Sequence record: NC_061443.1
Length of the DNA: 64,000 nucleotides
Direction: 5' to 3' (one strand)
Part shown: positions 1-64,000 of the stretch, one piece after another
Position numbering within the stretch: position 1 is the stretch's first letter
Layout: every line of letters starts with the position of its first letter
Notes under the pieces: model-generated
The model's input: only the letters and a program-made list of their open reading frames with translations
Databases searched by the model: none
Told to the model about the DNA's origin: nothing
Made by a program: the position numbers and the translations under genes

Positions 1-9
1 GAGCCTTTT

Positions 10-558
10 ATGCGTATTCTTTCAGGCGACCCGGGCAAGGTTAACTTCGCGTTGTCTGTTCAGGAGTTTAAGGACAAGCGCATTACCGTGCTGGGTACGC
101 GGATGTTTCAACATCCTATCCAGAATCTGCATTATGACATGCGCCAGCCTACAAAAGAGTTTCTGGCGGAGCTTGAATTGATGTGGAAACTATACGGACC
201 GTTCGACGCCATGTGCTTCGAGCGATTCCAGTCGCGTGGACTTGGCGGTAACACGATTGAAGCAATCAGTCTGATGCTGGGTGTTATCTCATTCTTCGCA
301 CTGAAAAAGAAATGCCCGCTTGATTTGATTACGGCGAGCCAGTGGAAGAACGCATTCAACCGCACAATGGATCTCAAAGGTTATTACGCAGAACATAACC
401 TGACGTCCAAAAAGAGTCGCAAAGCGATTCACGAATTTGACGCCAGCCTGATTGGCGTCTATACCTTTTACCGTCATTCAGGAATCAAACCGTTCGCTGG
501 CTTCAATCGCATCATTGATGTATATGTGCCTAAATTCCTGGACGCACCTGTGTTGTGA
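10..558 (+). CDS. RuvC-like Holliday junction resolvase
   Basis: N-terminal ILSGDPG matches the RuvC/RNase H-fold first strand (hhGhDPG); acidic residue in CFERFQ; C-terminal helix HEFDA; size 182 aa. Confidence 0.7.
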   Translation: MRILSGDPGKVNFALSVQEFKDKRITVLGTRMFQHPIQNLHYDMRQPTKEFLAELELMWKLYGPFDAMCFERFQSRGLGGNTIEAISLMLGVISFFALKKKCPLDLITASQWKNAFNRTMDLKGYYAEHNLTSKKSRKAIHEFDASLIGVYTFYRHSGIKPFAGFNRIIDVYVPKFLDAPVL

Positions 559-564
559 GGACAT

Positions 565-930
565 ATGGAACAGCTTGACCTGTTACGAGTAGTAAATGAG
601 ATCGTCAGTGAGTTCGGGCGCTCTCATTATCTGGCGCAAGGAAGTGTTGGTACAAACACAGAACACTATGCGACGTATGAAACTCTGATCTCAGTCATGG
701 CCGATAGCACTGGCTCTTTCCATGAGGCAGATCTTCGTGCTAAGATTGCGGCGCAGATTGACGAGTATCGTGTTGTGGGATTCACTCGCACCTACAACGA
801 GCAAGTCAAAGAGTTTGTGCTGAAACTGACCGACCCTGTGTTCACCTACCGCGACCCGCAGGAATGTCCTGCAAATGGTAAAGTTTTGTATTCTGTTTCC
901 ATTGGTTTCCCATTCGTTGCCGCCAATTAA
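565..930 (+). CDS. hypothetical protein
   Basis: GAGGA RBS then ATG; in operon with upstream gene. Confidence 0.75.
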   Translation: MEQLDLLRVVNEIVSEFGRSHYLAQGSVGTNTEHYATYETLISVMADSTGSFHEADLRAKIAAQIDEYRVVGFTRTYNEQVKEFVLKLTDPVFTYRDPQECPANGKVLYSVSIGFPFVAAN

Positions 931-931
931 T

Positions 932-940
932 CTGTAAATA
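932..940 (+). promoter_or_regulatory. CTGTAAATA box, candidate phage-sigma promoter
   Basis: intergenic, 45 nt upstream of ATG 977; motif recurs at similar spacing before several genes. Confidence 0.6.
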
Positions 941-976
941 TCCTTACTTGGTTAACGTGCGCGTGGGATATTGAAA

Positions 977-1654
977 ATGGCGAAGTTGAAGAAAGAACCA
1001 GCGGCGAAAGTCAAAAAGAAAAAGACTTTGGCTGTCAAAACAAATAAAGAAAAAACGATTCCTATTCGTGTTGTGCAGGACACACGACCGATCATCACTT
1101 GCCCTGAAATGGAAGATAAGCCTCAGCCGTTTCTGTTTCGTGGCCAATGTCCAATCGTCACCTGTCAGTATTGCACACGCGAGACACCGACAGGTTGCAT
1201 GGCGCTTGACCGTAAAGAGTCAGCGGATCGTTCAATCTCCAACAAGGAGATACTCCATTACAAGAAAGGTCTCTTCCCTGAACTTAAAGAGATGGATCAG
1301 AAGACGCTGGACAATACGATTCGACGCGCACAAAATCGTACCCGCAATGCTATCTGTCTTACTATGTTTATTGCCGGGATTGATGATTCTGATTGCGATC
1401 GGTCTTTTAAATATGTAGAGGGCCGCTCCAAACTCGTCGATCAGGTTCATAACTATCTGATTCAAACGTTCAACGATTACCGTCCGTGGATGCTTGCGTA
1501 CCTCGACGACGAAAAACGATTCAGCGACATGGTTGGCAAAATAACCAACTCTGACTTTAATTTAGTTAACGCATTACGTTTGACTCCTCGTAAGTATCAG
1601 ACGTTCTGCCAGTCGCTACAAAATCTTAAACAATCTGGAGACTCTCATGAGTAA
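977..1654 (+). CDS. hypothetical protein, Lys-rich N-terminus and Cys cluster (possible Zn binding)
   Basis: ATG at 977 preferred over TTG 971; CPIVTCQYC...GC. Confidence 0.7.
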   Translation: MAKLKKEPAAKVKKKKTLAVKTNKEKTIPIRVVQDTRPIITCPEMEDKPQPFLFRGQCPIVTCQYCTRETPTGCMALDRKESADRSISNKEILHYKKGLFPELKEMDQKTLDNTIRRAQNRTRNAICLTMFIAGIDDSDCDRSFKYVEGRSKLVDQVHNYLIQTFNDYRPWMLAYLDDEKRFSDMVGKITNSDFNLVNALRLTPRKYQTFCQSLQNLKQSGDSHE

Positions 1655-3419
1655 CTTTATCTCCCTCGATCAGTATCGCGCGTTCATCAAGCGCAATATC
1701 CTGAAAGAGCCTCAGATGCTCGTCATTAATCAGACGCAGCCTCTGGGACAAATCTTCTTCCAATGCCCCGGCGATAACTTTGCGATGAAAGATATCATCG
1801 TGCCTGCATCGAAGAACGCGGTCGATCTGACTCAACAGGCGCCACTGGAAAATCTGCTGGCATGTAGTCAACTGAAAGCGCTGCTGCAAACGCAGAAACT
1901 CGTGCTGCTGAATCCGGAAGAAATGCCAACTCCTGGCGAAGGTATTCAGATGCCGCAGTTGAACACGCCTCCTGTTGCTGGTGCAGTGTCTGTTGACGGC
2001 GTGACTATCCCGAACGCAATCGTGATTGTCGAGCAGAACGGTAACGTGTGGACTGGTGCTTCTAACGGCAGCGGCGTATTCACTGTTGACGTATCTGGCC
2101 TGGAAGAAGGCGTGTTCTCGATCACTGTTACTGCTGATGGATTCGTGCCTGCGCGTTACAACTTCACTGCCGGTGCGCAGCCTCTACAGCCAATGCCTGA
2201 GCCTACCGTACACGCTGTCTTCAAAGAGACAACTGTAACGGGAACCACTGTTGCGAATGCTAATATCTCCGTATCAGTGCAGAGCAAAACGTTTACTGGT
2301 CAGGCTGATGATCAAGGTGCGTTCAGCGTTGACGTTGACCCACTGCCGTTTGACACAATTCACCTGACGATTACTGCTGCTGGTTATCTGGATAAAGTTG
2401 TTAACCACGTTGTTGACAGCATTCCTGGTCTGGCTCAGATTAACAGCGCTCCGTTCTTGTCTACCACCATCGCAGGTAAAGCAAGTCCTGAAGCTGAAAT
2501 CGAAATCCTGATCACTGGTCAATCCAATCAGTTCGCTACCGCTGCCGCAAACGGTGACTGGTCTGCGACTGTTGGTGCCGTTAAAGGTGAAGTCTCTATT
2601 CGTGTGCTGGAAAAAGACGGCTACGACGAAGCGACTGCTACCATGCAGCCCACCAAACTGCCTGCTCCTGTGCTTGCTGTTGATGACGCTGATAACATCG
2701 GTGAGAATCAAACAGTATTTGGCGGGGCAATCACTGGCCTGAGTGCAGAAGCAAACGACGTAGCGGTAACGCTGACTGTTCAGGCCGGTCTCTATGAAGG
2801 TACTGTTGACCTGCAATCAAGCCACTGGTCTGTGACTGGTGTTGATGCGAAAGCTGGTGTGGGTTCTGTAGGTGTTGTTAATCTGACGTCGGCCTTCTAT
2901 GAAGATGCCTCAACGCAGTTCAACATTCTGGAAGAGTTCGCACAGCCTACGCTGCAACAAGCGCAGGACGGTCAAACTGCTGTGGTCGGTGACACCGTAG
3001 CTTCTGCTACTGTTAAGATCACGATGGGCGGTGAGACTAAAACTGCTTCTTCAAATCCGCAGGGAGCGTTCTCTGTTGATGGATTTACCAACGTTGTTCC
3101 TGGCTCGATTCGTATTGAACTGTCACGCAACGGTTATCTGCCTGCCGTGTTTAACGTGACGCTTGTTGTTCAGGCGCTCGGACAACTGGATAATGAACTG
3201 GCTGTCGGTGAGGACACCGCTACAGGCCACGCTACACCAGGGTCTACGGTAACACTGACTCAGGGTGGCATTAGTGGTGACGCTGTTGCTGACGCATCTA
3301 CTGGCGAATTTATTATTAGCCTGTCCAGCCCGCTTGCGGCAGACACCCAGGTAGAGCTGAAAGTAGAACACGCGAACTACGTGACGTACACTGAAACCTT
3401 AGCGGTTTCTAATCCTTAA
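1647..3419 (+). CDS. Ig-like repeat virion (decoration/fibre) protein
   Basis: about six beta-rich repeats of the type TTVTGT..ANA.I.V.....TGQADDQGAFSV (bacterial Ig / carboxypeptidase-regulatory-like); N-terminal domain shared with 3472..4119. Confidence 0.7.
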   Translation: MSNFISLDQYRAFIKRNILKEPQMLVINQTQPLGQIFFQCPGDNFAMKDIIVPASKNAVDLTQQAPLENLLACSQLKALLQTQKLVLLNPEEMPTPGEGIQMPQLNTPPVAGAVSVDGVTIPNAIVIVEQNGNVWTGASNGSGVFTVDVSGLEEGVFSITVTADGFVPARYNFTAGAQPLQPMPEPTVHAVFKETTVTGTTVANANISVSVQSKTFTGQADDQGAFSVDVDPLPFDTIHLTITAAGYLDKVVNHVVDSIPGLAQINSAPFLSTTIAGKASPEAEIEILITGQSNQFATAAANGDWSATVGAVKGEVSIRVLEKDGYDEATATMQPTKLPAPVLAVDDADNIGENQTVFGGAITGLSAEANDVAVTLTVQAGLYEGTVDLQSSHWSVTGVDAKAGVGSVGVVNLTSAFYEDASTQFNILEEFAQPTLQQAQDGQTAVVGDTVASATVKITMGGETKTASSNPQGAFSVDGFTNVVPGSIRIELSRNGYLPAVFNVTLVVQALGQLDNELAVGEDTATGHATPGSTVTLTQGGISGDAVADASTGEFIISLSSPLAADTQVELKVEHANYVTYTETLAVSNP

Positions 3420-3427
3420 TATTACCT

Positions 3428-3445
3428 AAGGGGCTTCGGCCCCTT
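3428..3445 (+). terminator. hairpin, probable intrinsic terminator or processing stem
   Basis: AAGGGGC-TTCG-GCCCCTT just after the stop codon. Confidence 0.65.
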
Positions 3446-3471
3446 GTTGAACTACAATTCGGAGATTTACC

Positions 3472-4119
3472 ATGTCAGAGAAAGTTAAAGTACAGCCCAT
3501 CACGCTGACCGCTTACAACGAAAAGTACGGTCAAGACGTTGTTGCACCGATGTATGTTGCTAACCGTACCGAGCCTCGTGGCAACGTAATGTTCAGCGCA
3601 CAGGATGACATGGGCCAGCCGGTTCCTGTTCTCGTTCCAGCTACCTTCATCCCAATCGATCTGACTCAGCAAGCTACCAAAGAGAGCCTGTTGAAATCTA
3701 CTCACCTGCGCCGTGCGTTGCAGCGTAATCAGTTGGTTATCATCGACACTGAAAGCGCCGAGCACTATCTGCGTACCTCAGCATTGGCTAAGTCTGAAAT
3801 GGCTAACCTGAACAAAATGGGTAGCGCTATCGCTGCTGACCTGGGCGAAGAAGGCGGTACTCTGGCTGCAATCGATCTGGGCGGTGCTGCTCGTCGTCAG
3901 GTACACTTCGAAGGTGGTACTCAGTATTCTGAAAACCAATTCGTTAACGCATTCATCGTCCGTGCTGCTGACGATAGCGACGAGTCTGATGACAACCTGC
4001 AACGTGAATTCCTGTCTCGCGGCATTAACCTGCCTACGTCCGAGCTGGAAATCCTGCGTAAGCACATCACTCGTCCTGCAATCGTCGAACTGATCATGCA
4101 GGCTCTTGACGACGCATAA
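3472..4119 (+). CDS. hypothetical protein, paralogue of the N-terminal domain of the Ig-repeat protein
   Basis: GGAG RBS; shared motif VP....IDLTQQA..E.LL....L. Confidence 0.8.
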   Translation: MSEKVKVQPITLTAYNEKYGQDVVAPMYVANRTEPRGNVMFSAQDDMGQPVPVLVPATFIPIDLTQQATKESLLKSTHLRRALQRNQLVIIDTESAEHYLRTSALAKSEMANLNKMGSAIAADLGEEGGTLAAIDLGGAARRQVHFEGGTQYSENQFVNAFIVRAADDSDESDDNLQREFLSRGINLPTSELEILRKHITRPAIVELIMQALDDA

Positions 4120-4134
4120 TTCAGTGCTACAGAC

Positions 4135-4174
4135 AAAAAAAAATGGGAGGCCCCGAAAGGAGTCTCCCATTTTT
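4135..4174. terminator. bidirectional intrinsic terminator
   Basis: A9-TGGGAG...CTCCCA-T5 between convergent genes 3472..4119(+) and primase(-). Confidence 0.8.
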
Positions 4175-4195
4175 GTTACAGCAATTTATTTTCTG

Positions 4196-5263
4196 CTACG
4201 CTCGTTTGTTGGATATTGCTTTCACTGCGTTAGGTCTATTCCATCCCAATGCCTTAGCTGGCATGATGCACTTCTTACCGTGCAGGTCTTTCAACGTCAT
4301 GCGCACTTCTTTGATCAAGTTCATCGGAGCATTGTCTGGGTCGAGCTTAATCAGCTTACCGTCTTCGTCGAACTCACGAGGAAGTTTGAAATGCTTGACT
4401 GGTACTGGAGAGTTTTTCTCAAACTCTGCCTTGATTTTATTACGCAGCAACTTCCCGCCACCATCGTTGTCTGTCATCGTGTAGACAACACTCACGCCTA
4501 ACATCTCAAGCGTTCTACGTTTCGTTTCACCGAACTGCTCTGCGCCTAATACAGCAAGAGCTGGGATCCCATACGATAACAAAGCCAGAGCGTCACGAGG
4601 ACCTTCGACGAGAACAATGTAGCGTAGCTTGTATTTCTTCAAACACTCTTTAACTAAAGGCAAAGGAAACAGACCTTTCTCTTTTGCCCAGTCGCCGTTC
4701 GAGTTCACATAGCTGGTGCCGTTCATTTGCTTACGCAGATACGCAGCGATACCTCCTATGTATTTCGTGCCGTGCTTACAAGGGAAGAAGCAAACGTTAC
4801 TGCCCGTGCGTTGTGCATTAAGCAAACCACCAGCAGCCTGAACAAGCGCTCCAGGATATCCGCGCCACTCAACATCGACTGGCCATTCCATGTAGCTGTT
4901 ACGACCAAGTGCTTTCATCAATAGACCGACAGAAGGGTACGTACCGATCTTATTACCAATCTGCTCATACGTCTTGAACAGCGCACTCAAGCTATTCGTG
5001 TTAGCGTCTTTAAGCGCCCAGCCCTTTATTTCTTGAAGCTTGGCGTGTGCCGCTAATTTATTCCAGCCACCTTTCTCACCGCAACCGAAGCAGTGGAAGA
5101 AACCTAGAGGTATCTCCATACCCACAGAAGTGTAAATACCACAACTAGGGGTCTTGTCACTGTGAAAGGGACAGCACACCATAACAGTGTCACCGTTGTA
5201 TTTCTTATCGCCCGGTATTTTACCGATTTCGTCAAGTATTATCTGATGAACATCTTCTGCCAT
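4196..5263 (-). CDS. dnaG: DNA primase (CHC2 zinc finger + TOPRIM)
   Basis: CCPFHSDKTPSC...HCFGC zinc finger; LVEGPRDAL and TDNDGGG TOPRIM motifs. Confidence 0.9.
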   Translation of the reverse strand: MAEDVHQIILDEIGKIPGDKKYNGDTVMVCCPFHSDKTPSCGIYTSVGMEIPLGFFHCFGCGEKGGWNKLAAHAKLQEIKGWALKDANTNSLSALFKTYEQIGNKIGTYPSVGLLMKALGRNSYMEWPVDVEWRGYPGALVQAAGGLLNAQRTGSNVCFFPCKHGTKYIGGIAAYLRKQMNGTSYVNSNGDWAKEKGLFPLPLVKECLKKYKLRYIVLVEGPRDALALLSYGIPALAVLGAEQFGETKRRTLEMLGVSVVYTMTDNDGGGKLLRNKIKAEFEKNSPVPVKHFKLPREFDEDGKLIKLDPDNAPMNLIKEVRMTLKDLHGKKCIMPAKALGWNRPNAVKAISNKRA

Positions 5264-5302
5264 ACCATCACCTGTTTGTTTCGTAATTTGAGCATATAAG
5301 CA

Positions 5303-5311
5303 TATTTACAG
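5303..5311 (-). promoter_or_regulatory. CTGTAAATA box upstream of primase
   Basis: TATTTACAG on + strand = CTGTAAATA on -, 48 nt before the primase ATG; orientation follows the only minus-strand gene. Confidence 0.65.
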
Positions 5312-5326
5312 AATAAGGACAATAGA

Positions 5327-5659
5327 ATGGGCAATCCACATCGTTACGTGCATACGGCACAGCGTCGGTTCTACGACAAGCACTGGATTGGATTCTGCGA
5401 TCTGATTCGTGTTGAACCTCAGACCTGTGGGGCATTCGACAAACAGGATGATATGATTGGCCTGTCGCTCCCACGAGATTTTGACGTAGACACAGCAACA
5501 AAGAGTCTGCGTCTGATTTATACCGAGACTGACGAGAATGTAGAAGTACGCTGTTACCTGTTTGGTACTCGCTACTATAAATTCGTATTCTTCGAGCAAA
5601 CCATTGCCGTAAGCGAGGACACCAATGAGAACGTTAGCAAACATACCCGCGCGAGTTAA
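5327..5659 (+). CDS. hypothetical protein
   Basis: AAGGA RBS, divergent from primase. Confidence 0.7.
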   Translation: MGNPHRYVHTAQRRFYDKHWIGFCDLIRVEPQTCGAFDKQDDMIGLSLPRDFDVDTATKSLRLIYTETDENVEVRCYLFGTRYYKFVFFEQTIAVSEDTNENVSKHTRAS

Positions 5660-6710
5660 TGATACGCGCAATCTGTCCCGCATCGGTAAAATGATTGACG
5701 CTGCCCTTGACGTAAAGAACCAAGAGAAGCGTTGGCCGAAGAAGCGCGTCAGTCCTTCGATGTTTCCTATCTGCCCGATTCAAGAGGCAGCCAAACTGAT
5801 CTACCAGAAGCATAATAACTGCATGACAGGTGAGTCTGGCACCTTGCTGAACATCTTCGCTAAGGCGGGGACTGGAATGCACGAATCATTGCAGAACGCT
5901 CTGGGACATAGTGGCCAGATGGTTGGTCACTGGAAATGTACGAACGATAAATGCGTTGAGTACCCAAAGACCAAAGGCAAGACTGTCGATGGTGAGTACG
6001 TCAAAGGCAAATACACGCGAACTCGAAGCACGAACAATCGCTGTCCATCGTGCGACAAGCCCATGGCTTATGCAGAACTTAAAGTCCTGTACAAGTCATT
6101 AAAGGGATACGTCGATGGACTGATTGATAATCTGGACGGTACGTACAGCCTGATAGATTTGAAATCGACTATGGTGACCAAAGCTGCTGACGGTTCTTTC
6201 TTCGTTAAGTATCACCGCTTCCAGATTGCGACATACGCATACCTGCTGAAAAAGCGTTACGGCTATAACATCGTAGACTACACCCTGGTCTATGTGCCAC
6301 GCGACAACCCTAAAAAGTTTGTCGAGAAGACCTTTATCTTCGACGAGGCTGAGTCTAAGCGCGCCAAAGACTTTATGATGGAACAAATACGCGCATGGGA
6401 TGCTGCGGTAAAATCGGTGCGCACAGGCGACTTGCTGCCCGCTATCAAGCGGAAGCCGTGCAAGAGTGCCGAGTATTATTGGGACGAGTTCCACGGATAT
6501 GACACATGCCCTTTTGTTGACTATTGCTTTATTCAATCACACATGATTGACTTCATGAAGAAGTTGGAGCAGCGAATCATGGCCAACCCCGAACTGACTT
6601 ATATGGAAATCGTAAGTACAGGGCGGAAAACTCAACAACAAGGTCTGCTGCCGGACAAGAAGTCCAAGACTGGACGTCCGAAGCATATCGTAAAAACATT
6701 TGAGCTATGA
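5625..6710 (+). CDS. Cas4/RecB-family PD-(D/E)xK exonuclease with Fe-S-type Cys set and inserted Zn finger
   Basis: SPSMFPICP, GTGMH, GYVDGLID, IDLKST, QIATYAYL, and C-terminal C...CPFVDYC; extra CTNDKC/CPSC. Confidence 0.8.
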   Translation: MRTLANIPARVNDTRNLSRIGKMIDAALDVKNQEKRWPKKRVSPSMFPICPIQEAAKLIYQKHNNCMTGESGTLLNIFAKAGTGMHESLQNALGHSGQMVGHWKCTNDKCVEYPKTKGKTVDGEYVKGKYTRTRSTNNRCPSCDKPMAYAELKVLYKSLKGYVDGLIDNLDGTYSLIDLKSTMVTKAADGSFFVKYHRFQIATYAYLLKKRYGYNIVDYTLVYVPRDNPKKFVEKTFIFDEAESKRAKDFMMEQIRAWDAAVKSVRTGDLLPAIKRKPCKSAEYYWDEFHGYDTCPFVDYCFIQSHMIDFMKKLEQRIMANPELTYMEIVSTGRKTQQQGLLPDKKSKTGRPKHIVKTFEL

Positions 6711-7117
6711 GCATACAAAAAGATTATGAACGATCTATGCGCCGACTTAAGGAGTCTGTCTATCGCAAAGAGCATCTCGGCTATGTAGTCCCGAGATGCG
6801 TTGACGTTGTTCTCTCGAAATTGAGATCGCCTGAACAGGTAGTGTCGAGAAAGTATTTGGTCATGCTGATGTTATTCAGTCAGACATGCGAACAGCTCGG
6901 CTCAGCCTTGACTATGCGCGAACAACTCGTGGTCAAGATGACTATCCTAAGTCGCAAGCATCCAACGCCAGACATTCAGCGTAAAATCAGACGCCTTGAA
7001 GAACTGGTAATAAGCCAGGATAGAAACATCGAGAGTCATAGATTGCTTCTCGATTATCGTGCCAGCGTATTGATTGATATACTCGACGGCAAAGAACCTA
7101 ATTCACGTTACACTTGA
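6707..7117 (+). CDS. hypothetical protein, coiled-coil-like
   Basis: ATGA overlap with upstream stop. Confidence 0.7.
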   Translation: MSIQKDYERSMRRLKESVYRKEHLGYVVPRCVDVVLSKLRSPEQVVSRKYLVMLMLFSQTCEQLGSALTMREQLVVKMTILSRKHPTPDIQRKIRRLEELVISQDRNIESHRLLLDYRASVLIDILDGKEPNSRYT

Positions 7118-7124
7118 GGTACTC

Positions 7125-7604
7125 ATGGAAATTTATGTAAGCCTGAGTCAGGACAGCACGGATAAGAACCGTAGTAAAGTCACTAGCCCTGAATCAAACA
7201 CTGGGCGTGTCGATGTGTCCGAATACGCTTCACTGGAGAAGAAACTCCGCTTGACAGATGAAGCAAAAGACAAAGAGAAGCTGGCTCAAAAGGCTGGTGG
7301 CGGTGATTCTGTAAAGGGTAAGAAAGGCGCTAAGAAAGATAGCGATAAACCCAAGGATGACGACACTGATACGGACGAAGATCCATCATTAGACGATGAA
7401 GGTGACGCAGATGATTCAGATGACTCTTCCGATACAGATGGAGACGACTCCGATGGAGACACTAAAGCTAAGAAGTCAGGAAAGAAATCTGACAAGTCTG
7501 GAGCAAAGGACTCAGCGGACGCAGAAGACCCTGACGCAGACGAACCCGAAAGTGATGACGGGGATGCAGATGCTGAAGGCGCTGATGACGAGGACATCGA
7601 ATAG
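7125..7604 (+). CDS. low-complexity Asp/Lys-rich protein with N-terminal VSLS motif
   Basis: GAGGT RBS before ATG 7125 (MEIYVSLSQD); D-rich and K-rich blocks. Confidence 0.75.
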   Translation: MEIYVSLSQDSTDKNRSKVTSPESNTGRVDVSEYASLEKKLRLTDEAKDKEKLAQKAGGGDSVKGKKGAKKDSDKPKDDDTDTDEDPSLDDEGDADDSDDSSDTDGDDSDGDTKAKKSGKKSDKSGAKDSADAEDPDADEPESDDGDADAEGADDEDIE

Positions 7605-7617
7605 CGATAACGTCGAT

Positions 7618-8145
7618 GTGCCGAAGACATATGAAGCGTTGCGCGATGTTCTGATTGCTATTCGCTACATGTGCACCAAGCGAATGATCTTTCCTGTCGT
7701 AGTCGCCAACATCGAACAACGTAACGACTATCTGGTGATGAACAAACTCACCTTTAGCATGAAGCCTGGTAAATTCCTGACCGCTATTCAGGACAGCAAC
7801 TGCCCTGTAAACGTGTGTTGGCTCATGCGGGCCTTCACACGCACTGCATTGCACTTCGACCTGAAGCCTGTGATAGCTGATCGTAGTGGGGACTTCCAAC
7901 CACTGGTCAGTCGTTACTTCACTCAGGAAGATCCCGACTTCGCTTACCGTCGTCATTACGACATTCGCTACATGGCTGCGCTCACTGATATTTGTAAGCC
8001 CCGCATGTACACGCTTAATGGAGTTAATTATGGCGTACAAGTCTCTAGCCAAGAAACCGAAGAAGTCGAAAGCTGCGAAAGAAGCCGAGACACGGAACAA
8101 GGCTCACAAGCAAGCTCGCCGTGGGAAGCTCGGTCAGGCTGTTAA
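7618..8145 (+). CDS. hypothetical protein
   Basis: probable GTG start at 7618 after the 7604 stop; the track's 7396 start runs through the upstream gene. Confidence 0.6.
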   Translation: MPKTYEALRDVLIAIRYMCTKRMIFPVVVANIEQRNDYLVMNKLTFSMKPGKFLTAIQDSNCPVNVCWLMRAFTRTALHFDLKPVIADRSGDFQPLVSRYFTQEDPDFAYRRHYDIRYMAALTDICKPRMYTLNGVNYGVQVSSQETEEVESCERSRDTEQGSQASSPWEARSGC

Positions 8146-8686
8146 GACACTCAGCGCTGCATCGAAGAAATCCCGCCGCATGACGAAAGGTGAGAAACGC
8201 GCTATTCAGTTGCAGCCGTTCAAACCTCAAGTCGTACCGCAGCCTCCTAAAACTCCTCTGATGGAGAAAGGTCTTTCACTGAACGCGCTGATCAAATCGA
8301 CGCCACGTTTGATGAAAGAGAACGCCATGGAATGTTATGTCAATGGCGTTAAGCGCGGCAAGACGAACAAAGGTCTGCCTATGATTATGGCAAACGTTCG
8401 TCACAAAGATCCACTGCGTCCTAATAAAACAGTACGCATTCACAAGCCGATGATTATCGGTCTGGATGACCCGTTCAAGCCTATTTCAAAACAAAAGCGT
8501 GTACTGGTCAGTTGTCCCTGCGAGAACTTCGTGTTCATGTGGGAGTATGCAGATACCGAACACGGTGCTGCGCGAATCATTTACGGTAACGGCGAACCAC
8601 CAGACTTCACTAACCCAGGTCATGCGCCCGGTCTGTGCAAGCACCTGATGGCCTTAGCCGATCAAGTAAAACGTAACGGAGACTAA
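8030..8686 (+). CDS. SWIM zinc-finger protein with basic N-terminus
   Basis: GGAG RBS before ATG 8030; VSCPCENF...GLCKHLMAL = CxC...CxH SWIM signature. Confidence 0.75.
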   Translation: MAYKSLAKKPKKSKAAKEAETRNKAHKQARRGKLGQAVKTLSAASKKSRRMTKGEKRAIQLQPFKPQVVPQPPKTPLMEKGLSLNALIKSTPRLMKENAMECYVNGVKRGKTNKGLPMIMANVRHKDPLRPNKTVRIHKPMIIGLDDPFKPISKQKRVLVSCPCENFVFMWEYADTEHGAARIIYGNGEPPDFTNPGHAPGLCKHLMALADQVKRNGD

Positions 8687-8691
8687 TCCGA

Positions 8692-8973
8692 ATGTTCTTT
8701 AACAATCCTGCACCTGGTGTAATCCCGAACTATCCGATTGTGCATTCGATTCATGAGATGCACCGTCGTGTGGCTGAACTGAACGGCGAACTGATTGCCG
8801 CTGGTTGTACTGTTGTCGAGAACTGCGGCGAGATGTTGATTGAAGTGCCTAAAGGCGCATCTGCCAAAGTGGATGATATCATCCAGCGCCATCAGGACAT
8901 GTTCAAAGGCCCTGTTGTCAGCCGACCGGGTCGCTTGCAGATTGGAGGCGAAGATGCAGAAACAGAAGTTTAA
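8692..8973 (+). CDS. hypothetical protein
   Basis: ORF in tight operon. Confidence 0.6.
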   Translation: MFFNNPAPGVIPNYPIVHSIHEMHRRVAELNGELIAAGCTVVENCGEMLIEVPKGASAKVDDIIQRHQDMFKGPVVSRPGRLQIGGEDAETEV

Positions 8974-9382
8974 TCCTGAAACGCATAGCGTGTCGCTGCA
9001 TTTCGGCCAGCACATTGTTCACGGCCACGCGCAAGAAAGCGTGTTTGGTGACGCAATGCAGACGTTGCTTATGCGCGAAATCGAACGCAGTACCAAAGAA
9101 GCTATGGAGCAGTTCTCGGGTATTGCGACTGCGCCTCCTACCATTGAGTGTGAAACGAAAGATGCCAGTTCGATTCTCGCTTCGCTTCGTCAGTGGCAGG
9201 CAGTGATTGAAGCACAAGAACCTGTGAAAGAGTTCGAGCCGTGCTCTATCCCAGACTGGATGCGTCCTAGTCTCAAAGCGAAGGGAATGACAGAGGAAGA
9301 GATTGATAAAATCTTGATCACTGGCATCGAACCTTCGTGGGACGATAAGCCTGGCGTTGTGTTCCGTACAGTCACCATCTAA
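8954..9382 (+). CDS. hypothetical protein
   Basis: GGAGG RBS before ATG 8954. Confidence 0.7.
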   Translation: MQKQKFNPETHSVSLHFGQHIVHGHAQESVFGDAMQTLLMREIERSTKEAMEQFSGIATAPPTIECETKDASSILASLRQWQAVIEAQEPVKEFEPCSIPDWMRPSLKAKGMTEEEIDKILITGIEPSWDDKPGVVFRTVTI

Positions 9383-9597
9383 TGGCCTGTGCAGGTTGTG
9401 GCCGTCGTAGCTCTCGCATTAGTTACAACGGCAGTTCTGCTCCTCAGACAGAAATGGAAGAGGACGATACGTTGAGCGCTGCGCGTTTGACACCTCATGG
9501 CTGGGTACGCACTTGCGTTAAGTGTGGTGCTATCTCCGAGCCTTCACCTTTTGCAGAGAACATTGAAAAGCCTTGTGACTGCAAAACAGACGAGTGA
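9382..9597 (+). CDS. small Cys-rich (Zn-binding) protein
   Basis: CAGC, CVKC, CDC motifs; TAATG overlap. Confidence 0.65.
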   Translation: MACAGCGRRSSRISYNGSSAPQTEMEEDDTLSAARLTPHGWVRTCVKCGAISEPSPFAENIEKPCDCKTDE

Positions 9598-10820
9598 TCA
9601 TGATGAACAATCTCGTTGGTACTGCTGTAGCTTTAGATCATTGTCGCTTCTACGTGGAGAACATGGTCAACCTTCAATTCGAGCAACCGCTGGCATCCAT
9701 TCCGCCAGAGCCTCCATACAACGAACCGATTAACTCTCGTGTTCTGCACTCTTTGATTGACGGCATTCAGACCGCGTTCGACAATGCAATCAGCCGCACT
9801 GATCTGCAATTCCCTTACGCACCGATTCTATACCGCTTTCGTTCTATTTACGGCGTGTACTGTAATCAGTATCTGGATGAGGCAACAATCAAACGTGCTA
9901 AGTCCGAACGTCCTGCGGGCTTCCCTGCTTCTCAGTCTGTTCCTGTTCGCGTCGAAAACGAACACGACAAAGAGTTCGCTGTACGTTTCCTCAGGCATAC
10001 TGCCGATCAAGTCAGCGCGTTCCTGTACATGGTTAGTATAGACCAGTACGCTCGTGAGCAAACAGACTGCTGGTTGCCTGCACCTCCCGATGCGTTTGAT
10101 TTGCCAAAAGCTATTTTGCTTGTGGGTAACGGTGTGGCGTACACCTCCGTGCACAACGAGCTGGTCAATCACTTGATGGAAGCGATGTTGAAAACGTACA
10201 GTGACACGCTGGACATTCATGTATCGCTGCGCGACTACGGTGTGTCTGTGTTGTTCCCGCTGGTGGCTGAATGCCGCAACGTGCTATACGCTGCATGGCC
10301 TATTCCCTCACGTCAGCCTCAGTTCAAGGATAGTGGTGAACACGTAACGTTTGATGATCTGCCTGTTGATGACGACGAGGAAGAGTTCGAGCCGATCCCA
10401 CCAATGGGACCTACGTTCGAGAATCAAGCTGAGTGGGTAACTACCGCAACTGAGATTGCGCAGTCATTCAATCTGCAAGCGTTTGCCGATGATGGAGATT
10501 CCTCTTTCGTACTCAAACCTGTATTGTATAAAAGCGGTGATGACTTCTTGTTCTGGTCAGAGGAGCAGATAACAGGAAAAGTTATCCTTGATATCGCGAT
10601 CAGTCCAATTATAGGTCAAGCCTATGAAGACATGGACGTTAAACTTCGTAGTGTTGGTAAAACACTTAGGGAGTATGCTGAAAAGCATAGTTGTCATATC
10701 ATCTCTCGTTACATCGAACAAGAAGATCAAATCATCGGTGCGTTATTCCGAGTTCGTCGTAACATCGACTTCCCTAATTCGCCGCTCGAAGTGACTACCC
10801 ACGTGGAGATAGCACTATGA
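9594..10820 (+). CDS. hypothetical protein; C-terminal domain paralogous to the next gene
   Basis: long ORF, GTGA overlap; shared TFE.Q..W ... KV.LDI.I ... GAL.RV.RN.DFP. Confidence 0.8.
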   Translation: MIMMNNLVGTAVALDHCRFYVENMVNLQFEQPLASIPPEPPYNEPINSRVLHSLIDGIQTAFDNAISRTDLQFPYAPILYRFRSIYGVYCNQYLDEATIKRAKSERPAGFPASQSVPVRVENEHDKEFAVRFLRHTADQVSAFLYMVSIDQYAREQTDCWLPAPPDAFDLPKAILLVGNGVAYTSVHNELVNHLMEAMLKTYSDTLDIHVSLRDYGVSVLFPLVAECRNVLYAAWPIPSRQPQFKDSGEHVTFDDLPVDDDEEEFEPIPPMGPTFENQAEWVTTATEIAQSFNLQAFADDGDSSFVLKPVLYKSGDDFLFWSEEQITGKVILDIAISPIIGQAYEDMDVKLRSVGKTLREYAEKHSCHIISRYIEQEDQIIGALFRVRRNIDFPNSPLEVTTHVEIAL

Positions 10821-11341
10821 CAGATCAAGTAATCACATTTGAAGACCAGCAGAGCTGGGAAGACTTCGGCAGTGCTGTCTACGAAGAATTTCGTTTGAAC
10901 ACTATGACCGGCAGTAGTCTCGCTATGCAGGTTCCAGAAGTCGGTCCGAACGAAGGTGTTAAACATGCGTTGACCTACCACACGTTGACGCAATGGTCTG
11001 AAAAAGTTGTGCTGGACATTTTGATCAACGAAGTAGCGCTGGCCGAAGGTGAGTCACGCAACTACGATGACGCTACTCTGGATGCTGCCGTACGCAAAGT
11101 CGTAGCGCTGTATCAGGCACGAGCGCGTGATCTCAAGTGTCACATTACAGGCCAGTTCCTGACAGAAGAAAACAATGTGGTTGGTGCGTTGCTGCGCGTC
11201 TATCGCAATGAAGACTTCCCATGTACTGGTCATCCTGAACTGCTGTATGGAAAACCAATAGGTATGTATCACTGCGATAAGTGTCGTGAGATGCAGGTCG
11301 CTGGTACATTCCATCTGCCGCTGGAGAACGACAATGGTTAA
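10817..11341 (+). CDS. hypothetical protein with C-terminal Zn ribbon
   Basis: FPCTGH...HCDKC; GGAG RBS. Confidence 0.8.
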   Translation: MTDQVITFEDQQSWEDFGSAVYEEFRLNTMTGSSLAMQVPEVGPNEGVKHALTYHTLTQWSEKVVLDILINEVALAEGESRNYDDATLDAAVRKVVALYQARARDLKCHITGQFLTEENNVVGALLRVYRNEDFPCTGHPELLYGKPIGMYHCDKCREMQVAGTFHLPLENDNG

Positions 11342-11801
11342 AGGTGGGTTATGGCGTGTCTTCCCTGACTATGACTCGGAAGAGATGCTGATGAAGCTGG
11401 GCGCTGCTATCGGTATTGAGCACGATGATGACGAAGGCCCAGGCGAGTTGCACGTTACTCTGGCTTACGATGACTCTAATCCAGACGTCAAAGCGGAGCA
11501 GAACGATGCTGGCGAGTTCTTCGCAATCGTCAACGGAGCTGAACTGTTTGGTGAAGGGCAGGATAAGATTCTGGTACTCGTACTTGACTCTCCTGACCTG
11601 ATTGCAGAGCATGATCGCATTCACGCCTGTGGTGCCGCTAAGTTCTCATTCAAGCCGTACCGTCCGCACGTTACGCTATTGAAGCAAGCCAAAGACAGTC
11701 AGGTTGAACATCTGAATCAGATCATTCAACACCCAGGCCGTCCTCCAATCACTCTGCGTTTCATCGAAGAAGATCGCAAGGTACTGGAGAAGCGTAACTA
11801 A
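11334..11801 (+). CDS. 2H phosphoesterase, T4 gp57B/Acb1-like anti-CBASS nuclease candidate
   Basis: two HxT motifs (LHVTLAY, PHVTLL); LVLVLDSPDLIAEH...YRPHVTL parallels T4 57B [14 protein letters not shown]...YTPHITL (recalled sequence). Confidence 0.75.
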   Translation: MVKGGLWRVFPDYDSEEMLMKLGAAIGIEHDDDEGPGELHVTLAYDDSNPDVKAEQNDAGEFFAIVNGAELFGEGQDKILVLVLDSPDLIAEHDRIHACGAAKFSFKPYRPHVTLLKQAKDSQVEHLNQIIQHPGRPPITLRFIEEDRKVLEKRN

Positions 11802-11852
11802 ATCCTAGCGGTGGCCATGTGCTGCCGCTTTTGTCATTCTGGAGATATTTCT

Positions 11853-12182
11853 ATGGAAATGCTCGTAAGCCTTAGCCACGAAATTCGCGTAGAGAAACAG
11901 GACAACGCTGCAACAGAAGCGCAGACGCAGGGACCAACTGACGCGCAACAAACAGCATTGGACATCCAAGAGCAACGTCGTATCGTAGAAGAATATGGTA
12001 TCGACGCTTCGAAAGAGGAAGTTGCTGACAAAGAGAAAGACCGCATCGAGCGTGAAGAAGAACAGGCAGATGAAAAACGCATTAAGCCTCCAGCAGATCT
12101 CGGTCAACGTAAGCCAATCGAAGATAAAGACCTGACAGCGACTGACATCCAAAATCAGCACGATAACCTGACGAAGATTTAG
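11853..12182 (+). CDS. acidic hypothetical protein with N-terminal VSLS motif
   Basis: GGAG RBS before ATG 11853 (MEMLVSLSHE). Confidence 0.75.
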   Translation: MEMLVSLSHEIRVEKQDNAATEAQTQGPTDAQQTALDIQEQRRIVEEYGIDASKEEVADKEKDRIEREEEQADEKRIKPPADLGQRKPIEDKDLTATDIQNQHDNLTKI

Positions 12183-12186
12183 GAAA

Positions 12187-12195
12187 CTGTAAATA
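12187..12195 (+). promoter_or_regulatory. CTGTAAATA box upstream of the sigma factor gene
   Basis: intergenic, 41 nt before ATG 12228. Confidence 0.65.
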
Positions 12196-12227
12196 AGAGT
12201 CAAAGCAACTAACAGGTGTATTTGACC

Positions 12228-13265
12228 ATGAACAATAAGTCGAATCTCACAGGCGGTCAGATAGAAAGCGTCATGGACACCATGTTGCATGACTGCCTGT
12301 GTGAAATCGTTGAGAACACGGACATATTCGACGTCCAGCTTACCTATTTATTGGGTCTGGTAACGTCGAATAAGAAACGAAAGCCATACAACGCTGAGAC
12401 ACGCGACCGTGCGATTAGCTTGTTGATTCGAGCACTCTCTGTCCCTCGTGATCAGAAAATGGTTTTCATCCGGGAACTTAAAATGGAGCGTAACTTCATT
12501 TACGTCTTCCTGGAAAATGTAATTAAACGGTACTACACGGTCTATGTCGGACTGTATCGCGCATTCATTACAACGCAAGATTCGACCAAGCGTGTTGCGT
12601 ATTCAAAACGACTTGACGTGTATGTGAAAATGTTTGGTGCCGAGTCGCGTTCAAAGTTATTCGTCGCGCTCTGCCGTCTGAACGATCTACTACCGCAGTT
12701 CATGGAATACTTCCACTCGGTAGTTGCTGACTTCTATCGTCTGTGCAGCAAGCAGACCAAGTTCTATGTTGATACCAATCGTGGTAAGCTCTACGACAGC
12801 AAAGACGTGCGCCAGAACTTCCTGCGTAACGTTATCATTGCAATCAACAAGTATGACTCGTCGCGTGGTGCGATAGTGAGTTATACGAAGTGGTGGATTC
12901 TTAACGCACAAACCTGTAGCAGTAGTGAGCATGAATATGGCATCGCGTACACTATCCCCCAGACTCAACGTAAGAAACTGGCGACAGGTGAAGACACTAC
13001 TTCTCTGAATTTCTCGGTAAGTCTCGATACTCCAGCGAACGAGTCTGATGAAGGGGCGGACGCGTCCTTGCATCAAAAGGTGAGTGACCATCATCACCTA
13101 GAAGATCACGTTGATAGTGAAAGACGTACCGAAAAACTGAGACTGCTTATTAAGCGCGTTGACCCTCTGGGCGTTGCTCGACTGACGATGGACGTTGGTG
13201 AGGAGTTCGATAAGTTTGAAATCGATCTCATGCGTAGACATATGCAAGCTCAAGGGCTAGCCTAA
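12228..13265 (+). CDS. phage sigma70-family RNA polymerase sigma factor
   Basis: DVRQNFLRNVIIAINKYDSSRGAIVSYTKWWI resembles sigma70 region 2 (DLIQEG...AVEKFD..RG..FSTYATWWI); no clear region 4 HTH. Confidence 0.7.
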   Translation: MNNKSNLTGGQIESVMDTMLHDCLCEIVENTDIFDVQLTYLLGLVTSNKKRKPYNAETRDRAISLLIRALSVPRDQKMVFIRELKMERNFIYVFLENVIKRYYTVYVGLYRAFITTQDSTKRVAYSKRLDVYVKMFGAESRSKLFVALCRLNDLLPQFMEYFHSVVADFYRLCSKQTKFYVDTNRGKLYDSKDVRQNFLRNVIIAINKYDSSRGAIVSYTKWWILNAQTCSSSEHEYGIAYTIPQTQRKKLATGEDTTSLNFSVSLDTPANESDEGADASLHQKVSDHHHLEDHVDSERRTEKLRLLIKRVDPLGVARLTMDVGEEFDKFEIDLMRRHMQAQGLA

Positions 13266-13267
13266 AA

Positions 13268-13276
13268 CTGTAAACA
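13268..13276 (+). promoter_or_regulatory. CTGTAAACA box upstream of SSB
   Basis: intergenic, 47 nt before ATG 13315. Confidence 0.6.
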
Positions 13277-13314
13277 GTGCATATCATAGCACAACTCAAT
13301 ATTGAGGAAATATA

Positions 13315-14583
13315 ATGGCACGTGGATTTGGTGACATTCAGGACAACAGCAAACGTGATAGTCTGCGTGAGTCCGAAATCTTTGAAATCTTCCCGCTCTC
13401 AAAGAAAGCAAACGGCAACTGGGTATCAATCCGCCTGTTAGATCTCGACCTGCTTCCTATCAAGAAGCACTGGATCAAGATCATGGGCGGCAAAGACAAA
13501 GATAAAGAAATCAAAATCCCGCGCATGTGCGTCAGCTTCGATCCGGACAATCAGAACAAACCTCTGAACGGTATGAAGTGTCCGTACTGCGGTATTGCAC
13601 ATGGCAACGACGAATCCGGTGCGCCCGCGCAGTACGACTACAAGTGGTATGCGCAAGCGATCATCCGTGACGAGCAAGCCGCCGCGCCACGTAAAATGCC
13701 GAAGCTCACTAAGAAAGAGCAGAAATCCGGCAAGAAAGAAATGGGTAGCGAATCATGGACCCCGGTCATGTGTATTCCGCTGTCTAACTCTCTGGCGCAG
13801 AAAATCAAAGACCTGGGTGAGCGCAACATTCACACGGTCAAAGATAAGAAGTCTGGCAAGAAGTCTAAGCAGGCATTCCAGGTCAACCATCCGAAGTACG
13901 GTTGTGATATCGAAATCAAATACAACCCGAAAAAATCTCCTGCCGAGCGTTACACGCTTGAGCGCGGTGACCCATCTCCACTGACCGGTGACGAGAAAGA
14001 ATATCTGACCTGGGACTTCGACAACTGGAACGAAATCTACGACATGCTCGGCCGTCTGAATGAAGAAGCTGCAATGGCTGACTTCAAGAAGATGGACGTT
14101 ATCGGCGTTAACACCAATGATTCTGACGATGGTGATGACGAAGATGAAGACGACGACATGGCGCTGGGTCGTGGCAAGAAGGGTGCTAAAGGCGATAAGA
14201 AAAAACGCCGCAGCGACGATGACGATGACGACGAAGATGAAGACGAAGATGATCGTCCGTCCAAGAAGTCTAAAAAGTCCAAGCCGACCAAGTCGCGCAA
14301 AATGCTGGACGATGATGAAGACGACGAAGATGATGAAGATGAAGACGAAGATGATCGTCCATCTAAAAAATCCAAGAAGTCTGCTAAGTCCAGCAAGTCT
14401 TCTAAGTCGTCCAAGAAGTCTAAGAAGTCAGATGATGACGACGAAGACGAAGACGACAAGCCTGCCAAGAAGAAAAAGAAATCTTCTGACAAGGTGAAAT
14501 CATCCGATAAGAAGAAAAAGAAAAAGTCTTCTGATGACGATGACGACGACAAGCCAGCGAAGAAGAAAAAGAAGAAAAAGTAA
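13315..14583 (+). CDS. gp32-like single-stranded DNA-binding protein with long charged tail
   Basis: N-terminal G.W..IRLL...H...C....CPYC pattern typical of T4 gp32-like SSBs; located directly upstream of recA; D/E and K blocks in the C-terminal third. Confidence 0.65.
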   Translation: MARGFGDIQDNSKRDSLRESEIFEIFPLSKKANGNWVSIRLLDLDLLPIKKHWIKIMGGKDKDKEIKIPRMCVSFDPDNQNKPLNGMKCPYCGIAHGNDESGAPAQYDYKWYAQAIIRDEQAAAPRKMPKLTKKEQKSGKKEMGSESWTPVMCIPLSNSLAQKIKDLGERNIHTVKDKKSGKKSKQAFQVNHPKYGCDIEIKYNPKKSPAERYTLERGDPSPLTGDEKEYLTWDFDNWNEIYDMLGRLNEEAAMADFKKMDVIGVNTNDSDDGDDEDEDDDMALGRGKKGAKGDKKKRRSDDDDDDEDEDEDDRPSKKSKKSKPTKSRKMLDDDEDDEDDEDEDEDDRPSKKSKKSAKSSKSSKSSKKSKKSDDDDEDEDDKPAKKKKKSSDKVKSSDKKKKKKSSDDDDDDKPAKKKKKKK

Positions 14584-14593
14584 TTCGTGTAAC

Positions 14594-14620
14594 GGGGTAG
14601 CTTAGGCTGCCCCTTCTTTT
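14594..14620 (+). terminator. intrinsic terminator
   Basis: GGGGTAGC-TTAG-GCTGCCCC followed by TTCTTTT. Confidence 0.75.
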
Positions 14621-14641
14621 CTCAATCTGGACTATCCCACA

Positions 14642-17164
14642 ATGGCGAAAGTGAACAACAAGGCCGAGAAAAAGGCCGAGAAGAAAGCTAAAGTTAAAGC
14701 GAAGAAAGGCGGAGCCGAAGCAGTAGCATCTGACGATGTTGGTGGCGTAGAGCTGCTGGGCTTTGACTTAGCAAGCCTGATGGACGATGTGCTTGACGGC
14801 ATCGAGAAGAAAACGAAAGTAAGTTCGCAAGACGCAGCACGACACGCACCTCGTATTTCGACTGGTTGCCTTGCGCTTGACATGTACCTCAGCGGCGGTA
14901 TCGTACCTGGCGGATGGTATACGTTCAGCGGCGGCGAGCAGTCCTGTAAGTCTACAATGACCATGAGCATTATGGCGAGCTTGATTCGTCTGAAATACTC
15001 TGGCATTAGCGTAGTGTTCGACTATGAAGGTTCAACCGATGCAGAGTACGTTGCTGGTCAGTTGAAAACGTTTGGCGTTAAGGTTGACCCGAAAACTATC
15101 TTCGGTGTGCGTGACGACAAAGATGGTAGCTGGATCGTTAAGCCTAAGATTCGCTACTATGCACCAGACAACGGTGAGCGCTTCTTCGACTACATGTCCA
15201 TGTTGCGTCGTCGTCTGCCTGATAAGATCGTAGAGAAAGATGGCTCTGCGTATTACCTCTTTGAGAACAACAAAGAGAACGCGAAGAAAGTTGCTGGCAA
15301 GTACGACAAGAAATGGTTCAGTCGTAACAACCAGTTCAAAGTACCTGCGAACGACGGTCATATGCAGGCTATGGTTATCGTTGACTCTTATCCAGCGATG
15401 CTGCCTGATCAGGTCGATGATGATGACGGTTCGAAAGCAATGGCGTTGCAAGCGCGTATGTTCTCTGACGGCATCAAACGTTTCCGTGGCGGTATGCGTC
15501 GTAAGATGATGACCATCGTGGGCGTTAACCAGTTGCGCCAGAAGCCTGCTGTAATGTTCGGCAGCCCTGAGTATGAACCTGGAGGCGATGCGTTGAAGTT
15601 CTACTGCTTCGACCGGGACACTCTGATTCGTACCGACCACGGCGTGTTGACTGCGCCTCAGATCAAAGAGCTGCTAGACGCTGGCACCGAAGTCTCTGTT
15701 GAATCGTTCGACGGTTATCAGAAGATCAACGGCGCATGGCTTGTCGATGACGCACCGTTCCCGTTCGAGTTGAACGCTGGTGGTCATGTGTATGTTGGCT
15801 CGGCAGAACATCGCCAGTTCACTCTCATGCACGACCTGACTGCCGAAGGTACTCCTGTGCTGCGTCCTGAGTGGAACACGCTCAATCAACTGGCGCAGCA
15901 TCCAGAATCGCAAGGTCAGTACGCTGCTTTACGTGTACCACCTGTTAAGGAACTGAAAGAGAAAGTTCCTGATGCCTTTGATGAAGCTAACGGCTTTATC
16001 TGCGCGTTGATTGAAACGTATAAGCCTGTCAGTCGTCAACTACCTCTGGTAACTCACGGCGATACAACGTTTGCTGCGAATTGCCTGTACATCGACATGA
16101 GCACCAGTGAGGACGATTCGTCATTCTGGGTTCAACGTCTGCTGGACATTGGCATCTTTGCGTATTCAGACGAAACGGGCATCTGGTTGCCAGGTCTGTA
16201 TGAGCACGAACTGACTGCGGCGCTTGCTGCCGACGAACTCGGTGCGTTTGCTGGTATCAGCTTTGAAGCGACCTGTCGTCAACGTCAGACTCAAATGCTG
16301 ACCGTGATTGTCGATCACTTCCCTGAGCTGGTGCGTTACGTTCTGGACTATCAGTTGCAGACAGGCGAAGACAAAATCTATCTGGCGCCTGAGAACGACT
16401 TCGCTCAAGCGCTTGATCTGATTCTGCACAAAGAGATCGCTGGCTACGATGACATGTACGACCTGCTGATGTTCCAGCTGGCGTATGTTGATGACTGGTA
16501 TAACTTCGACTCTGCAATTCTGCCTGTGCCGTTTACGCTTCGTGCGCTTGACGAACAACGCGAGTTCTGGGATGTGAACGTTGAAGAAACTGCGGTAGTT
16601 ATTACCAACGGCTTCGTGTCTCATAACAGTGACGTGCGTGTGCGTCTGGCTTCTCGTGCTGTGCCTGAAGGTTGGCCGAAGCTGAAAGATGCTCCAGGCA
16701 TCGTTGGTGAGAAGTCTGTTACCGTAGAAGGTGGTACTGACCGATACCGCTTCATCGCTGCTAAGACCATCAAGAACAAGATGGGCGGCATCCCGAACCA
16801 GCAGACGTGGTTACGTTTGTGGGAAGCTGATGGTAACGGCGAAGCGCGTGGCTTTGACCCAGTGTTTGACACATGGCACTATCTGAAAACTCTCGGCCTC
16901 GTTAACGGTAGCCGTAAGTCGTTCAAACTGAAAGCGCCATGCCCTCTCGCATCCGATGTTAAGATGGACTGGGATGACTTCCGTACTCTTATCAACGGCA
17001 GCAAAGAGCAAGTTGTCGGCGTGTGTAAGAAACTGAAAGTCAAACCATCTGGCCTTCGCCTGTGGTGCTTCAAGTTCGTTCAGTCCACTAAGGGCAACGA
17101 AATGTTGAAGAACGCAATCAGTAAGTCCGCCAAAAGCTCTGATGATGACGGCGACGACGATTAA
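14642..17164 (+). CDS. recA: RecA/UvsX-family recombinase with intein
   Basis: RISTG...LD..L.GG, Walker A GGEQSCKST, IVDSYPAML, MALQARM, VNQLRQK, GGDALKFY; extein resumes as SDVRVRL and ..KNK. Confidence 0.92.
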   Translation: MAKVNNKAEKKAEKKAKVKAKKGGAEAVASDDVGGVELLGFDLASLMDDVLDGIEKKTKVSSQDAARHAPRISTGCLALDMYLSGGIVPGGWYTFSGGEQSCKSTMTMSIMASLIRLKYSGISVVFDYEGSTDAEYVAGQLKTFGVKVDPKTIFGVRDDKDGSWIVKPKIRYYAPDNGERFFDYMSMLRRRLPDKIVEKDGSAYYLFENNKENAKKVAGKYDKKWFSRNNQFKVPANDGHMQAMVIVDSYPAMLPDQVDDDDGSKAMALQARMFSDGIKRFRGGMRRKMMTIVGVNQLRQKPAVMFGSPEYEPGGDALKFYCFDRDTLIRTDHGVLTAPQIKELLDAGTEVSVESFDGYQKINGAWLVDDAPFPFELNAGGHVYVGSAEHRQFTLMHDLTAEGTPVLRPEWNTLNQLAQHPESQGQYAALRVPPVKELKEKVPDAFDEANGFICALIETYKPVSRQLPLVTHGDTTFAANCLYIDMSTSEDDSSFWVQRLLDIGIFAYSDETGIWLPGLYEHELTAALAADELGAFAGISFEATCRQRQTQMLTVIVDHFPELVRYVLDYQLQTGEDKIYLAPENDFAQALDLILHKEIAGYDDMYDLLMFQLAYVDDWYNFDSAILPVPFTLRALDEQREFWDVNVEETAVVITNGFVSHNSDVRVRLASRAVPEGWPKLKDAPGIVGEKSVTVEGGTDRYRFIAAKTIKNKMGGIPNQQTWLRLWEADGNGEARGFDPVFDTWHYLKTLGLVNGSRKSFKLKAPCPLASDVKMDWDDFRTLINGSKEQVVGVCKKLKVKPSGLRLWCFKFVQSTKGNEMLKNAISKSAKSSDDDGDDD
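15605..16627 (+). mobile_element. intein (341 aa) in RecA
   Basis: begins CFDRDTLI (block A) right after ALKFY; ends ITNGFVSHN followed by Ser +1. Confidence 0.92.
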
Positions 17165-17169
17165 TCCCT

Positions 17170-17189
17170 GAGCGGGCTTCGGCCTGCTC
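17170..17189 (+). terminator. hairpin after recA
   Basis: GAGCGGGC-TTCG-GCCTGCTC; no U tract. Confidence 0.55.
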
Positions 17190-17207
17190 CCCACTCTGGA
17201 GTAAGAA

Positions 17208-17636
17208 ATGCGTACTCAAATCTACACCGCTGATATCGTTAATCTGGAGACCGTCGTCGTTGATGACGAAGGCCAAGAGACACGTAGCCCTACCATCGTT
17301 CCTAATCTCGAAGGCGAACGCGATCTGACTGTCAGCACGCTCGGTACTATCATGGCTACGGTGCAAGCGGAACCAAACGCTGATGCTCGCATGATCGTTC
17401 TGGTGTCTCGCGCTCTGGTCCCTGCATTCGCAGATCCTGAAGGTGACCTGTTCGATATCTTCGACCCAATCGAACGTGTTGCTGATGTTGTTGCTGGGAA
17501 TGTTGGTAGCATTCTCGGTATGCAGGTAGTAATCAACGATAAGTCTGACGACAACGTTCTGGCTATCGCTGATGTTCTCGACAACGAAGCTGGTGTTACC
17601 ATTCGTACCTACGGCGCTGCTGTTATTAGTGCGTAA
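17208..17636 (+). CDS. acidic hypothetical protein
   Basis: GGAG RBS. Confidence 0.8.
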   Translation: MRTQIYTADIVNLETVVVDDEGQETRSPTIVPNLEGERDLTVSTLGTIMATVQAEPNADARMIVLVSRALVPAFADPEGDLFDIFDPIERVADVVAGNVGSILGMQVVINDKSDDNVLAIADVLDNEAGVTIRTYGAAVISA

Positions 17637-17679
17637 GTAAATCGTGTGCGAGAGAATGCCCTTTCGCACACACTCTTAT

Positions 17680-17732
17680 CTCGATAGGCAATGCGCCACG
17701 AGAAAACAAACCACTCGATAGGCAATGCGCCA
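17680..17732 (+). repeat. two perfect 19-bp direct repeats CTCGATAGGCAATGCGCCA
   Basis: copies at 17680-17698 and 17714-17732 (34-bp period), ending at the RBS of 17743. Confidence 0.9.
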
Positions 17733-17742
17733 GGAGTAATGT

Positions 17743-18450
17743 ATGAAAAAGATTCAACACGTAGTTCTTCCGACTGATGCTCTTAACGGCCTTATTCACG
17801 GCTTCCATCATCACAGCAGGACAACCGAGGAGTTCTGCAAATCCCTGTTCTACATTGATGTGACTAATCGAAGCGCACATGACGCTCTCTATTCCATCCT
17901 CAAACGAGACAAGACCTTAGGAATTATCCCTATGGGTTACGACAACGAGAAAGATGCGCGAGGGCATACCTCCCCTGCATCGCTGGCTATCGTGCTGTCT
18001 AACAATTTACTGCATCTGGATGACACGAAAATGTCCAGAGGCATTCTCAATATCTTCGGAGCACTGGCCCGAACCACGCACACTAACGATACTCAAATAA
18101 CAGTGTACGGCGAACCAGGCGTAGATAAAATTCTCAATATCGTGCGTCGTGTTGACTACCGAGATTATACTGAGGGCTCCGGTGTTAGTGCTGACGTAGT
18201 GATTGGAGATTTTGAACTACAATCGAATATCACAATAGACAATTTCGTATCAATGGCGATTGACCCTAAGTTCGAAGACGATGTACGGAACTCGCCTGCC
18301 ACGGAATACAAACTCGGCAGCAACTTCATGTTCATGCACCCTGATGAACTTGCTAAGGCTGTTCGCCTGATACGACGTTGCAGCAAGACCTGCATAATGC
18401 ACCCTGACCTGCATCGCTATTACTTTGAGAATGTAATCTGTAAATACTGA
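17743..18450 (+). CDS. hypothetical protein, paralogue of 19589..20356
   Basis: AGGAG RBS; shared C-terminal F...PDEL....K..I.H.D..R..FE..I. Confidence 0.8.
   Translation: MKKIQHVVLPTDALNGLIHGFHHHSRTTEEFCKSLFYIDVTNRSAHDALYSILKRDKTLGIIPMGYDNEKDARGHTSPASLAIVLSNNLLHLDDTKMSRGILNIFGALARTTHTNDTQITVYGEPGVDKILNIVRRVDYRDYTEGSGVSADVVIGDFELQSNITIDNFVSMAIDPKFEDDVRNSPATEYKLGSNFMFMHPDELAKAVRLIRRCSKTCIMHPDLHRYYFENVICKY
18438..18446 (+). promoter_or_regulatory. CTGTAAATA box upstream of the AcrVA2-like gene
   Basis: at the 3' end of the upstream CDS, 115 nt before ATG 18553. Confidence 0.4.
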
Positions 18451-18497
18451 TCACCAACCGAACACATTGCTGTGTGTAGTCTAGCCCGACTTGGGCA

Positions 18498-18528
18498 GGG
18501 GAGAGCCGGATGGCCTCCCCATTTTTTT
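18498..18528 (+). terminator. intrinsic terminator or attenuator
   Basis: GGGGAG...CTCCCC-ATTTTTTT. Confidence 0.65.
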
Positions 18529-18552
18529 GTCTACAGGCAGCAGGAGAACACC

Positions 18553-19542
18553 ATGTCCAAATCGACTCCTCAAATCTTCCTTGACCTGTTTCTCAAGGAC
18601 GTCAGAATCTTTCTGCCTAAGTTCGACAAGGGACTTGAGGCGTATTTTCAGAAATGCAAAGGCAAGCCAGGTATGTCTGGTGTGTCACTTCATCAATATA
18701 TGAAGTGGCTCAACCCGCGCGCAAAATGCCCTGCTAGCCCGAGTGAGATCTCTATCATAACGTCAGGTTATCTGCATTACTTCTGGCAATTCTCAAAGCC
18801 GAACTTTGTCTTTGACCCTACGATTGTAAATCACTTGGTCGACTCAGTATTGCCTGACGAATTACCTGCCGAAGTGCTGCATCGACTGCCTTACTGGAGT
18901 CAGTGGATAACGATGCCTGTCAGATTGCAGAGCAAAGACAAGACTACGCAACTGGACTTCGATGGTGCGTTCGTGGGTTACACGAATATCAACGGTAGAC
19001 CTGCGCTTTCACTCGCAGCACCGTTTGTCTCAGATGACCTGAGCATACGCTCGAACGACTTCACACCGTTCGTCACATCATACGTGTATCTGGACCAACC
19101 TGTTAAGCCTGAGTTGCTGGTCACGAACTGCCACTTGCTTAATGTTGCAGACACGGTAAGCCGCGATCAATTCGCCTCACTGATAATCAACGTTCATCAC
19201 TACCTGACGAAGATTGTTTGCTGTGTGCTGTACATCTGCTCCGAACAGCAGGCGCTGCATACAGAAGGTCACTCGCAGCCTAGACCTCAACGCTTAGGCA
19301 AAAGCTATCGCATCACTCCGCCGAAGGATGATCGTGTGATCACGCTAGGCACGGAGATGGCGCAATTGCTTAAAGACTTCGAAGCGGAAGTCGAAACGTG
19401 TACTCGCGCTTTCAATGGACGCAGACCGCATCTGAGGAGAGCGCACTACCATCACTTCTGGACAGGACCTAAAGTAGGCGAACAGGTTCTGATCTGCAAG
19501 TGGTTGCCACCGAGAGTTGTTAGAGGAACCATCCCGCAATAA
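18553..19542 (+). CDS. AcrVA2/FinQ-family-like protein
   Basis: AGGAG RBS; LPDELPAEVLHRLPYW, LYICSEQ, C-terminal RRPHLRRAHYHHFWTG...KWLPP parallel AcrVA2 LPDDTPTSIFLNLPDW, LWLCVAEP, KRPHIRRGHWHGYWQG...RWQP (recalled sequence). Confidence 0.7.
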   Translation: MSKSTPQIFLDLFLKDVRIFLPKFDKGLEAYFQKCKGKPGMSGVSLHQYMKWLNPRAKCPASPSEISIITSGYLHYFWQFSKPNFVFDPTIVNHLVDSVLPDELPAEVLHRLPYWSQWITMPVRLQSKDKTTQLDFDGAFVGYTNINGRPALSLAAPFVSDDLSIRSNDFTPFVTSYVYLDQPVKPELLVTNCHLLNVADTVSRDQFASLIINVHHYLTKIVCCVLYICSEQQALHTEGHSQPRPQRLGKSYRITPPKDDRVITLGTEMAQLLKDFEAEVETCTRAFNGRRPHLRRAHYHHFWTGPKVGEQVLICKWLPPRVVRGTIPQ

Positions 19543-19588
19543 CTCGTTATCAATACTCCACGTATGGGCGTTAGGCCCGGAGGCTATT

Positions 19589-20356
19589 ATGAAATCTCGT
19601 GTACAAACTCTATGGATTCCTGATATGGAATCGTATGAACCTTACGTTCGGTCTCTGTGTCATATGGCGCGAGCACTGGAAAACACTGGCCGGAACTACG
19701 GCACGATGAAACGTGTTGTGGTCATTGGTATGTCAAAGCGTAGTGTCGAATCCTACGTCAAGCAGTTGCTCAACTCAAGCACACTGCCAAACACTCTCGT
19801 ATGCTACGGCATCGACGAATCGCCTGTGAGCCACAAGGAGTTCACGTTCTCAGGTGCACACATCGTACTGATGCACGATCTGCGTTACGCCTGTCACGAG
19901 TCACTAGGTCGTGTGGCAGGTCGTGTTGTTGATATCATCGACAGCCTGAAACAGAAAGACGGCGATAAGGAACTCAAGAACACCTGCCTGTCCGTCGTCT
20001 ACCAAATACCCTCACTGTGGTCAAACATTTTAGAGTATGGCGCAAACAGTTTCATTAACATGGGAAGCAAACACGTAGAGTACCGCAGCGGCTTGGTGTC
20101 GTCTGTCAGTCTTGATGCGTTGATGAAGTGTTATGAAAACAAAGACTACCATGAACTTCATGCTGAGGTGATCACGATAGGTAAGGAGTTCCTGTGCGTC
20201 CAGCCTGACGAACTGCTTAATAAGGTAGGCAACTTACTGTGGTCACTCGCATCTACTGGTAGTAAGTTTGAGAAGACACACAAAATTGTCTTCCACGAAG
20301 ACTTCCGACGCTTGTTCTTCGAAGAATACATCCTCAGAGACTTCCGGGGTTTTTAA
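19589..20356 (+). CDS. hypothetical protein, paralogue of 17743..18450
   Basis: GGAGG RBS before ATG 19589. Confidence 0.8.
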   Translation: MKSRVQTLWIPDMESYEPYVRSLCHMARALENTGRNYGTMKRVVVIGMSKRSVESYVKQLLNSSTLPNTLVCYGIDESPVSHKEFTFSGAHIVLMHDLRYACHESLGRVAGRVVDIIDSLKQKDGDKELKNTCLSVVYQIPSLWSNILEYGANSFINMGSKHVEYRSGLVSSVSLDALMKCYENKDYHELHAEVITIGKEFLCVQPDELLNKVGNLLWSLASTGSKFEKTHKIVFHEDFRRLFFEEYILRDFRGF

Positions 20357-20431
20357 GATTAATCTTAGTCCAGTTCTCTAATTTCAATATGTTGGCAAGT
20401 AGTGCTGACTTATCGTTATTGGAGAAATAAC

Positions 20432-20692
20432 ATGTGCGGACGTAGCCTAGTCAGGTTGAAGTACCTCGCACGGTCATCGAACTGGTGCAATAATAAAGTA
20501 AACGCTTGTAGTGAGCGGAAGGCGAAGAATGTACAATGCGAACAATTTTTGGAAGCAACCAAGAATTGCCGCAGTGAACAGAAGTCGTCCAGTGTAGTTT
20601 CTTTCTTCAAAGGTCATGAGCTGGTTGGTCAAGCTATATGGCATGAGATAGAAGGCGACAACACACTTCAATTCCGGTTGCTACTTGCCTAA
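20432..20692 (+). CDS. small hypothetical protein
   Basis: GGAG RBS before ATG 20432. Confidence 0.55.
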   Translation: MCGRSLVRLKYLARSSNWCNNKVNACSERKAKNVQCEQFLEATKNCRSEQKSSSVVSFFKGHELVGQAIWHEIEGDNTLQFRLLLA

Positions 20693-20791
20693 CGACAGAG
20701 GGCCTTTCAGAGTAAAATCTGGTGGGCCCTTTCTTCTTTATATGCTAATTTTCCCTGTCATTAACACACAATCCGACTTCGGGGTAACACT

Positions 20792-22789
20792 ATGTCTTTG
20801 ATTAAAATCGAAGGCGTCCAATCATTGTCTGCGCCAACCAAAGCCCAGAAAGACGCCGCTGTTTATATGTTTGGTTCTAAGGGCCATTCAATCGTTGCTG
20901 TGCTCGACAAATTCAGTCGCGCCAAAGAAGTGCGCACCGCACACATCGACGGTCTGCTCAAGCTGATGAAGGAAGGCGAAGATGATGATATCGTCAAGTT
21001 CGTCGCATCTGCTGCGGGCAAGAAGTCCATCGCTGCCGCGAAACAGTTTGCCATTGCCAAGACCTTGGCTGCGTCTATCAAAGCGCTGAAACTGGTACGT
21101 GTGCCAATGAAGTGGATTGAAGGTCACTCTGATGCTGCCGCTGCTCGCATCACCGAGACGAAAGAAATCCGCGCACGTAAGACTGCGGGCAACAAGCCAG
21201 AGAAGCCTATCAAGCTCGATAACCCACACGCTCCAGAAGCAGTCACTATCGATCAGACCAAAACCAACTCTGCTCTGAGCAAAGTCTACAAGCTGCCTAA
21301 GACCGCAGCGGGTTATGGTTCAGCGCTCACACCCCAGTGGAAAGCAATTATCGCTGCCGCTAATACTGCGTTAGGTGGTATGTTTGTTCTCAAGTGGGCC
21401 AAATCAGAAGGTGGCGCGCAGATCATTCCTACAGGTAAAGGCTATCGCTCAATTCCTAATGCGTACCTGACCGCGGCCATTGATGAAAACAGTTGGTTCA
21501 TGTATGCCGTTGCGCCTACTGATAAGAAAGGCGCAGGTATCGAAGGTAAGATGATCGGTAACCAACTGACCATGGCTTCTATCGCTGCCTTCATGCGTGA
21601 TGTTATGGCACAGCAAAACTCGCCAGTAACTGCTGCAATTAATAAAATGATTGCTGGTGCTACTGTCTTCGATAAAGAAATCGTTCACACAGAAGCAAAT
21701 GACCCTACACTGAAAGCAATTGGTGACGCCAAACGTGCTCAGGATGCAGAGGGTACTGCGAAAGGCGCTATCAACTCTGTTACTAAAATCACCTCTGCAA
21801 ACGTGTCTAAGATTACTCGTGGCGCACAGATCAAGATCGAGCAACAGCTTGATAGCAAATTGAGTGGCGTGTTGAATAACGCGCAGTTCCGTGAGAAAGG
21901 TACCTACGCAGCACTTGACGGCTACCTGTTCGAGATGAATGCGCCTACGTCGTACAAAGATATGCCAAATATCGCCAGCTACGCAATCATTCCTCCTCAG
22001 ACCCGAACAGGTCTGTCAGGTAAGAACTGGCGTGTGAGTGCGTTGGCTATCGGTCGTGCCTCAGCCACTGCTATCATTGATATCGGTCCTACGTTCTCTT
22101 TGGCTAAAGTCAAGTCTGCTGTACGTCAACTTGCCTCAGCCTCTCCTGTAGGCGGCTCGACTGGTACTTCTTCTCCCAAAGGCGTCAAAGAACAGCGCTT
22201 CCTGAACAACCTCCTGTTCAATCTGAACGCGAATGGTAAAGACATTCAGATCGACGGCGACAATGCCTCTATTGGTCTGTTTGAGAAGAACTACATTGAC
22301 ACTGCACCTGCTGCGCTCAATGTCAGCTTCTTGCCTCAGGACGGCTACGCGTTTGTTCGTGCACCTAATGCCACAAATGCCGCCAAATGGATTGCGTGGG
22401 CTAACAAGAAATCAAGCCGCACCCTTCTGCCTGAGCAAGCTGCTTCAATCCCACATTCACCAACAGGCAAATCTCCAATCGCCTTAGTTGATGAACTGGC
22501 CGAAGTCCCTGCACGTAAAATCTCTGCGAAGCCTCTGCAGGCGCGTGAAGAATATTTCAACGCACTGCGTACGGTAATCCAGAACAACCTGCCTAAGCGT
22601 GAAGTGTCTGCGACCTCTACTGGTGTTGTAATCGGTGGTGGTAGCAAGCTGCACACCTTACGTCTGGACAACAACGCATGGACGTTACAGACAGGCGTTA
22701 CTGGCAAAGCTAAACGTATCGGTACCACGTTCGATATCGTTGACTTGCTGGGGATGTTGGACAAAGGCATTCTGCGTCCTAAAGCATAA
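20792..22789 (+). CDS. large Ala/Lys-rich protein, probable virion/internal protein
   Basis: 665 aa, terminator on each side, N-terminal VQSLSA motif. Confidence 0.6.
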   Translation: MSLIKIEGVQSLSAPTKAQKDAAVYMFGSKGHSIVAVLDKFSRAKEVRTAHIDGLLKLMKEGEDDDIVKFVASAAGKKSIAAAKQFAIAKTLAASIKALKLVRVPMKWIEGHSDAAAARITETKEIRARKTAGNKPEKPIKLDNPHAPEAVTIDQTKTNSALSKVYKLPKTAAGYGSALTPQWKAIIAAANTALGGMFVLKWAKSEGGAQIIPTGKGYRSIPNAYLTAAIDENSWFMYAVAPTDKKGAGIEGKMIGNQLTMASIAAFMRDVMAQQNSPVTAAINKMIAGATVFDKEIVHTEANDPTLKAIGDAKRAQDAEGTAKGAINSVTKITSANVSKITRGAQIKIEQQLDSKLSGVLNNAQFREKGTYAALDGYLFEMNAPTSYKDMPNIASYAIIPPQTRTGLSGKNWRVSALAIGRASATAIIDIGPTFSLAKVKSAVRQLASASPVGGSTGTSSPKGVKEQRFLNNLLFNLNANGKDIQIDGDNASIGLFEKNYIDTAPAALNVSFLPQDGYAFVRAPNATNAAKWIAWANKKSSRTLLPEQAASIPHSPTGKSPIALVDELAEVPARKISAKPLQAREEYFNALRTVIQNNLPKREVSATSTGVVIGGGSKLHTLRLDNNAWTLQTGVTGKAKRIGTTFDIVDLLGMLDKGILRPKA

Positions 22790-22800
22790 TAGCAGTAATC

Positions 22801-22829
22801 AAAAGGGGTGGCTTCGGCTGCCCCTTTTT
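22801..22829. terminator. strong intrinsic terminator (possibly bidirectional)
   Basis: AAAAGGGGTGGC-TTCG-GCTGCCCCTTTTT. Confidence 0.85.
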
Positions 22830-22860
22830 GCGTCTACATGCGCCAGAAAGCTGATGAACT

Positions 22861-22915
22861 CTGCATATAATAGGACAAAATAGCTCTATGCTCGTAGCAG
22901 TCAAAATGATACTAT
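22861..22915 (+). promoter_or_regulatory. early promoter module 1
   Basis: box CTGCATATAATAGGACAAAATAGC, TG-A-TACTAT at 22910. Confidence 0.8.
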
Positions 22916-22966
22916 ATAGTCTCTGGCGCAATAACGCGCTCTACAACAACTGCCAAGGGGCACACT

Positions 22967-23338
22967 ATGACTAACTCATTCAATTCTGTTTGCGAAATCT
23001 TTGAAGCTATGAACGAATGCGCGAGCGATTCAGCATTCACCAAACAGTGTGGCTTCCCGTACCCTAAAGTAGAAATTTTGCAGTGTGGCCTGCAGGAAGA
23101 TTTAGGTGTGTACGCGTCGATGGCCGACGGCGTGAACTTCTTAATCGCAGATTCAGATGACCTGTTCTCTGAGCACCTTAAAGGTGACGGTGAGATCACT
23201 GTCTGCCGTATCGAAACACCTAACGGTGAGATGTTCGACGAACCTGAAGCTATCGTTACGCAGTTGGGGACATTTAACGACTTTGCAGAAGCATACGCAG
23301 CATTCACCGCTGCCGTAAACGCTGAACTCAACAAATAA
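22967..23338 (+). CDS. small acidic early protein
   Basis: AAGGGG RBS; about 22 D/E versus 5 K/R by hand count. Confidence 0.8.
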   Translation: MTNSFNSVCEIFEAMNECASDSAFTKQCGFPYPKVEILQCGLQEDLGVYASMADGVNFLIADSDDLFSEHLKGDGEITVCRIETPNGEMFDEPEAIVTQLGTFNDFAEAYAAFTAAVNAELNK

Positions 23339-23383
23339 TAGGTCAAAGGCGCTATAGAAATATAGCGCTGTTTATCGTACTAT
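23329..23383 (+). promoter_or_regulatory. early promoter module 2
   Basis: ..CAAATAATAGGTCAAAGGC box, TACTAT at 23378. Confidence 0.7.
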
Positions 23384-23434
23384 AAAGATGTTGCGCAATG
23401 ATGCGCACATACAACTTCTGCCAAGGGGCATACA

Positions 23435-23809
23435 ATGAAAGCAGCAAACTTTGATAAAGCATTTAACGCGAAAGATGAAGCAACCCTGAACGCATACGCA
23501 GCGCAGATTCTCGAAGCGCTCAACGCTCTGGGACGTAGCGACCTGAAGATTGAAATCATCTTCGGCACTGACCCGTTCAGCGAGTACCCTGACTTCGTTA
23601 ACGACCCCAACGGTTTTCGTATCAGCCAGAACGGCGAAGAAATTTTCGATATCTACACCCCGACAGAAAAACAAGTTGAAGGCGATGCGTCTGACGCTTT
23701 CATCTACGCTTCATGGGCCGAGGTCGAAGCTCCGTGGGGCAAGATCGTTTCTGATAATGACGTTGCTGAAATCGCAGCGCACCTGAACGAATCTATCCCA
23801 GCTCTGTAA
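23435..23809 (+). CDS. small acidic early protein
   Basis: AAGGGG RBS; about 23 D/E versus 8 K/R. Confidence 0.8.
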   Translation: MKAANFDKAFNAKDEATLNAYAAQILEALNALGRSDLKIEIIFGTDPFSEYPDFVNDPNGFRISQNGEEIFDIYTPTEKQVEGDASDAFIYASWAEVEAPWGKIVSDNDVAEIAAHLNESIPAL

Positions 23810-23867
23810 CGAACAACTGACTGCGGGGTTACGGCCCCGCTTATTACAACAACTGCCGAGGGGCACA

Positions 23868-23922
23868 GAGTAAATAACTGGCAGAAAGCGCCGTAGCAAT
23901 GCGGCGCATATCAACGTATTAT
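23868..23922 (+). promoter_or_regulatory. early promoter module 3
   Basis: GAGTAAATAACTGGCAGAAAGCG box, TATTAT at 23917. Confidence 0.65.
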
Positions 23923-23970
23923 GTAATCTCTAGCGCAATGACGCGCTCAACACTGAAAGAGGCAACAACA

Positions 23971-24216
23971 ATGTCAGAGAAACAAATCACTATCGACGTA
24001 ATCGCAGACGTAGCATCGCCAACAGAAGTTGTGTTTGAAGACGGCGAGACTTCTACTCAATGGCTCGCGCCGTTCGATCTGCGCCTGACTGTATCGCAGA
24101 ACTGCGGCCCTGCCGGCGTACCTGAAGTGAACATCATCGGCGATGAAGATAACTTGCGCCGCTTCTTGGCAGCGAACGATCAATTCGAAGACTCTGAGAT
24201 CGTAGACGTTATCTAA
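23971..24216 (+). CDS. small acidic early protein
   Basis: GAGG RBS before ATG 23971; about 17 D/E versus 4 K/R. Confidence 0.75.
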   Translation: MSEKQITIDVIADVASPTEVVFEDGETSTQWLAPFDLRLTVSQNCGPAGVPEVNIIGDEDNLRRFLAANDQFEDSEIVDVI

Positions 24217-24223
24217 CAAACAA

Positions 24224-24248
24224 AGAGCGGCGCTTCGGCGCTGCTTTT
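24224..24248 (+). terminator. intrinsic terminator
   Basis: GAGCGGCGC-TTCG-GCGCTGCTTTT. Confidence 0.75.
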
Positions 24249-24272
24249 CTATTTCTGACTGAGAAAGCCGCT

Positions 24273-24800
24273 ATGAAAAATCAATATCTCATTCTGCGTA
24301 TGCCTGCAACAAACTTCTACGACAAACAGTTTTTGATGCGAGGCTTCAACGCCGCGCGCATTGAGCAGGTCATTGGCGTTATCGTCATCATCGGCGACGA
24401 GCATTCACACTCGCTGAAAAACAGCATGTACCGCCTCGCAAAAATTCACGTCGAACAGCTTACATCTGACACGCAACAAAACTTAGTCAAGCTGCGCTGG
24501 TCGAGCGTAGACAGTAAACTCATTGAAGAAGGCATGACACGTATACCTACTGAGCTGACCGACGCCATACGTGCGATGCGTAACAATCGACTGTACTACG
24601 AAGTCGATACGACGATCCCGCAGGCGTTTCGTGAATGCCACACTGAATTTGATATGCCGACTGGCTCGCAGATGCGGGAGCGCATAAATAAACGCTTGCG
24701 TGACTCGCAGAAGAAAGACGTTCTTGATAAATTCACTGTAGAAGAATTGTTGCAGCACTTAAAGAAACGTACTGGCGCAGAGATTACAATCAAGCTGTAA
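24273..24800 (+). CDS. hypothetical protein
   Basis: ORF in operon. Confidence 0.75.
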   Translation: MKNQYLILRMPATNFYDKQFLMRGFNAARIEQVIGVIVIIGDEHSHSLKNSMYRLAKIHVEQLTSDTQQNLVKLRWSSVDSKLIEEGMTRIPTELTDAIRAMRNNRLYYEVDTTIPQAFRECHTEFDMPTGSQMRERINKRLRDSQKKDVLDKFTVEELLQHLKKRTGAEITIKL

Positions 24801-24863
24801 TAACGAATCAACGTGTGGCGTTACGGCGCCACATCGACACAACTTAATAGAGAGAATCAAATC

Positions 24864-25472
24864 ATGTCTATCGTAACCTTCTTTGTAAAACGCTCGTATG
24901 CTTCACTTGGCGCAGGCAACTTCGCTATCGCTTCATCTTGCGTTCAAGAGCTTGCCGAAGCTGAATGTCTAATCGTGTACACGAACACGGGACTTGGCAA
25001 CACGTTCGCCTTGAAGAACATCACGATTACACCGCTCGATGAAAACAGCGTGACACTTTCATTCGATCCACTGACCGATGTTCACGCGCTGCCTGCTTCG
25101 ATTCTCCCTAAAGAGCGACTGAAAGAATCAGTCGAACGTACCGTAATGTCAGAAGATGATATGCGTGAAGTGCCGCGTTTCTGTGTAGCCAACGATGCGT
25201 CAGGCAACAACCCGAATCTGCTGGCGCTTGATCTTAACTGTCGCCAACGTTTCGTGCAGTACCACGGCGGTCTATGTACACTGACTGATCTTGTGCTGGC
25301 GCTGTATGAAACAGGCGTTCATATCTCTGACATTCACCAAGGCGTGAAACAGAAAAGCAACGTTACTGCCGTGCTTGCACAATATCCCCGCACTGTGTTT
25401 GAGTTGAACAAAGACAACGGCGTTGTGAATGACCAGCTGCCTATGCTGGCGCGCATGACCGTACTAATGTAA
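24864..25472 (+). CDS. hypothetical protein
   Basis: ATG 24864 with GAGAG RBS. Confidence 0.75.
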   Translation: MSIVTFFVKRSYASLGAGNFAIASSCVQELAEAECLIVYTNTGLGNTFALKNITITPLDENSVTLSFDPLTDVHALPASILPKERLKESVERTVMSEDDMREVPRFCVANDASGNNPNLLALDLNCRQRFVQYHGGLCTLTDLVLALYETGVHISDIHQGVKQKSNVTAVLAQYPRTVFELNKDNGVVNDQLPMLARMTVLM

Positions 25473-25519
25473 ACATCTATCGCCTCGCACATGCGGGGCT
25501 TTTCTATTTGGAGAAAGCT

Positions 25520-25867
25520 ATGATCTACGAACGCGAAGGCCTTGAACAGAAAAACTGCATCGAGCTACACGCTATTGCTGAACAGCGTGGCCTGTTATCT
25601 GACTTCGATGAAGAAGATGATATCGACGAGCACCTGCTTATCGGCATTATTCTTGACGCGCAGAACGAAGACCTCGACGCTGAGGTCGAAGAATGTGAAG
25701 AACGCGACGCCGAAGAATACTGCGACGAGTGTGGTGGTTCATTCGAAGGTCATGAAGGCCTTGACGAAGATGAACAGGATGCGCTCGATAAGCAACGCGC
25801 CGAAGATGATCGCGACCCTCGTATCAATCGCCGTGACGGCCAGGATGGTTCTGACGACTACTGTTAA
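25520..25867 (+). CDS. acidic protein with N-terminal Rho-N/HeH-like module
   Basis: GGAG RBS; LEQKNCIELHAIAEQRGL...LLIGIILDAQ. Confidence 0.7.
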   Translation: MIYEREGLEQKNCIELHAIAEQRGLLSDFDEEDDIDEHLLIGIILDAQNEDLDAEVEECEERDAEEYCDECGGSFEGHEGLDEDEQDALDKQRAEDDRDPRINRRDGQDGSDDYC

Positions 25868-25922
25868 GTAAACCCGGAGTCTGCCAAGCGCTGGTGGCCT
25901 CACTCACAACGAAGGAGTAACA

Positions 25923-26273
25923 ATGAAGCGCAAAGTAATATTGATAGACATAGCAGAGTTTCAAAGCAACCTACCGATAGCTGTACCGTCGATAATCGAC
26001 TTCACTGATATCGAATCAGTGGTGTTTGTCGTGAAGACGAATGCAGAGTACGGCGGCATCGAATATTTAGGCGCGTACTTAGCGTCTGAGATCTTCGTGG
26101 ACTATACACAGATACCGTTGGCCCAAACGATCAAGATCAACGCGTACGGTGTCGTACCGTTAGAAGATTCAATGAAGAACAATCTTCAAAGCGGCTATCA
26201 GTACACGGACGATGTGCCTGACGAGCACAAACGCATCTATGCTGCAACGCCAACTACAATAACGTTCGCGTAA
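25923..26273 (+). CDS. hypothetical protein
   Basis: AAGGAG RBS. Confidence 0.75.
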   Translation: MKRKVILIDIAEFQSNLPIAVPSIIDFTDIESVVFVVKTNAEYGGIEYLGAYLASEIFVDYTQIPLAQTIKINAYGVVPLEDSMKNNLQSGYQYTDDVPDEHKRIYAATPTTITFA

Positions 26274-26278
26274 TACCT

Positions 26279-26309
26279 AAGGGCTGCCATTGCTGGTGGC
26301 CCTTTTTCA
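26279..26309 (+). terminator. intrinsic terminator
   Basis: AGGGCTGCCA-TTGC-TGGTGGCCCT-TTTT. Confidence 0.75.
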
Positions 26310-26312
26310 TTT

Positions 26313-26321
26313 CTGTAAATA
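26313..26321 (+). promoter_or_regulatory. CTGTAAATA box
   Basis: directly after a terminator, 39 nt before ATG 26352. Confidence 0.6.
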
Positions 26322-26351
26322 CCTCGTACATTCAACAATGCGAGATATACA

Positions 26352-26720
26352 ATGCGCCGCTTTCTGACAGTCTTCAATGTCACTCAACAAGAATTTGACG
26401 AGCTACGTTTCTATCGCCATAAGCTCAACATCATAACGACTCTGCGCCGTACACACGGTATCTTGCTGGCTGTACGTGAGACAGGCCGCGTGTTCAATGT
26501 CGTAACTGCTATCTATCAGCAGGCAGAAGAATACGATCTGCGCCGTGTAGACTTCACTGCTCCTTGTGAGGTCACGTTTGAACTTGGTGAGCGCTTCCTT
26601 GAATTGAAGCAAGCAATCGCAAATAACCTGCAAGATAAAAGCATCCATTACTTCGGGCGCACGTTGAATCTCAATGAAGTGCAGGAGCAACTGTACGCCA
26701 CCAAACTGGAGATAATCTGA
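26352..26720 (+). CDS. hypothetical protein
   Basis: ORF in operon. Confidence 0.7.
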   Translation: MRRFLTVFNVTQQEFDELRFYRHKLNIITTLRRTHGILLAVRETGRVFNVVTAIYQQAEEYDLRRVDFTAPCEVTFELGERFLELKQAIANNLQDKSIHYFGRTLNLNEVQEQLYATKLEII

Positions 26721-26965
26721 TGACAACAATCGGAGCATCACTTGGTGCTCGCTTCGCTGCCACATCTTCGGAGCGTTGTTCTGCCCGCAAGAAAGCGCAG
26801 CCTCGTAATAAAACGCTCACGGCCGCAACGACTGCTGATATTCATAAAGCTGTCGAACGCCTGTCTATTAAACTGAATCTCACTCGCTCGAACACAATCG
26901 AACTGGCTATCAAGGAGCTGTGTGCGAAACACGGCATTGCAATAGGCGAACCTGATGGCGTCTGA
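26720..26965 (+). CDS. ribbon-helix-helix (CopG/Arc-like) DNA-binding protein candidate
   Basis: KTLTAATTADIHKAVERLSIKLNLTRSNTIELAIKEL fits the beta-helix-helix pattern. Confidence 0.55.
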   Translation: MTTIGASLGARFAATSSERCSARKKAQPRNKTLTAATTADIHKAVERLSIKLNLTRSNTIELAIKELCAKHGIAIGEPDGV

Positions 26966-27320
26966 CACTATCTACTGCCGATTGTACGGCGTTCAGTACC
27001 GTCTGAGAGTTACAGGCATAGACTTCTCACAATCACCTACTGCGTACACCGTAGAGCCTTGTGACCTGTTGCGTATGATGCCACGTATCATGGTGGGCGT
27101 TGCTTACGACATATATACGCCGTACAACGTACTCAAAGCGGGACGCGCAGACTTCAAAATCAAACTGATTGAGAAGGTGAGCGCAGACGAGTGGCGATAT
27201 TCATTTGTTGATTACGCAGGCAGACCGTTCAGCACTATTCTTAAACGGAGAAAGTATGACCATTGGTTTGATCAAAGTCCTAGGCCTAAAGGACAAGGCC
27301 CCAAAAGGGTTCGACCTTGA
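26955..27320 (+). CDS. hypothetical protein
   Basis: ORF in operon. Confidence 0.65.
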   Translation: MASDTIYCRLYGVQYRLRVTGIDFSQSPTAYTVEPCDLLRMMPRIMVGVAYDIYTPYNVLKAGRADFKIKLIEKVSADEWRYSFVDYAGRPFSTILKRRKYDHWFDQSPRPKGQGPKRVRP

Positions 27321-27888
27321 TATCACGCCAGTCTCACGCGACGACGATTGGTGGTCACTGAGTCCTTTCTATCTTGGACCGTGCCGTAAGCCCGATGGAA
27401 CGATGTTCCTAAACATGGAGAACATGTGGCAGTACAGCAAGGTGTACGAAGAACATCTGGTCAACTCGAACGACCTGTTTCACGGTGAGATATCCCGCGA
27501 GTGGTGGGAGTGGCATTTAAAAGGCAGCACAACTGAACAGGCGCATCGCTATCCAGCGGGGAAGGGTCGAAAGGCCCTGTTCTCGAAATGGGGCGACTTG
27601 CGCCTTTCGTACATTCCCGCACGAAAACAGATCTACGTGCCTGAGTATGCGAAGTTGGTGCTCCATAAGCCGAAGTTCAAACGCTTGTTGAAGGAGTATA
27701 AGAAAGGTGCCAAGATAGTCCTCAGGGATTATGACACTTACGACATTCAGAAAGCCTATCCCGATTCTCGTAGTCCTTGGCTGTCTGCCATTCAAAACGA
27801 GAATGCAAAGTTCGGTCATGCGTTTGTTATTGCATTGGCCTTGATGTTTCACGAACGACCACTATGGTACAATCAATGGGTAATCTAA
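27256..27888 (+). CDS. NADAR-superfamily-like protein (DUF6939-like)
   Basis: GGAG RBS; LSPFY...DG..F..MENMWQYSKVY resembles NADAR SNF...DG....VEHYFQA.KF; also LSYIPARKQIYVPEY, KIVLRDYD, GHA. Confidence 0.5.
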   Translation: MTIGLIKVLGLKDKAPKGFDLDITPVSRDDDWWSLSPFYLGPCRKPDGTMFLNMENMWQYSKVYEEHLVNSNDLFHGEISREWWEWHLKGSTTEQAHRYPAGKGRKALFSKWGDLRLSYIPARKQIYVPEYAKLVLHKPKFKRLLKEYKKGAKIVLRDYDTYDIQKAYPDSRSPWLSAIQNENAKFGHAFVIALALMFHERPLWYNQWVI

Positions 27889-28193
27889 AGTATTTAGCCT
27901 GCATCGAGTTAAACACAAGAGAAGGCAACCTCAGAATGCCTATCTTGCCTCGCTGTGATATGCGTTCTTTTCTTCTCGATAGCCTCACAGGTATCAAGGT
28001 GCCTGTGACGTTCGATACCACAAATATCATCAAGATACACAACCAGACGTGCGGTAGCCTGCAAATGCTGACCGTGGCAGATATGATTCTATGGTCGTCG
28101 TTCGAGCCTGAAAGATTCACGTTATACATTGAACGGATATCTACTGCTATCGAGAACACAAGCGCCCAGCAGGCTGCTGAACTCTGCAAATAA
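27876..28193 (+). CDS. hypothetical protein
   Basis: ORF in operon. Confidence 0.6.
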   Translation: MGNLKYLACIELNTREGNLRMPILPRCDMRSFLLDSLTGIKVPVTFDTTNIIKIHNQTCGSLQMLTVADMILWSSFEPERFTLYIERISTAIENTSAQQAAELCK

Positions 28194-28238
28194 TTGGCTA
28201 AAATAGCCATTCAGTCTGATACGCTCCTGTGTTATACT
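28184..28238 (+). promoter_or_regulatory. early promoter module 4
   Basis: CTGCAAATAATTGGCTAAAATAGC box, TG-T-TATACT at 28233. Confidence 0.8.
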
Positions 28239-28283
28239 ATATGTGAGCGCAGTGCTCATACAACCCACGCTGAGGAGCGTATC

Positions 28284-28733
28284 ATGACCACTCTATCTAT
28301 CGCTGATTTGAAAACCCCTGCTGCTTTCACTACGAACCTGACTTTCGGTCACATGGAAGAACTGCGGGCCAACCTAGAACGCGCCTTGAATCGCCCTGAC
28401 CTTGAGGTCTATGTCGATTGTGATTCTAACTACACAATCGAAGAAGCAAACACTGACGGTCCTGACCAGCTGGTGGGCGACCATGAATGTATTAACGTTC
28501 ACGTTCGTTATGCGGGTATGTCGTTTGATGAATCAACGGCGAAAGGTGTGTGGGATATCCTGATGCAAACTCCACACGAAGATAACAGCATGAGTGAATG
28601 GTCGAACTCATACATCATGTTCGTGGCTGACGAAGACCTCGACGCGCTGGAAGAAGTGACGGTGGAAAACGGAAATCCACGTATGTACGAAACATTCGTT
28701 GATCGCATCAACTACTGGTTACCTAAGCTGTAA
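28284..28733 (+). CDS. acidic early protein
   Basis: GAGGAG RBS before ATG 28284. Confidence 0.8.
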   Translation: MTTLSIADLKTPAAFTTNLTFGHMEELRANLERALNRPDLEVYVDCDSNYTIEEANTDGPDQLVGDHECINVHVRYAGMSFDESTAKGVWDILMQTPHEDNSMSEWSNSYIMFVADEDLDALEEVTVENGNPRMYETFVDRINYWLPKL

Positions 28734-28735
28734 GC

Positions 28736-29157
28736 GATTTGTGAAGGGCATTTGCGAGTGCCCTTTGAAAATCCTAAACCATAAGCTGAGGAGCTTAACA
28801 TGTCATCTTCTACTACTCTGACTTTCATCTTCCCAGAACTCACCACTCTGGAAGTAACCATCGGCAACGGCGTTGTACCTGCGCGCCTTGAGGTTGCAGA
28901 GAATAAAAGCAAAACGTTCAGCGATATTGAAGCGCTGCGCCTGATGCAAGACTCAAACGTTAACGGCGTAATGTCGGGCTTCGACCTGTCGCTATTGAAT
29001 CTGCTTATTGACCGCCACAACAATCGTGAGCACTTTCACTGTCAGGAGTGCGTAATGTCAGGCGCAACATACGCCCCATCGACGGGCTTGTACCTGAGAG
29101 TATCGCACCACCGCTAAGATTTGTGAAGGGCATTCTAACGAGTGCCCTTTGAAAATC
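28736..29157 (+). repeat. duplicated intergenic hairpin cassette GATTTGTGAAGGGCA...GAGTGCCCTTTGAAAATC
   Basis: copies at 28736-28773 and 29118-29157, bracketing gene 28800..29117. Confidence 0.85.
28800..29117 (+). CDS. hypothetical protein
   Basis: GAGGAG RBS. Confidence 0.65.
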   Translation: MSSSTTLTFIFPELTTLEVTIGNGVVPARLEVAENKSKTFSDIEALRLMQDSNVNGVMSGFDLSLLNLLIDRHNNREHFHCQECVMSGATYAPSTGLYLRVSHHR

Positions 29158-29180
29158 AAACCTGTTCTAAGGAGAACAAC

Positions 29181-29534
29181 ATGCCAGTAACTGAACTGCC
29201 TATCGACGCTCGCGCTTTTGACGATCTGAGCAACAACGGTTTCGTGCAAGTAAGCAATGCAGTCTCTATGTGTGTCTGTCGTGGTGACCTTGAATTTCGC
29301 TATCACATTAAAGGTCGTCACATTGACGTTGCATATCGTGACCGCAGCCCGAATGTCTTCGGGATTAGCACCTGTCGCATTCTGATGCCTTCAGAAGTTC
29401 TACGCGAAGATATTGTCGAGGACTTTGAAATCGTATGTGGCGATGCGGTAATTCAGATTGAACGCCAGCGAGATTCGTTCTCGACGTTGCAGCGTATCGC
29501 TGGTGCTATCGAAGCGTGTATGCCTAAGAAGTGA
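29181..29534 (+). CDS. hypothetical protein
   Basis: AAGGAG RBS before ATG 29181. Confidence 0.75.
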   Translation: MPVTELPIDARAFDDLSNNGFVQVSNAVSMCVCRGDLEFRYHIKGRHIDVAYRDRSPNVFGISTCRILMPSEVLREDIVEDFEIVCGDAVIQIERQRDSFSTLQRIAGAIEACMPKK

Positions 29535-29598
29535 TTGTTGCTCGCAGGTTCTTACGAGAGCCTGCTGTCAACATAACCCATAAGCTGAGGAGCTTAAC

Positions 29599-30003
29599 AT
29601 GAAACAATATCCACTGCGCGGCCGAGTATACACTCTGAGAGAAATCGAGAATGACCTCGAATTGCGTGATAGTCCGTTCCTGCGCTTCGTTCCGCAGAAA
29701 GTTCGTCTGGCTGGGGAAAGCGAAGCTGGTATTCAGGTAATCCAGCAGTCACATATCGCCGACCTGTCTGACGTTGAAGGCTGGGCAGACACTGAATGGT
29801 CATACGTGCGCGAGACCGAAGAGTGGATTCCGCTTTTCCGTGCTGTTGATGACGCGGCGATTGAAGCGCTCTGTGTGATCGAGCCTGACGTGTCGCAGTA
29901 TCGTTCTGAAAACAGCATGTTCATTTATCCTAAAGGCACTGTCTGCAAACAGTACGACGGGTACGATGAATCAATTCACGGTGATATGCTGATTCGCCTC
30001 TAA
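29599..30003 (+). CDS. hypothetical protein
   Basis: GAGGAG RBS identical to that of 28800. Confidence 0.75.
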   Translation: MKQYPLRGRVYTLREIENDLELRDSPFLRFVPQKVRLAGESEAGIQVIQQSHIADLSDVEGWADTEWSYVRETEEWIPLFRAVDDAAIEALCVIEPDVSQYRSENSMFIYPKGTVCKQYDGYDESIHGDMLIRL

Positions 30004-30013
30004 TAACTAAACA

Positions 30014-30050
30014 GGGATGCTCACGCAGGTGGGTGTCCCATTTCTCATTT
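30014..30050 (+). terminator. intrinsic terminator
   Basis: GGGATGCTCAC-GCAG-GTGGGTGTCCC-ATTTCT. Confidence 0.6.
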
Positions 30051-30064
30051 AAGGACAATTTCCC

Positions 30065-30574
30065 ATGATACCAGAACTCACCCATATCTTTAACGTAATG
30101 ATGACCAGCCTGAAAGATATTCGCAGCGTTGATCGTCTCCATCTCATTAGCAAGAGCGCTGTACGCTTCCACCTGAAAGGCAAACAGTTCGACGTGCGGG
30201 GACACTTCCCGCTGTTCTCCGTACACGAAGTTGAAAGCCAGTGCTTGTCGTATTCGAAAGCCGCCAAAGAGATTGAAGCTCAACTCAATGGCGACCCTAT
30301 CGAAGAAATCGAAGACCACACCCATGACGTGGCTATGGATGACGTGTTGATTGCACATGTTGACAGCATGGAAGAAGATCGCGTTCGCGCATACAATGAA
30401 GAATGCGGCGGTCCTGATTTAGACCCGATCAACATGCAGCGCACTTGGCTCAAGACGCATTTCCTGCATATCGGGCACAACACACCAGACCTCCTCGAAA
30501 CAGTCCACATGATGGAGGGAACAGAACGCCGCAACGAACTGGCAGAAGCCGTTAAGGGGAAACTATGTTTCTAG
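30065..30574 (+). CDS. hypothetical protein
   Basis: AAGGA RBS. Confidence 0.75.
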   Translation: MIPELTHIFNVMMTSLKDIRSVDRLHLISKSAVRFHLKGKQFDVRGHFPLFSVHEVESQCLSYSKAAKEIEAQLNGDPIEEIEDHTHDVAMDDVLIAHVDSMEEDRVRAYNEECGGPDLDPINMQRTWLKTHFLHIGHNTPDLLETVHMMEGTERRNELAEAVKGKLCF

Positions 30575-30846
30575 CTTGGCTTAAATACTTGCGGAGTAAA
30601 CGCAACAATCAATTCATGATCGAAGTGACAGCGGCAATCGGCAAGTTAGACCAACGTGACCGTGACCTGCTATGTCGAGCATTCAACTTACCTGCAAGCG
30701 ATGACGGGTTGCTTACGTTAAGCAACATGAAGCGCAAGCAACTCGCCGTGCAGTGCAATCAATACTACACCCGTGTGTCGGGTAATAAGTGGAGCGTGTA
30801 CGAAGCGTTTCGCAAAGTCATTCACGTAGTAAGAACAGGAAAATAA
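30565..30846 (+). CDS. hypothetical protein
   Basis: ORF in operon. Confidence 0.7.
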   Translation: MFLAWLKYLRSKRNNQFMIEVTAAIGKLDQRDRDLLCRAFNLPASDDGLLTLSNMKRKQLAVQCNQYYTRVSGNKWSVYEAFRKVIHVVRTGK

Positions 30847-30849
30847 ACC

Positions 30850-31290
30850 ATGAACGAAATAGATATTCTGATCCGTGAGTTCGACCGGGCGTATCTGAAA
30901 GCAGAAGCATCACCTTTCGGTAACGTCGCCTATCACGTACAAGACCAAACAGACGGCCTGAAAAACATTGCACTCTATCTGCGTTTTCGTTCTGGCCCGC
31001 AGGCTCTTTGGCGGCGCCCTTGTTTAGTGCTCGCCACTATTGATGTACGCAACTCAGGTAAAGGTACATTCAGTGAATTGCTTCGCCGCACGAAAGACTT
31101 ATGCCGTGAGCGTGACTGGATTCTTCAAATTGAAAACGTCCTGACCCCTCAATTCAGGAAATTCTTACAGCGTGGTGGCTTCAAGCCATTCGGCATCGAC
31201 AAGGATGTACCGTACGGAAGTCTCTACTGGTTTCATGACGAAACAATCCCGCAGCAATGTGGTATGTATCAAGAGAGGGCACACCCATGA
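30850..31290 (+). CDS. GNAT-fold acetyltransferase-like protein
   Basis: IDVRNSGKGTFSELL resembles acetyl-CoA binding motif A (R/QxxGxG); FRKFLQRGGF resembles the FYxxxGF motif. Confidence 0.55.
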   Translation: MNEIDILIREFDRAYLKAEASPFGNVAYHVQDQTDGLKNIALYLRFRSGPQALWRRPCLVLATIDVRNSGKGTFSELLRRTKDLCRERDWILQIENVLTPQFRKFLQRGGFKPFGIDKDVPYGSLYWFHDETIPQQCGMYQERAHP

Positions 31291-31727
31291 TTAACTGGCC
31301 TGTAGTTCTCTGTGGATTGTTTCCGCTGATTGCTTGCTACATAACAATCCCGTGGTTTCGCGTTGCTGTCAATCGTAGGCTGACATTCAAAGCGTTTGAC
31401 TATGATGCACTGGACGAAATACTGACTGATGGTATGCCTGAGAAACTATCGATCACATGCCTGCAGGCTGTGTACAGAGTCAACACGCCCGCACACTCCC
31501 ATGTTGATATCTACGCACACAAAGACAACGTTGCTGTTGTGCGTATGCTGGTGGACCCTAACTTCCCGATAGCGCGTTGCTTTCATGATGTACTGAACGC
31601 GAACATAAACGCATTCGCCTTGAAGTCACATAGACCTCCTGCACTCATAATCAACCAGTGTATCTATCCTGTAGTTGAATATGAGTATGACGATACGTAC
31701 CTGTTGATTTACGTTAAGCACAAGTAA
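31287..31727 (+). CDS. hypothetical membrane-anchored protein
   Basis: N-terminal hydrophobic segment WPVVLCGLFPLIACYITIPWF. Confidence 0.65.
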   Translation: MINWPVVLCGLFPLIACYITIPWFRVAVNRRLTFKAFDYDALDEILTDGMPEKLSITCLQAVYRVNTPAHSHVDIYAHKDNVAVVRMLVDPNFPIARCFHDVLNANINAFALKSHRPPALIINQCIYPVVEYEYDDTYLLIYVKHK

Positions 31728-31736
31728 GGAAACATC

Positions 31737-32036
31737 ATGGTCACCCAACAACAACTAACCGAGTTCGCTCTGCTGCCAACACTGCATCGTAAAGTTGTAC
31801 TGCGTAGTATGCAGGTTGAAATGTTGGGTGCCTTGCCTGAGCTTACCGACATTGTGCGTGAAATGCTTTATCGTGCGATTGTCGTGGATGTGGCTCAGGC
31901 TGAACTGGCACTCTTAGCCGCCCGTCAAATGTGTGACAACAAAGATGTCCGCAAAGACATTGATGACCTTCTGCAATTTGCTGCGCGTCTGCATGACGTT
32001 GCAACTGATAACTTTATTACTGGAGATTTACTATGA
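31737..32036 (+). CDS. hypothetical protein
   Basis: AAGGA RBS. Confidence 0.75.
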   Translation: MVTQQQLTEFALLPTLHRKVVLRSMQVEMLGALPELTDIVREMLYRAIVVDVAQAELALLAARQMCDNKDVRKDIDDLLQFAARLHDVATDNFITGDLL

Positions 32037-33097
32037 ACAAGACTGTTGGCCTGATGATTGATGAAGACGTAATGAACTGGCTGGACATGCTCATGCCTCA
32101 CGAACTGCGCCGCGTTATCGACGCTCTGAATAACATCGTGTACGCTCGTCGTCAGGAACTTACTGTCGAACGTCTGACCGAAGATGAAGACGTAGGCGCC
32201 CTGTCTCATAAAGAGCTGGAGATCATTCTACGTCACGCTTCCCCTAAGCATGAGTACGACACGTCCGTTCTGTCTAATGAGCAACTGCTCCGCTTGGCTA
32301 TTGACGCGCAATCCATCATCCAGTACACACTGCCGTGTCACTGTTCGCCTATCATGGTCAAACGTGCTTTTGCTAACGGTCTTACGTGCTCCCTGCTGGG
32401 TAGCTTCTCGAATCGTGCTGATATCATCATGGCTGTTCATCATTGGGAGTACGGCCTATCTAACATCTCACTTGATTCTATTACCGATAGCGATGCGCGT
32501 CCTGATGAACAGGGCCTGTACCTGTGCTATGACGAACACAAACAGATTCGCTATGGTCGTCTATTCAAGAATGCAAACGAAGGCTGGACCTTCCATGAAT
32601 CGTATTCGAATGGCGGCTCGACTTCATGGCTCGAAGCTGCGGAAGGTAAAGCACTTGATGACGATGACCTGCCGATCTGCTTGCTGTCTAATTGGGTATT
32701 CGTAGCACCCGACCAGTCTCCGTCAATCATTCGCAAAGAGACAGATATCAAACGTCTGTCTGACACACAACGCATCTTCCTCTACCTGCGTAGCCTGAGT
32801 CCTCACGTTAAGGCTGAAATCGTTACTCACTTCGACGGTGTGCTCGACAATCGCGTATTCACGTCTGTTGATCAGATTGGTCGTCTGACAGAAACTGATT
32901 GGCGCAATGCTGCTATCGCAATCGGTGAAGAAGAACGTGGTCAAGAAGGTAAACACTACTGGGATGATCGCAGTGCTTGGGCCTGTTTCGTCGCTGTGCT
33001 CAACTCTCTGTGTTATGACATGGAAACACGCGACTTCCAACCTCAGTACGAGTATCAGGCTAACGACGACACTATGGAAGAAGATAACAATGGCTAA
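32033..33097 (+). CDS. hypothetical protein with HeH-like module near the N-terminus
   Basis: GGAG RBS; LSHKELEIILRH...LSNEQLLRLAIDAQ. Confidence 0.8.
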   Translation: MNKTVGLMIDEDVMNWLDMLMPHELRRVIDALNNIVYARRQELTVERLTEDEDVGALSHKELEIILRHASPKHEYDTSVLSNEQLLRLAIDAQSIIQYTLPCHCSPIMVKRAFANGLTCSLLGSFSNRADIIMAVHHWEYGLSNISLDSITDSDARPDEQGLYLCYDEHKQIRYGRLFKNANEGWTFHESYSNGGSTSWLEAAEGKALDDDDLPICLLSNWVFVAPDQSPSIIRKETDIKRLSDTQRIFLYLRSLSPHVKAEIVTHFDGVLDNRVFTSVDQIGRLTETDWRNAAIAIGEEERGQEGKHYWDDRSAWACFVAVLNSLCYDMETRDFQPQYEYQANDDTMEEDNNG

Positions 33098-33623
33098 ATC
33101 ACTTGGCGTATACATGACTTACATTCTGCGCCACAAGCCGCAGGATATCGGAATTGCAATGGACACTCAAGGCTGGGTGTCTGTTCTGGACTTTTTGCAG
33201 AAAGCGAAGTATGCGAAACAGGTCACGCTCGAAATGCTGATTGCAGAAGTTGAGGCAGACGAGAAAGGCCGCTTCGAGTTCAACTCAAACAAGTCCAAGA
33301 TTCGTTGTGTTCAAGGCCACTCGGTAGAGAACGTCATCCTGAACCTTGAGCCGTTCACAGAACTTGAACCTCTGTATCACGGCACGGCAGAAAAGAACGT
33401 TGCTTCGATCATGCACGAAGGTATCACGAAACGCCGACGCAAACATGTTCACATTAGTCGTGAGCAAGAAACTGCCGAGAACGTTGGGCGCCGTCACGGT
33501 CTGCCTGTTGTGTTCGAGATCGACACATTGGCGATGATCACTCACGGCTACAAGTTCTACCGTGCAGAGAACGGTGTGATCTTAACGGACCACGTACCTT
33601 CCAGATACATCAAGCTGGTGTGA
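33090..33623 (+). CDS. kptA: RNA 2'-phosphotransferase, Tpt1/KptA family
   Basis: YILRH, MD..GWV, KGRFE, IRCVQGHS, LYHGT, I..EG....R.HVH, G.KFY.AENGV.L. Confidence 0.92.
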   Translation: MAKSLGVYMTYILRHKPQDIGIAMDTQGWVSVLDFLQKAKYAKQVTLEMLIAEVEADEKGRFEFNSNKSKIRCVQGHSVENVILNLEPFTELEPLYHGTAEKNVASIMHEGITKRRRKHVHISREQETAENVGRRHGLPVVFEIDTLAMITHGYKFYRAENGVILTDHVPSRYIKLV

Positions 33624-33624
33624 T

Positions 33625-34026
33625 ATGGAAAAGACGTACATGACACATTGGGGATCGCGCTATGTGCGGTCCTCTTCCGGAAAGTGGTATTCAGTTCATG
33701 GGCGTGATGGTACTTGGGTAACGAATCGTTATGGTACGCAGTTCTATCGTAGCGGCTCTGAGGTATGGAGGGACATAACTCTTGCCGACCGTCAGTCGTT
33801 GGAACGTGAGTTAATCAAACGCACCAGTGAAGACTACACCGAGCAAAAGCGTAGGTACGAATACTGGGGACGATTGGTGAGAGCGATTGCTCGCTGTTCA
33901 GAAGAGGAGAAGAATGAGCATACGGCAGAACTTGCCGAGATGATCGAAGCGCTTAGACAGCAATTCTATGGACAGAAAGTGCAGCAATTAAGCACAACAT
34001 TGGACGAAATAGCCGTTAAATCATAA
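33625..34026 (+). CDS. hypothetical protein
   Basis: ORF in operon. Confidence 0.7.
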   Translation: MEKTYMTHWGSRYVRSSSGKWYSVHGRDGTWVTNRYGTQFYRSGSEVWRDITLADRQSLERELIKRTSEDYTEQKRRYEYWGRLVRAIARCSEEEKNEHTAELAEMIEALRQQFYGQKVQQLSTTLDEIAVKS

Positions 34027-34044
34027 GCTCGTTCGTGCTATAAT
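33990..34044 (+). promoter_or_regulatory. early promoter module 5
   Basis: AAGCACAACATTGGACGAAATAGC box, TG-C-TATAAT at 34039. Confidence 0.75.
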
Positions 34045-34093
34045 AGAGATGAACGCTAGACAGTCGTTTAGCTACTTACATGAGGATATGTAT

Positions 34094-35671
34094 ATGAAAA
34101 AGATTAAACACACTTTCCGTCTGACCGACTTGGTACACATCGCCAAACTTCCTGCAGGTATGTCCAAATTCCATGAAGGTTCGGATGCGATTGTTGTCGG
34201 CCGCAACGAAGATAGTGACCAGTATACCCTGCATGTTAAACATGTCGGTGAGCTTTCTTGGTATGAAGGTAAATCGTTGACGTTGATCAGCCATAACAAT
34301 GGCGAACTGCTTGACCAGTGGGAAGCGGGCGACTACGGCCGTGACAAGAAAAAGAAACGCAAGATCCCAAAAGAGCTGCGTAACTTCACGGCTATCCTGC
34401 CTGTTACCTGCAACGCCGATTGTTCGTTCTGCCCTGAGAAAGAAATGGAGCAGAAAGCCACTCAACAAGAGTGGCAAGACAATCTGATCTACAGCATCAA
34501 ACGTATGACGCTGAAAACCCGATTCGACCACATATCAATCTCAGGTGGCGAGCCTTCGTTGCGTTCGAAGTTCTTGTTCGAGACTATCGACCGCATTCAG
34601 AAAGAAACGCCAATCAAGAAAGTCGGCCTGACTTCTAACGGCTTCTTCCTTGAAAAGCAAAACAGCACGTTCGACTTCTTAGATCGCAACACTACGCCTG
34701 AGATGACTAGCAAGCTGTCGCATCTGAATATCAGTATGCACTCGTTTATGCGTGAACGTGCGAACAAGATCATGGGCGTGAACTACAAACAGACGCTGGA
34801 AGATTTGGTTCGTTTCCGTCGCCAGCTGGGTCGTGATGTTAGCTTTCACATCAATTTTGTGATCAACGACAAGACTGGCTCTATTACGGAAGAGTTCAAA
34901 ATGGCCGCTAACTTCATGCGAGCCAATCCGTTTATCGACGTTGTGTTCCGTGTTGACTACAACGATGTTGAACTGTCGAAAGCGTTGCGTGAATACGCTA
35001 TGGAATATGAAGCGTGGCAGGAAGCAAGCCGTATCGCAATCGCAACTCGCAAGAAATGCAAAGTGAAAGAGCCTAAAGCTCCGCACATCGTTCAGAAGTT
35101 TGACCGCTACTTCGGTGGCCAGAACCTTGCAGATGTTGAAAGCGCTTGGACTACAGGCTGCCCGTCATGTTTCACCCATGCGTCGAACCCTGTCAATAAC
35201 AGTCGCGCATATTTGAAAGCGTCCTCGTATGAACCGAACGAAGACGAAGAAGAATACACTGAGCTGGTGTATCACATGGACGGCACACTGTACTGGGATT
35301 GGACTCGTAATGACCCAGTGCCTGCGCCGCGTAGCAAGCGTTTTGACTTCGACATGAAAGACGAAGAAGATACGCAGCCTAAGAGCAAGAGCAAGAACAA
35401 AAAGACTGAACAAGATAAGGCGTGGGAACATGGTTCCGTAGCCGAGGCGATTAACGCCAATCGCTGCTCGTTCGGTCCTGCGGCACCTCATCATTGCTCT
35501 TACGATTCTACTGGTACTGCCGTGGCTCCGCAGACAGTCAAGCCGCAGCCTAAGACTGTTAAGGCGAAAACAGTCAAACCTTCTAAGAAAGTGAGCAAAG
35601 GTAAAGTTTCAACCACACCTGGCGGTTCCCCTGGCGTGTGTGGTTACGGTCATAGTCGTTGTGGTTACTAA
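34094..35671 (+). CDS. radical SAM protein with N-terminal extra domain and Cys/Gly-rich C-terminal tail
   Basis: CNADCSFC (CxxxCxxC) at 34409; ISGGEPSL; LTSNG; NISMH; GAGGA RBS favours ATG 34094. Confidence 0.85.
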   Translation: MKKIKHTFRLTDLVHIAKLPAGMSKFHEGSDAIVVGRNEDSDQYTLHVKHVGELSWYEGKSLTLISHNNGELLDQWEAGDYGRDKKKKRKIPKELRNFTAILPVTCNADCSFCPEKEMEQKATQQEWQDNLIYSIKRMTLKTRFDHISISGGEPSLRSKFLFETIDRIQKETPIKKVGLTSNGFFLEKQNSTFDFLDRNTTPEMTSKLSHLNISMHSFMRERANKIMGVNYKQTLEDLVRFRRQLGRDVSFHINFVINDKTGSITEEFKMAANFMRANPFIDVVFRVDYNDVELSKALREYAMEYEAWQEASRIAIATRKKCKVKEPKAPHIVQKFDRYFGGQNLADVESAWTTGCPSCFTHASNPVNNSRAYLKASSYEPNEDEEEYTELVYHMDGTLYWDWTRNDPVPAPRSKRFDFDMKDEEDTQPKSKSKNKKTEQDKAWEHGSVAEAINANRCSFGPAAPHHCSYDSTGTAVAPQTVKPQPKTVKAKTVKPSKKVSKGKVSTTPGGSPGVCGYGHSRCGY

Positions 35672-35678
35672 GAGGAAT

Positions 35679-36239
35679 ATGAAAATGAAAAAAGAATTGA
35701 ATCATGAAGGCTACTGGTACAGCACTTACGAAAAACATCTGCCTCAGCCTCTTGCGCGTGTTCGTCCATTCAAAGGTAAAGCGGAGTTTCTTGCTGCGCT
35801 TGAAGCTGTAGAGTCTAAGGCCCAGAAACGCCAGTACAAAGGCTTCTCTACTTGTCGTATTTGTGACTGTGCAAACGGTAGTGCTGACTATAACTACAAA
35901 GACTGGCAGTGGCCGTCGGGTTATTCTCACTACATCAAAAAGCATAACGTACAGCCTTCGAAAGAGTTCCATGAGTTTATCCTGGAGTGTGCTGAGACAC
36001 TGCTGGGACCGACGAACAAAACAGTTGAGCCTGCGGTGACCAAGCGCGAGCTGCGCCAGCTAATGGGCGTTGTTATGGAGTATACAGGCTCCGAGAAGCA
36101 TCGACTATATGCAATGCTGACCGTGAAGAAGTTGCAGCGTCAACTTAACGGTCAGAAGATTCCAGCCTCTATCGCTGCCTTAACTGTGAAAGCAACGGAA
36201 GACGAACTTAATAAAGCGCTCAAGCGTCTGGGAGACTGA
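35679..36239 (+). CDS. hypothetical protein with probable metal-binding motif
   Basis: YKGFSTCRICDCANG...WPSGYSHYIKKH. Confidence 0.75.
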   Translation: MKMKKELNHEGYWYSTYEKHLPQPLARVRPFKGKAEFLAALEAVESKAQKRQYKGFSTCRICDCANGSADYNYKDWQWPSGYSHYIKKHNVQPSKEFHEFILECAETLLGPTNKTVEPAVTKRELRQLMGVVMEYTGSEKHRLYAMLTVKKLQRQLNGQKIPASIAALTVKATEDELNKALKRLGD

Positions 36240-36240
36240 C

Positions 36241-36603
36241 ATGAAAGAACGTCGTAACTATTACTATGACAGTCCGTTCTATTACGGTCTGATCACTTGG
36301 CGCAAACGCCTGTTCATCGTCGTGGCCTTCTTTGTCTTCATCGTAATGTTCCATGCAGACAAGCCGCACGTATCAAACCATCAGTGGGTGTGGACAGCAA
36401 TCATCTTTGGCTTGTTGTTCGCTCTCTGTTATATCAAGCTGCGTGTGTACGAAACGTATTTGCTTGAAGCGATGGGTCCGCTGGACAACAACACCATTAT
36501 TGGTAGTTTGTCGTTTGATCGTCTTGAACGTCAGCATGAAGTCTGGTACGAAAAGAAGTTTGGTCACAAGCCACCTAAGACTAACACATGGAGCATCGAC
36601 TAA
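36241..36603 (+). CDS. membrane protein (2 TM)
   Basis: two hydrophobic segments. Confidence 0.7.
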   Translation: MKERRNYYYDSPFYYGLITWRKRLFIVVAFFVFIVMFHADKPHVSNHQWVWTAIIFGLLFALCYIKLRVYETYLLEAMGPLDNNTIIGSLSFDRLERQHEVWYEKKFGHKPPKTNTWSID

Positions 36604-36980
36604 TGGCACTCATGTTTACTGAACGGCATCGCAAGCAGTTCGGCCGCGATAGCAGTGACCCGCAGTATCATGGCGATGCGTGTGAAGCTGTGTACAATCA
36701 TGGCATGGAATTGCTGCGTGAGCATAAGCGCCTGATGTTGATCATTGGTGCAAAGCGTAGAACGCGCATGGGAAGTAAAGCACCTCTGACCAAACGTTCA
36801 CGCAAGCAGTGGATTGAAGACAAGTCACTGGCGAACGAAGACACACGACCAATCGCTATGTTGATTGCTCGATTCAAAGAAGTGTCTGTGCTGTTAAAGC
36901 TGGCCCGTATGAATTACACCGACCTGCACACTTTGCGTCACGGCATTCGTCGTCCAAGCTACTTCCACTGGAGAGACTAA
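36603..36980 (+). CDS. hypothetical protein
   Basis: TAATG overlap. Confidence 0.7.
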   Translation: MALMFTERHRKQFGRDSSDPQYHGDACEAVYNHGMELLREHKRLMLIIGAKRRTRMGSKAPLTKRSRKQWIEDKSLANEDTRPIAMLIARFKEVSVLLKLARMNYTDLHTLRHGIRRPSYFHWRD

Positions 36981-36981
36981 C

Positions 36982-37557
36982 ATGGAAAAGAAATTCTGCA
37001 AACTGGCGCACATTGGCGCTGATGTGATCATGCCAGCTATCCTGTACGCACTGAATAGAAAGATGCAGGCAGGCATTCAAGTAGATCTGGCCGAAGCGTA
37101 CACCTTGCTTAACGATACTCAAGCCGTGTATCTCACTATCGCAAGCGGGCAGCCAGATCGTTACTACACGCAACTTGAGCCTACCATTCGAGCGCTCCTT
37201 GTGAAGTATGAGATACAGTGGGCGCTTGACCGTGATGCGTTGGCGAAATACTGTCAATCGTATATGAAGCGTAAAGGTTTCACTCACGTTGAAGACGATG
37301 TGTATTCATATCCAGAAGTTGTCGCGTATAACAATTACGACCGCGTGTTCATACGTGCTCTGATTGGTACGCCTGAATACAACCCACTGGAAGCTGCTAT
37401 CCAAGACGAGATGGACGTCGCGGCTGAGATGGACGTGATTGATAAGAAACTCGACCGCATAGAGGAAGGCTGCTGCTCTGAGTGCGGCACAAAACTCGAT
37501 CCCGATATTGATGGTCCGTTCATGTGCTTGGCATGTGACGAGGACGATGGAGAATAA
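36982..37557 (+). CDS. hypothetical protein with C-terminal Zn ribbon
   Basis: CSECG...MCLAC. Confidence 0.75.
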   Translation: MEKKFCKLAHIGADVIMPAILYALNRKMQAGIQVDLAEAYTLLNDTQAVYLTIASGQPDRYYTQLEPTIRALLVKYEIQWALDRDALAKYCQSYMKRKGFTHVEDDVYSYPEVVAYNNYDRVFIRALIGTPEYNPLEAAIQDEMDVAAEMDVIDKKLDRIEEGCCSECGTKLDPDIDGPFMCLACDEDDGE

Positions 37558-37559
37558 AA

Positions 37560-37823
37560 ATGGCTGTAGGCTTCGTAAAAGATGATGGCGTTAACGACAC
37601 CATCGAAGCTAACCTGAACAACGAGATTGACCGCGCCCGTGCAGAGCTGTTGGGTAAGGGCACTACGCATTGCGTTAACCCTGATTGCGGTGCAGAGATT
37701 CCTCTCATGCGCCGTGTAGCTATGCCGAATGCACGTTACTGTGTTACCTGTCAATCAAGCCACGATGGTTCGGCTGTTAGCCACTATAATCGTCGTGGTT
37801 CAAAAGATTCTCAACTGAGGTAA
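37560..37823 (+). CDS. TraR/DksA C4-type zinc finger protein (YbiI-like)
   Basis: HCVNPDCGAEIPLMRRVAMPNARYCVTCQS; N-terminal helix with acidic D..E. Confidence 0.85.
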   Translation: MAVGFVKDDGVNDTIEANLNNEIDRARAELLGKGTTHCVNPDCGAEIPLMRRVAMPNARYCVTCQSSHDGSAVSHYNRRGSKDSQLR

Positions 37824-37827
37824 GATT

Positions 37828-38145
37828 ATGCTGCGTAAACTTTGGGTAGCAATGGGTTTCATGTTCCCTACTGTTAGGGATGCGCTGAATAGCGGCGCAC
37901 ACTGTACTCGCATTGGATATCGTAACTATTGTGTTCGAAGCTCTGGTGGTTTTGCCGAAGCCTTCTCTGACCACTTGATTCAGTATCGTGGAAGCTCAAT
38001 GTCTCTTGCACGGAATGAAGACAGGCACGAAGACGTGCTGAATAAAGCGCGCCATTTGGAATATCCGTGCGTCATCTATTTCAACGACAACACGTTCAAC
38101 TCTATTCCTGTAGAAGAACCTCATATAAGGTACCCTGCGCCATGA
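37828..38145 (+). CDS. hypothetical protein
   Basis: GAGGT RBS. Confidence 0.65.
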   Translation: MLRKLWVAMGFMFPTVRDALNSGAHCTRIGYRNYCVRSSGGFAEAFSDHLIQYRGSSMSLARNEDRHEDVLNKARHLEYPCVIYFNDNTFNSIPVEEPHIRYPAP

Positions 38146-38167
38146 AACCTAACTTAGGAGTGTGATC

Positions 38168-38404
38168 ATGACTGACGAAGAATATCAACGCTTCCTCCAG
38201 CGTATAGCTGAACGCGGTGCCTCGCGTATGACTCCAGAAGAGATGGAGAGTCTGCACTTCAAAGCAAGGGTCGGTCAGACGCAGCGCCCTATGCCTGATT
38301 CTCACACTATGCCTGACCCGAAATTCGATACGCACAAGATTGACCCGAGCACTGATATGATTGTCGGGGATATCAAACACCACTTTCCGCCGAAAGGTAA
38401 TTGA
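38168..38404 (+). CDS. hypothetical protein
   Basis: AGGAG RBS. Confidence 0.65.
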   Translation: MTDEEYQRFLQRIAERGASRMTPEEMESLHFKARVGQTQRPMPDSHTMPDPKFDTHKIDPSTDMIVGDIKHHFPPKGN

Positions 38405-38405
38405 A

Positions 38406-38534
38406 ATGTCAGAACCGTATTCTAAATGTGAAGACTGCCGTACACCTCTGAACGAGGGTGAAGTGTATGGTGAGTGGGATGACCTGTGTGAGAACTGTTG
38501 CGCTGATCGTGAGGACGAAGGAGAGTCAACGTGA
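38406..38534 (+). CDS. 42-aa Zn-ribbon microprotein (not in the ORF track)
   Basis: MSEPYSKCEDCRTPLNEGEVYGEWDDLCENCCADREDEGEST*; AAGGT RBS, GTGA overlap with next gene. Confidence 0.65.
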   Translation: MSEPYSKCEDCRTPLNEGEVYGEWDDLCENCCADREDEGEST

Positions 38535-38866
38535 AGAAGGTAACTAATGCTGTAAATGCAGTGCATGGTAAGCGTGTCATCCCAATCTTCTTCGACGACA
38601 AAGCCACGCCGTATATCGGTAAAGCATTCTGGGACAGCCTGTGCTTGCGTGACGACCTGTTCAAAGAACCTGAAACGCAACAGGTCTTGCATGAAGATGA
38701 ACGCGTGAACAGAACCGAGTTCGTCCGCGTGTCTACTTTCCCTGATGTGATCAGCGCACTGCACCACTGCCGCAACTACATCCGTTACTTTGAGTATATC
38801 AGTGACGAAGACATTGACGACCTGAGTGAAGCTCTTAGCCACTGGGTAAAAGAGGAAGCATCCTAA
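38531..38866 (+). CDS. hypothetical protein
   Basis: AAGGAG RBS, GTG start. Confidence 0.7.
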   Translation: MKKVTNAVNAVHGKRVIPIFFDDKATPYIGKAFWDSLCLRDDLFKEPETQQVLHEDERVNRTEFVRVSTFPDVISALHHCRNYIRYFEYISDEDIDDLSEALSHWVKEEAS

Positions 38867-39585
38867 TGGAACACGAAAAGCATTTAGAAGCAATCAAGCA
38901 AATCACCGTCAACCAGATTCAATCGTTCAGCTACGTGGCCGCAATCATTCACACGCAGGCCGGTAGTCAACCCGAAGTTCTGTCAGAAGTATGGCAGCGT
39001 CATATGTGTGCTACGCTCGGTCTGACTTATGAACACTGGACGTATTACAATGAGCTGGCTAACTACATGGAACTGGGTATGGTTCCTTACATGCCTGTGC
39101 TGCAAGTTGCCGTCACTGCATTCGTTGGTGCAGACGTTCGTGAGACACTGGCCCGCTTCTCGCATCTCGATAAAGAGCTGGTAGTGTCTGCATATGAAGT
39201 AGGTAACGAGTGGTTGCTGGACAATCATCGTCTAATCTGCACCTGTCGTGCAATCGACGCGCTGATCAGTCTGTACTCTACGCACAAGCTGGAGATAGAC
39301 GAACAGGAAGAGAGTCGCTGCATCGCCTACCCTGGGATGCCGAACATGCCGCATCAGTTTGTTGAGATGTACAAACTGATCGAAGAAGCGCGTATGAGTG
39401 TAGACGGTCACTGGCGCTCACCTCTGCGTTACTTCCATTCCAGAGAACGTGACTATCTCTGGAACTATCCGCCGAACATGTCCAGTATGCAGAACGTGAT
39501 CATTCAGACAGACGCAGGTACTATCTATCTGACTGGTGCACCTAAACGCGGCGATACTAACGCTAACCACCTGCGTTCTGTGTGA
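38866..39585 (+). CDS. hypothetical protein
   Basis: TAATG overlap. Confidence 0.75.
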   Translation: MEHEKHLEAIKQITVNQIQSFSYVAAIIHTQAGSQPEVLSEVWQRHMCATLGLTYEHWTYYNELANYMELGMVPYMPVLQVAVTAFVGADVRETLARFSHLDKELVVSAYEVGNEWLLDNHRLICTCRAIDALISLYSTHKLEIDEQEESRCIAYPGMPNMPHQFVEMYKLIEEARMSVDGHWRSPLRYFHSRERDYLWNYPPNMSSMQNVIIQTDAGTIYLTGAPKRGDTNANHLRSV

Positions 39586-39586
39586 A

Positions 39587-39595
39587 CTGTAAACC
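39587..39595 (+). promoter_or_regulatory. CTGTAAACC variant box
   Basis: intergenic, 40 nt before ATG 39627. Confidence 0.5.
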
Positions 39596-39626
39596 TATAA
39601 CATCAACCTGATTGAGGTATTGAGAC

Positions 39627-39995
39627 ATGATTAAGAAAGTGACAGCGTTCATCGCTAAAGATGAAATGACCGTAGAGCAAATGGCAGAGAAACTCAACCT
39701 GTCCAATTACAATGCGATTCATCGTGGTGGCTACACGGTAGTTTGTGGTACTGATGGTCAAGGTGATCGTATCAGCTTGGTTTGCGGTCCGTACGTGTTG
39801 CAGCAAAGTCTTTGGGGAGTTCAGAAGATGCTGGATGCAGGGTTCAGTGAGACTGACGCGCTGCTTGCTCTCGGCCTGACTCGTCATGCTTACACCGCCC
39901 TCAAGAAGAAAGAGCGTGAACAAAAGAAAGCTGCTGAGCAAGCCGCTAAACAACAACCACGACGTGGTTCTGCCTTATCTCTTGATGACCTCTAA
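39627..39995 (+). CDS. hypothetical protein
   Basis: GAGGT RBS. Confidence 0.75.
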   Translation: MIKKVTAFIAKDEMTVEQMAEKLNLSNYNAIHRGGYTVVCGTDGQGDRISLVCGPYVLQQSLWGVQKMLDAGFSETDALLALGLTRHAYTALKKKEREQKKAAEQAAKQQPRRGSALSLDDL

Positions 39996-40005
39996 GGAAA
40001 CAGCA

Positions 40006-40515
40006 ATGAAACAGTTATTCGTAGGTAGCCATCCAAACGTTGTTAAGTTCTCTGACCTTGACGGACGTGATCGCGTCTGTGAGATTCGTGTTATGATCGC
40101 TGCGGCGTACACTGTGTTGCGCGATGCTATCGGCGAGCAAGCTAAGATCGAAAGCAATACCTTCCACGGTCCGTGGCTTGTGTTCCGTAATCTCATGAAT
40201 GAACACCCTGCTGCCTGTCTTGAGGAGTATCGCCACGCTTCGATTTATTTCGACGCTGACACAGAAGGCAAGATCACTGAAATCTGCGAACTGATTGAAC
40301 AGCACATCGAACTGACCAGAGAGTCACTCGACTTGCGCGGTACGTATAAACATCAGGCTGATGCTATGATCGGTATCGCAAGCACCGCTGGTAAAATGGA
40401 AACGACCGTATTGCAGGGAGCTGGCAAGACACGCGGCTCTGACCCAAGCCAGAACTTCGATTTTGATATCGGCGATGACCCGGCGGCTGGCGATGAAAAC
40501 TATGCGTTTCGTTAA
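40006..40515 (+). CDS. hypothetical protein
   Basis: AAGGA RBS before ATG 40006. Confidence 0.75.
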   Translation: MKQLFVGSHPNVVKFSDLDGRDRVCEIRVMIAAAYTVLRDAIGEQAKIESNTFHGPWLVFRNLMNEHPAACLEEYRHASIYFDADTEGKITEICELIEQHIELTRESLDLRGTYKHQADAMIGIASTAGKMETTVLQGAGKTRGSDPSQNFDFDIGDDPAAGDENYAFR

Positions 40516-40699
40516 ACTCTACTGGCGTGAGGCGATGATACTGACTGTGTTGGTCGTCATCGCTTTCGCTCTCCCTTTCTTCGAAGTACGCAACCCGACG
40601 TTGGTAATGCTTGTCGCTGTTATCGTCGCTGCGTATTTTATTGCTACTTGGGCATGTAAGCCTGTATATGGATCAGACGACGATGAAAAAGAAAAATGA
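40493..40699 (+). CDS. small membrane protein (2 TM)
   Basis: two hydrophobic helices. Confidence 0.6.
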   Translation: MKTMRFVKLYWREAMILTVLVVIAFALPFFEVRNPTLVMLVAVIVAAYFIATWACKPVYGSDDDEKEK

Positions 40700-41237
40700 A
40701 ATCAAATTGAGCGATGCCGATATTTCGACAGGTATCGTCTGCATTAATGAAGCTCTGGCGAAACATGGCTTGTCCTGTGCATTAGGTGATGTGGGATACG
40801 AAACTGTGTACACTGACGACCACGGTGAAACACAGGGTGGTTGGTATGCAGAGTTTGATAAGAAGTCCCGTGAGAAGCTGCGGGAATCTAAACAAGTGTC
40901 ATGGCGCAACACGGGTATGTTGAGCGGTGATACGATTGACAGCATCCTGCGCACAATCGCAAGTCTCAAGTTCCGCAATCACGCTAAAGAGCCTACGCCG
41001 TTGCAGTTGAAAAAGGCTGAGACAGCTCTGAGCAAAGAAGAAGCTACTAAGAAAGCGCTGGACGTCTATAACTCGGCACTTCCTCTGTCTGACGCGGATC
41101 TAAAGCTGTGTATCGATCACTTCCGTACGCTGGAGAAGATGATTCGAATCGACCCTATGTTGAAGCTCGCACAGCCTTACGTTGTGAACAATCTATATCA
41201 ACTCGAAAACTATTTACACGCACGTAAGTGTAAGTAA
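40683..41237 (+). CDS. hypothetical protein
   Basis: ORF in operon. Confidence 0.7.
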   Translation: MKKKNEIKLSDADISTGIVCINEALAKHGLSCALGDVGYETVYTDDHGETQGGWYAEFDKKSREKLRESKQVSWRNTGMLSGDTIDSILRTIASLKFRNHAKEPTPLQLKKAETALSKEEATKKALDVYNSALPLSDADLKLCIDHFRTLEKMIRIDPMLKLAQPYVVNNLYQLENYLHARKCK

Positions 41238-41240
41238 ACA

Positions 41241-41270
41241 ATAGGGAGGTCCTTAACGGGATCTCCCTAT
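41241..41270 (+). terminator. hairpin / intrinsic terminator
   Basis: ATAGGGAGGTCC-TTAACG-GGATCTCCCTAT. Confidence 0.6.
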
Positions 41271-41291
41271 GTCATTTCTGGAGTAAATTTT

Positions 41292-42272
41292 ATGCGATTC
41301 GGATTCGCCTGCAAACTGATTGAACCGAACGGTAAGCAGCCCTACACAAATAAGAGCCTGAGCTATAAGCACTTCTCTGCGTTGTCTGCGCCTGACCAGC
41401 ACGGTAAACTCTTGGACGTTGTTACGCACAATCTGACTTCATTGCTCAACATGATAAAGCACGTTGGCAGACTGCGTACCGATATGCGTATGTTCCGAAT
41501 CACAAGTGAGTTGCTTCCACTGTATACTCACCCTAAGGTGTTTCACATGTACCTACGCCACGATATCGCGGCACTGGTTGAATCGTTACTTGCCTTATGT
41601 GGTGCAGAGGCTCGACGACGTGATGTGCGACTTTCGTTTCACCCAGGACAATTCACGGTGCTCGCATCTGATCGACCTGACGTTGTTCAGAACTCGATTG
41701 CCGAACTTGAGTACCATGCGTACTGCGCCTATCACATGGGATATGGCAGACGCTTTCAAGACTTCAAGATCAACATTCACCTGAGTGGTAGACTCGGTGC
41801 TACGGGATTTAGAACAGCCTTTAGCAAACTCTCTGACCGCTGCCGTTTGATGCTGACCGTGGAGAATGATGAAATCACTTCGAGCGTCGAGGACTGCTTA
41901 ACGTTATCCGACATATGCCCTATAGTGTTGGACATTCATCACCACTGGGTAATGACTAACGAATACATACGACCAGAAGATGATCGTGTCCAGAGAGTTA
42001 TAGACTCTTGGAGAGGCGTTCGACCTGTCGCGCATTACTCTGTGTCTCGACCTGAGTTCGTTAAGTCTCGTGGACTGCCTGATCAAAACAAGCTGTCTGC
42101 TAATCGTATGCAGTTACGAGCACACTCTGATTACTATCACAATGAAGACGTAAACGAGTGGGCGCTTTCGTTCACTGCTTTTGACCTAATGTGCGAGTCA
42201 AAAGCGAAGAATCTAGCTAGATCGAAATTGGCATGTTTTAGCCTCAACTCTGCAAATAACTGGACAAAATAA
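41292..42272 (+). CDS. uvsE: UV damage endonuclease UvsE/UvdE
   Basis: RFGFAC, MFRITSELLP, RLSFHPGQFTVL.S, INIH, LTVENDE, VLDIHHH, HSDY, DLMCESKAKNLA. Confidence 0.92.
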   Translation: MRFGFACKLIEPNGKQPYTNKSLSYKHFSALSAPDQHGKLLDVVTHNLTSLLNMIKHVGRLRTDMRMFRITSELLPLYTHPKVFHMYLRHDIAALVESLLALCGAEARRRDVRLSFHPGQFTVLASDRPDVVQNSIAELEYHAYCAYHMGYGRRFQDFKINIHLSGRLGATGFRTAFSKLSDRCRLMLTVENDEITSSVEDCLTLSDICPIVLDIHHHWVMTNEYIRPEDDRVQRVIDSWRGVRPVAHYSVSRPEFVKSRGLPDQNKLSANRMQLRAHSDYYHNEDVNEWALSFTAFDLMCESKAKNLARSKLACFSLNSANNWTK

Positions 42273-42305
42273 GGCTTGTTTCTGTAGGTAGCCCTGTGAT
42301 ACACT
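42250..42305 (+). promoter_or_regulatory. early promoter module 6
   Basis: CTGCAAATAACTGGACAAAATAAG box, TTGTTT -35, TG-A-TACACT at 42300. Confidence 0.8.
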
Positions 42306-42356
42306 AGATATGAGCAATATCGCTCGCTTATAACTAGACTGACTGAGGAAATCGCA

Positions 42357-42650
42357 ATGTTCACAACTACCCTCTCAACACGGAAGCCTGCTATCAACAT
42401 GTCCTATTCGAACGGCAACGCATATGCACCACGCAATCGTATCTCGTGTGTTTGGCCTGGCGCTTTGGACGTTCCTGCTCCAATCAAACGCTGGTGCCGT
42501 GCCCATGAAATCATTATTGACCTCGACGCCTACATGCGCGTTCGTTTTCGTGGTCGTCGTCCTGACATTCTGCTTTTGATTGCAGAACAGATCGCGCCGA
42601 ACAATCCTGACCTTGCCGGTCGAATCTTTGCAACTATCACTGAGGCTTAA
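42357..42650 (+). CDS. hypothetical protein
   Basis: GAGGA RBS. Confidence 0.7.
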   Translation: MFTTTLSTRKPAINMSYSNGNAYAPRNRISCVWPGALDVPAPIKRWCRAHEIIIDLDAYMRVRFRGRRPDILLLIAEQIAPNNPDLAGRIFATITEA

Positions 42651-42651
42651 A

Positions 42652-42915
42652 ATGAAAGTTCAATCTATGGAAGCTGTATATGGTGCTCAATACACCAACT
42701 CTCCTATGACGGAGAAACGCGGCTTTCGTTCTATCGAATCGCAGTATGTCGATGGAACGGAGGTTAGATTACAACGGCTATCGCATGATATACATGAACG
42801 TGTGATTGTGGGCTATGACCGTCTTGGTCGTGCTGTGTACGGGACATTCGTACCGCAAACAACGTTCGAAGTGCGTGACAGCAAGGAAAGCGAACCGAAT
42901 AAGACGGCGCCCTAG
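42652..42915 (+). CDS. hypothetical protein
   Basis: GAGG RBS before ATG 42652. Confidence 0.65.
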   Translation: MKVQSMEAVYGAQYTNSPMTEKRGFRSIESQYVDGTEVRLQRLSHDIHERVIVGYDRLGRAVYGTFVPQTTFEVRDSKESEPNKTAP

Positions 42916-42986
42916 CAAGCTCACAACCAGAAGCCATAGAATAACAATACCAATTCATGCGCTTACCTATCGTGGGGTGTCTTAAA

Positions 42987-43364
42987 ATGATCGTTATATG
43001 TAATAGCTCGAAAGAATTTTCAGCCGACCGTTTGGCTCATGGTGACGCTTTTGTTTTTGGGAAGACACGCATGTTGTTACGTGCTGACTTCATCGTCCTG
43101 ACCGACAAGAACAATAACGTTTTCGTAGTACGCAAATCTGATGTTGTTTGGTCTCCCGAGCTTACGGGCGCAACGCATGTGATTAAAATCCGGGCGTATG
43201 CCCAGGTTAAGCCGTTTGAACTCAACGCAGCATGTCCTCAGTTTAACAGTCGTGTGTTTGGGACAATCGCGTTCCGTAACCCACACTTCGAGCACCGTCT
43301 TGGTAGCTTGAAATATACAGAGACAATCTTCGGAGGTTTACATGGCACGGTATCATGTGTTTAG
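42987..43364 (+). CDS. hypothetical protein
   Basis: ORF in operon; start uncertain. Confidence 0.6.
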   Translation: MIVICNSSKEFSADRLAHGDAFVFGKTRMLLRADFIVLTDKNNNVFVVRKSDVVWSPELTGATHVIKIRAYAQVKPFELNAACPQFNSRVFGTIAFRNPHFEHRLGSLKYTETIFGGLHGTVSCV

Positions 43365-43593
43365 TGCGACTCATAAATACTACGGCGAAGCATATGAAGG
43401 GACTTGGCTGAAAGAGGTAACTCTTAACGGTCATCAAGTCCTCAACGCAGAGTTCCCCAACTTCGAATCGGCAAAAGAGTGTGCCGACAAGTTGCATGAG
43501 GTTTGCGATATTGGGTGGATCGTGTATAACGCTTTCTCTGAACGCGCTATGTACGATACCCGTACTGAACAAGGCGAGTCTGTAAACAACTAA
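43342..43593 (+). CDS. hypothetical protein
   Basis: GGAGGT RBS. Confidence 0.7.
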   Translation: MARYHVFSATHKYYGEAYEGTWLKEVTLNGHQVLNAEFPNFESAKECADKLHEVCDIGWIVYNAFSERAMYDTRTEQGESVNN

Positions 43594-43611
43594 CAGGCCC
43601 GCCTGTAAATC
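43580..43611 (+). promoter_or_regulatory. tandem CTGTAAACA / CTGTAAATC boxes
   Basis: copies at 43580 and 43603, upstream of ATG 43665. Confidence 0.5.
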
Positions 43612-43664
43612 CCTAATCGTGATGCTTACGGGCTTCACACAAATACACAATACGAGGCTATAAA

Positions 43665-44174
43665 ATGAAATTCACTGCAATCGCTATCGCACTGGTTATG
43701 TCTGCTTCCGCTTCTGCTGCCAACTTCGTTGCACCTGCTCCTACCGCGGGCATGAAGTCTTCTGGTATGACTATCAGCGACAAGCTGGACGATAGCTGCC
43801 AGCAGAAACTTAGTCAGGCAATTGACCTGCGTCATTCTGTGATTGACTTCGCCGTGTCTAAAGATGCAATCGACACTGTGGCTGCTTGGCCGCTTGTGTG
43901 TTCTCCAACTGTCGAATCTGCCTCTGTCACTATCGAGCGTATCGGCAGTGACATTACGATCACCTACGTGAACAACGACAAGACGCTGGCGAATCTGAGC
44001 CTCGTATTGCAGCGTGTAGAGTCCACCACTGAGGACGACGCACCAGCGTATCAAATCGTTCAGATTGGTGACCTGAACGCTATGGGATATCAAGAGCAAA
44101 CTGATCTGAAAGAGTGGTTGCTCGATTGTTATGCCGCCACTGTCCAAGACAATCTGGCAATGGCGAAGAACTGA
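43665..44174 (+). CDS. secreted/periplasmic protein with Sec signal peptide
   Basis: MKFTAIAIALVMSASASA|A: basic N-terminus, hydrophobic core, A-x-A cleavage site. Confidence 0.75.
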   Translation: MKFTAIAIALVMSASASAANFVAPAPTAGMKSSGMTISDKLDDSCQQKLSQAIDLRHSVIDFAVSKDAIDTVAAWPLVCSPTVESASVTIERIGSDITITYVNNDKTLANLSLVLQRVESTTEDDAPAYQIVQIGDLNAMGYQEQTDLKEWLLDCYAATVQDNLAMAKN

Positions 44175-44479
44175 TGAAAGGAAAAAAGTTAAACGTATTC
44201 TTGCAGCAACGAACGGCAGTAAACAAAGTTGCGTCCAGCCCTGAAGATTGGGAGACGTATAAAGAAATGCTGCTAAACATACGTCTAGCTGTCGCGGTTG
44301 ACCCACGCCCGGATGCTGCTATTCGCCACTTGGCTCGTACTTGGTACGCTGAATCAAAGTACGCGCTCCCTGTTTGTCAGGCCACGCTTTTAAAACTAAT
44401 GACGTTGAAGAAAGCAAACCAGACGCTCGAAGAAATGATTGTTCTTTATATTGACTTAGAGGAAGGAACTGAAAAATGA
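44174..44479 (+). CDS. hypothetical protein
   Basis: TGATG overlap. Confidence 0.7.
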   Translation: MKGKKLNVFLQQRTAVNKVASSPEDWETYKEMLLNIRLAVAVDPRPDAAIRHLARTWYAESKYALPVCQATLLKLMTLKKANQTLEEMIVLYIDLEEGTEK

Positions 44480-45672
44480 CCGAAGACAGAATGAACATTG
44501 AACATATCCGTAGCGTTACAAAAGAAGTCTTCAAAAAAGGCACCGTGCAGCAACGCGATGCGCTACGTTCAATCGCTAACAAGGTGCTGGCGCCAAGCGT
44601 TATGTTTGCCTGTGAAGACACCGCCCCTGATGTAGAGACTGCGTACCGTCTGCTGGAAGATATTAAGTTCAGTGGCGACGGTACTCAGATGCTGCCTGCC
44701 GACGGCGTGTATGCACTCGATTCTATTCTGAATAAAACGTGGCGCGAAGACTTCTTTAGCGCCGTGTGTAACATGGCATTGACAATGTATGCCACTGACC
44801 CAGCTACTGTGGGTAAAGGCTACTGGCCAAAGAATCACAATGACTTTAACCGACTGATCACCCGCGCATTCATCTGGGTTGTGGCCCAGCACGGTCTGAT
44901 CAATCTACTCTCCCCGAGAGATGCTCATGTGGTAAGCCATACTCGTCTGCCGCAGTTCATGATTGCTACACAGGTCGTTGGACAAGACGAAGGTTGCTTG
45001 CGTCACTACACCCTGTACCAACCGCAGCAAGATACAGGCAGCATGGATTCCTACAATGTAGTGCCTGATAGCTACATCGAAAAAATTCGTGCAGACCGCC
45101 GGGCGAATCAGCCGCCTGAATACGAAGAAGCCGCAAACATGTCGTTCTCTGATCTTGCCGATCTGTGTGAGCGCCTGCACGTCATTGGTCCTGAGGCCAC
45201 GTTCCCTCCTTGCAAATGCAAAGTGGAAGATGATTGTGAATGTGACGAAGATGAATACCAGTCGCGTGAAGATTTTGATGAAGACCAGGAAGAGCTACTC
45301 GAAACTTTCTACAATAAGTTCGGCTTCCCTGACGATAGCTCCGACGAGCCAGAAGAAGAAAAGTGGCTTGAAGGTATCTCACTCATGGAAGTTGAAGTCG
45401 ATCTGCCGACCGTGCGACTGCCTACGCCTGAACTCAACACTATGCGCAACAATAGCCGCATGAAGAAGCCTCACCAAAAAGCGCGTCGTGAGAAAATCAG
45501 ACTTACTCCTGAACAACAAATCTGGCATAAGGTTGATACGGATCCGCTGTCTATTGATCGTCGTTTCGCTATCAGTCTCGTATCTCGCCACACATGCGGC
45601 GTTAATCGTGCTGTCGCTACGCAGCGTGAAGCTATGGCAGTCGCTGCTGCTTTGATGGAAGTCAGCGAATAA
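44476..45672 (+). CDS. hypothetical protein with acidic tract
   Basis: long ORF; GAGGAAGG RBS. Confidence 0.8.
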   Translation: MTEDRMNIEHIRSVTKEVFKKGTVQQRDALRSIANKVLAPSVMFACEDTAPDVETAYRLLEDIKFSGDGTQMLPADGVYALDSILNKTWREDFFSAVCNMALTMYATDPATVGKGYWPKNHNDFNRLITRAFIWVVAQHGLINLLSPRDAHVVSHTRLPQFMIATQVVGQDEGCLRHYTLYQPQQDTGSMDSYNVVPDSYIEKIRADRRANQPPEYEEAANMSFSDLADLCERLHVIGPEATFPPCKCKVEDDCECDEDEYQSREDFDEDQEELLETFYNKFGFPDDSSDEPEEEKWLEGISLMEVEVDLPTVRLPTPELNTMRNNSRMKKPHQKARREKIRLTPEQQIWHKVDTDPLSIDRRFAISLVSRHTCGVNRAVATQREAMAVAAALMEVSE

Positions 45673-45717
45673 CTGGTCAGAATAGCGCTTCTTCGTGAGG
45701 CGCTTCTATGATATAAT
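45663..45717 (+). promoter_or_regulatory. early promoter module 7
   Basis: CAGCGAATAACTGGTCAGAATAGC box, TG-A-TATAAT at 45712. Confidence 0.8.
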
Positions 45718-45785
45718 CATAGATAGAGCAATAGTGCTCTCAACGTTATCTCAACCATACGTTTAACAACGGGAATTGTCATACT

Positions 45786-46088
45786 ATGTCACGCACCATT
45801 TCACGCAAGAAAGCATTAGAACTGATGGCTAAAACTTACAACGCCAAGCACCCTGAATATCTGCCACGCTTGATGGCCGAAGATATGGATTCGAAAGACC
45901 TGTTCGAATTCCGTGAAGATGTTGTCGCCCAGATTCGTGAAGGCAAAGATCCTGTTAAAGTTGTTGATGCTATGATCGACAACGCAATTCGTGTGACTCT
46001 GGTACGCCGTCGTTCAAGCAACGATTACAATCCTAAAATCTCCGACGTACTTACTGATGAAATTCGTGATATGCTCCGTAACCTATAA
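45786..46088 (+). CDS. hypothetical protein
   Basis: first gene after the promoter. Confidence 0.75.
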   Translation: MSRTISRKKALELMAKTYNAKHPEYLPRLMAEDMDSKDLFEFREDVVAQIREGKDPVKVVDAMIDNAIRVTLVRRRSSNDYNPKISDVLTDEIRDMLRNL

Positions 46089-46096
46089 GGAATAAA

Positions 46097-46648
46097 ATGA
46101 AAAGCTACGGTTACTTTTATATGTTGAACCACATCGCAATGGCCGTAGACGCACCCAGCAAGGACGCTGGGTTTAAAGCTATGGTTGAGCTGGATATGTT
46201 CAATCGCGCGTCTATCTTCACCCGCCCCGACGCTGAGCCTCGTGCTGCTCAACTCGTCAAAGACCTGACTGCTGCAATCTACCCTGTCGGCGATTGTCAC
46301 CCGACTATTGAACAACGCATGATGCTTGTTCAAGCTCTGCACGATCAAGAGCTGGAAAAGATTGTAGGCTCGATTCGTTTCTTCGTACCTTTCGCATACA
46401 CGAAAGAAGTGTTATGCGATACGTTCGGCTTCTTCGACAACGGAGATACGTTAAGCATTCCGTATTTCTTGCGTCATCATTTCATGGACGACCAAGCCGT
46501 CTTCTGCGAAGGCAAGTTGACCAGCTTCGCACACTCCTGTTCTCATGGAGAAGTGTCGCAGACTGCTCGCCAGTACGGCTTGTTCCCAGCATACGCTTAT
46601 GGTAAGAATGATATACCTGAGCAATTCAAACATCTGCCTCTGTTTTAG
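46097..46648 (+). CDS. hypothetical protein
   Basis: AAGGA RBS. Confidence 0.75.
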   Translation: MKSYGYFYMLNHIAMAVDAPSKDAGFKAMVELDMFNRASIFTRPDAEPRAAQLVKDLTAAIYPVGDCHPTIEQRMMLVQALHDQELEKIVGSIRFFVPFAYTKEVLCDTFGFFDNGDTLSIPYFLRHHFMDDQAVFCEGKLTSFAHSCSHGEVSQTARQYGLFPAYAYGKNDIPEQFKHLPLF

Positions 46649-46657
46649 GAGACTCTC

Positions 46658-47119
46658 ATGGGAGTAGTTAAAGGCATAACCGCCACCACGTTCCCTTCTC
46701 GGGGACGTGACGAGGGCCAGAAGATTGCTCTCAAAACTCGCTGGGGGATTTTCCCTGCTACTGTTGTTCGTCAAGACAATGATCTTCCTCATAACGAGAT
46801 TTGGAAGATTGACGCAAAGAATCTTCCTCGTCGTTACTTCACTGAGATGGACGACTTGTATGTGTCCCGCACGTTCATTGAGAACTTCCCTAAGCTCTCG
46901 CCGATTTGTGCGAAAGGCGAACACGAAGACAAGTTCGTTGACGTTGTGTTCGACCATGACGTGCAAAACAAGTGCGAAGGTATTGTCCTGACACACAGGA
47001 ACTCGTTGCTGATTATTTTGATAACGACAGGTCCACATGAAGGTCGTTATGTCACCGGTAAAGAATGCCAGTACGCCGAGAAGCCCCGTAAGGTTAAGGA
47101 GCTGATCGATGAAAACTGA
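46658..47119 (+). CDS. hypothetical protein
   Basis: AGGAG RBS. Confidence 0.75.
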   Translation: MGVVKGITATTFPSRGRDEGQKIALKTRWGIFPATVVRQDNDLPHNEIWKIDAKNLPRRYFTEMDDLYVSRTFIENFPKLSPICAKGEHEDKFVDVVFDHDVQNKCEGIVLTHRNSLLIILITTGPHEGRYVTGKECQYAEKPRKVKELIDEN

Positions 47120-47390
47120 GAACGGTAATTTTCTTGCACGTTTGCAATCGGGCGAAACATTCTACATGAGTGTTAGCGGCAAGAAGAAAGGTCAGCCGCG
47201 TCAGGGTGTGACGCTAGGCCATGATGCTCGATACAAAGACTTGATGATGGCTGTTGGCGGTGTAGCATTCACTCACGGCTACAAGAACATTCAAGTATCA
47301 TTCAGCCGCAACATCATGGCGGACGCTGATGGTGTTGTGATATTTCGTGTTAAACAATCAATCACTGTTAAAGAAGAAAGGACGTACTAA
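47109..47390 (+). CDS. hypothetical protein
   Basis: AAGGAG RBS. Confidence 0.7.
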   Translation: MKTENGNFLARLQSGETFYMSVSGKKKGQPRQGVTLGHDARYKDLMMAVGGVAFTHGYKNIQVSFSRNIMADADGVVIFRVKQSITVKEERTY

Positions 47391-47929
47391 TGGAATTTTT
47401 GATTAAGCCTGATGCAGACCGTTTCCCGAACTTCATTCCTCCTGCTCGCGCTACAGCCAAAGCTGCTGGCTTCGACCTGTTCGCTCAGGAAGATATGATC
47501 ATCACGGGCGACACTGTGCTGTTTGACTTGGGCTTCCGCACCAAGGTGCCAAAAGACCACGTTGCTATCATCTTCCCTCGCTCAGGTCTGGGCGCTAAGT
47601 TCCACGTTGAGCTGTCGAACACTAACGGCGTTATCGACGAAGACTACACCGGCCTCTGGATGGCAGCGCTGCATCTGGGCGGTAAAGGCACTAAGGTCGA
47701 ACAACTCGATTGGCTGTCTGCTGCCTACGAGCAATCCAGCTTCAAAGAAATCCCTGACATTGACGACGACGAAGACCAGAAAGCGTTGTTGATCAAGCGT
47801 GGCGATGCGTTCGCGCAAGTGCTGTTCTTCCCTGTGCCTGATGTTGAAGTCGTTATCACGCACGAAGAACTGCCTGAAACTGATCGCGGTGAGGGTGGCT
47901 TCGGTTCTACCACGAAGGCCAGTGCCTAG
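47390..47929 (+). CDS. dut: trimeric dUTPase with an insertion between motifs III and IV
   Basis: AAGFDL, PRSGLG, GVIDEDYTG, GDAFAQ, RGEGGFGST. Confidence 0.95.
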   Translation: MEFLIKPDADRFPNFIPPARATAKAAGFDLFAQEDMIITGDTVLFDLGFRTKVPKDHVAIIFPRSGLGAKFHVELSNTNGVIDEDYTGLWMAALHLGGKGTKVEQLDWLSAAYEQSSFKEIPDIDDDEDQKALLIKRGDAFAQVLFFPVPDVEVVITHEELPETDRGEGGFGSTTKASA

Positions 47930-48140
47930 CCTATTGACAGTAGTGCTCATTGCTTACTACGTTGTTGGTACTATTCACTTTGTCCTGGAAGTTCGTTCTA
48001 TACCTGACGACGACCCAAGCATAGTGATGTTCAACCATCACATGGACACTGAGTCCCACGCGCAGTTGCTTTGGTCAGCGACAAAACTTTTGCTGTATGT
48101 GTTATTCATTCACATTCCGTGCTGGATATTCCGCATATAG
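47922..48140 (+). CDS. small membrane protein
   Basis: GTG start overlapping the dut stop; two hydrophobic segments. Confidence 0.55.
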   Translation: MPSLLTVVLIAYYVVGTIHFVLEVRSIPDDDPSIVMFNHHMDTESHAQLLWSATKLLLYVLFIHIPCWIFRI

Positions 48141-48198
48141 TGATATCGTTCACACGAGGGGCCTTACGTGGGCTCCTCATTATCGTAATATAAATGCT

Positions 48199-48513
48199 AT
48201 GGGAAAGAAAACTTATCTGCTGCCACGCGAACGCCCTAGCCCTCTGCCGAACTTACGTGCCTATCTCGCGTATCTCGCCCGGAAGCCTAACGCTCACCGC
48301 GAAGTATTAGAAACGTATTGTAATGCAAGTCTAGCTCAAATGCGCCGCGAACGGTTTTTCGTCGGTAAGCTCTTTGCCTACAAAGTGTATACGAAATCGA
48401 ATAAGCTCGCGTACACGGTTGTCTGGATTGACCCATACAACTACGACTGCCTTGTTCTCAACCACCAAAGGAGATGTGTAGAGTTTAAAAACTTATACGG
48501 CCTGCTATTATAG
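48199..48513 (+). CDS. basic hypothetical protein
   Basis: ORF; weak RBS. Confidence 0.55.
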   Translation: MGKKTYLLPRERPSPLPNLRAYLAYLARKPNAHREVLETYCNASLAQMRRERFFVGKLFAYKVYTKSNKLAYTVVWIDPYNYDCLVLNHQRRCVEFKNLYGLLL

Positions 48514-48551
48514 TTGGGTCCTAGCGCCTTCACACTAGGGGAAATATTCCG

Positions 48552-49232
48552 ATGATAACTGTCCTTAACAATCGTACCGACGAGGTAATGAAACGCCTGA
48601 ACGTAGCAGTATGGGTTTGCGTTGTGTTCGCTTTCGCTGTCTTAATAGCGCTGCGTATCTCACCAGCATTCGCCAGTATGTCTACAGGCCCTGACAACGC
48701 CATTGATGTATCTTCCGCCGTGTCACTCGATCCCTCCAATCGTGTGGCGACAAAATACAAGGAGATCGAAAAGGCAGTAGCAGTCAAAGACGAACGAAGG
48801 CCAAAACGCTATGTAACCCGCGAGCGCCTCCGACAACTTTATGCGCACTTGCCTCATCCTTCTGACTTAGGCAAGCAGATTGATTTGGCCGCAGAGAAGT
48901 ATAGTGTAGATGCAAAACTGCTTCTCTCTATCTGCGTCTCCGAGTCGCATCTTCGTGCAAAGGTCAGAAACAAGTCCGGCGCTACAGGTCTGTGTCAAAT
49001 CATGCCTGACATGCACGGACGTTCTGTGCGGGAACTTATGGACTACCGAGTCAATGTTGATCAGGCAGCCCAAATAGTTGCGTTACTAAACAAGCAGTGC
49101 AAGGGACGACGCGCCTGCGTCATTCAATCTTACAACACTGGTTGGGGAGCATATTTGAAGGGCGTTCGTTCGCCTCAATATTTAGCTAAAGTTCAGACCG
49201 AGTATCGCCGCAAGCATACTCCTTCTTCCTGA
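48552..49232 (+). CDS. SLT-type lytic transglycosylase with N-terminal TM segment
   Basis: A..Y.VD..LL..I..SES (catalytic Glu), GATGLCQIMP, SYNTG; hydrophobic N-terminus. Confidence 0.85.
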   Translation: MITVLNNRTDEVMKRLNVAVWVCVVFAFAVLIALRISPAFASMSTGPDNAIDVSSAVSLDPSNRVATKYKEIEKAVAVKDERRPKRYVTRERLRQLYAHLPHPSDLGKQIDLAAEKYSVDAKLLLSICVSESHLRAKVRNKSGATGLCQIMPDMHGRSVRELMDYRVNVDQAAQIVALLNKQCKGRRACVIQSYNTGWGAYLKGVRSPQYLAKVQTEYRRKHTPSS

Positions 49233-49246
49233 TAGAGGATATAATA

Positions 49247-49921
49247 ATGAACATGAATATTACCGCGCTGTACAAAATGCAGTTCCAGTTGTTGAAACCC
49301 CTGTCACCTCGTCAAGAGTACGCACTGGTAGTGCTGCTGTGTGATGACATTGTTGATGGTGATGTTAAAGCAATGGCAGAAGTAATCATCCGTGACTATC
49401 CGCACGTTGCCCGTCTGTATGACGCATTCGCTGCGGCAAATCAATACGATAACGCAGTACCGTTCATCGTGCCTGTGCTTAACTCGGAAGAAGTGACCGA
49501 AGAGATCTTCTGCATCCGTGACCATGCACTCGTCGTTGCTCCAGAACTGCGTGAACTTCTGAATCAGGCGCTGTCTCGTGTCGTAACAATGCACGAAACG
49601 CCTGATGAACTGCTGATGCGTGAAGGTGCCGAGCTGCTACTCTGTGAAGATGCGATGCCATTTATCTTGGGTCAATTCATGGACAGTATGCTCGATGCCT
49701 ACAACTGCGGTGTATTGCCTATGATCGTGCGCCCTTCGAAAGAGCAACAGGCAATGCGTCCTGAACGTTTGCTCTCATTCGAAATGCTACGCGAACATAA
49801 CATGTTCTCAGGAAGTCTGGACTTTACTAAAGCGCTACAGCCGAGTGAGAAAGCTCGCGTTATTGCACAACAGTTGCTGGCACGTTTACGCCACAATTCG
49901 TTACGTGTTGTAGCTCAATAA
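49247..49921 (+). CDS. hypothetical protein
   Basis: GAGGA RBS. Confidence 0.75.
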   Translation: MNMNITALYKMQFQLLKPLSPRQEYALVVLLCDDIVDGDVKAMAEVIIRDYPHVARLYDAFAAANQYDNAVPFIVPVLNSEEVTEEIFCIRDHALVVAPELRELLNQALSRVVTMHETPDELLMREGAELLLCEDAMPFILGQFMDSMLDAYNCGVLPMIVRPSKEQQAMRPERLLSFEMLREHNMFSGSLDFTKALQPSEKARVIAQQLLARLRHNSLRVVAQ

Positions 49922-49926
49922 AACCC

Positions 49927-49960
49927 AACGGGAGACCTTAACTGGTTTCCCGTTTTTCAT
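49927..49960 (+). terminator. intrinsic terminator
   Basis: AACGGGAGACC-TTAACT-GGTTTCCCGTT-TTT. Confidence 0.75.
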
Positions 49961-49989
49961 TTCTGCGCAAATTTTTAAGGACTACCACA

Positions 49990-50931
49990 ATGACTAAAAT
50001 GATCAACATGCCGTTTGCTACTTTTTCTAGTCGTAGCTCATTCTTCTCGGCAAAAGTTCGTGAACTCGATCTCCAGAACGTCTGGAGCTACGTTGTATCA
50101 AACAACAAACCACAATGGCAAGGCGACCCATTGCTGCACCACATGCACTATCATTCTACCGAGCACATGAAGCAAGTAACTGCTCTCGCCCTGTGGCTGC
50201 TGAATGAAGAAGCCGAACAACCATGGCAGTATGATCTGGGTGCGCTGCCGCTGGCTGTCGCCTGTATGTTCCACGATATGCACCATTCTCTTGGCCGCTT
50301 GAGCGATGCAGTCAACGTGCGTACTGCACAAGACGCTTTCAAACAATATGTGACCGTGTGTGAAGACCCACGCATTATCGACCAGCAGGAAATCATTCTC
50401 GAACTGATAGGCATTACGGAATTCCCGTACATGAAGAACCGCCAGCCGAAGAATCTGATTGAGCGTTGCATTCGTGATGCGGATATCCTATACGGTATGC
50501 AGGACGATGCACTGGACGTTGTGATGTTCGCACTACGCCGTGAGGTGAATCGTGCTGTGAACAAGCCAACGCACTTCACGCCAGAACAGTGGGCAGTAGG
50601 TCGTGTTGACTTCCTCATGTCTGTTGAGATGTATACGCCTGCAGCAAGTGCGATCATGGACTGGCTGTTGGCAAAAGACAACGATCACAATCATCAGTCT
50701 AAGATTGATAGCTGGATGCGGGATAACGTTATCTTCCGTGATACGTCAGCACACAAGCTCCAGGCCAATGATGTGTTGTTTATCGACACTGAGGCAGACA
50801 GTACGCCGAAGCGCCGTTTGATTGAACGTGTTGAGTCAGTACATCCGTACATCAACTTCTATTTCCACGACGGCGAAACTATCTCGCTGCGTGACGGTGA
50901 GAGTTGTGTGGTCTGCGAAAGACGCAAATAA
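49990..50931 (+). CDS. HD-domain metal-dependent phosphohydrolase
   Basis: YHSTEH, ACMFHDMHH, IRDAD. Confidence 0.8.
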   Translation: MTKMINMPFATFSSRSSFFSAKVRELDLQNVWSYVVSNNKPQWQGDPLLHHMHYHSTEHMKQVTALALWLLNEEAEQPWQYDLGALPLAVACMFHDMHHSLGRLSDAVNVRTAQDAFKQYVTVCEDPRIIDQQEIILELIGITEFPYMKNRQPKNLIERCIRDADILYGMQDDALDVVMFALRREVNRAVNKPTHFTPEQWAVGRVDFLMSVEMYTPAASAIMDWLLAKDNDHNHQSKIDSWMRDNVIFRDTSAHKLQANDVLFIDTEADSTPKRRLIERVESVHPYINFYFHDGETISLRDGESCVVCERRK

Positions 50932-50975
50932 TAGGCTGAAATAGACGTATACGAACCACGTGCCTGTGATATAAT
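50922..50975 (+). promoter_or_regulatory. early promoter module 8
   Basis: ACGCAAATAATAGGCTGAAATAGA box, TG-A-TATAAT at 50970. Confidence 0.75.
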
Positions 50976-51007
50976 ACGCATAGGCACACATAATAGAGAG
51001 AACTCGA

Positions 51008-51712
51008 ATGAAATACTTGAAGCGCATTCATCCCGGTGTGGACGCAAGTCTGTTTGCGATTAACGGAATCGTAATACCGATGGCTTTCTTCTACATGGAC
51101 GTCACTATCCATGATCAAGAGCGCGGTGACAAAGAAATAAAGCTCGGTGTGCGTATGAATCCACACGTTCCTGTAGAATCCTATCTGCCTGGCGTGGACT
51201 ACAGAACGTATATTCCAGTGTTGGCCTGCGACCCATCTGATGACGAAGGGTTCCATACGGAGCTGGGATTTATTGACATTAACAGTCGCTATGTTGATCT
51301 GCATCACCAGAAGCGAACGTATCTTGCTTATCTAGGTTCGTTGCCTGATGTTGCGGAGTCCGATGTGCGCGACAAACGATATGTATGTCCGATAGACATA
51401 CGCCAAATACCGCCGCACCCTGACATGCCTCAACGTTTTCGCAACACACCACGCTACGGCGCAACGATTCGCACGGATTACCTGCGTACCTCTGCCCTCG
51501 ACCAGATCGACGATGAAACGTGGGAAGCGCTGCGCACCATTGACCACGCTAAAGGTACTACGTGGTCACAGTTTTTAGACGCCGCAACGTCAGGGCGCTT
51601 CACGCCACACGATGATCTGTCAGACTGTTTGGAGAACATCGACCACGAGTACATGCCTGAACATATCTTCAAGCGTATTCGTATCGCTCAATTCGAGAAA
51701 AGAAGGAACTGA
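51008..51712 (+). CDS. hypothetical protein
   Basis: first gene after the promoter. Confidence 0.75.
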   Translation: MKYLKRIHPGVDASLFAINGIVIPMAFFYMDVTIHDQERGDKEIKLGVRMNPHVPVESYLPGVDYRTYIPVLACDPSDDEGFHTELGFIDINSRYVDLHHQKRTYLAYLGSLPDVAESDVRDKRYVCPIDIRQIPPHPDMPQRFRNTPRYGATIRTDYLRTSALDQIDDETWEALRTIDHAKGTTWSQFLDAATSGRFTPHDDLSDCLENIDHEYMPEHIFKRIRIAQFEKRRN

Positions 51713-51714
51713 TC

Positions 51715-51945
51715 ATGATGCACGATTTGTATAAGGTAAGTGCTATCCTGTTCTACACGCTGGGCGCTATGGCTTTCCTTGCACATATCGTAGGCTTCAT
51801 GAAGAACTGGATGAAAATTCAGGAGATGCGCCAGAAGGCAAAAGCGAAAGCCGCTAAGGTACGCTCTCCACTGCAAGACATTAAACGCCGTCTGCGTAAA
51901 GCAGAAGAACGCGCACGGCATCGCCCACGTAAATTGAGAGACTAA
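51715..51945 (+). CDS. small membrane-anchored basic protein
   Basis: one TM helix followed by a basic coiled tail. Confidence 0.7.
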   Translation: MMHDLYKVSAILFYTLGAMAFLAHIVGFMKNWMKIQEMRQKAKAKAAKVRSPLQDIKRRLRKAEERARHRPRKLRD

Positions 51946-51947
51946 TC

Positions 51948-52256
51948 ATGGCTGAATTAACCCGCGACGATAATCTGGCGAACAAAGTACAACGTGCTTT
52001 GGAAATCTGCTGGGAAGAGACAACGAAGCGTAATGAAGGTGAACACACCTATGCGTTTCTCGCGTCTGAGTTTGCCGCTAACGGTAAAAACTTGTTTGAC
52101 GGCGAATTGCGAATGCTGAACGTCATGTTACGTGACGCCGTTAACATCAACATGTACGGCCGTTACGTTGCAACCGTTTATACAGGTAACAAAGGCATCA
52201 TGGTTGCGTTCCAGCCTGTTGCTGATCTGGAAGATATCATCGAAATGAGGTTCTAG
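51948..52256 (+). CDS. hypothetical protein
   Basis: ORF in operon. Confidence 0.7.
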   Translation: MAELTRDDNLANKVQRALEICWEETTKRNEGEHTYAFLASEFAANGKNLFDGELRMLNVMLRDAVNINMYGRYVATVYTGNKGIMVAFQPVADLEDIIEMRF

Positions 52257-52257
52257 C

Positions 52258-52833
52258 ATGGAACAGATTGATATGTTCGAAACGTACGGCGCGCATGAGA
52301 TCTCTGACTACACTCAACTTGAGTATGAGCGTCTGGCGCCCGACTATATAGCTAAGTCTGACCGTCGAGTTCAGGTCGCGTTCGGTACTCAGGCTCCGAC
52401 TGCCGAGACGATTGAGTTGCACCCGCATCTGACGCCAGGCACGTTGAAGTTCCGTAAGAAGCTGGTTATGATTCAGGAGTTCGTACTTGTTACGCACGAT
52501 AAACTGAAAGCCAGCTTGATTAAGAACCCGGGCCGTCTTAGTGACGTGAACAACATCGACCCGCAGTATTTGATCAACGTGTACAATCACAATGAGAAGC
52601 TCGCGCTGTTCATGAGTGACTTCCACGACTTCATGAGCGACTTCATGAATGCCGTCTACCTGTTCACAGTTGCAACCGTGTATGATGGTCGCTTGTTGGT
52701 CTATGCAGAGAACGGCGAGCCTCTTGTTACTACCAAAGAAACGCTGGATATGCTGACAGAGATCGAGCACTTCATCAACAAAAGCAAGGTCTACCGCGTA
52801 CTGTCCAGCAACTCTATCTATCGCACAATCTAA
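52258..52833 (+). CDS. hypothetical protein
   Basis: GAGGT RBS. Confidence 0.75.
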   Translation: MEQIDMFETYGAHEISDYTQLEYERLAPDYIAKSDRRVQVAFGTQAPTAETIELHPHLTPGTLKFRKKLVMIQEFVLVTHDKLKASLIKNPGRLSDVNNIDPQYLINVYNHNEKLALFMSDFHDFMSDFMNAVYLFTVATVYDGRLLVYAENGEPLVTTKETLDMLTEIEHFINKSKVYRVLSSNSIYRTI

Positions 52834-52880
52834 ACCTTACTTAACATGGGCGCTTACGGGCGCTCTACTGGAGAAACATT

Positions 52881-54503
52881 ATGTCATTCGATCTTCGTCA
52901 AAACTTACTGCTTGTTCGTGACGCTACTCTGACAGGCAAGCCACTGTTCTATTTCTACAACGCTATGGGCCGTGAGATGGTACTCACAGGTGATGTGCTG
53001 CGTGAAATCCTTGATCGTCAGAAAGACGGTACGCTCTGCACTAACACGTACTGGGGTTTTGCTACTGACCCTACGCTGGAAGTTTGGTCGTTCGATGATA
53101 ACAATGACCTAATGCTTCACCACCACATCGGCAAGTCCTGCAAAACGTTTCTGCCTTACGAAATGATTGCAAGCGCCCATGACGGATTCAAGCCAATCAA
53201 TGGCATGTTCATTGAAGACAGCCTGCGCCGTATCATCGCTATTCACCTCAAGGCGACTTGTCGTGAAGAACAAAAGATTACGTGGTTCGCTGACATGCCT
53301 GAGCCTGAGATGCGTAGCATGTTACTTTCGTTTGGTCTGGGCCCGCTGCGTGTGTCGCGTGAAGACAAAGAAGGTCTGGTCAAGCTGCACGATCAGTGGC
53401 TGGAAGACTTTGACGACAAATACAAATACACGCACAACGCGATTGGCCTTGATGACGACGAGAAGATACCTGCTGACTACCGCCCTGAACGTATTCGTGA
53501 CATTATGAAGCGTATGATGCACAACACCAAGACGCAGGAGATGATGGTTCAGACTCTGAATGACCTGTTGCGTCAGTGTCGTATCAGAGGCGATATCCCA
53601 ATGCCTGGTGCCAACTTCAATCTCCAGCAGTTGATCTGCTACTACGCAACGCATTTAATCTATGCGCCTGATGCAGACGAAAAGCTGCGCAGCCTGATCG
53701 ATAATCCGCAGTTCGTTGTCAACTTCATCTACGGCTGGTACCCAGACTATTCGTGGATTGCGGTCAATGAAGAAACGTTCGACTATCAGCAATCGCTGGT
53801 ACGCGCGGCGCTGATCTCGTTAAAGCGTCATGTAGAGAATGAAATCGGTACGTACAAGATTGTTCACGGCATGGTTAAGTTTGCGGACGGCTTCGACCCA
53901 CACGCGAAAGACAAACCAGAAGAAGTCGAAGAGGAAGAGTTCGACGAGGACGAAGACGAAGACGAGACTGATGACCAAGAGAAAGAGGTCATCGACTACC
54001 TGCGTACCAAGACCGAAGACGAACTGCGTAAAGCAGCGCTCAGAAATAAAATGGCACGTCCGATTAAATTGAAGAACATGGACATGGAAGATTTGCTTGA
54101 GCTGTGTGCTGACTACTACGGCACTTCGATGCCAGAAGACTTCGATGAAGAAGAAAAGGAACAGGAGCGTGTTCCAGGGACTCGCAAGTTCCCTGCGCTG
54201 TCTAACGAGTCCAACATTAGTTATGAGACTATCCGCAGTATTCTGAGCCGTGCTCGTTTGTATAAGGCACGACCTGTACGCGTTAAGAACAAAGATCGTA
54301 ATGCACGTAAAGAAGCAGAAGCTGTCGAGCGTAAGAACATTACTAGCGTCCTTCGTGATGCTATCAATGATGGCTGGTTGGAATCTCTGCCTGCGAATAC
54401 GTTAACGGCTCTTGCATACTCCCTGACTAGGATGAAAGACAACGACCGTTATCCTCGTGACTGCGCATTCCTGAAAGAACTAATTAAACACGCGGTCAAG
54501 TGA
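52881..54503 (+). CDS. large hypothetical protein with acidic tracts and HeH-like module
   Basis: GGAG RBS; KTEDELRKAALRNKM...MDMEDLLELCADY. Confidence 0.85.
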   Translation: MSFDLRQNLLLVRDATLTGKPLFYFYNAMGREMVLTGDVLREILDRQKDGTLCTNTYWGFATDPTLEVWSFDDNNDLMLHHHIGKSCKTFLPYEMIASAHDGFKPINGMFIEDSLRRIIAIHLKATCREEQKITWFADMPEPEMRSMLLSFGLGPLRVSREDKEGLVKLHDQWLEDFDDKYKYTHNAIGLDDDEKIPADYRPERIRDIMKRMMHNTKTQEMMVQTLNDLLRQCRIRGDIPMPGANFNLQQLICYYATHLIYAPDADEKLRSLIDNPQFVVNFIYGWYPDYSWIAVNEETFDYQQSLVRAALISLKRHVENEIGTYKIVHGMVKFADGFDPHAKDKPEEVEEEEFDEDEDEDETDDQEKEVIDYLRTKTEDELRKAALRNKMARPIKLKNMDMEDLLELCADYYGTSMPEDFDEEEKEQERVPGTRKFPALSNESNISYETIRSILSRARLYKARPVRVKNKDRNARKEAEAVERKNITSVLRDAINDGWLESLPANTLTALAYSLTRMKDNDRYPRDCAFLKELIKHAVK

Positions 54504-54961
54504 ATCGTAAACAATACCTAACATTGAAGGGAAACAAAATGCAATTCGAACAAAACATTCTGGTAGTTAATCGTGTAGCTCTTATCATGGGTGATGACTT
54601 AGTGGCTAAGTGGGGCGAGGCAGCAAATGCCAATCGCGATCAAGCTGCATACGCAACAATCGTCATTCTGTCTCGCTTGCAGCAAAAGATTATCACCGCT
54701 CTTGCTGCTGAGAATCCAGAAGCCTGTTGTCGTCCTGATATGCTTTGGACGGACTACGGTTCAATCTCAACGTCCGGCCTGTTCGTTATTGCCTCATCGG
54801 CAGATCGTGAGGTGCTGAATCACTTCGAGGACCACGACTACCTGAATCATCTGCACACGATCAAACGTGTCGCCGAAGAGAACGGGTTCACGTTAACAGT
54901 TACTCCAGTGAAGCACTTATTCCCATTCACTAACACTGAAATCCCAGCTAACATGAAATGA
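54500..54961 (+). CDS. hypothetical protein
   Basis: GTG 54500 or ATG 54539. Confidence 0.7.
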   Translation: MNRKQYLTLKGNKMQFEQNILVVNRVALIMGDDLVAKWGEAANANRDQAAYATIVILSRLQQKIITALAAENPEACCRPDMLWTDYGSISTSGLFVIASSADREVLNHFEDHDYLNHLHTIKRVAEENGFTLTVTPVKHLFPFTNTEIPANMK

Positions 54962-54969
54962 GGTGACAT

Positions 54970-55269
54970 ATGCCACGTGAACAAATCCTGATGAATGATG
55001 TTGCCATCGTCCTGACTATGAGTGAGCGCCGTGCGTTCCTTGGTCCGAAAGCAGACGGCTTTGTGTACCTCCCATCGAAGGAGGCCCTTACGAAGTTTGA
55101 GGCGCATATCAAGAAGTATGGCAGTTCTGATGACTATGCGTTTATCGAACACCGTGAACTGCACTCTCTGAACTCTGCGGGTATTGTAGCTATCGCTCAT
55201 GCTGTCGAGTCTGACTCTGAGCGCCCATGGCTGTGGACGAAAGAAGACTTCCGCGTCAAGCTGTGGTAA
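54970..55269 (+). CDS. hypothetical protein
   Basis: GAGGTG RBS. Confidence 0.75.
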   Translation: MPREQILMNDVAIVLTMSERRAFLGPKADGFVYLPSKEALTKFEAHIKKYGSSDDYAFIEHRELHSLNSAGIVAIAHAVESDSERPWLWTKEDFRVKLW

Positions 55270-55322
55270 GCATAAAACTGGCTAAAATCGCGGTATCAAT
55301 CTGAGTCTGTCTGTGATACAAT
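55268..55322 (+). promoter_or_regulatory. early promoter module 9
   Basis: AAGCATAAAACTGGCTAAAATCGC box, TG-A-TACAAT at 55317. Confidence 0.8.
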
Positions 55323-55374
55323 AGAAGCGTAGCTTGTGCTGCGCTTTCTTACACTACGTCTGAGGAGACAACTG

Positions 55375-55836
55375 ATGGAAACAATCAAACCCACATTTTC
55401 TGATTTAGAGCTGCAAGATCAAATGATGGATGTGGCTGCCCAGAAGATTATCGAACTGAAACCTGAATGGGTGGACGTTTGTGTTGCTGCGTTGCGCCTG
55501 TATCTGATCGTGTGCGACGATATCGGTGGCCCTATCCCTGAACTGCGTTTCGTTCATAACGCGAAGCCTTGCCGCCTACAGTTCAACTTGCTGGAATCGT
55601 CTGGCGGTACCGAGTTCGTTGCGAATGAGATCGATAAAGACAAGCAGATGGAAATTGTTGAAGCGCTGTTGTCTACAGCCGAGGCGAGTCCGACAGGTCA
55701 CTCTATGTTAGACTTCGCAATCTGTTCTGGCCGCCTGTTTATGATTGGCTATGACGGTCTTGCTGGTACGCTCGATAAGATCTGCTTCCGTGCTGACAAG
55801 AAAAACTACACCATGAATCTGGTCGAAGGGGAATAA
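55375..55836 (+). CDS. hypothetical protein
   Basis: GAGGAG RBS before ATG 55375. Confidence 0.75.
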   Translation: METIKPTFSDLELQDQMMDVAAQKIIELKPEWVDVCVAALRLYLIVCDDIGGPIPELRFVHNAKPCRLQFNLLESSGGTEFVANEIDKDKQMEIVEALLSTAEASPTGHSMLDFAICSGRLFMIGYDGLAGTLDKICFRADKKNYTMNLVEGE

Positions 55837-55837
55837 T

Positions 55838-56518
55838 ATGAAACCTGATTACACTCTGCTTAAACGCAGTAAGACGAACGAAGATGTTTTCGCTTTCGTG
55901 TTTGATGGCGACGTGTTGGCTAAATTCAATGCCTCCAACTTATACAGAGCGTTTGTGGAGACGCTCAAGACAAACTGCATCAATGAGGTCGATATCCTGT
56001 GGCGTGACGGCACACGCACTGTTGAGCAACTGGTGATTCATCATACCAAAGAGTTCGCCTCGTTCGACACTATCGTCCACGACTACCTCGTATGCTTGAT
56101 GCTTCGCGCACAGGGTGTTGGTCATTCGCTCGCTGTCCCTGTCGATATTCGCTCTATGTATGATGCCGACGGCCCGATGATCAATGAGATTCGCATTGAT
56201 AGTGAAATCGTCGCTGACATGATGCGCCATATCAAAGACGCGCCTGTGGACGTCATAGACGATGAAGACGATGAAGACGACGACATGGACGAAGACGACG
56301 AGTGCTGGGATGAAGACCAGACCGAGTTCCACGATATCGAAACAGAATCTATCGCCGACAACAAATTGCAGATTGGCGATTGGGGATATCGCGCACATGA
56401 CTGGGCGATCACTCTGACCGACGAACAGGTAGACCGCATCCACTTCCTCGAAGTTGGAATTGACCCTGACATTGAACTGCCTCTTGCAGATGATGCTAAG
56501 AAGGACGCATTCTTCTAA
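55838..56518 (+). CDS. acidic hypothetical protein
   Basis: AAGGGG RBS; D/E tract. Confidence 0.75.
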   Translation: MKPDYTLLKRSKTNEDVFAFVFDGDVLAKFNASNLYRAFVETLKTNCINEVDILWRDGTRTVEQLVIHHTKEFASFDTIVHDYLVCLMLRAQGVGHSLAVPVDIRSMYDADGPMINEIRIDSEIVADMMRHIKDAPVDVIDDEDDEDDDMDEDDECWDEDQTEFHDIETESIADNKLQIGDWGYRAHDWAITLTDEQVDRIHFLEVGIDPDIELPLADDAKKDAFF

Positions 56519-56709
56519 TGAAAACGATTAACGAACAGGTCAAAGAATTGAAACAGCGCGGCGTGCTTATTATCGAAGAACACCAGAAACACACGCTGCC
56601 TGATTTAACCTTCACGCTAGATTGCATGTGCCTGTCACACACGAAGCGAGAAGTAGAGACAACCACGCGCGGCCGCGTTGTTAAGATTCGACTGACTAAC
56701 GTTCACTAA
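56518..56709 (+). CDS. small hypothetical protein
   Basis: TAATG overlap. Confidence 0.6.
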   Translation: MKTINEQVKELKQRGVLIIEEHQKHTLPDLTFTLDCMCLSHTKREVETTTRGRVVKIRLTNVH

Positions 56710-56722
56710 CTTTTGTGGTCTT

Positions 56723-56797
56723 GGCCCGCCCGTCCAGCAATGCTCACCCCCAATGAGGTGTCTCGCGCAGAGGCATGACGGTCACCGGGTCCTTTTT
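56723..56797 (+). ncRNA. candidate structured RNA (multi-stem junction)
   Basis: nested pairings GGCCCG/CGGGTC, CCGTC/GACGG, ATGC/GCAT enclosing CACC/GGTG and CTC/GAG, then TTTTT. Confidence 0.35.
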
Positions 56798-56853
56798 AGA
56801 GCGCACTTCCTAGTACGCTGTATAAAGTAAAACACAATCAACAGGAGGCTGTT

Positions 56854-57252
56854 ATGAAGTTCAACGATGTGTCCACTAAAGCTCAGGTGGTTCTTATGGC
56901 GAGTGCATTCGGTGGTGCGGTGGAAGTTCTGTCCCGTTCAATGGACGATGAAGGTCGCAAGTTTCTGGAAGTTGCGTTGCAGCGTGTCGGTCTAACCGTT
57001 GGTGAGTTCCAAACTCTTATCAATGACCTCGACGATCCTACCAGTCGAGAGATCGTTGCTGTTATGGAAACAGCGCAGGCAGAAGATTCTGAGCGTGATG
57101 CAGAAGCGCAACGCCAACGTCTGGCTGATGAAGAGGACGATGAAGACGAAGAAGCTGCCGACGACTCTGATACAGACGCAGACGGTTGGCAGGACCTGCA
57201 TGAAGATCGCATATGTCTCATATGTAACCGTGAATACTGCGTCTGTCACTAA
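56854..57252 (+). CDS. acidic protein with C-terminal Cys/His motif
   Basis: AGGAGG RBS; CLICNREYCVCH. Confidence 0.8.
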   Translation: MKFNDVSTKAQVVLMASAFGGAVEVLSRSMDDEGRKFLEVALQRVGLTVGEFQTLINDLDDPTSREIVAVMETAQAEDSERDAEAQRQRLADEEDDEDEEAADDSDTDADGWQDLHEDRICLICNREYCVCH

Positions 57253-57253
57253 T

Positions 57254-57308
57254 CTGCATAAATCTGGACAAAACGACGGTTGTCTCAAATAGCTGCCTGA
57301 ACTATACT
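57254..57308 (+). promoter_or_regulatory. early promoter module 10
   Basis: CTGCATAAATCTGGACAAAACGAC box, TTGTCT-17-TATACT. Confidence 0.8.
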
Positions 57309-57315
57309 ATATAGA

Positions 57316-57505
57316 CAGCGAGACAACGTTCTCTCTGAATGCCTTTGTAATTGCTTTGACCATGTGTTTTCTTTTTCCCGGCACATGGTCCTTTTTAAAG
57401 ACGGCTTCCAGCGAGGCTGCTTTAAAAAGGGTTCGATACCCTTTGAGCGCGTCGGGCTTTACGCGGTTTTCGCCTTACGTGCTCTCATGCTAAACCGCAA
57501 AGGAA
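57316..57505 (+). ncRNA. structured 5' leader or ncRNA with possible pseudoknot
   Basis: perfect 9-bp and 11-bp inverted repeats, an alternative hairpin, and a loop GCGGTTT complementary to AAACCGC just before the RBS. Confidence 0.5.
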
Positions 57506-57511
57506 ATTGAA

Positions 57512-58225
57512 ATGCCTACTACTTCACGTCCTAAGACAGAAGACAAGTTCTCCCGTGCTCGCGCTGCTAAGAACTCACCTGAACGTCAGGCAGCGGCTGC
57601 TAAGAAAACTCCACGAGGTCCTTCCTCGGTTCGTCCTAAATCAACGGCAGATCGTGAGCCTAAGATTCGTGACGAGGAGCGTGTGTACAATCTCGTACAT
57701 GCAATTCTGAGCGCGTGGAAAGCTGATGTGGGACATGCCGAAAACACGGCAGCATCTGCTGGTATCATCAAAGTGTCTCGTCGTAAAATTGAAGGTGCAT
57801 TGCGTGACCTCAAGAATACACGCTTCACTAAAATCCCGACGCTCATTAATGATATCCTGACAGGCTCTGATATCTGCGACGAGTTCGGCATGTGGGTGTA
57901 CGTCGAGCACGATAGTCCTGATTGGATTTTCGTCCGTCTGCCTGATAACAGCACACCTGTGATTCGTGCCGATATCAGTTACGAAAAGACTGGCGAAAGG
58001 TCCGCGTCTGTCACAACGTCCAGTGAAGCACTCATGGAAACGTTCGACGACAATGAAGACGAAATCGAGATCGAAATCTTCGACTGCACTGAAAGCGATA
58101 TTGAAGACCTCGAAGCTGCTGAGATGCGCAAGCGTCTGATCGATGCGAAAATCATCAATCCAGAAGCTGCCCCGAAGCTGTCACGCAATGACTTAATGAA
58201 GCTCTGCGCGTACTACAGCGCATAA
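57512..58225 (+). CDS. hypothetical protein with basic N-tail and C-terminal HeH-like module
   Basis: AAGGA RBS; IEDLEAAEMRKRLIDA...LSRNDLMKLC. Confidence 0.8.
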   Translation: MPTTSRPKTEDKFSRARAAKNSPERQAAAAKKTPRGPSSVRPKSTADREPKIRDEERVYNLVHAILSAWKADVGHAENTAASAGIIKVSRRKIEGALRDLKNTRFTKIPTLINDILTGSDICDEFGMWVYVEHDSPDWIFVRLPDNSTPVIRADISYEKTGERSASVTTSSEALMETFDDNEDEIEIEIFDCTESDIEDLEAAEMRKRLIDAKIINPEAAPKLSRNDLMKLCAYYSA

Positions 58226-58271
58226 GCAATAACGAGCAGGCAGCACGTACACTGCCTGCTATCTGCGAAGT

Positions 58272-58327
58272 ATGCAGAAAACTGGACAAAATCGTGGTTG
58301 TTATCTGACGACCACCTATGCTATACT
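58272..58327 (+). promoter_or_regulatory. early promoter module 11
   Basis: ATGCAGAAAACTGGACAAAATCGT box, TTGTTA -35, TG-C-TATACT at 58322. Confidence 0.8.
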
Positions 58328-58387
58328 TAATGCAGGTGCACAACGCACCGCAAACAAAACTACCACTTATACTGAGGAGTATTAAAC

Positions 58388-60007
58388 ATGGCTCGTATCG
58401 AAACTAACACTAATCTGGTTGGCAAAACTATCGTCCTGCTGAACGGCACCAAAGCTAAAATCGAAGATGCAATCGCGTCTGGTTACAAAGTGAAAGGCCA
58501 GACCAAACGTATCGCCACTCGCTGCGTTATCAAAGAAGGCGCTCACTTCAAAGAAATCGAGCGCATGAACATGAGCCTGCTGGAAGATACTGGCGAAGGT
58601 TATGTGAAGCTGAAAGACGCGAAAGCGGCGAAAGCGTCAACCAAGAAACCAGCGGCGAAAGAGAAAGCGCCGAAAGCAGATAAGAAAGCTGCGAAGCCTG
58701 CGAAAGAGAAAGAACCTAAGGTTCGTCGTAAGTCTTCAAAAGAGAAAGGCGACGAGTATCAAGATCTGGCACACGCTATCATCAAAGGCGGCAAACGTGC
58801 GGCGCCTGTTGAAATCGCTGAAATCGACGCTGACCTGACCGACTGTGTTGCTCAACGTCTGGTAGACGTGTTGAACAATAGCGAAGTTGCGAAGCTGTGC
58901 GCCGATAACAAGACGCCGATCGCAAACGCAGTCGAAGTAACGTACGGCGCTGAGTTCGCTCCTGAGACGAACGTCATGCAGATCACGTTGAGCCTGCAAT
59001 ATGCGAAGCCTGTTCAAGCGCTGTCTCGTCCGACTCTGGAAAACGCAGAAGCTATCGCGTTACGTGCTCAAAAAATGGCGGCGCCTAAGCTGTCTATGAA
59101 ACTCAAGAAAGCGATTCGTGAAGCGTTCAGCCTTGAAGACGCTAACGACCTTGAGCTGGGCACTGTGTTGTTGTCTGACGGCGAAGAATTTGTGTACTTC
59201 GGCGAATCTGCGAAGCATGTCGGCAAAGCGCTGCTGTATGTCGTAGAGACCGACAAGTTCAAATCTGTGCTGGGTTCTACTCTGGGTGAGTATGAAATCC
59301 CAGACGAAGAAGACGGCGAAGAGGAAGAAGAAGAAGTCGAAGACGAGTCCGAGGAAGAGGAAGAAGAGGATGAAGTCGAAGACGGCGAAGAAGAAGACGG
59401 CGAAGAAGAAGACGACGCCGAATATGAATACGTCGCAGTTAACAAAGACCAGCTCGATATGGTCAACAAGAAAGTGACTGCCAAGTATCACGCTGCGCTG
59501 GCTGAACGATTCAATACGACCGAAGAAGTTCTGATTCCTGGCCTGATGCTGACTGATGGCGAAACTACTTTCGCTTATCTGGGCTGTGATAGTAAAGGCG
59601 GGCTGCTGGTAATCGACTGTGGTGATGAAGGCGAAGGTGAAGACGTGCTGATGTATAGCAAGTCTGATATCAAACAGCTGGACGACTTCAATCCTGTGAT
59701 GGGCGAAGCTGACGAAGACGGCGAAGAATCTGATGCCGAAGAAGACGACGGCGAAGACGGCGACGATGAAGAAGATCTGGATGATGAAGAAGACGGCGAC
59801 GATGAAGAAGATCTGGATGATGAAGAAGGCGACGACGAAGACGAAGACGACAACGACTTTGACTTCGACGATGTGCCAGAAGCTGATATCGAAGATCTGA
59901 CCGAAGACGAACTGCGTGACCGCGTAGTTGAAGCCGGCCTGACTACTCCGCGTAAAGCTGATAACATGGACGAAGCTAAACTGCGCAAGCTGCTGAAAAG
60001 CGCATAA
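58388..60007 (+). CDS. large acidic multidomain protein (histone-like K/A linker, acidic tracts, HeH-like C-terminus)
   Basis: GAGGAG RBS; strongly biased codons suggest high expression. Confidence 0.85.
   Translation: MARIETNTNLVGKTIVLLNGTKAKIEDAIASGYKVKGQTKRIATRCVIKEGAHFKEIERMNMSLLEDTGEGYVKLKDAKAAKASTKKPAAKEKAPKADKKAAKPAKEKEPKVRRKSSKEKGDEYQDLAHAIIKGGKRAAPVEIAEIDADLTDCVAQRLVDVLNNSEVAKLCADNKTPIANAVEVTYGAEFAPETNVMQITLSLQYAKPVQALSRPTLENAEAIALRAQKMAAPKLSMKLKKAIREAFSLEDANDLELGTVLLSDGEEFVYFGESAKHVGKALLYVVETDKFKSVLGSTLGEYEIPDEEDGEEEEEEVEDESEEEEEEDEVEDGEEEDGEEEDDAEYEYVAVNKDQLDMVNKKVTAKYHAALAERFNTTEEVLIPGLMLTDGETTFAYLGCDSKGGLLVIDCGDEGEGEDVLMYSKSDIKQLDDFNPVMGEADEDGEESDAEEDDGEDGDDEEDLDDEEDGDDEEDLDDEEGDDEDEDDNDFDFDDVPEADIEDLTEDELRDRVVEAGLTTPRKADNMDEAKLRKLLKSA
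59756..59827 (+). repeat. 36-bp perfect tandem duplication (DGDDEEDLDDEE x2)
   Basis: units 59756-59791 and 59792-59827. Confidence 0.9.
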
Positions 60008-60089
60008 CGATCTAACGTAACATCGAAACACTGTGCGGCTCTCACGGGGCCGCATACTTGACAAATAAAGCTGATTGAGGAATCACACT

Positions 60090-61346
60090 ATGTCAAACGC
60101 AAACAAAATTCTGCTTAACGCTCGTGTACGCCGTTTAGACGGAACCAGCACCTACATCAACAAAGTGAACGCTAACGGCTATAGCACCGATGCGAAAGGC
60201 CCGCAGATTCCTGTGAAGCGTATCGTGTTTGCAGGCAAGACGCTGAAAGAGATTGAAGCGCCGTTCGAGAAAGGCGAGTATGTCATTGTGCAGGGCGTTG
60301 CAGTGAAGCTGAACAAGCGCCAGCAACGTGAACTGGCGGATAACACTCTCGACGAAAAAGCGCTGCGTCCTGACTTCGGACGTCTGGCATTCATCGACCG
60401 CGATGACGGCAAAGCAACTGACGGCAAGAAAGTGAAGCCGAAAGCTGAGAAGAAAGAAGGCGGGTTGAAAGCAACTCGCAAGCAGAACGGTGACAAGCGC
60501 ACCAAGAAAGAGCGCAAGGCAGAGAAGGCGAATCTGAAAGACGACCTCGACTTCATCGCGTCTGACAAGATCGACCGTAAAGCTGAACTGGCTCACATCA
60601 TCGACGCTACCATCGAAGACTGCAACACTAAAGAGCGCCGCAAGCTGCTGTCTGACTCGTTTGACATGGACTGGAAAGACATTAAGAAGCACGGCGGTAA
60701 GGGTGTCGTCAAACACATGGGACGCAAAGCCGCTCAAGCTGCTGTGAACAAAATGAGCGCGACTGTTACTCAAGACGCATTCATCAAACAGATGCCTGCT
60801 GAGTTGAAGCGACTGATTGCTGACCGTCGCCTCGTACTGAACAAGCGCCAGATAGAAGCTGTGCTCTCTGCGCTTGGGCTTGACGTGAAGTTCTATAACA
60901 TCGCAATGCAGACGCTGCTGGGTAATCTGTCGCTCGCTGTGGATGACACGCTGGTCAAGCCTAAGGCTGAGAAGCCTGCAAAGCTGAAAAAGCACAAGCA
61001 AGCGAAGCCGCAGTATCTGACTGAGAAAGACCAGCAACGTCGCATGAAGAAAATGAAAGTGAAGCTGTTGGCGCCTACTGAGAAAGGCATGAAGAAAGCC
61101 AAAGCGCATTTGAAACAGGCGAAAGTAATTCTCGCAAATAAGCTGGGCATCACGTCGAAAGAAATCAAACGTGGTCTGATTGCGTATCGCCCGAACGGCG
61201 TGGACTATATGTTCGTTGCCAGCGATGCGCGCGGCCCGATCTTCATCGACAAGCACGGCGACCCATGCGTGTACACTTACGAGAATCTCGAAGCAACTTT
61301 CGACTTCACTTTGAACAAACCTTCTGAACTGGATGCTACTGTATGA
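60090..61346 (+). CDS. Lys-rich paralogue of 58388..60007
   Basis: GAGGA RBS before ATG 60090; shared N-terminal and C-terminal domains. Confidence 0.85.
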   Translation: MSNANKILLNARVRRLDGTSTYINKVNANGYSTDAKGPQIPVKRIVFAGKTLKEIEAPFEKGEYVIVQGVAVKLNKRQQRELADNTLDEKALRPDFGRLAFIDRDDGKATDGKKVKPKAEKKEGGLKATRKQNGDKRTKKERKAEKANLKDDLDFIASDKIDRKAELAHIIDATIEDCNTKERRKLLSDSFDMDWKDIKKHGGKGVVKHMGRKAAQAAVNKMSATVTQDAFIKQMPAELKRLIADRRLVLNKRQIEAVLSALGLDVKFYNIAMQTLLGNLSLAVDDTLVKPKAEKPAKLKKHKQAKPQYLTEKDQQRRMKKMKVKLLAPTEKGMKKAKAHLKQAKVILANKLGITSKEIKRGLIAYRPNGVDYMFVASDARGPIFIDKHGDPCVYTYENLEATFDFTLNKPSELDATV

Positions 61347-61726
61347 TTAATAGTGAGGTCATTCTGACTGGTGTTTTCGCTCAACTGTATTCGCGGCTAG
61401 TAATGGCCGCTATACAGCGCGTCCATGTATACTACTCTGATCTCGCACCTGTCATCTTCGGCGTACAGTTTACGCGCATGGGAAAAGCGCAGTATAAAGC
61501 ACTGGAAGCGCTCGTTGTGGAAACGATGCGCGTTGATATTAAAAACGGCCGTCCGCCTATAGCGGCCATCTATGTGTCACGAGCAAACGACACTAAGAAG
61601 CCGACCCAGTCCTTCTTTGATGAATACGAAAGACTGACTGGGAAGCGACTCACTGACGATGAATGGTTGGTGCTCGTTGAACAAGTGTGGAAACAATATG
61701 CACCAGACCTTCGGGAGCCATCATGA
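61343..61726 (+). CDS. hypothetical protein
   Basis: ATGA overlap. Confidence 0.7.
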   Translation: MINSEVILTGVFAQLYSRLVMAAIQRVHVYYSDLAPVIFGVQFTRMGKAQYKALEALVVETMRVDIKNGRPPIAAIYVSRANDTKKPTQSFFDEYERLTGKRLTDDEWLVLVEQVWKQYAPDLREPS

Positions 61727-62184
61727 AAAAGTCAAAAGTTGTAATTAGCCGTGGTGGGTATCGACCCGTATCGGCAGAAGAAGCAAAGAAGTTGGTTGTT
61801 GAAATGCTGCTTGCCTCCATCGGCGTTGACCCGACAATTCTGAGCCAGCAGATGTTGTTGAACATTGCGAACTACAATTACCTGACGTCTATTGTAGACA
61901 CGGGCAAAGCGAATACTGCGAACCAGACAGTTCTGCATAAAACTGTAAAAGAACTTAATGCGTTCTGTAGATTGCACAAGATTCCTCTGGGCTTACTAAT
62001 TATGCCCCATACATCGGCAAGTGATTACTCCGGTGACGAGGTTGTAGCGATTCCCTGGGAGTCTGTGCGCAAGAACGCATCGAGCCAGTCCGCTGTCAAC
62101 TCCCTGTTCCAAACAGTCGAAGCTGATGGCTATCCGCAGTTTGTGACTGATGCGAAAACAGTAGAGGACTACAATGTTTTATGA
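61723..62184 (+). CDS. hypothetical protein
   Basis: GGGAG RBS before ATG 61723. Confidence 0.7.
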   Translation: MKKSKVVISRGGYRPVSAEEAKKLVVEMLLASIGVDPTILSQQMLLNIANYNYLTSIVDTGKANTANQTVLHKTVKELNAFCRLHKIPLGLLIMPHTSASDYSGDEVVAIPWESVRKNASSQSAVNSLFQTVEADGYPQFVTDAKTVEDYNVL

Positions 62185-63454
62185 TCACGTATTCAACCAC
62201 GACGAGAAGCAATTGCTCCTGAATGTGGCTGAGACTCGATATCTGGTGCGGCTTGATTGCCCTGAGTATTTGAAGAAGTCAAAACACTCGATTGAAATTC
62301 GCCATACAGTTACCAACCGTGGTGAGCAACGTCGAAGCGGTGTTGTTAACACAACGTTTGTGCCGCGTATTCACGCCTCAACTGTGCAGCGCCTGTTACG
62401 TGAAATACGTGACAACGCAACTGTCAGTTCGGCAAACAGTCTGGCTGCATTGTTTGAGCTGGGACTTGGTGTGCCGAAGCAACGTGATATCGCAACGTAC
62501 CTGCGTGACTACTCTCGGGAGAACGATAAGAAAGGCGTGGGTATCAAGTATATCCGCAAGCTGGTAAATGAGTATCACCGCAAGCACCGCCATAGTTTTG
62601 CGGGTAGTCGCTGGATGATGCCTGCCGCTTACACGGCGAACTTGCTGAACATGCAGTCCTTCATTCATCTGAAAGAAGACGGCTATAGCAAGAAAGTGAA
62701 AGTGCCTGACGGTCTGCCTGTTGTTCTGATCTATCATAACACGAACCACGCCGAGTCTGAGTTCTCTCTGTGTGACGCATTCGCTATTAGCCCGCTGGGT
62801 TATCCTATGCCATTCGCCCAGATTGCTCTACGCCCAGAGTTCAAAGCTGTGCCGAAGACGTTTCAATCTAAAGCGCTGCGTGGGCAAGGCATGTACAGCA
62901 TGGTGATGGGCATTGTTCACTGGGCAAAGGGCGATGCGCTGACGAACGTCCGTGAGCTAAACGCTATCGACGATGACCCGTACCTGACGTTGCTTGCAAG
63001 TGACCAGTATGCTGATCGTCGTTCGCCTGAGTATCAAGAACTGCTGGACAAACGCGCTGCATTCGCTGAACAGCGCCATGAGTGGACAGAAGTGCTTGCG
63101 AAGTATGGCAACACAACACGTACACTCAAGCCTAAGCAGTTAGAACGATTGGCGCAGGCAGAAGACTTCTTCAAAGAACGTAAATCGTTTATGGACGAGT
63201 TTGATAAGTTCGAGAAGAAAGAGAACCACCACGCTGCTAAGAAGTTCGCAGTAGCCAGTGCGCAATTCGCTGCCGTTGACTGTGGTACCATCGCTGACCG
63301 TTCAACGTATATGTCCGTTGCTTCTGGCCTCGACAAGGTACACAAGATTCTCACGAAGTGGGGATTCACCACGGTCGATACTGTTAATAGTAGTTTGAAG
63401 AAATCAATCCTTACATTCGACCCAACAACCGCTACTCGCGTGTGGTCACTGTAA
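62174..63454 (+). CDS. hypothetical protein
   Basis: GAGGA RBS; long ORF. Confidence 0.8.
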   Translation: MFYDHVFNHDEKQLLLNVAETRYLVRLDCPEYLKKSKHSIEIRHTVTNRGEQRRSGVVNTTFVPRIHASTVQRLLREIRDNATVSSANSLAALFELGLGVPKQRDIATYLRDYSRENDKKGVGIKYIRKLVNEYHRKHRHSFAGSRWMMPAAYTANLLNMQSFIHLKEDGYSKKVKVPDGLPVVLIYHNTNHAESEFSLCDAFAISPLGYPMPFAQIALRPEFKAVPKTFQSKALRGQGMYSMVMGIVHWAKGDALTNVRELNAIDDDPYLTLLASDQYADRRSPEYQELLDKRAAFAEQRHEWTEVLAKYGNTTRTLKPKQLERLAQAEDFFKERKSFMDEFDKFEKKENHHAAKKFAVASAQFAAVDCGTIADRSTYMSVASGLDKVHKILTKWGFTTVDTVNSSLKKSILTFDPTTATRVWSL

Positions 63455-63480
63455 ACACAACTTATCTGAGGAGATAACGC

Positions 63481-64000
63481 ATGTCTGACAATAACCTGGG
63501 CGCTGCTGCAACATTCGGCTCTGAGACTCAAAAGCAATTAAACGACCAACAGCGTCGTGCGCATTCTGCTGAGTCCGGCCACGTAAACAAATGTACCATC
63601 GTCGTGCTGACTGCGCTTAACGCGCACGGCCGCTTCTCTTTCCTGACCTCTGACGAGCAACTGCGTGAACGGTCCATCGAAGGTAAAGTGATGGACCGTC
63701 TGCCGGATCTGATTGGACGTGCATCAGGCCCGTCTACTGACCCGAACAGCGCGTACCACATTCTGCATCCGAACAACGGCGTGCCAACTCGCATTGACGA
63801 GCGCATCAAAGTTGGCGAAGCGGATTCGGTCATCATTTCATATACTGTAAATAAAGCAGTGTCAGAGATGTATGGCAGTTTATCGCTGGCGCTGTTTAGT
63901 GCTGGTGAAAGTGATATCGCTGATTTGGCGGCTGAGTTTGGTATTCACTCCATCTCAATCGTTGAAGAAGCGAAAGCGCCTGACTATATCAAAGCTCTTA
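63481..64000 (+). CDS. hypothetical protein, truncated by the window end
   Basis: GAGGAG RBS; open frame MSDNNLGAAATFGSE... to 64000. Confidence 0.75.
   Translation, partial: MSDNNLGAAATFGSETQKQLNDQQRRAHSAESGHVNKCTIVVLTALNAHGRFSFLTSDEQLRERSIEGKVMDRLPDLIGRASGPSTDPNSAYHILHPNNGVPTRIDERIKVGEADSVIISYTVNKAVSEMYGSLSLALFSAGESDIADLAAEFGIHSISIVEEAKAPDYIKAL

Follow-up and report, generated by a model that had tools for sequence, protein, structure and literature searches.

Results

The locus, its promoter and its gene

The window analyzed here is the whole stretch of 64,000 nucleotides from sequence record NC_061443.1; the promoter, leader, and gene described below lie on its plus strand, and positions are counted from its first nucleotide. 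The source phage is the Erwinia jumbo phage pEa_SNUABM_2, a 265-kb Alexandravirus, to which the surrounding 1.5 kb is 100% identical; the same 1.5 kb shares 77-85% identity with ~45 related Erwinia and Dickeya jumbo phages. GenBank leaves positions 57253-57511 as an unannotated gap with a hypothetical gene on either side. Within this gap we found a promoter (57264-57308) composed of an upstream box, CTGGACAAAA (57264-73), a -35 element TTGTCT (57280-85), a 17-nt spacer, and a -10 element TATACT (57303-08). The -35 to -10 portion (57280-57308) is σ70-like and matches 9 of 12 consensus positions, which bears out the claim of an earlier note on this DNA that the region has a promoter upstream; the early timing given there is an assumption. 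From the position of the promoter, we predict a transcript start near 57314-57316. The structured region that follows is thus a predicted 5′ untranslated leader of the open reading frame (ORF) at 57512-58225, with a start placed by the promoter.

Further copies of the CTGGACAAAA box are found in the window at 42260 and 58282, and the box is kept in the leaders of relatives. The gene between the preceding cassette and the promoter (56854-57252 in the window; L003-L017 in relatives) differs among phages and is, for example, replaced by two small ORFs. That the promoter and leader are fixed while the upstream gene varies points to gene swapping at promoter cassettes.

The ORF at 57512-58225 encodes a protein of 237 amino acids with a basic N-terminal tail, a winged-helix core (~residues 52-144) carrying a β-sheet extension, an acidic linker, and two C-terminal helices. 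The product has no Pfam or PHROG match. Its AlphaFold model has a pLDDT of 76, with the basic N-terminal tail disordered, and the model is structurally closest to the winged-helix domains of RepE, Pi, Stn1, and CtsR (Z 6-7, which is moderate). We found 58 relatives of the product, all within the same phage group; their C-terminal ends vary, with alternative tails. The protein had previously been labeled HeH: Pfam did not confirm this label, although the fold does have a winged-helix core and two C-terminal helices.

Folding of the leader

All the pairings that had been proposed for the leader were found, upon inspection of the sequence, where they had been placed. The MFE of a 215-nt stretch is -72.1 kcal/mol, compared to -53.6 ± 4.6 kcal/mol for dinucleotide shuffles (z -3.98; 0 of 200 shuffles as good), and the MFE fold contains five hairpins: P1, P2, P3, a T-arm-like hairpin (P3′), and P4. 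P1 (57316-57337) is a small 5′-terminal hairpin with weak covariation (columns 13-16 with 25-28). Its sequence varies by clade, some hairpin is present in every clade, and it may act as a 5′ stabilizer. P2 together with a C-U5 tract occupies 57358-57396. Its 9-bp stem (57358-66 with 57382-90) closes a 15-nt loop and is followed by C-U5 at 57390/91-57396, which gives P2 and U5 a terminator-like shape. P3 (57391-57429) is a long palindromic hairpin with an outer stem (57395-400 with 57420-25) and an inner stem (57402-08 with 57413-19). The T-arm-like hairpin (57426-57444) has the stem AAAGGG/CCCUUU and a 7-nt loop, UUCGAUA, and fits GUUCNANNC. P4 (57445-57484) adjoins it directly, with no linker; the base of P4, GAGCGCG(U)/(A)CGUGCUC, pairs 57445-52 with 57477-84 in 8 bp that include one G·U, the inner stem pairs 57454-57 with 57472-75, and the apical loop contains an invariant UUUACGCGGUUU. 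The tail after P4 is 27 nt long and includes the ribosome-binding site AAAGGA (57499-504), which is separated by a 7-nt spacer from the ATG at 57512-14.

P3 can be extended by pairing 57391-94 with 57426-29 (57390-400 with 57420-30 as drawn in the earlier note) at the cost of the T-arm-like hairpin. The two hairpins had been described as mutually exclusive. They do compete, but the overlap is only 57426-29/30 (4-5 bases), and the MFE fold accommodates both by cutting the first to its 6 outer pairs. A long-range closing helix (57341-47 with 57498-504) is present in the MFE fold of the window yet is not conserved in AD1-type leaders, and we rejected it.

A candidate pseudoknot spans 57463-57498. 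The P4 loop GCGGUUU (57463-69) is complementary to AAACCGC (57492-98), which abuts the ribosome-binding site (57499-504), and the pairing may be lengthened by CUUU (57457-60) with AAAG (57499-502) over a 2-nt bulge. The loop/tail duplex has an energy of -10.5 kcal/mol, or -13.0 kcal/mol with the extension. Among shuffled sequences, 582 of 20,000 contained a 7-bp run and 81 of 2,000 reached the duplex energy (p ~0.03-0.04). The complementarity alone is therefore unlikely by chance to a modest degree. As a structure, a loop/tail pseudoknot would be geometrically tight, since a 7-nt linker would have to span the 13-bp P4.

Covariation among related leaders

Across 28 distinct homologous leaders, 93% of alignment cells form standard pairs and both partners change at 21 of the 48 pairs, although the aligned sequences are related and independent events are thus fewer than the cell counts. 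Neither figure was matched in any of 500 column shuffles, and in a control with the partners slid by 1-3 columns, pairing fell to 32-54%. The hairpins that had been listed from a single sequence are conserved across relatives, and compensatory changes support the predicted P2, P3, T-arm-like hairpin, and P4. In P2, two-sided changes occur at all 9 pairs, and the stem sequence is wholly different in the pEa_SNUABM_13, pEa_SNUABM_5, and Yoloswag types. P3 has two-sided changes at 7 of 13 pairs, with the bases of its extension invariant or nearly so. The T-arm-like hairpin pairs in 98.5% of cells and has at least four distinct variant states: the middle G-C is A-U in four sequences, and the closing G-C is A-U in L044, U-A in pEa_SNUABM_34, and G·U in L057. 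In P4, four pairs show two-sided changes; for example, the first pair changes from G-C to A-U in three sequences, and the pair at columns 74/95 changes from G·U to C-G in 10 sequences.

Between the covarying stems, several elements are invariant or nearly so in the 29 sequences: 57463-69, 57492-98, the C-U5 after P2, the bases of the P3 extension, and the ribosome-binding site, whose AAAGGA is unchanged in 28 of the 29 leaders. The loop/tail pairs can form in 100% of cells, six of the seven being invariant and the remaining one being G-C in 24 sequences and G·U in four. Because both strands are invariant except for this C to U change, covariation is unable to test the pseudoknot. Of the earlier claim of a pseudoknot, the complementarity adjoining the ribosome-binding site stands, and the pseudoknot itself, without covariation, is plausible from its sequence.

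Distribution and selection among relatives

Homologues were gathered from 16 GenBank phages, two metagenome contigs, twelve contigs found via the downstream protein, and one contig from a genome collection. In all 31 intact relatives examined, the leader lies directly upstream of the orthologous winged-helix gene. These relatives comprise three genera and metagenomic contigs (the Alexandravirus/Yoloswagvirus/Rivsvirus group of enterobacterial jumbo phages). A search with a covariance model of the core (R1) found one full copy per genome in pEa_SNUABM_2, AD1, pEa_SNUABM_5, pEa_SNUABM_13, and Yoloswag, and no paralogue elsewhere in the pEa_SNUABM_2 genome. The intergenic gap at 56710-56853 contains GGGTCCTTTTTAGAG followed by a small hairpin (56770-56830); it resembles a degenerate P3-like module and has no score with R1.

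The leader is kept far more strictly by related phages than the gene downstream. Identity to the window over the final 92 nt ahead of the ATG is 0.75-0.99 in each relative, compared to 0.37-0.86 (~0.5 in most relatives) at the fourfold-degenerate sites of the gene and 0.39-0.89 for the protein. The relative L045 is an example: its protein is only 39% identical and its 3′ leader 79% identical. In comparisons of all pairs of relatives, synonymous-site identity is also raised in codons 2-12 of the ORF (57515-57547), at 0.73 versus 0.46-0.53 further in, which suggests that the constrained element extends ~35 nt into the ORF. There are two possibilities for this signal: either the regulatory element enters the ORF, or the leader and the N-terminus travel together by recombination.

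We considered and rejected a hidden ORF or leader peptide: of 18 relatives checked, 17 have stops in all frames of the leader, and Yoloswag is left with a single open frame. A 65-aa coding sequence, gp311 (YOLOSWAG_310; L016:723-920), is annotated over the leader in that phage and is probably spurious, the other 17 relatives having stops throughout. An origin from the host was likewise rejected. E. coli genomes contain no similar DNA, and a search of 185,579 species genomes gave a single match, to a phage contig in a Raoultibacter MAG. This 14-kb contig (L055; JAVWLC010000023.1) bears the leader and gene of the phage group and is probably mis-binned. Another contig, of 266 kb in a Salmonella Infantis assembly (L047; GCA_007314735.1, AAHPOS010000001.1), appears to be a complete jumbo phage from the group. 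Metagenome runs, in which reads were compared over 971 bases, contained related phages only. A 151-nt contig from a wastewater metatranscriptome spans 57413-57552 and indicates neither transcription, strand, nor transcript ends.

Searches against Rfam gave no hits in the whole window at gathering thresholds and, at E up to 10, only chance miRNA-type hairpins (mir-218, mir-10, and similar), so that the region matches no family there; a search of the literature found no paper on the leader element. Judged from the sequences compared, the leader is a real, strongly selected, structurally supported, and undescribed RNA family limited to one jumbo-phage group.

A natural deletion and partial copies

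In phage phB78 (PP942979.1; L018:1201-1560), a single deletion has removed P4, the tail, the ribosome-binding site, and the whole winged-helix gene, joining the start of P4 to the 3′ half of a hairpin behind the gene. The promoter, P1, P2, P3, and the T hairpin, with a decayed loop, are kept. This joint loss indicates that the 3′ half of the leader is tied to the gene.

The 5′ half is also found on its own. Partial copies lie beside other promoter boxes and lack the gene; they combine the end of a gene or a promoter with a hairpin resembling P2, C-U5, and a P3-like hairpin in its fully extended form. They are located in pEa_SNUABM_13 (L064:1400-1600; MZ475891.1 ~242676-242876), in Yoloswag (L065:1450-1600 and L016:620-690), and in L056 (230-290), and could represent either modules of the terminator type or remnants of cassettes that were duplicated. 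The phage's genuine terminators, at 22823 and 26301, consist of a stem followed by CCUUUUU. Together with the gene-free copies, this form suggests that the 5′ half (P2-U5-P3) is possibly a terminator-type module or a derivative of one, and it may have a separate, non-translational role, such as attenuating transcription.

Resemblance to tRNA

The segment 57430-57441 reads GG-UUCGAUA-CC within the stem 57426-31/57439-44 and has the features of a T arm: a 5-bp stem, a 7-nt loop with U54 U55 C56 R57 A58, and G53-C61. In pEa_SNUABM_13, GenBank places a 95-nt tRNA-Glu(ttc) at the homologous position (MZ475891.1 241695-241789; L001:1471-1565). ARAGORN reproduces this call in that phage alone (1 of 29 loci) and found no tRNA or tmRNA in the window. 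The tRNA model RF00005 (threshold 29 bits) matched neither the region at E up to 10, nor the pEa_SNUABM_13 homologue, nor any other part of the genome. A conserved 7-bp acceptor stem is absent, as the 5′ strand before P2 varies without compensation (UGCUUGA, CGUCUUGA, CGUUUUGA, ACAUUGA, and others), and the supposed 3′ strand of the acceptor pairs downstream instead, in the covarying P4. The tRNA-Glu annotation in pEa_SNUABM_13 is thus very likely a false positive. In the pEa_SNUABM_34 clade, another 7-mer takes the place of the T-loop and a compensatory change preserves the stem; the loop is also altered in L055. The sequences thus argue that the T-arm-like hairpin matters, but that a tRNA-like identity is no universal requirement. 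These results weaken the proposal in the earlier note that the leader might be a tRNA-mimic noncoding RNA (ncRNA), which we consider unlikely.

Discussion

A model for control of translation

The earlier note had also proposed a cis-regulator of the ORF at 57512, and a conserved, structured, noncoding leader in cis to this ORF and new to Rfam is what the comparison revealed. We think it probable, though well short of certain, that this previously undescribed ~200-nt structured 5′ leader acts in cis on the translation-initiation region of a single winged-helix gene via the accessibility of its ribosome-binding site; among the functions that the leader could have, governing translation of this gene is the most likely. 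A terminator scan found no terminator-like hairpin between P4 and the ATG, which favors translational over transcriptional control at the 3′ end.

Three short segments suggest how such control could work. X (CCUUU, 57390-94) and Z (CCUUU, 57440-44) are both complementary to the ribosome-binding site AAAGGA, and Y (AAAGG, 57426-30) copies its core AAAGG. In our preferred model, a plausible switch-like relay among these segments, accessibility of the AAAGGA ribosome-binding site would set expression. When Y pairs with Z, the T-arm-like hairpin would form and the ribosome-binding site would be free; when Y pairs with X, P3 would be extended and Z released to cover the ribosome-binding site. The invariant P4 loop would pair with the 7 nt just 5′ of the ribosome-binding site, so that in the covered state the loop/tail pairing and Z would make up a 12-bp quasi-continuous helix across the initiation region. 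The balance would be shifted by an effector, likeliest a protein and perhaps the one that the gene itself encodes. When the core is folded under constraints, the free and covered states lie within about +2 to -10 kcal/mol of each other, and for 8 of 23 leaders the MFE of the core is that of the covered state. Pairing of Z with the ribosome-binding site is kept by all four Z variants apart from the single CCCUCU variant (L056).

Several observations caution against reading too much into this relay. Since Y resembles the ribosome-binding site, it is trivial that Z is complementary to that site. Pairing of Z with the ribosome-binding site, the X:Y extension, and the pseudoknot all rest on invariant bases, none of them with two-sided covariation, and nested folding across relatives gave no single conserved partner for the ribosome-binding site, whose unpaired probability ranges from 0.04 to 0.86. 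We rejected an apparent triple covariation of X, Y, and Z in pEa_SNUABM_36: the change on the X side belongs to the covariation of P2, and L047 has the same Y and Z change with X unchanged, which turns the extension pair C57390-G57430 into a C·A mismatch. As for the effector, autogenous control is attractive through the strict linkage of leader and gene, with the basic tail of the winged-helix product as further indirect evidence, and binding of the RNA by the product is hypothetical; a winged-helix fold is, however, typical of DNA binders, and the product has no known RNA-binding domain.

Other explanations

The features of the 5′ half raise the possibility that the leader is a transcription attenuator or a leftover terminator cassette, in which P2 and U5 would form an intrinsic terminator and the gene would need read-through or antitermination, giving it delayed-early timing. 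P2-U5-P3 would then be a module ending neighboring transcription units, and only the 3′ part would be otherwise employed, which is compatible with translational control. The P2 stem varies freely in sequence, whereas all 29 sequences retain the hairpin and the C-U5 next to it, and U5 is unchanged even when its A-tract partner differs. The occurrence of P2-U5-P3 beside other promoters (pEa_SNUABM_13, Yoloswag, L056), its retention in phB78 after loss of the gene, and the CCUUUUU form of the phage's terminators also fit a terminator. However, P2 loops are 10-24 nt long, compared to tetraloops on GC-rich stems in the clear terminators of this phage, and P2 was not flagged by the terminator scan, which allows loops of 3-8 nt and so does not reach the 15-nt loop of P2. 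U5 is followed by AAAG and is soon taken into P3, P2 showed no covarying partner that could act as an antiterminator, and attenuation leaves the stronger conservation of the 3′ 92 nt unexplained; overall, we regard this explanation as unlikely. The T arm prompts another reading, in which the P2-P4 part is released and works independently as a stable trans-acting or tRNA-mimicking ncRNA, either as a tRNA-elbow or T-arm decoy for host enzymes or defense nucleases or as a substrate of TruB, TrmA, or RNase P. The match of 57430-57441 to the T-arm consensus GUUCNANNC with G53-C61, a loop that is near-invariant in most relatives, the ARAGORN call in pEa_SNUABM_13, a genome without tRNA genes of its own, and the sequence-based prospect of a minihelix-like stack of the T stem on the adjoining P4 are all consistent with such an RNA. 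Yet the T-loop is replaced or altered in some relatives, the call is confined to one locus with nothing from RF00005, the acceptor-like 5′ strand is not conserved, neither a terminator nor an evident processing site lies ahead of the ORF, and the intact element is never seen without the gene and is truncated when the gene is lost, so that a free RNA of this kind seems quite improbable.

A sensor of a small molecule or ion could leave a similar imprint. If the leader were a riboswitch for a metabolite or ion, an aptamer would be formed by P3, the T-arm-like hairpin, and P4, together with the invariant bases of their loops and junctions, and its ligand would stabilize the pseudoknot over the ribosome-binding site. 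Covarying stems with invariant loops and junctions are the usual riboswitch pattern, a pseudoknot beside the ribosome-binding site is possible, and sequence conservation across genera is very strong. Such a riboswitch is nevertheless very improbable: no known Rfam class is matched, the regulated gene encodes a winged-helix protein with basic and acidic tails and neither an enzyme nor a transporter, the gene is not metabolic and its context suggests no ligand, and the element is confined to one phage group. We give slightly more credit, while still doubting it, to a broader idea of a sensor RNA, in which a compact fold, made up of a T-loop module, three stacked helices, and a pseudoknot covering the ribosome-binding site, would read a host-state signal to time a chromatin-like winged-helix protein. 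It would constitute a new riboswitch or tRNA-elbow-mimic class rather than an ordinary protein operator, and candidate signals are a small molecule, the ribosome itself, and, via the T-arm mimic, uncharged tRNA or the machinery that modifies tRNA. Finally, GCGGTTT and AAACCGC could be an inverted repeat in double-stranded DNA, to which a dimeric regulator (perhaps the winged-helix product) binds, blocking transcription just ahead of the ORF. Both 7-mers are invariant, pairing in RNA is indistinguishable from an inverted repeat in DNA, and the product has a fold like those of RepE, Pi, and CtsR, which bind DNA repeats. We give little credence to this operator, as its half-sites are separated by 22 bp and lie ~150 bp beyond the promoter, the P4 stem between and around them covaries as RNA, and conservation extends well beyond both 7-mers.

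Significance and comparison with known systems

To our knowledge, the cis-regulatory RNAs of jumbo phages are almost unexplored. The leader described here, an element of ~130-200 nt with four covariation-supported helices and absent from Rfam, is a ready candidate for an RNA family (alignments A3 and A5, model R1). It is near-invariant over three genera in which its protein and the neighboring genes diverge or are swapped, and it singles out one uncharacterized winged-helix gene as being under what appears to be unusually tight control of dosage or timing. The analysis also corrects the tRNA-Glu annotation in a deposited genome. If the effector of the preferred translational model is the gene's own product, the leader would be a new autogenous operator in a phage group that has so far been without genetics; if it is a metabolite or a tRNA-related factor, the leader would represent a new class of sensor.

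Four groups of known systems offer points of comparison. Like the leaders of T4 gene 32, E. coli rpsO (S15), and the α operon (S4), the phage element is a structured 5′ leader with a possible pseudoknot at or near the ribosome-binding site, it precedes the coding sequence of a nucleic-acid-binding protein (here a predicted one, of the winged-helix type), and its conservation continues into the first codons. Unlike these operators, to which it has no sequence or Rfam similarity, it is much larger, with five helices, and its product is a winged-helix protein and not a single-stranded DNA-binding or ribosomal protein; the pseudoknot is a candidate, and protein binding is hypothetical. With the thrS operator, stem I of T-box elements, and viral tRNA-like structures, it shares a canonical T-loop hairpin with a G-C closing pair and a predicted end-to-end stacking on the next helix. 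In contrast to leaders that mimic tRNA, it lacks a cloverleaf, conserves neither an acceptor nor an anticodon arm, and does not score with the tRNA model, its T-loop is dispensable in one clade, and Rfam identified no T-box element.

Its U-rich CCUUU segments complementary to AAAGGA, its Shine-Dalgarno (SD)-like decoy, and its two states close in energy recall the SD/anti-SD relays of translational riboswitch platforms and fourU-type thermometers. It differs from these relays in having neither a known aptamer class nor temperature dependence and in forming its ribosome-binding-site pairings on invariant bases only. The hairpin and C-U5 near repeated σ70-like promoters, with partial copies at other gene boundaries, resemble the intrinsic terminator-promoter cassettes of phage early regions. 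Unlike in such cassettes, the promoter here precedes the hairpin and U tract, which fall within the leader; the hairpin has a large loop and is followed by ~115 nt of more highly conserved, structured RNA.
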